Made by a program: the position numbers and the translations under genes. A stretch of DNA of 18,979 nt from an uncultured delta proteobacterium (GTDB lineage Bacteria > Desulfobacterota > WTBG01 > CAIYCZ01), in the NCBI GenBank assembly GCA_963803975.1, contig CAWDOY010000011.1, positions 1 to 18,979 on the forward strand. Direction: 5' to 3'. Numbering within the stretch: position 1 is the stretch's first letter; each line of letters begins with the position of its first letter. Below, piece after piece: positions 1-18,979 of this stretch. The notes beneath the pieces were generated by a model. It saw only the letters and a list, made by a program, of their open reading frames with translations. It was not told where the DNA came from and ran no database searches.

Positions 1-1
1 C

Positions 2-160
2 CATGATATTGCTGATATTGGCAAGTATGCTTCCAAACTGCTGTACCTGGATAAGAAAATTATATTTTATGGAAGCTTTGAAGATTTCTGCTCATCACCG
101 GATATGGCGAGCTACTTTGGCGAATTCGCCCAGCACCTCATCTGCCACCGGCATACGTAA
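2..160 (+). CDS. znuC: 3' end of metal (Zn/Mn) ABC transporter ATP-binding protein, ZnuC-like (partial, runs off the window start)
   Basis: Not in the ORF track. Frame 2 reads HDIADIGKYASKLLYLDKKIIFYGSFEDFCSSPDMASYFGEFAQHLICHRHT* (TAA 158-160). It has the H-switch 'HD', a His/Cys-rich tail, and a ZnuB-like permease downstream. Confidence 0.8.
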   Translation, partial: HDIADIGKYASKLLYLDKKIIFYGSFEDFCSSPDMASYFGEFAQHLICHRHT

Positions 161-166
161 TATCTT

Positions 167-197
167 TTCACCGCTGAGCACGCTGAGATCGCAGAGA
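167..197 (+). repeat. Left arm of inverted repeat flanking the GxxExxY gene; three 9-bp units CGC(T/A)GAG(CA/AT)
   Basis: TTCACCGCTGAGCACGCTGAGATCGCAGAGA matches the reverse complement of 594-624 at 27/31. Units lie at 172-180, 181-189 and 190-198. Confidence 0.9.
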
Positions 198-586
198 TGA
201 AAGCTGCAATAAATTCAATAACAGAAAGTATTATCAGTGCGGCAATTGCTGTTCATCGAGAGCTTGGTCCCGGGCTTTTGGAATCTGCTTATGAATCATG
301 TCTTGTTTATGAGTTACTGCAACAGGGTCTGACTGTTGAGCGGCAGAAGGCTTTGCCTGTTACATATCGGGGAGTAAAGATTGACTGCGGGTACCGTATC
401 GACCTGCTGGTAGAAGATGCCGTAATTGTTGAATTAAAGGCTGTGGAGAGTATAGAACCAATTCATGAAGCGCAGCTTTTGTCGTATCTAAAATTATCCG
501 GTTATCAGATTGGACTGCTTATTAATTTTAATGTAAGGATGCTGAAGCAGGGGATAAAAAGATTGGTAAATAACTTCAAAGAATAA
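197..586 (+). CDS. GxxExxY family protein (PD-(D/E)XK nuclease fold)
   Basis: Signature LGPGLLESAY (G-x-x-E-x-x-Y), catalytic-type motif RIDLLVE...IVELKAV, and C-terminal QLLSYLKLSG...GLLINFN; 129 aa. Confidence 0.95.
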   Translation: MKAAINSITESIISAAIAVHRELGPGLLESAYESCLVYELLQQGLTVERQKALPVTYRGVKIDCGYRIDLLVEDAVIVELKAVESIEPIHEAQLLSYLKLSGYQIGLLINFNVRMLKQGIKRLVNNFKE

Positions 587-593
587 TTGTTTT

Positions 594-624
594 TCTCTGC
601 GGTCTCAGCGATCTCTGCGGTGAA
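594..624 (-). repeat. Right arm of inverted repeat flanking the GxxExxY gene
   Basis: TCTCTGCGGTCTCAGCGATCTCTGCGGTGAA; its reverse complement matches 167-197 at 27/31. Confidence 0.9.
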
Positions 625-631
625 GTATATA

Positions 632-1444
632 ATGGAACTGATCAATTTTTTAAGCTACGGTTTTATCCAGCGGGCCCTGATTGCCGGCTCCTTTATCGGC
701 CTGCTCTGCTCCCTGCTCGGGGTTTTCCTGGTGCTCAGGCGCCTGTCCCTGATCGGGGACGGGCTCGCCCACGTAACCTTCGGCAGCATAGCGCTCGGGC
801 TGCTGCTTAATTTTTATCCGCTGTATATAGCCATTCCCGTGGTCATGCTCTGCTCTCTGGGAATTCTAAAACTGATGGAACGGGCGCGGCTTTACGGGGA
901 TGCCGCGATCGGCATCGTGTCGTCGGTGGGGATTGCCGGAGGCACGCTGATGGCAAGCCTTGCCGGCGGGTTTAATGTTGACCTGTTCAGCTATCTGTTT
1001 GGCAATATACTGGCAATAAGCACAACCGAGGTAGGTATCTCCATGGCGCTTTCCGGGGCGGTAATCATAACCATCGCGGTTTTTTATAATGAACTCTTTT
1101 CCCTGACCTTTGATGAAGAATTTGCCCGGGCCACCGGCATCAGGACTGAGAGAATAAATACGGTATTCATTCTTGCAACCGCCCTGACCGTTGTGCTTGC
1201 CACGCGGGTCGTCGGCATACTGCTGGTATCATCGCTTTTAATACTTCCCGCGGTGACCTCCCTGCAGCTGGCAAAGGGCTTTAAAATTGCCATAGTCATT
1301 TCCTGTATTACCGGGGTCCTGTCGGTGATTGCCGGCATTGTCGTCTCGTTTCTGATGAATCTTCCGGCTGGTGCAACTATCGTCATGCTTAACCTGCTTT
1401 TTTTCATTGCAGCCTTTATCTATCGAAGCGTGCACCGCGCATAG
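632..1444 (+). CDS. znuB: Metal (Zn/Mn) ABC transporter permease, ZnuB-like
   Basis: ABC-3 permease motifs LGVFLVLRRLSLIGDGLAH, LFSYLFGNIL, FDEEFARATG and VVGILLVSSLLILPA. The start is placed at ATG 632 (MELINFLSY) because the 587-631 extension translates the repeat arm. Confidence 0.92.
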   Translation: MELINFLSYGFIQRALIAGSFIGLLCSLLGVFLVLRRLSLIGDGLAHVTFGSIALGLLLNFYPLYIAIPVVMLCSLGILKLMERARLYGDAAIGIVSSVGIAGGTLMASLAGGFNVDLFSYLFGNILAISTTEVGISMALSGAVIITIAVFYNELFSLTFDEEFARATGIRTERINTVFILATALTVVLATRVVGILLVSSLLILPAVTSLQLAKGFKIAIVISCITGVLSVIAGIVVSFLMNLPAGATIVMLNLLFFIAAFIYRSVHRA

Positions 1445-1459
1445 GGGCAACCTTTTTGC

Positions 1460-1489
1460 TTGACAGGGAAAAGTCTCTTCCCCTATATT
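1460..1489 (+). promoter_or_regulatory. Putative sigma70 promoter for the DUF3015-DUF4105 genes
   Basis: TTGACA (1460-1465), 18-bp spacer, TATATT (1484-1489). Confidence 0.55.
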
Positions 1490-1546
1490 TTTCAGAAAAA
1501 GTGTGTTTGCAGAAACAGGACATGCCTGTTATGATTTAAGAGAATT

Positions 1547-1642
1547 TCTAATAATTCCCAATCTGTCGCTCCCGCGAAAGCCGGAGTCCGGTAATTTCAA
1601 TTGGCTATAGATTCCCGTTTCCACGGGAATGACATTATTAGA
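1547..1642. repeat. REP/dRS3-like bipartite palindromic element (GTCATTCCC...GGGAATGAC family)
   Basis: Degenerate left unit GTCGCTCCCGCGAAAGCCGGAGTCC (1565-1589); right unit ATTCCC-N8-GGGAAT-GAC (1611-1633); outer 9-bp IR TCTAATAAT (1547-1555) / ATTATTAGA (1634-1642). Confidence 0.75.
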
Positions 1643-1763
1643 GGCAGCCTTACTATTATTATATTACGAATGATGCTCAGGAGGAGGTGATAGCGGCAGC
1701 AGTAAACTGCTCTGGAAAATCGTTGCGTAACATAATCTAAAATTTAACCAAGGAGGAACTACC

Positions 1764-2231
1764 ATGAAAAAGATACTGCTTGCATTATTCATCTGTGCTG
1801 TTGCCTGTAATCTTGCTTACGCGGGAGTCGAGCTGAAAAAGAACTGCGGCTGCGGGATGGGCTCGATCCTGTTTGAAAACAACGAGGGCCTCATGTCACA
1901 AACCGCTGCCGCCACCACCAACGGCCTGTTCGGCAACCAGACCTTCGGCATCAGCTCGGGGACCCTTGAATGCAATCAGCCGGCGGCATTTTACGGCAGC
2001 CTGATGCTGCACCGGTTTGTGGCGGAAAACATGGATAACCTGGCAAAGGACATTTCCCGGGGCCAGGGCGAATCACTTGAAACGCTTGCGGTATTAATGG
2101 GGGTGCCGCCGCCGCAGCGCGGCGAGTTCAGCGCAAAGCTGCAGTCCAACTTTGGCCGCATCTTTACCTCACCCCAGGTGACTGAAGAAGAAGTGGTCGC
2201 CAATATCGTTACCGTAACGAAAACCACATAA
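1764..2231 (+). CDS. DUF3015 family exported protein
   Basis: Signal peptide (MKKILLALF...AYA), motifs GCGMGS, AATTNG..GNQTFGISSGTLEC and LAKDISRGQGESLETLA, and SD AAGGAGG upstream. Confidence 0.85.
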   Translation: MKKILLALFICAVACNLAYAGVELKKNCGCGMGSILFENNEGLMSQTAAATTNGLFGNQTFGISSGTLECNQPAAFYGSLMLHRFVAENMDNLAKDISRGQGESLETLAVLMGVPPPQRGEFSAKLQSNFGRIFTSPQVTEEEVVANIVTVTKTT

Positions 2232-2233
2232 CA

Positions 2234-4177
2234 GTGCATTTCAAAGTTACACCGGTAAGCAAGAAGAGATATAGATTGTTACGGCAATCCATATCTCTTC
2301 TTTTGTTTTTTGCTGTTTTCTTCTGTGCTGCCGGAGTTAATCATGTCCTCGGCGCAGATACGGCCTATGTCAATTACCTGCTTAACGAGGCTGCGCAGAA
2401 AAAGCTCCACAACGAGCGCTACTGGCATATCCTGCTGCACTACAAAAAAACTTTGCGCGGCGCGGAGAGCGTCATCGACGACCCGCGCTTTTTCCTCGCC
2501 CATGATGGAAAATATAATCCGCAGGCCGAGCTTGAGGCAACGCTGCGCGCGTTTTTTAATCCGCCTGATGACCCGGCCAATCCGCCGCTATGCCGGTTTA
2601 TTGCCCGCTATACGTGGCTCAGGGAGCAGCTGGGGTTTGACGAAGCAAAGCTTCCCATTGCTTCCTGCCGGAAATTTGAAAAGACCATGGAGGTTATCAG
2701 GCCGAAAGCAGCAACGCTCATCTTTCCTGCTGCCTACATGAACAATCCGGCGTCCATGTTCGGCCACACCTTCATCAATATCGAAACCGAAAACAGAAGC
2801 AAGCTCCTCTCCCATGCGGTCAATTATTCGGCGTTTACCAATGAAACCAATGGACTGGTATTCGCGCTCAAGGGCCTGAGCGGATTTTACAAGGGGTATT
2901 TTTCAATTCTGCCCTATTATGAAAAGGTTCAGGAATACAGCGACATTAATCAGCGTGATATCTGGGAGTACCGCCTCAACTTTATTGAAGCTGAAGTGAA
3001 CAGAATGGTCATGCACATCTGGGAGCTGCAGGGGATATATTCATACTACTATTTTTTTGATGAGAACTGTTCCTACCATATCCTCTTTCTTCTGGAAGCA
3101 GCCCGGCCGTCGCTGCACCTCACCGACCGGCCCAACCGGTGGGTCATCCCCATTGACACGGTCAGGTCGCTGCAGGATGCCGGCGTCATTGAGTCAGCTG
3201 AGTACCGGCCGTCACGGGCGACAAAGATACGATACAACGCTTCGTCCCTGAACAGGCCTCAGCAGGCTGCTGCCATCGGCCTTAGCCGGGGAGCTATTGA
3301 TCCTGAGAGCATACTGCGGCAGGATATCCCTGAGCGGGACAAGAAAGGGATGCTTGATTTAGCTGCTGAATATCTGCAGTACTCCTATGTAAAAAAAGAG
3401 ATTGTCAAAGACCGCTATACCGCGCTTTTTCTCAGGCTTTTAAAGGCCCGCAGCACGCTGGGAAATAAGGCCGCTCTGCCGCCGGAGCCGCCCGCGCCTG
3501 CCGACCCAATGCAGGGGCATAACTCGAACCGGCTGGCCCTTGGCTTCGGGGTAAAGAAGGGGACGTGGTTTGAGGAAATACGCCTGCGGCCCGCCTATCA
3601 CACGCTCCTCGATTATGACGCAGGCTATGAGCGGGGCGCGCAGATACAGTTTATGAACGCGGCGCTGCGCTACTACAGCGCGAAGAATGACGTGCAGCTG
3701 AAAAGCCTGGACGTGATTGACATCATCTCTCTCTCCCCGCGGGACCTGCTCTTTAAGCCCCTTTCATGGAAAGTGAAAACAGGGTTCCGGCAGCAGCTTT
3801 TGCAGGATGGAGACGACCATCTTGTCTATCAGCTGAATACCGGCGGCGGGTTTGCCTATACCAGTAAATCCATCGGGCTCTATTACGCCATGGTTGAAGG
3901 GGACGTTAACCTGTCAGGGTCTTTTAAGGAAAATTATGCGCTGGGCATTGGCGCATCAGCCGGATTAAAAAAGAATGTTACTGACTGGTGGACCATGCTT
4001 CTTGAAGCACGATCATTATATTATGGCCTGGGGGATGAGCACAAAACTTTTGCGCTGTCCATGAAACAAAATATTGCCCTGAGCGCGCAACGCAGCTTTT
4101 CCTGGGAGGTTTCGAGAACTAAAACATTTGGCATCTATGAGACGGACGCAGTGTTTATGTGGAATCTCTATTTTTAA
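2234..4177 (+). CDS. DUF4105 (Lnb N-terminal-like, permuted papain/NlpC-P60) domain protein with probable C-terminal outer-membrane beta-barrel
   Basis: W..LLHY, FFLA.DGK.NP.AEL.AT, CRFIARY.WL, PASMFGHT (His), RDIWEY.LN and YYFFDENCSY (Cys). The C-terminal region is amphipathic beta-rich and ends in Phe (WNLYF). The exact start is uncertain. Confidence 0.85.
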   Translation: MHFKVTPVSKKRYRLLRQSISLLLFFAVFFCAAGVNHVLGADTAYVNYLLNEAAQKKLHNERYWHILLHYKKTLRGAESVIDDPRFFLAHDGKYNPQAELEATLRAFFNPPDDPANPPLCRFIARYTWLREQLGFDEAKLPIASCRKFEKTMEVIRPKAATLIFPAAYMNNPASMFGHTFINIETENRSKLLSHAVNYSAFTNETNGLVFALKGLSGFYKGYFSILPYYEKVQEYSDINQRDIWEYRLNFIEAEVNRMVMHIWELQGIYSYYYFFDENCSYHILFLLEAARPSLHLTDRPNRWVIPIDTVRSLQDAGVIESAEYRPSRATKIRYNASSLNRPQQAAAIGLSRGAIDPESILRQDIPERDKKGMLDLAAEYLQYSYVKKEIVKDRYTALFLRLLKARSTLGNKAALPPEPPAPADPMQGHNSNRLALGFGVKKGTWFEEIRLRPAYHTLLDYDAGYERGAQIQFMNAALRYYSAKNDVQLKSLDVIDIISLSPRDLLFKPLSWKVKTGFRQQLLQDGDDHLVYQLNTGGGFAYTSKSIGLYYAMVEGDVNLSGSFKENYALGIGASAGLKKNVTDWWTMLLEARSLYYGLGDEHKTFALSMKQNIALSAQRSFSWEVSRTKTFGIYETDAVFMWNLYF

Positions 4178-4242
4178 ACTGTTTTATTATTTATAAAAAA
4201 ATGGTACGCCTTTTCTAAATAGAACCATGGGAGTGCAAGCAC

Positions 4243-4626
4243 ATGTCACCAAAAAAAATGCCGGCACCGGTTAATGGGCCGGATGCAAGTATCGAGGAGC
4301 TGCGGCGCGAGCGGGAGCGCCGCGCAAAGACCTATCGGGAGCGGGCGCTCAAGCTGTTTCCCTGGATCTGCGGACGCTGCAGCCGCGAATTCGAAGGCAA
4401 GCGGCTGCGCGAGCTGACCGTCCATCACCGGGACCACAACCACGACAACAACCCGCCTGACGGCAGCAACTGGGAGCTTTTGTGCATCTACTGTCACGAC
4501 AATGAGCACGCGCGCTATGTGGATGCGGAATTTTCCAGCGGTCCGACGACGGGCGGCACGCCGGAGCCGGCATCCACCTTCAAGCCGTTCGCTGATCTCG
4601 CGTCCCTGCTGAAGAAAAAAAAATAG
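4243..4626 (+). CDS. yajD: YajD family HNH nuclease
   Basis: YRERALKLFPWICGRCSREF...LTVHHRDHNHDNNPPDGSNWELLCIYCHDNEH and C-terminal PFADL..LLK are characteristic of YajD. Confidence 0.85.
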   Translation: MSPKKMPAPVNGPDASIEELRRERERRAKTYRERALKLFPWICGRCSREFEGKRLRELTVHHRDHNHDNNPPDGSNWELLCIYCHDNEHARYVDAEFSSGPTTGGTPEPASTFKPFADLASLLKKKK

Positions 4627-4793
4627 GCAGAAGATGGCAAAACATACAAGACAGCTTTTTATCAGTCTCGACATGATTATATCTGTCGGGTATCGGCGCT
4701 AAAACACCTGCAAAGACAGAACTCTATCAAATAATCGCTGATCTGGCTGAATAGCATAGCAGCGGCGTGAAACGCCATATTGCACGGATAGTT

Positions 4794-4959
4794 CCCGAAT
4801 CCCGACACGTTCGACCGTTCGACAGGCTCACGGCTCACCGCAAGCGAGCCCCGAGCACGGTCACGATTGTTATCGGATCAACGATTGCTGATCGCTGAAA
4901 GCTGACGGCTGAAAGCTATTTTGCACGAATCCCGAACCCCGAACCACGAGTCCACGAAC
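4794..4959 (+). repeat. Stack of C-rich heptamer arrays with an embedded REP-like element
   Basis: CCCGAAT/CCCGACA (4794-4807); REP-like 4808-4848; GCTGA(T/A/C)N x4 (4887-4914); CACGAAT-CCCGAAC-CCCGAAC-CACGAGT-C-CACGAAC (4924-4959). Confidence 0.85.
4811..4836 (+). repeat. REP-like element (TTCGACAGGCTCA family), copy 1
   Basis: TCGACCGTTCGACAGGCTCACGGCTC is the exact 26-bp reverse complement of 7081-7106. Confidence 0.9.
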
Positions 4960-4976
4960 TTTACAAGGAGTAAGCC

Positions 4977-5651
4977 ATGAACATAGTCGCTATTAACGGA
5001 AGCCCCACGGGCCTGCAGGGCTCTACCGGCCGGCTGCTCGCGGCCCTTGCAGACGGCGCGCGCGAGGCAGGCGCCGCGGTTACGCTGTTTGAGCTGGGCT
5101 CGCTCACCGTCAAACCCTGCAACAGCTGCCGCACCTGCCAGCAGATCGGCACCTGTGTCATAAACGATGATTACACGCAGATAAAGGCCGCCATGCTCGC
5201 CGCTGACGGGATAGTGCTCGCGAGCCCCAACTATATATCCAATGTCAGCGCCCAGATGAAGGCGCTTCTTGACCGCTGCTTCAGCATGTTCCACTGCCAG
5301 ATGCTCCACAAAAAATACGGCGCCTGCGTGGTGGCATCAGGCGGCCCGCTCTATCAGAACGTAGAGGAATACCTGCTGCACGTGGTCGGCAACAGCGGCT
5401 GCTGGAAGGTGGGGAGCGCGGCGACCGGAGGCGGGCTGCTTGATGATTCGGGCGAAGCGCCGGAAGTGCTTGCCGCTGCGCGCGATCTTGGCAAAAGACT
5501 TGCCGAGGCGATCAAAACGCAGCAGCGCTTTCCCGAGCAGGAGGAGGAGCGGGAGCAGTGCTTTGAGATGATGCGCTGGCTGGTAGAGGAGAATAAGGAC
5601 AAGTGGCCGTATGAATATGAATACTGGCAGACGCACTGGGGCAAAGCTTAA
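4977..5651 (+). CDS. Flavodoxin family / iron-sulfur flavoprotein (NADPH-dependent FMN reductase fold)
   Basis: N-terminal IVAINGSP, the CxxCxxCx5C cluster motif CNSCRTCQQIGTC, ADGIVLASPNY and QMKALLDR; SD AAGGAG. Confidence 0.9.
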   Translation: MNIVAINGSPTGLQGSTGRLLAALADGAREAGAAVTLFELGSLTVKPCNSCRTCQQIGTCVINDDYTQIKAAMLAADGIVLASPNYISNVSAQMKALLDRCFSMFHCQMLHKKYGACVVASGGPLYQNVEEYLLHVVGNSGCWKVGSAATGGGLLDDSGEAPEVLAAARDLGKRLAEAIKTQQRFPEQEEEREQCFEMMRWLVEENKDKWPYEYEYWQTHWGKA

Positions 5652-5728
5652 GCCCCGCGCCCTGCAGCGGCAAGTATTTTTCCCGCCGGTGCCGGAGTAA
5701 CATTTTTAAATCTGCAGCCTTTTGCTGC

Positions 5729-5830
5729 TATTCAAGTTACATGAATAAGACCCGGCTTGAGGTCAGGTTATTCAATAATACTTGAATAACGCCCGGCTTA
5801 TTGTTATGTTATTCAAGAAAACTTGAATAA
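5729..5830. promoter_or_regulatory. Three ~40-bp-spaced palindromes TTATTCAA-N6-TTGAATAA; putative operator array of the Fic-HTH gene
   Basis: TATTCAAGTTACATGAATA (5729-5747), GTTATTCAATAATACTTGAATAAC (5767-5790) and TTATTCAAGAAAACTTGAATAA (5809-5830). Both linkers contain CCCGGCTT. Confidence 0.7.
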
Positions 5831-5838
5831 GGGAAATC

Positions 5839-6988
5839 ATGGCTATGAGGACTAGCGGAACCTATATAAAACAGACTACCGGCTACAGGGCTTTTATTCC
5901 CGCCCCGCTGCCTCCCCGGCCGTCGATAAAACTTGATGGCAAACAGCAGCGGCTTCTTTCACAGGCAGACATGGCCCTGGCGCGGCTCGACGGACTGGGT
6001 CAGGTTCTCCCCGGCGCCGACCTGTTTATCTCCATGTACGTCAGAAAGGAGGCCCTTCTCAGCTCACAGATAGAGGGTACCCAGGCTTCACTTGAAGACC
6101 TTTTTGAATTTGAACGCGGAGAAAAACCGGAAAATATCAATGATGTTGCGGAGGTTGTAAACTATATCAAGGCATTACAGTACGGTATGCAGCGACTGGA
6201 CCGTTTTCCCATGAGCCTCCGCTTAATAAAAGAAATTCACCGGACCCTGCTGGAAGGGACGCGCGGGGGAAGCAAAACTCCCGGGGCATTCAGAAAATCG
6301 CAAAACTGGATCGGTCCTCCGGGCTGTACGCTCAATAATGCAGCGTTTGTTCCTCCCCCTCCGCATGAAGCAGACCGGGCCATGGGTGATCTTGAAAAAT
6401 ACATGCATAAGGCCGCGCACTTCCCCGTACTTATTGACTGCGCCCTTATGCACTATCAGTTTGAGACGATTCACCCCTTCCTGGATGGCAATGGCAGGCT
6501 GGGGCGGCTTCTGATTTCATTTTATCTCTACTGGAAAGGGGTATTACATAAGCCGCTTCTGTACCTGAGTTTTTTCCTGAAAAAATACCGGCAGGAATAT
6601 TATGACCGTCTGAACATGGTACGGGAGAACGGGGATTATGAGCAGTGGATCGCTTTTTTCCTGCAAGGAGTTGCAGAGACCGCGGCGTCTGCCGTCGACA
6701 CTGCAAAAAAAATTCTGGAGCTGCAGAACAGCCATCGAAACCTTCTCTGGCAGAAAAAAATTTCCTCACCTCTCGCGGTCGGTATACTGGAGAAGCTGTT
6801 TTATACCCCGTATGTGTCGGTAAATGACCTCGCAAAAGAATTCCGGATTTCCTTTCAGGCCGCGGCAACCCTGGTAACGCAGCTGGAAGGTGCCGGAATC
6901 CTCAGCGAAGTAACAGGCAGAAAGCGGGATAAGCGGTATATCTATAAGCAGTATCTGTTCAATCCTTGAAGAAGGCACGAAACCATAA
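5839..6988 (+). CDS. Fic family protein (N-terminal DUF4172-like region, C-terminal winged HTH)
   Basis: Fic motif HPFLDGNGRLGR and N-terminal inhibitory motif SSQIEG. The ORF as given stops at 6969 (YLFNP*); removing one base near 6958 gives the family-like ending YLSILEEGTKP* at 6988. Confidence 0.9.
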
Positions 6989-7030
6989 CGGCCCGGGCTG
7001 ACCGCAAGCGAGTCACTGGTCATGCTTTTT

Positions 7031-7163
7031 TAGTGATGCGCTGGCTGGCACCTTTATTGCGGTGCCCCTATGCCTGCCCCGAGCCGTGAGCCTGTCGAAC
7101 GGTCGAGGGGTGCCTGTGTGCCTTGTTATCACTAGTCACCAGCCACTAATCACTATCCACTAT
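7031..7163. repeat. Nested repeat cluster: heptamer IR arms around a REP-like element
   Basis: TAGTGAT..TGGCTGG (7031-7048) can pair with CCAGCCA..ATCACTA (7139-7155). Five heptamers (T/C)CAC(T/C)A(G/A/T) lie at 7129-7163. A REP-like segment 7076-7110 sits between TGCCT copies at 7071-7075 and 7111-7115. Confidence 0.75.
7081..7106 (-). repeat. REP-like element (TTCGACAGGCTCA family), copy 2
   Basis: GAGCCGTGAGCCTGTCGAACGGTCGA is the exact reverse complement of 4811-4836. Confidence 0.9.
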
Positions 7164-7165
7164 TT

Positions 7166-7591
7166 ATGACCATCCACGTCGCCTGCGCGATCATAGAAGA
7201 AAACGGCAGGGTGCTCGCGGCACAGCGGAATGAGTTCGGCCGCATGCCGCTCAAGTGGGAGTTTCCGGGCGGAAAAATCCATGTGAACGAGAGCCCGGAG
7301 GAATGCCTGAAGAGGGAAGTGATGGAGGAAATGGGTGCGCTTCTTGAAATCCGCCGCCCGCTTCCCCCGGCAAGCCATGATTACGCTGACTTTTCAGTGA
7401 CGCTCTATCCTTTTGTCTGTTCCCTCGTAACAAAAGAGATAACCCTGCATGAGCACAAAGCCGTCAAATGGCTTTTACCCGATGAGCTGCTTTCTGTTGA
7501 CTGGGCGGAAGCGGATATACCCATTATCAAGGCGTATCTGGAGGGTATTGATGGAGACGTTACGGTAAAAAATGAGCGCTGTTGTCCCTGA
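7166..7591 (+). CDS. NUDIX (d)NTP pyrophosphohydrolase, MutT/NudG-like
   Basis: Nudix box GGKIHVNESPEECLKREVMEEMG preceded by KWEFP, and C-terminal LHEH..VKWL...L..VDWA.AD.P. Confidence 0.92.
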   Translation: MTIHVACAIIEENGRVLAAQRNEFGRMPLKWEFPGGKIHVNESPEECLKREVMEEMGALLEIRRPLPPASHDYADFSVTLYPFVCSLVTKEITLHEHKAVKWLLPDELLSVDWAEADIPIIKAYLEGIDGDVTVKNERCCP

Positions 7592-7598
7592 TTTCTAA

Positions 7599-9618
7599 TT
7601 GATTACGAAAAAAGTTATGCTTCAGGAGAACTTATTCCTCAAACGAGAGTATTATTCTGACTCGATTTCCAATTTCCTAAAATCCACAAAAGAGGAAATT
7701 CTGGGAAAGCTGGCATTGAGAAATGACTTTTCTTTAGAGCAGACTCAACGTAGCGCATGGATTGAAGAAATAAACATCCTCCATAAAGTTTTGCGGACCA
7801 TATAATGGGTCAATCTATTTTGAATATTCGATCCCGCGCATGGGACAGCGGATAGACGTAGTATTATTAATTGGACCAGTAATTTTTGTCCTTGAATTTA
7901 AGGTCGGAGAAAAGGAGTTTACTGCTTATGCCACTGATCAGGTCTTCGACTACGCTTTAGATTTAAAGAACTTCCATGAATCAAGCCATGAACATTTTAT
8001 CGCTCCTATCCTCATCGCAACAGATGTAAAAAACGCAAATCCTATAGTTGCCTTAACACCGCAAAACGATAAGCTTTTCATTCCGGTTAAAACTAATGCC
8101 GCGATGCTCGGCGAAGCTATCAAGGAAGCATTAATTTTTACAGAAGGTCTAGACATTGATCATTCGCAATGGGAACGCGGTCGTTATTGCCCAACCCCAA
8201 CAATTATTGAAGCGGCGATGGCTCTTTATAACGGTCATTCGGTCGATGAAATTTCAAGAAGTGATGCAAGTGCAATTAACCTAAGTCAAACATCTGAAGC
8301 TGTTGCCGAAATCATTCGTGTATCAAAAGAAAAATCACATAAATCTATTTGTTTTGTAACCGGTGTGCCGGGTGCGGGAAAGACATTGGTGGGGCTTAAC
8401 ATCGCCACTACGCACATTGATAAATCAAACGACCTTTATAGTGTTTTTCTTTCCGGCAATGGTCCACTTGTAGCAATTCTACGCGAAGCTTTAGCTAGAG
8501 ATAAAGTCCAGCGGGAGAAAACAGAACGGACAAAAGATCAAAAAAAGTGATGCATGGGTGAAGTTAAAGATGTTCATCCAAAATGTCCATCATTTTCGCG
8601 ATGATTGCCTTGTTGATTTAAAATCACCTCCTATAGAGCATGTCGCGCTGTTTGACGAGGCTCAGCGCGCATGGAATCAAGACCAAACTTGTTCTTTTAT
8701 GAGGAGGAAAAAAAATACGCCAAACTTTAATCAATCCGAACCAGAATTTCTCATTTCATGCCTTGATCGCCACCCTGACTGGGCAGTTATTGTATGCCTT
8801 GTGGGAGGGGGGCAAGAGATAAATACAGGGGAAGCCGGAATAAGCGAATGGATAGACTCTTTAAACCGCTCTTTCCCGGACTGGCACGTGCATATTTCGC
8901 CGCGTCTTTCCGATTCCGAGTATGTTGCAGGTGGGGCAATACATAGTTTATCCTCTCGGAAAAATGTTTTCGAAAATGAAAGCCTGCATCTTGCTGTTTC
9001 AATGCGCTCTTTCCGTGCTGAAAATGTTTCTTTACTTGTAAAGCAATTACTCGATTGCAACCAATTAGAAGCCACAAAAACACTGGCTCAGATTAATTCA
9101 AAGTATCCGATTGTCTTAACCCGTGACCTTGGAAAAGCAAAAGCAGTGGCTTAAAGAGCAAGCACGTGGTTCTGAGACGGTATGGTATCGTTGTTTCCTC
9201 TCAGGCTCAACGTCTCAAACCTTTAGCAATTGATGTTCGTGTATCAACAGATCCAATCCACTGGTTCTTAGATGGAAAGGAAGATGTGCGGTCTTCATAT
9301 TATCTCGAAGATGTTGCAACAGAGTTTGACATTCAGGGATTAGAACTCGATTGGGCTTGTGTTACTTGGGATGGTGATTTTCGCTATACGCCATCAGGAT
9401 GGAAACATTTTTCATTTGTAGGCAGCAAGTGGAATAAAATCAAGAAAGAGGAACGCAAAGTTTACCTTAAAAATGCTTATCGTGTGCTCTTGACGCGGGC
9501 ACGGCAAGGAATGGTGATCGTCGTTCCTTCTGGCGATCCGGCTGATCTAACACGCAAGCCTGAATTTTATGATTCAACTTTTGAGTACTTAAAATCAATC
9601 GGCTTCGCAGTTATATAA
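7599..9618 (+). CDS. DUF2075 family protein (N-terminal PD-(D/E)XK-like region plus SF1/Schlafen-type helicase), split by several indels
   Basis: Four consecutive ORF pieces join into one protein: [15 protein letters not shown]...LEFKVG, Walker A GVPGAGKT, Walker [16 protein letters not shown] and [11 protein letters not shown]. Frame breaks occur near 7797, 8520-8570 and 9143-9178. It may be intact in vivo or a pseudogene. Confidence 0.85.
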
Positions 9619-9704
9619 GAAATAGATCTACTCAGAACAGCCGTACTCATTTTAAATAAACTTGAAGCAAGGTTACAAGCTATTCAATCGACAATCAATC
9701 CACC

Positions 9705-10544
9705 ATGATTTCATTCCACCACCAGAACTCAATCCAGCTGAAATGTGAAATTGACCTGCAGAAATTGTTACTGACGGATAAGGAACGGAGAAGGTTTGAC
9801 TCAAACTGGCCTGAGTTTTTTGCTTCTGATCCCTGCAACAAAAAAATATATGATCGCAAAGGCGACAAACTCATCTATACGACAGAACAGCTGATTCCGG
9901 CAAAAAAAGACAAGCGGCGCCCGCCGTTATTACTTGTTCTTGGCAATCCAGCCTCTATTTCCATCGTTAACGGCATGTTCTTCGCCTTTGATGCAAAAGG
10001 CAAGGAACACCGCTTCTGGAAAGATATATTGAAGTCGGCAGGTATTCTTGAGCTTCAAACTGATTATACGCTATCCGCACGAAAACTTAACGAGCGGCGG
10101 CGAGATCAGTTACTGCATTTAGATTATAAGTCTCCATTCCGAATCGGGTTGTGTGTGTTCATCTCCAAGCCCAGTACTGCAAGTGAGCCTCCGTGGGCCG
10201 GTGTCGATGGCATACAGAAACTGATTGGTACGAAAGCACTGAGGCGCTTGGAGGTTGAGGAAAGAAAAAGGATTCTGGATTGTGCAAGAGAGTTTATGGA
10301 ATCACGTGGTTCAGCGGCAACATTTCAAAAAAATGCCTGGAATGGTCTCAAGTCTGACAAATACTCGGCATATAGTTTGGATTCAGCAAAAACAAATAAA
10401 TTGAAAGGTGCGTTGAGAGATTTGCCGCATATTCCACTTTACGGAGTTCCGCCGACACGTTTAGCCGGTTCAGCAAAAAAAGTTCTGGAGAAGTTTTTTA
10501 ATAAGGGGAAAAAGACAGGGGAATGCCGCAGGTTCGGGGCGTGA
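9705..10544 (+). CDS. Hypothetical protein with weak uracil-DNA glycosylase (MUG-like) motifs
   Basis: 279-aa ORF. LLLVLGNPASISIVNGMFFA...HRFWKDIL resembles MUG motif A (vlfvGiNPg..S...G..fa...NRFW), and PLYGVPPT resembles motif B. The ORF itself is likely; the family call is by eye only. Confidence 0.55.
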   Translation: MISFHHQNSIQLKCEIDLQKLLLTDKERRRFDSNWPEFFASDPCNKKIYDRKGDKLIYTTEQLIPAKKDKRRPPLLLVLGNPASISIVNGMFFAFDAKGKEHRFWKDILKSAGILELQTDYTLSARKLNERRRDQLLHLDYKSPFRIGLCVFISKPSTASEPPWAGVDGIQKLIGTKALRRLEVEERKRILDCAREFMESRGSAATFQKNAWNGLKSDKYSAYSLDSAKTNKLKGALRDLPHIPLYGVPPTRLAGSAKKVLEKFFNKGKKTGECRRFGA

Positions 10545-10604
10545 ATTGCCCGGAAGATAAGTGAGGGGCAAACAGGATTAAACCTGCTCGAAAGGAGGCA
10601 GAAG

Positions 10605-11341
10605 ATGCAGCATGGACAGCAGACCGTGTGGAAGTACAGCTACTGGCTTGATGACGGGCACCTGGCGCAGCTCAAACAACAGATGCAGGAGCGGGGAGTG
10701 GAGATGGTCTGTTCCCAGTACAGCCCGTGCGAGGTGCTGAAAGGCGAGATTGGGTACGCAGAGCCGCATGTGTGGCCGGTGTTGTGTTCCCCTGACGCAA
10801 CACCGTGGTACCGTGAGTCCCGGTTCAGCGGGCGAAACCTGGTTGTCTCATCATTTGCCCTCGACGACGGGTTTTCCGGGTTTCTTGAAACAACCATAAC
10901 CCCGGTCGCGTTTGAGCCTCCCCGCATGCCTGACCAGCACGGCAGGGAGGAGCTATCCGAGGACCGGACATATCTTGGCCGCGAGCCGGCGGCCTGGAGT
11001 GATTTCCCCGCAGAGTGGGCGGAGGAGATGGTCAAGGGCTTTGCCCGCATGACCGGCAATTCCGCAATTACCTTTCAGGACATCCTGATACGGTGGACGG
11101 CGGTGCACGCCAATTTCATAAAACCGAGCTTCCGGGCTGATAAAACATTCTTCAGCGCGCCCTACTCCACAGACGAGACCCGGTTTATCAGCACGTGCTG
11201 TGTGGAGCTTTTCAACCTTCTTGACTCAAGCGAGCAGGCGCTGCTGGTCAGGCGCGTGCATCGGAGCCGTGATGGCAGATGTCGCCCTCCAGGACCAGTA
11301 CGTATCTTGTCGTGCTGCACAAAAACATGAGCAGGATGTAA
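10605..11341 (+). CDS. Hypothetical protein, C-terminus probably frameshifted
   Basis: Strong SD AAAGGAGG before ATG 10605 and a 241-aa ORF. An alternative frame from about 11253 reads CIGAVMADVALQDQY, suggesting indels near the 3' end. The end coordinate is uncertain and the family is not recognised. Confidence 0.6.
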
Positions 11342-11527
11342 CAGAAAAACCCCCGTGCAGTTGCCGGGGCGGAAAGGAATCAGCGGCCGTTAAAATTTAT
11401 GCACCGCAGACGGATGTTTTTTTGGTTTCGGTTGAAACCTCTGGAATAAATCTTTTAAAAGTGCTCTTATAATTCCGGCAAGATGAAGTAACGCAAGGTA
11501 ATAAAAAATCTTTCCGGTTGGTTCAAT

Positions 11528-12359
11528 ATGGATATACCAAAACGAAAGCTCGGTAAAACCGGCGTTGAGGTAACGATTCTTGGCCTTGGCGGAGAAGGGG
11601 TCTTGAGGACCGACGGCTATGAAAAAGAGGCCTATGCGCTGATAAATAAGGCGATTGATCTGGGGATAAACTATTTTGAGTCTGCCCGCGCGTATTCCGG
11701 CAGCGAGGGATATTACGGGCTGGCCCTTAAAGAGCGACGGCGGAGATATTTCTGAACAGCAAGTCTCACGCCCGGGACAAGAAGGGCGCGCTGCAGCATC
11801 TGCACGAAACCCTGAAAAACATGAAAACCGATTATCTTGATCTCTGGCAGGTGCATGATGTGCGGACCGAGGAAGATATAGAAGAGATATTCGGTAGGAA
11901 CGGGGCGCTCGAGGCCTTCGTGGAAGCACGGGAAAAAGGCCTGGTGCGTTTTATCGGCGTAACCGGCCACCATGACCCGCAGATACTGAAACAATGCCTG
12001 GAGCTGTTTTCTTTTGACACGGTGCTGCTGCCAATAAATCCTGCCGAGCCCTGCTATGAGAGTTTCATTGATACCGTACTGCCCCTGGCCAACAAGAAGA
12101 AAATGGGTGTTATAGCCATGAAGGTCTATTTCCGCGGGTATGCCGCGAAGCTTCCGCAGTTTCAAGCCTGGAGCCGTTTTATCGCTTTGCCCTCTCCCAT
12201 AAAATATCAACTGCTGTAATCGGCTGTGACACGGTCAGGCAGCTTGAGGAAAATGTGCAATTTGCCGCTTCGTTCAAGCCGATGAGCAAAAAAGAGATGG
12301 ATGAGGTTGAGCAGCTCATTGCGCCGTATGCACGGAGACTGATGTATTATAAGCCGTGA
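11528..12359 (+). CDS. Aldo/keto reductase, split by two indels
   Basis: KRKLGKTGVEVTILGLGG, GINYFESARAY, FL.SK, DYLDLWQVHD, GLVRFIGVTGH and GVIAMK. A third frame continues FALSHKISTAVIGCDTVRQLEENV...MYYKP* (TGA 12357-12359). Breaks occur near 11741 and 12163. Confidence 0.9.
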
Positions 12360-12366
12360 GAAAGTA

Positions 12367-12522
12367 GGGGCTCGGGATTCGGGGTTAGGGATTCGTAAGA
12401 TAAAAGTGAAACGTGGAAGGTGAAACGTGAAAAGAGGCCGGTGAATAGGTGAATGGGTTAAAAGGTGAAGAGGCAACCCACCTTCGCGCAAGGCTACGGT
12501 GGGCAGGCAGGCAAAAGGCACA
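12367..12522 (+). repeat. Stack of G-rich short-unit arrays and a REP-like hairpin
   Basis: GGGCTCG-GGATTCG-GGGTTAG-GGATTCG (12368-12395); GTGAAAC-GTGGAAG-GTGAAAC-GTGAAAA (12406-12433); 8-mers GTGAATAG-GTGAATGG-GTTAAAAG-GTGAAGAG (12441-12472); hairpin CCCACC..GGTGGG (12477-12503); AGGCAAA-AGGCACA (12509-12522). Confidence 0.9.
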
Positions 12523-12638
12523 AAGAAAAACGCTGAAGCCGGTTCAACTCAAAAATTGTTTGGCCTGAGCTTTCGGCAGCGAGGAAATTACGGGCTGGCT
12601 CCAAAGGATGCGCCTCAGGGTTAGGGGCTCGAATATCC

Positions 12639-12788
12639 TTATCCGGGGAGTCTTCTCAGTAAACGCGTATAGAAATTTTCACGCAGCCCTGCCATTAAGA
12701 ACAGCACCACAACAGTCTCCTCTATAATATCATACACCCTTCGGTATTCGACTCTGTTCGCAGTAAAATGATAGCTTTTCAATCCGAA
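12639..12788 (-). pseudogene. C-terminal remnant of a RelE/ParE-family toxin
   Basis: The minus strand reads FGLKSYHFTANRVEYRRVYDIIEETVVVLFLMAGLRENFYTRLLRRLPG* (YR.VY and G.RENFY motifs). An in-frame stop lies shortly upstream and no intact N-terminus is present. Confidence 0.7.
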
Positions 12789-12889
12789 GGTTGAAGAATT
12801 GGATATGTTTATCGGATACGCTTATCTCAATTTGATAATCTTATCTACCTGGATGAATGCGGGTGTTAAAGCTAGTGATCAATGGATAA

Positions 12890-12997
12890 ATAGTGTCCTG
12901 CCCTGTGCAAGTGACAAGGTTTTTAAGCTCATCTCTATTCATGTTGGTTAAGGTCTCGGGCAACCTGTTCTATTGTTAACGCTACTTTTACACCCAT
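12890..12997 (-). pseudogene. N-terminal remnant of a small antitoxin-like gene
   Basis: Perfect SD AGGAGG (13006-13011) before ATG 12997. It reads MGVKVALTIEQVA and, after a 1-base shift, ETLTNMNRDELK. It lies upstream of the RelE remnant; the 3' boundary is approximate. Confidence 0.45.
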
Positions 12998-13017
12998 GGT
13001 TATTACCTCCTGAAAAA

Positions 13018-13047
13018 AGTATAAAGGAAAAGGGCCGGTACTGTCAA
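13018..13047 (-). promoter_or_regulatory. Putative sigma70 promoter of the decayed TA pair
   Basis: Minus strand TTGACA (13047-13042), 18 bp, TATACT (13023-13018). Confidence 0.6.
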
Positions 13048-13186
13048 TAGTCTATCGTCATAACGGGAAAAGGGGGCAGCTCATACCAGGGTTCCTCTCT
13101 CATCCTTGCCTAACATTACCTTGAAAAGCAACGAATGATAGGCAGCACGCCTGCTGATCGGCAGTCAGACGAGAGGCATTGGGTAA

Positions 13187-13216
13187 CCCGGCCTTCGCAA
13201 AAGGCCGCGCCGGGCA
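13187..13216. repeat. Degenerate REP-like hairpin related to 12477-12505
   Basis: CCCGGCCTTCGCAAAAGGCCGCGCCGGGCA versus CCCACCTTCGCGCAAGGCTACGGTGGGCA. Confidence 0.5.
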
Positions 13217-13402
13217 TCATAATGCTGCTTCTCATTTGCCGCAAATGATTGTATACTTGATACAGGGTAATAAATTGACAGGCCACAGCGGGGAGGCGAA
13301 AAACAGCCCGTAGCGGTCAGTTTCCTCCCCTTCTTAATCTTTCCTCCGCGTCCTCTGTGGTCAGGTTTTTACAAACCATCTGCAGCACAGGGAGAATCAA
13401 CT

Positions 13403-14299
13403 ATGAAAACAGCCGTCTCCAGGAAATTTCCGGTTACCATTGCGTTGCTTATGATCTGCCTCAGCGCCGGGCTGCTGGTACAGTGCACAAAACCTCAGCC
13501 CCCCGCGCAGGGGAAAGACCAGCTGGTAGCTGCGCTTGACGCGGCCTTTATCCAAATACTTTCCAATGGCACGTGGCGGGAGATCACAAAACCGCTCGGC
13601 CCGCTGGTAGTCAATATAGCCGACTGTTACCCGACCCCTGAAGAAGCGCCCTTCCCCGCGAACCCGACCGGCGCGCTTGCCGATATACTGAACAACAAAA
13701 AGATAAGGGTCGGCAGCTATCCGGATAAATACACCGGGTCCTTCAACGCCTATACCGAAGTGAACGTCCAGCTCCTGCGGGCAATTCTTGACGAGCTGGG
13801 CACCGCCTATAAGCTCTCCGGCCCGATAGAGATAGAGCCCGTCTATATCGACCCGCCCAGCAGCAGCATTCTCTTTACGAAACTGAACGAGGGTGCCTTT
13901 GACATCTCGGACATGAACAGCGCCCTGGGCGGGGTTTCCAACAGCCTGCGCCGGCGCAGCATGGCGCGCTATACCTGCACGATATTCGGCAGCGGCTGGT
14001 TCCTGCAGGTAAAGGAAAACTCCCCCTACAAAACCCTTGATGATTTCCGGGCTGACACAAAAGCAAAGCTCTGCTCCGGGATGCTTTCAAGCCAGCTCGG
14101 GAAGGACTATTTTGTGAACCAGCAGATCACCGCGCAATATGAGAACGATCTCGAGCTGTGCGGGCAGGGCGTTGTGGACGGCACCTATGACGCGTACCTG
14201 CACTTTGACCCGGCGCCGGTAAAAAGCGGGCTGCGCTCAATTGATACGGGGATCGTGTCGGGTGTTCCGCTCTGGGTTGCCGGCGGTGAGGATGAATAA
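13403..14299 (+). CDS. Family-3-like (amino acid type) solute-binding lipoprotein, apparently circularly permuted
   Basis: Hydrophobic leader with lipobox-like LLVQC; GALADILNNKKIRVG, LNEGAFDI, VKENSPYKTLDDF and VVDGTYDAYL are SBP_bac_3-like segments; SD GGGAG. Confidence 0.7.
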   Translation: MKTAVSRKFPVTIALLMICLSAGLLVQCTKPQPPAQGKDQLVAALDAAFIQILSNGTWREITKPLGPLVVNIADCYPTPEEAPFPANPTGALADILNNKKIRVGSYPDKYTGSFNAYTEVNVQLLRAILDELGTAYKLSGPIEIEPVYIDPPSSSILFTKLNEGAFDISDMNSALGGVSNSLRRRSMARYTCTIFGSGWFLQVKENSPYKTLDDFRADTKAKLCSGMLSSQLGKDYFVNQQITAQYENDLELCGQGVVDGTYDAYLHFDPAPVKSGLRSIDTGIVSGVPLWVAGGEDE

Positions 14300-14303
14300 A
14301 ACA

Positions 14304-14345
14304 GGGGCTCGGAATTCGGGGCTCGTGGCAAGTGAAAAATGGAAG
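14304..14345 (+). repeat. G-rich heptamer arrays, same families and order as 12368-12433
   Basis: GGGCTCG-GAATTCG-GGGCTCG (14305-14325), then GTGAAAA-ATGGAAG (14332-14345), starting 5 bp after the stop codon. Confidence 0.75.
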
Positions 14346-14393
14346 CAATGGTAGAAAAAGGGATCAGCGGGCACAGAGTAACTGCTAATCCCT

Positions 14394-14753
14394 TTAATTG
14401 TTTTTCTGCTGAAACGATACCTGGTTGTTTACAGCTGATGTCCCCCTGGCTTCAGGAAGGTTTTCTTTTTTTATGAGCCGGTAGGTCTCCTCATAGATGG
14501 TTTTTCGCGGGCCTATTGCCACAAGTTCAATACTATGCGCTGGCGCGACATGATAAATGATTCTGAAGCGCCCCACCCGAAAACTCTTTAATCCCTGGAG
14601 CCCATCCCGGAGTGATTTCCCGATCCCGGGGTCCGCGACAATTAACTTGAGGGCGGATTTCACCTTCCTTTTTATCTGCGGATGCAGACGTTTCAGGAAC
14701 AGAGATGTTTCATCCGTTGCCCGTATCCTGTACTGGGTATGCCCGGCGGCCAT
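14394..14753 (-). CDS. Type II toxin, RelE/ParE family
   Basis: DPGIGKSLRDGLQGLKSFRVGRFRIIY...IGPRKTIY; starts 3 bp after the antitoxin stop. Confidence 0.9.
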   Translation of the reverse strand: MAAGHTQYRIRATDETSLFLKRLHPQIKRKVKSALKLIVADPGIGKSLRDGLQGLKSFRVGRFRIIYHVAPAHSIELVAIGPRKTIYEETYRLIKKENLPEARGTSAVNNQVSFQQKNN

Positions 14754-14756
14754 ATG

Positions 14757-15014
14757 CTACTCAAACAGCTCTTCAAGGGTGTAGAGTTTCGATTTCTTTT
14801 TAAGCGCGGCAAGGCCTTTTTTAATTTCGCCCGTTAAATCCTTATCCGCCCTGATCGCCGCTGTTTCCTGCAGACTTTCGAACTCTTCCGGGCTCACCAG
14901 AACTGCCGCAGGCCGTCCGTTTTTGGTAATAACAACTTCCTCGTCGGTTGAGGATACGGTCTCAACCAGCTTGCTCAGCTTCATTTTTGCTTCAGAGAGG
15001 GATAGTGTCTTCAT
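14757..15014 (-). CDS. Type II antitoxin, Phd/YefM family
   Basis: MKTLSLSEAKMKLSKLVETV...VVITKNGRPAAVLVSPEEFESLQET is a classic Phd/YefM sequence. Confidence 0.95.
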   Translation of the reverse strand: MKTLSLSEAKMKLSKLVETVSSTDEEVVITKNGRPAAVLVSPEEFESLQETAAIRADKDLTGEIKKGLAALKKKSKLYTLEELFE

Positions 15015-15035
15015 CTAAATAGACCTCTATTACGG

Positions 15036-15083
15036 TTGACCTTTATTCTGGTCAATTTTAGTCCATGCCGTGAGGAATGTCAA
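15036..15083 (-). promoter_or_regulatory. TA operon promoter with overlapping operator palindrome
   Basis: Minus strand TTGACA (15083-15078), 17 bp, TAAAAT (15060-15055). The inverted repeat TTGACC-N8-GGTCAA (15036-15055) lies over the predicted start site. Confidence 0.7.
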
Positions 15084-15130
15084 GCCCCGGCAGCGCGGTT
15101 GTATTCCCCTGAGCAAGATGCGGTTATCTA

Positions 15131-15159
15131 TTGACACCCAGTTGAACTTCCTTTATATT
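15131..15159 (+). promoter_or_regulatory. Putative sigma70 promoter for E1 alpha/beta
   Basis: TTGACA (15131-15136), 17 bp, TATATT (15154-15159), followed by the hairpin TTCCCCCTG-N9-CAGGGGGAA (15183-15209). Confidence 0.6.
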
Positions 15160-15311
15160 TACAAACTTGCGCTCTATTTTCCTTCCCCCTGAATAATCTG
15201 CAGGGGGAAATCCGGTAGTCAAACGTATTTATATTATATATATACTGCATGACTGCGCAGGGAAACGCGGCACACGCGCAGCCCGCACTTTTCATTCGCA
15301 GAGAGGAAGAC

Positions 15312-16280
15312 GTGGAAATCGACAGAGAGAAAAAACTGTCGCTGTTAAAGAGGATGCTGCTGATCCGGGCTTTTGAAGAAAAGGCTGAGGAGCTTTTTCA
15401 GCAGAAGCTCATCCCCGGGTTTGTCCATCTGTCCATCGGCCAGGAGGCTTCCACCACCGGCAGCTGCATGGCTCTGCGGCCCGATGATTATATTATCTCA
15501 ACCCACCGCGGCCACGCGCACATTCTGGCCAAGGGCGCTGATCCCCGGTTCATGTTTGCCGAGCTGTTCGGCAAGGCAACCGGTTACTGCAAGGGCAAAG
15601 GCGGCTCCATGCACATCGCTGATTTTTCCCGGGGCATTCTCGGCGCCAACGGCGTCGTGGGGGGCGGATTTCCTATCATGGTGGGCGCCGGCCTTTCCAT
15701 CAAACTGCGCAAGACCGACCAGGTGGGGATGGTTTTTTTCGGCGACGGCGCGTCCAACCGGGGCACGTTTCATGAAGCCTGCAACATGGCGGCTGTTTTT
15801 AAGCTCCCCATCATCTTTGTCTGCGAGAACAACGGCTATGCCTCCACCTCGCCGGCTGAAAAAATGGTTGCCGGCGGATCTGTGGCCGGCCGGGCCAAGG
15901 CCTACGGCATCCCCGGTTATATCACGGACGGCAGCAATGTGCTGGAAGTGCTGGAAGTGGTGCATGAGGCGGTGGAGTGGGCCCGCAGCGGACACGGCCC
16001 GGCCATTGTGGAAAATGAGACCTATCGCTACAAGGGCCACTTTGAAGGCGACCGGCAGAAGTACCGCAGCATGGATGAAATCCACATGTACCGGAAAAAC
16101 CGCGATCCCATTGATAAGTTTGAGCGGCTCCTCCTTGAAGAAGGGTGTCTGACTATAGAGGCGGTGGCGGAGATCAGCGCTGAAACAGCCGCGTGTATAG
16201 AAGCAGCAGTACAGTTCGGGCTTGATTCACCATTGCCTGAGCCTGAAGATGCTTTGAAAGATTTGTACGTCAATCCGTGA
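15312..16280 (+). CDS. TPP-dependent dehydrogenase E1 alpha subunit (acetoin/pyruvate dehydrogenase type, AcoA-like)
   Basis: GFVHLSIGQEA, STHRGHAH, GKGGSMH, TPP motif GDGASN...ENN and YKGHFEGD. The start is placed at GTG 15312 after SD GAGAGGA (the ORF track begins at 15249). Confidence 0.95.
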   Translation: MEIDREKKLSLLKRMLLIRAFEEKAEELFQQKLIPGFVHLSIGQEASTTGSCMALRPDDYIISTHRGHAHILAKGADPRFMFAELFGKATGYCKGKGGSMHIADFSRGILGANGVVGGGFPIMVGAGLSIKLRKTDQVGMVFFGDGASNRGTFHEACNMAAVFKLPIIFVCENNGYASTSPAEKMVAGGSVAGRAKAYGIPGYITDGSNVLEVLEVVHEAVEWARSGHGPAIVENETYRYKGHFEGDRQKYRSMDEIHMYRKNRDPIDKFERLLLEEGCLTIEAVAEISAETAACIEAAVQFGLDSPLPEPEDALKDLYVNP

Positions 16281-16294
16281 AGGAGAGGGTAACC

Positions 16295-17317
16295 ATGGCA
16301 GTGCGAGAAATCACCTGCTCCCAGGCAATCGCAGAAGCCCTTGCCGAAGAGATGGAGCGGGATGACACGGTTTTTATTCTGGGAGAAGACCTGGTCAGCA
16401 ACGGCGGCATCTTCTGCCAGTTCAAGGGCCTGCCGGAAAGATTTCCCGGCCGGGTGATTGATACGCCCATTTCCGAAACCAGCATTGTCGGCAGCGGCGT
16501 GGGAGCAGCCCTGACCGGCATGCGGCCCATCGTTGACATGCACTTTGCTGATTTTGTGACCACCGCCATGGATGAAATCGTCAATCAGATGGCAAAAATC
16601 CGCTATATGTTCGGCGGCCAGGCAAAGCTGCCCATGGTGCTGTGGGCGCCTGACGGTGCGGGGATTTCGGCTGCTGCCCAGCATTCCCAGAGCCTGGAGA
16701 GCTGGCTGGTGCACACGCCGGGGCTCAAAGTGGTGGTGCCGTCCGAGCCTGCTGATGTGAAGGGCCTGCTGAAAGCAGCGGTGCGCGACGATGACCCGGT
16801 CATATTTTTCCAGCACAAGCGGCTCTTCAAACAGACCGGCCCGGTGCCTGATGAGCCCTGCCTGATCCCGCTGGGAAAAGCAGCTGTAAAGCGGGCCGGG
16901 ACCGACATCACCCTGATCACCTATTCGCGCATGACCTATGTATGTCTTGAGGCAGCACAAAAGCTCGAGGAAAAGGGCATTCAGGCTGAAGTGATTGACC
17001 TGCGGACGCTCAAGCCCCTGGACTTTGATCTCATCGCGCGGTCAGTGAAAAAAACCAGCCATGTCGTGGTGGTCCACGAAGCATGCCTGACCGGCGGCTT
17101 TGGCGCAGAGATCGCCGCCCGCATCGGGGAAGAGCTGTTTGAGCATCTGGCAGGGCCGGTGGTGCGGGTGGGCGCAAAAGACGTTCCCGTGCCGTTCAGC
17201 CCGGTGCTGGAGCAGTATGTTCTGCCCCAGGTCGAAGATATACTGGAAGGAGTGGATAAGGCCCTGAAGCGCAAGCAGCAGGCGTTATTTATTCCCCGGG
17301 CGGCACATGTGCGGTAA
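16295..17317 (+). CDS. TPP-dependent dehydrogenase E1 beta subunit (AcoB/PdhB-like)
   Basis: EEMERDDTVFILGED, DTPISE, AQHSQSLESW..H.PGLKVV.PS and EVIDLRTLKPLD; ATG 16295 after SD AAGGAG. Confidence 0.95.
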   Translation: MAVREITCSQAIAEALAEEMERDDTVFILGEDLVSNGGIFCQFKGLPERFPGRVIDTPISETSIVGSGVGAALTGMRPIVDMHFADFVTTAMDEIVNQMAKIRYMFGGQAKLPMVLWAPDGAGISAAAQHSQSLESWLVHTPGLKVVVPSEPADVKGLLKAAVRDDDPVIFFQHKRLFKQTGPVPDEPCLIPLGKAAVKRAGTDITLITYSRMTYVCLEAAQKLEEKGIQAEVIDLRTLKPLDFDLIARSVKKTSHVVVVHEACLTGGFGAEIAARIGEELFEHLAGPVVRVGAKDVPVPFSPVLEQYVLPQVEDILEGVDKALKRKQQALFIPRAAHVR

Positions 17318-17372
17318 ACAAACGGGCCGTGACCTGTCGGCCCGGCCTGATCTGAATGTGCGGACACGTAAT

Positions 17373-17421
17373 AAGGGATACTTCCCCTGCTGGGTACTAA
17401 AGGGTGTATCCCTTGTTTTTT
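17373..17421 (+). terminator. Intrinsic terminator-like hairpin between E1 beta and thiM
   Basis: AAGGGATAC (17373-17381) pairs with GTATCCCTT (17406-17414) and is followed by GTTTTTT. Confidence 0.6.
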
Positions 17422-17490
17422 ATGCCGGTTACGGGCCCTTAACGCCTGTTCAGCCGTAACGTGACTCTTCCTGCCTACGGAGACAGATAC

Positions 17491-18333
17491 ATGGAAAAAA
17501 ATATGTGCGCGAAAATATCCGAGCTTCTGAAAATGGTAAAGACTAATAAACCATTGGTCCATCATATTACCAACTATGTTACGGCTAACGATTGCGCCAA
17601 CACCGTGCTCGCAATAGGCGCGTCCCCGATAATGGCTGATGATGAGGATGAAGTTGCGGATATTATTTCTCTGTCCTCCGCGCTGGTTCTGAATATCGGG
17701 ACCTTAAACAGCAGGACCATTGCATCCATGCTTAAAGCCGGGGTAAAAGCCAATGATCTTGGTATACCGGTTGTGCTTGACCCGGTAGGTGCCGGCGCAA
17801 CTGCCCTGCGCAGCACAACTGCCGAACGGATATTGCGCGAGCTGAAGCTTGCCGTCATCCGCGGGAACATGTCGGAGATAAAAGCCGTAAGCGGACTCGG
17901 GTCAGCGACTAAGGGCGTTGATGTTTCAACACAGGATATAGCTGCAGCAGAAAAGCCGGACTATGGCAAACGCATTGCAGAAAACCTGGCCTCCCGGTTG
18001 AACTGTGCTGTCGCCATAACCGGTGCTGTTGATATTGTCGCGGCAGGCGGGAAGACATATTTAATAGCTAACGGACATTCAATGCTGTCAGGCATAACCG
18101 GTACCGGGTGTATGTGTACATCTCTTATTGGCGCGTACTGCGCTGTTACTGAAGATTACCTCTGTGCCGCAACAGCAGGCATTCTCACCATGGGGCTGGC
18201 AGGAGAGCTGGCGTATGAACGGCTGCCCGCTGAAGACCGGGGGGCAGGAAGCTACCGGGTGAAGCTTTTTGATGCCCTGTTCCAGTTGAGCGGTAACGAC
18301 ATTTTGAAAAGAGGGAAGGTGCGTGAAGGGTAA
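17491..18333 (+). CDS. thiM: Hydroxyethylthiazole kinase
   Basis: PLVHHITNYVTANDCAN..LAIGASPIMA, LNIGTL, VLDPVGAGAT, IRGNMSEI and ITGTGC; ATG 17491 after GGAG. Confidence 0.95.
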   Translation: MEKNMCAKISELLKMVKTNKPLVHHITNYVTANDCANTVLAIGASPIMADDEDEVADIISLSSALVLNIGTLNSRTIASMLKAGVKANDLGIPVVLDPVGAGATALRSTTAERILRELKLAVIRGNMSEIKAVSGLGSATKGVDVSTQDIAAAEKPDYGKRIAENLASRLNCAVAITGAVDIVAAGGKTYLIANGHSMLSGITGTGCMCTSLIGAYCAVTEDYLCAATAGILTMGLAGELAYERLPAEDRGAGSYRVKLFDALFQLSGNDILKRGKVREG

Positions 18334-18973
18334 GAAACCTCCGGACTATACGCTTTATCTGGTAACAGACCGGGACCTTTTCCCCGGCATCAGGCTCACC
18401 GAAGCTGTCGAGCAGGCAATACAGGGCGGAGTGACCATGGTGCAGCTGCGGGAAAAGAATGTTTCTTCCCGGGAGTTTTATACTGTCGCCATGGAGATAA
18501 AGGAGATCACTGACCGCTATGATGTTCCGCTCATCATAAATGACCGGCTGGACATTGCCCTGGCAATTGACGCCGCGGGTCTCCATGCGGGGCAGGATGA
18601 TCTGCCGGCGCCCGCTGCCGAGCAGCTCCCGGCCGGAACAGGAAAAATTCTCGGCGTATCTGCCGCCACCGTGGCGGAAGCTCTGCAGGCACAGGTTGAC
18701 GGGGCTGACTACATCGGGGCAGGCAGCGTCTTTACTACGGAAACCAAGAAAGACGTCCGGCCGCTGGTCCCGAGCTGCTGAAAAAATGAAGCAGGCCGTA
18801 ACCATACCGGTGGTAGCGATCGGCGGCATCAATGAAAATAATGCCGGACTGCTTCACGGTACGGGAATTGACGGTATAGCGGTGGTATCAGCGATCCTGG
18901 GGAAAAAAACGCGCGAAAAGCTGCTGAAGATTTAAAGAAAATAGTAACCTGCATACAAACAGGCAGGAAATAG
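18323..18973 (+). CDS. thiE: Thiamine-phosphate synthase, frameshifted in this sequence
   Basis: LYLVTDR, GGVTMVQLREK, LIINDRLDIALA, GQDDLP, GADYIGAG.VF.T.TK, then IPVVAIGGI and GIAVVSAI in a second frame. A further shift in the A-run near 18903 extends it to TAG 18971-18973. Confidence 0.92.
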
Positions 18974-18979
18974 TTTTTC

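What the first reader, a model, noticed from the sequence alone, without database searches (positions are those of the whole stretch)
161..634. GxxExxY nuclease gene as an IR-flanked cassette inside the znuC-znuB operon
Seen: a ~460-bp unit separates znuC (stop 160) from znuB (ATG 632) and leaves both reading frames intact. It is bounded by 31-bp inverted arms (27/31 identical, one mismatch being a G-U wobble), each built of three 9-bp units. The left arm starts 6 bp after the znuC stop and runs into the GxxExxY ATG; the right arm ends 7 bp before the znuB ATG. The cargo looks AT-richer than znuB, and there is no transposase or clear target duplication. Known: znuC and znuB are normally adjacent, and GxxExxY is a PD-(D/E)XK-fold family with no established function. 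Inference: this is a selfish 'intervening' cassette, possibly mobilised by its own nuclease (homing-like or REP-like). In mRNA the arms could pair, loop out the gene and bring the znuC stop next to the znuB start, keeping the insertion nearly neutral; the stem could also be a processing substrate.
Basis: partly seen in the sequence, partly recalled or inferred. Interest (0 to 1): 0.85.

Follow-up and report, generated by a model that had tools for sequence, protein, structure and literature searches.

The report
Repeat-armed nuclease cassette inside metal operon
A small nuclease-like gene of unknown function sits between two metal-transport genes, enclosed by mirror-image rows of a seven-letter DNA word; close relatives carry the same slot filled, emptied, reduced to a gene-less hairpin or replaced, which points to an undescribed kind of selfish gene cassette.

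Summary
Observation confirmed. A GxxExxY gene (TIGR04256, PD-(D/E)XK fold; 197-586) lies between 31-nt inverted arms (167-197, 594-624; 27/31), each with three 7-nt boxes at 9-nt period, between znuC-like and znuB-like genes. Inverted arms flank 67 of 79 homologues (0 of 73 controls) at about 44 unrelated sites. Box word and spacing follow the protein tree across phyla. Most arms lack a gene (1 of 76 arm-first loci hold GxxExxY). Orthologues of this junction show four states: gene-bearing, gene-less, replaced by another repeat hairpin (znuB 99% identical) and empty (an empty/filled pair 96% identical). Here the gene looks like an old resident under purifying selection (dN/dS about 0.1), repeatedly lost. 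Best reading: a selfish cassette whose nuclease reads its own box arrays and spreads by cut-and-repair; mobility and activity are inferred, not shown. It works like rRNA intervening sequences and REPIN/RAYT but fails membership in both. No description found in ten paper searches; this scan noted the same element type in at least 35 other genomes.

The parts
2..160 (+). 3' end of a ZnuC-like ABC ATPase gene (cut by the contig start), stop TAA at 158-160
   Evidence: Open frame to 160; 100% and 85% matches in L081 and L082, where ABC-signature codons lie upstream; no family hit for the fragment alone
167..197 (+). Left arm: outer TTCAC end plus three 7-nt boxes at 172-178, 181-187 and 190-196 (9-nt period); ends on the A of the cargo ATG
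197..586 (+). GxxExxY protein, 129 aa, minimal PD-(D/E)XK (Cas4/RecB-like) nuclease fold; G26-E29-Y32 motif; D69, E79, K81, Q93 and Y97 invariant in 39 aligned sequences
   Evidence: TIGR04256 E 5.6e-48; PF13366; alignment; AlphaFold pLDDT 94.3; fold searches; weak Cas4 HMM hits, E 1.6e-4
594..624 (-). Right arm: three boxes on the minus strand (613-619, 604-610, 595-601) plus outer end; 27/31 complementary to the left arm
632..1444 (+). ZnuB-like ABC-3 metal permease gene, intact
   Evidence: PF00950 E 7.2e-66; below named equivalog cut-offs; orthologues begin at the same Met

Best explanation
A selfish gene cassette: a minimal PD-(D/E)XK nuclease gene between two inverted arrays of one 7-nt word, lodged in sense orientation in the few-nucleotide stop-to-start gap of a host operon and expressed by read-through. 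SHOWN: the arm-gene-arm unit; its presence at many unrelated sites and in several phyla, including archaea; co-inheritance of word and spacing with the protein clade; gene-less derivatives; filled, gene-less, replaced and empty alleles of this junction; purifying selection on the gene. INFERRED: the box arrays are binding sites for the encoded protein, which cuts at or beside the array or at a cassette-free allele, so that repair or gene conversion copies the unit in (a homing-like cycle). Cargo is then lost by deletion, leaving hairpins that far outnumber full cassettes, and hairpins are overwritten or invaded by other cassettes. Pairing of the arms in the mRNA probably keeps the insertion cheap by bringing the upstream stop near the downstream start, but this is a tolerance feature for which I found no compensatory signal.
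For: Arms in 67 of 79 homologue loci against 0 of 73 displaced controls; both three-box arms parsed in 65 of 79, which fall into 44 site groups. Upstream ORF on the same strand in 52 of 65 (5 opposite, 8 not called), its stop a median 9 nt before the first box unit; downstream ORF on the same strand in 46 of 65 (13 opposite, 6 not called) (heuristic ORF calls). A second clade (42% identical to the window protein) has boxes ending AT instead of AG: both arms AT-type in 37 of 79 and AG-type in 1 of 79, against 67 of 79 AG and 0 of 79 AT in the first clade. Box spacing changes 9 times on the protein tree against 30.3 in shuffles (minimum 23; 66 rows), with single clades spanning several phyla. 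Arm-first scan: of 76 loci with at least 700 nt inside the arm, 1 holds GxxExxY, 48 have a gene-less partner arm (38 within 100 nt) and 27 have no parsed partner. This junction: L400 (filled) and L372 (1-nt spacer) are sisters with 96.4% identical znuB; L369 (znuB 99.4% identical to the window) carries an unrelated 81-nt repeat hairpin; L081 (G001) and L370 keep the outer arms with a second arm type nested inside. dN/dS of the gene is 0.098 and 0.105 against L400 and L371; 5 of 7 listed population variants in the gene are silent. L371 shows an intact copy between fragments of further copies, with the first bases of znuB duplicated, and L133 shows a duplicated right arm with the downstream gene start; both look like repair or template-switch products rather than precise transposition. 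The fold is PD-(D/E)XK with intact candidate catalytic residues.
Against: No activity, binding or mobility is shown. Arms and gene are physically linked, so their co-segregation shows joint inheritance, not recognition. Host phylum also has signal on the protein tree (23 changes against 36.1 shuffled), and some cross-phylum spread is hitch-hiking with the flanking genes (4 loci in 4 phyla share one site). At this junction the gene's divergence tracks znuB (81.7% and 89.5% against 76.1% and 87.8% nucleotide identity), which fits vertical inheritance; the empty allele may then be a precise loss rather than a pre-insertion state, and purifying selection also fits a host-beneficial gene. No shared target sequence and no consistent target duplication (12 of 65 flank pairs share 5 or more nt against 7.2 expected). 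Six PF05635 genes in the same genome, with no nuclease fold on record, are packaged the same way (IR score at least 12 in 5 of 6), so the mobilising activity could be supplied by something else. No residue-to-letter code could be established: the A-at-box-position-5 group is nearly one clade (2 changes). The L400 and L371 proteins each carry a change at a near-invariant residue (Q93, H90), a sign of decay or of assembly error.
Confidence: 0.55

Rival explanations
1. An mRNA intervening sequence: the arms are selected to pair in the transcript, and RNase III or the cargo protein cuts, or cuts and rejoins, the stem; the gene rides passively and moves by host recombination.
For: The stem is predicted with z -3.56. 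Strong sense orientation relative to the upstream gene (52 of 57 called). The 23S rRNA IVS of Coxiella has a 28-bp terminal stem, tandem heptamers before its ORF and is excised by RNase III (PMC4990558, passages). PF05635 (IVS protein) genes in this genome have the same packaging. Because all six boxes share one word, any register can pair, so my tests do not exclude pairing. tRNA-splicing endonuclease structures appear low in the fold lists (Z 5.2-5.6).
Against: Spacer letters do not agree between arms (0.411 against 0.394; 0.416 against 0.406 with one locus per site). In-register agreement is about equal to out-of-register and within-arm agreement (only box position 4 is marginal, 212-259 of 5000 permutations, uncorrected). 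No strand bias in G·U (45 against 44) or in duplex energy (26 against 29 loci). An RNA-run contig spans 554-718 across the right arm, and no znuC-znuB joint was listed (contigs only, DNA carry-over not excluded).
Confidence: 0.25
2. A RAYT/REPIN-like system: the gene is a domesticated, mostly vertically inherited mobiliser, and the short gene-less hairpins are the units that actually replicate.
For: Gene-less pairs dominate; there is one intact gene and 14 other arm matches in G000; word type is specific to protein clade, as described for RAYT-REPIN pairs (PMC3337134, passages); the gene is vertically inherited under purifying selection at this site.
Against: The protein is PD-(D/E)XK, not HUH/Y1. 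Gene-less pairs are heterogeneous in inner length (9 to over 250 nt), and some keep gene remnants: truncated GxxExxY between arms in L120 and a frameshifted copy in L133. That fits decay scars better than a replicating unit of fixed size. Copy number is low (16 matches).
Confidence: 0.12
3. A host-beneficial accessory gene (for example a defence or RNA-processing nuclease) with autoregulatory operator arrays; the variation at the junction is ordinary gain and loss at a repeat-rich intergenic hotspot.
For: dN/dS about 0.1, similar to znuB (0.06-0.09), over a long vertical history. 60 of 112 distinct orthologous junctions are longer than 30 nt and many hold unrelated repeat arrays, so the site collects such sequence anyway.
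Against: No PADLOC defence family matches beyond weak Cas4 similarity. About 44 functionally unrelated host sites. Repeated loss in very close relatives, and many broken copies. An operator downstream of the gene, mirrored, is unusual (my knowledge).
Confidence: 0.08

Closest known systems
ORF-bearing intervening sequences (IVS) of 23S rRNA, e.g. Coxiella burnetii, with S23p / 23S_rRNA_IVP (PF05635) (PMC4990558; passages seen)
   Same: About 430-470 nt; small ORF enclosed by terminal inverted repeats that form a stem of about 30 bp; tandem heptamers just before the ORF start; patchy distribution; described as selfish. PF05635 genes in this genome sit between inverted short-repeat arms next to protein-coding sequence.
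   Different: Lies between protein-coding genes, not in rRNA; the cargo is a PD-(D/E)XK protein, not a four-helix bundle; arms are periodic box arrays with free spacer letters; RNase III excision is not shown here.
REPIN / RAYT systems (PMC3337134; passages seen)
   Same: Short gene flanked by inverted repeats; many gene-less inverted doublets elsewhere in the genome; protein type tied to repeat type.
   Different: RAYT is an HUH/Y1 transposase of IS200 kin, and REPs are themselves short palindromes. Here the protein is PD-(D/E)XK, the arms are tandem non-palindromic words, copies are few, and the gene occurs at many operon-internal sites.
STRR heptamer hairpins of cyanobacteria, e.g. between hupS and hupL (PMC2670836; passages seen)
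   Same: Intercistronic hairpins built of 7-bp repeats, function unknown, proposed to aid transcript stability or translational coupling. They resemble the gene-less state of this element.
   Different: No associated gene is described in the passages read; different words; I did not test cyanobacterial STRRs for cargo genes.
Free-standing homing endonuclease genes (recalled, no call)
   Same: Single nuclease gene in an intergenic position, with filled and empty alleles, decay and purifying selection: a cycle of invasion and loss.
   Different: Known ones recognise one long conserved target and have no arms; here there are about 44 unrelated sites and obligatory-looking arms.
PDDEXK_3 / GxxExxY family (PF13366, TIGR04256); listed as function 'Unknown' with multiple transfers and mixed bacterial and archaeal clades (PMC3424549; table row seen)
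   Same: The cargo protein is a full member.
   Different: The arms and cassette organisation are not mentioned in the passage seen.

Membership tests
GxxExxY / PDDEXK_3 (TIGR04256, PF13366) | HMM score above the curated cut-off, GxxExxY motif | tested here: met
   162.1 bits against 35; 156.1 against 22; G26, E29 and Y32 invariant
PD-(D/E)XK nuclease superfamily | alpha/beta restriction-endonuclease-like core with D...(D/E)xK | tested here: met
   Model pLDDT 94.3; the list is dominated by PD-(D/E)XK enzymes: BpuSI Z 7.8, rmsd 3.0, 96 aligned; Cas4 SSO0001 Z 7.6, rmsd 4.8, 104 aligned (none reaches Z 8); Foldseek best Cas4 4ic1, E 1.8e-3; D69, E79 and K81 invariant (their catalytic role is recalled)
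PD-(D/E)XK nuclease superfamily | nuclease activity and substrate | not testable with these tools
   needs an assay
23S rRNA intervening sequence (IVS) | located within an rRNA gene | tested here: not met
   Flanked by protein-coding ABC transporter genes; no matching Rfam family near the cassette at E up to 1
23S rRNA intervening sequence (IVS) | terminal inverted repeats forming a stem around an ORF | tested here: met
23S rRNA intervening sequence (IVS) | S23p / PF05635 cargo | tested here: not met
   The cargo hits only PF13366
23S rRNA intervening sequence (IVS) | excision from the transcript by RNase III | tested here: inconclusive
   Only assembled contigs of two RNA runs were available; one bridges the right arm; contigs cannot show ends
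REPIN/RAYT | HUH/Y1 tyrosine transposase | tested here: not met
   Families and fold are PD-(D/E)XK
REPIN/RAYT | gene-less inverted doublets dispersed in the genome and tied to a protein type | tested here: met
Insertion sequence / MITE | transposase (DDE, HUH, Ser or Tyr) encoded within | tested here: not met
   The single ORF is GxxExxY
Insertion sequence / MITE | target-site duplication of fixed length | tested here: inconclusive
   No consistent length over 65 loci (12 with 5 or more nt against 7.2 expected); the L400/L372 pair allows a 3-nt AT-rich duplication or microhomology, too short to tell from chance
Homing endonuclease gene | one conserved cognate insertion site | tested here: not met
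   65 loci fall into 44 site groups; outer flanks conserved over about 3 nt only
Homing endonuclease gene | cleaves the empty allele and converts it | not testable with these tools
   needs an assay; the L372/L400 pair gives a natural substrate
Cas4 | Fe-S cysteine cluster and CRISPR-cas context | tested here: not met
   Only weak Cas4 HMM hits over residues 42-100; one near-invariant Cys only (C35); no cas genes among the 22 window proteins scanned

The most novel reading that the evidence does not exclude
GxxExxY is the self-encoded mobiliser of a new class of selfish element in bacteria and archaea: a minimal PD-(D/E)XK enzyme that reads a clade-specific heptamer code in its own arms, targets stop-to-start gaps of operons by gene architecture rather than by sequence, and spreads by cut-and-copy. 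Its gene-less scars, together with the four-helix-bundle cassettes, would then account for rRNA intervening sequences and STRR-type intercistronic hairpins as one superfamily.
Probability: 0.3. Interest if true: 0.9.

Novelty: new variant of a known kind. Interest (0 to 1): 0.68.

Why it matters
It gives a widespread protein family of unknown function (GxxExxY/PDDEXK_3) a specific, testable substrate: its own box arrays, and a natural empty/filled allele pair 96% identical. It links three unexplained things: ORF-bearing rRNA intervening sequences, heptamer hairpins between operon genes, and this nuclease family. If the protein is the mobiliser, it would be a 129-aa site-specific system with a swappable recognition word and an element class outside IS, REPIN and homing-endonuclease categories. 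It also shows that operon junctions in these sediment bacteria turn over between strains whose flanking genes are over 99% identical.

Tried and rejected
Recent insertion at this site: rejected, because the gene's divergence tracks znuB and arms or gene recur in 6 of the 8 rows of the clade; gain versus loss cannot be polarised with certainty. Compensatory covariation of an RNA stem: the first test looked positive for box letters, but the register test showed it is word homogeneity. Slipped-register pairing of spacers: weak and inconsistent (left spacer 2 = right spacer 1 in 8 of 28 against 3.4 expected, 28 of 2000 permutations, one of five tests); not pursued. Target duplication: none consistent. 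Splice joint: the joints 196>595 (DNA run X2) and 198>595 (RNA run X19) have 27-letter sides made of arm only and unknown sequence between, so they most likely come from other hairpin copies; X19 barely covers the gene, but only about half of that run was read, so this is no evidence; no silent control stretch was laid. Residue-letter code near the N-terminus: S9 goes with A at box position 5 in 7 of 8 but also with G in 11 of 58, and the A group is nearly one clade; inconclusive. No sequence match in the PDB, no match in 50,697 phage records, 8 plasmid records only, all non-mobilizable by the collection's typing. No Rfam family for the arms. The first dN/dS values were out of register and were discarded; one search has the corrected ones. 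Rows left out: L044, L056 and several genome-search loci were dropped from alignment A1 after stop-codon errors (39 sequences kept); L168 was left out of the second clade as a duplicate of the query locus; 45 of 121 arm-first loci had under 700 nt of flank and were not counted (one of them, L350, holds GxxExxY); 6 of 160 znuB loci had no znuC hit, among them L370 and L371, which were read by eye, and L371's contig starts inside the cassette so its znuC side is not seen. No complex prediction was run. Paper searches that found no description: GxxExxY (3 papers, one passage read, incidental; the other seen as a listing only), PDDEXK_3, TIGR04256/TIGR02436/PF05635/23S_rRNA_IVP (listings only), and word combinations; two searches were for REPIN and STRR background. 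The library lacks most subscription journals and I opened no supplements, so a description may exist there.

Full report
OBSERVATION. The window begins in the 3' end of an ABC ATPase gene (stop 158-160), followed by a 129-aa ORF at 197-586 and an ABC-3 metal permease at 632-1444. Inverted arms lie at 167-197 and 594-624, 27 of 31 complementary, 6 nt after the upstream stop and 7 nt before the downstream ATG. Each arm has three 7-nt boxes at 9-nt period. The pattern has 16 matches in the genome and none in two shuffles. The region folds with the arms paired, z -3.56. Contigs of two other DNA runs carry the same arrangement. 'znuC' and 'znuB' are fair working names, but the permease is below the named equivalog cut-offs.

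THE PROTEIN. It is a full GxxExxY member (TIGR04256; PF13366) and the only intact copy in G000; a frameshifted relic lies on contig C8. The AlphaFold model (pLDDT 94.3, 39 sequences) matches PD-(D/E)XK enzymes, with Cas4, lambda-exonuclease and restriction-enzyme domains on top. Scores are middling (Z up to 7.8), as usual for such a small core. D69, E79, K81, Q93 and Y97 are invariant; that these are the catalytic and RecB-type motif residues is recalled knowledge. A 2012 survey lists the family as function unknown with multiple transfers (PMC3424549, table row).

THE FAMILY-WIDE PATTERN. Of 79 close homologue loci, 67 have an inverted repeat scoring at least 12 around the gene, against 0 of 73 windows displaced by 600 nt. 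Both three-box arms parse in 65, and these fall into 44 site groups. By heuristic ORF calls the upstream gene is on the same strand in 52 of 65 and ends a median 9 nt before the first box unit, exactly as here. A second clade, found with locus L128, uses boxes ending in AT: 37 of 79 have both arms of that type and 1 of 79 the AG type, while the first clade has 67 of 79 AG and 0 of 79 AT. G001 carries one cassette of each type. On the protein tree box spacing needs 9 changes against 30.3 for shuffled labels, the CAC/CGC letter 11 against 21.6, and host phylum 23 against 36.1 (quick tree, few columns, many open forks). So arms and gene travel together. Being linked, this does not by itself prove that the protein reads the arms.

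ARMS WITHOUT GENES. G000 has such gene-less pairs on C42 and C2; G001, G002 and G003 have 21, 28 and 8 arm matches. Some pairs retain gene remnants (L120, L133). Orthologous junctions of G000 and G001 often hold different arrays.

HISTORY OF THIS JUNCTION. Among 160 loci of the permease gene, 154 show the ATPase upstream; 90 of these have spacers up to 30 nt, and the commonest state is a 1-nt spacer. In the eight-row clade around the window there are four states. Gene-bearing: window, L371 (znuB 87.8% nt; znuC side not on the contig) and L400 (76.1%). Gene-less with the same arm type: L081 (G001) and L370 keep the outer arms with an AT-type arm pair and a REP-like insert nested inside, and L082 (G002) keeps the left arm. 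Replaced: L369, 99.4% identical in znuB, has an unrelated 81-nt repeat hairpin. Empty: L372 has a 1-nt spacer and is sister to L400 at 96.4% znuB identity. The gene diverges in step with znuB (dS 0.87 and 0.40 against 1.25 and 0.50) under dN/dS about 0.1, and 5 of 7 listed variants in population contigs are silent. The simplest reading is an old resident, lost precisely once, stripped of cargo more than once and overwritten once. Repeated re-entry at the same slot is not excluded. In L371 the intact copy lies between fragments of further copies and the first bases of znuB are duplicated, which suggests copying by repair or template switching.

RNA STEM OR PROTEIN-READ ARRAY. Within a locus the two arms agree in box letters and spacer lengths far above permutation (0.95 against 0.49; 0.74 against 0.46; 0.93 against 0.78; lengths 0.99 against 0.59), but not in spacer letters (0.41 against 0.39) (same with one locus per site). 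In-register agreement is no higher than out-of-register or within-arm agreement, apart from a marginal excess at one position. G·U-type mismatches are split 45 to 44 between strands. So what is conserved is one word repeated six times at a fixed pitch, as expected for protein-binding arrays (inference), and not a base-by-base tuned helix. Pairing is still possible and may matter for tolerance: it would bring the upstream stop near the downstream start, and a GGTGA at 619-623 could serve as the permease's ribosome-binding site (anti-SD recalled; this site only). RNA-run contigs include one piece across gene end, right arm and znuB (554-718) and no znuC-znuB joint. They are contigs from one study and may hold DNA, so this weighs lightly.

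MECHANISM AND RIVALS. Most likely (0.55) a selfish cassette whose nuclease recognises its box arrays and spreads by cut-and-repair, leaving hairpin scars. Rivals are an mRNA intervening sequence processed at the stem (0.25), a RAYT/REPIN-like arrangement (0.12) and a beneficial accessory gene at a hotspot (0.08). No step of cutting, binding or movement has been shown. Against the favoured model, five of six PF05635 genes in this genome have the same packaging without a known nuclease, so a shared host or trans-acting route is possible.

COMPARISON WITH KNOWN SYSTEMS. It works like ORF-bearing 23S rRNA IVS, which in Coxiella has a 28-bp stem, tandem heptamers before the ORF and RNase III excision (PMC4990558, passages); like REPIN/RAYT (PMC3337134, passages); and its gene-less state resembles STRR hairpins (PMC2670836, passages). 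It is a member of none: not in rRNA, no S23p, no HUH or other transposase, no single target site. Ten paper searches gave no description of the cassette; subscription journals and supplements were not seen. Earlier notes of this scan report the same element type in at least 35 genomes; they are unchecked AI notes, used as leads only.

VERDICT. Real, and one instance of a widespread, apparently undescribed cassette. This site adds a four-state allele series with a near-isogenic empty/filled pair, and tests that favour word arrays over a tuned RNA stem. New variant of a known kind (IVS-like packaging, new cargo and location); interest 0.68.

Noticed in passing
window 7840-9618 (+): One Schlafen-group-3 helicase gene (PF09848; PADLOC candidate defence system PDC-S41, consecutive profile segments 70-300, 304-497, 507-651) is split into three ORFs, by frameshifts or assembly errors.
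   Followed up: partly
window 5738-5830 and 5839-6969 (+): A Fic-family gene is preceded by a 41-bp direct repeat containing inverted TTATTCAA-type half-sites, probably an autoregulatory operator for its C-terminal HTH.
   Followed up: no
window about 4780-4965, 6980-7165, 12355-12520, 14300-14345: Further intergenic arrays of degenerate 7-8-nt words, like the arms found around PF05635 genes elsewhere in this genome; probably gene-less scars of related cassettes.
   Followed up: partly
window about 13340-13365 (-): A degenerate two-box arm of the same family as the finding's arms, just upstream of ORF 13403.
   Followed up: no
window about 1535-1650: REP-like palindromic element (CCCGCGAAAG...GGGAATGAC type) between the permease gene and the DUF3015 gene; family name not tested.
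   Followed up: no
window 14394-15014 (-): ParE/RelE-like toxin and Phd/YefM antitoxin pair.
   Followed up: no
window 9705-10544, 10605-11330, 13403-14299 (+): Three ORFs of 241-298 aa without Pfam or NCBIfam hits; the first two also lack PADLOC hits.
   Followed up: no
G000 C9, C14, C15, C33, C44, C47 (L529-L534): Six 23S_rRNA_IVP (PF05635) genes, five with clear inverted arms of other short words.
   Followed up: partly
L133 (G000:C8 about 76,850-77,350) and L119 (G002): Frameshifted GxxExxY relic with a third arm word (CACGAAT type) at the same site in both genomes; in G000 the right arm and the first bases of the downstream gene are duplicated.
   Followed up: partly
L016, L054, L060, L072: The same cassette at the same site in four phyla, so the cassette also travels with its flanking genes.
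   Followed up: partly
L452, L448, L451, L454, L517, L505, L512, L481 and others: More distant orthologues of this junction hold gene-less hairpins built from many different short words; the junction is a hotspot for the whole repeat superfamily.
   Followed up: partly
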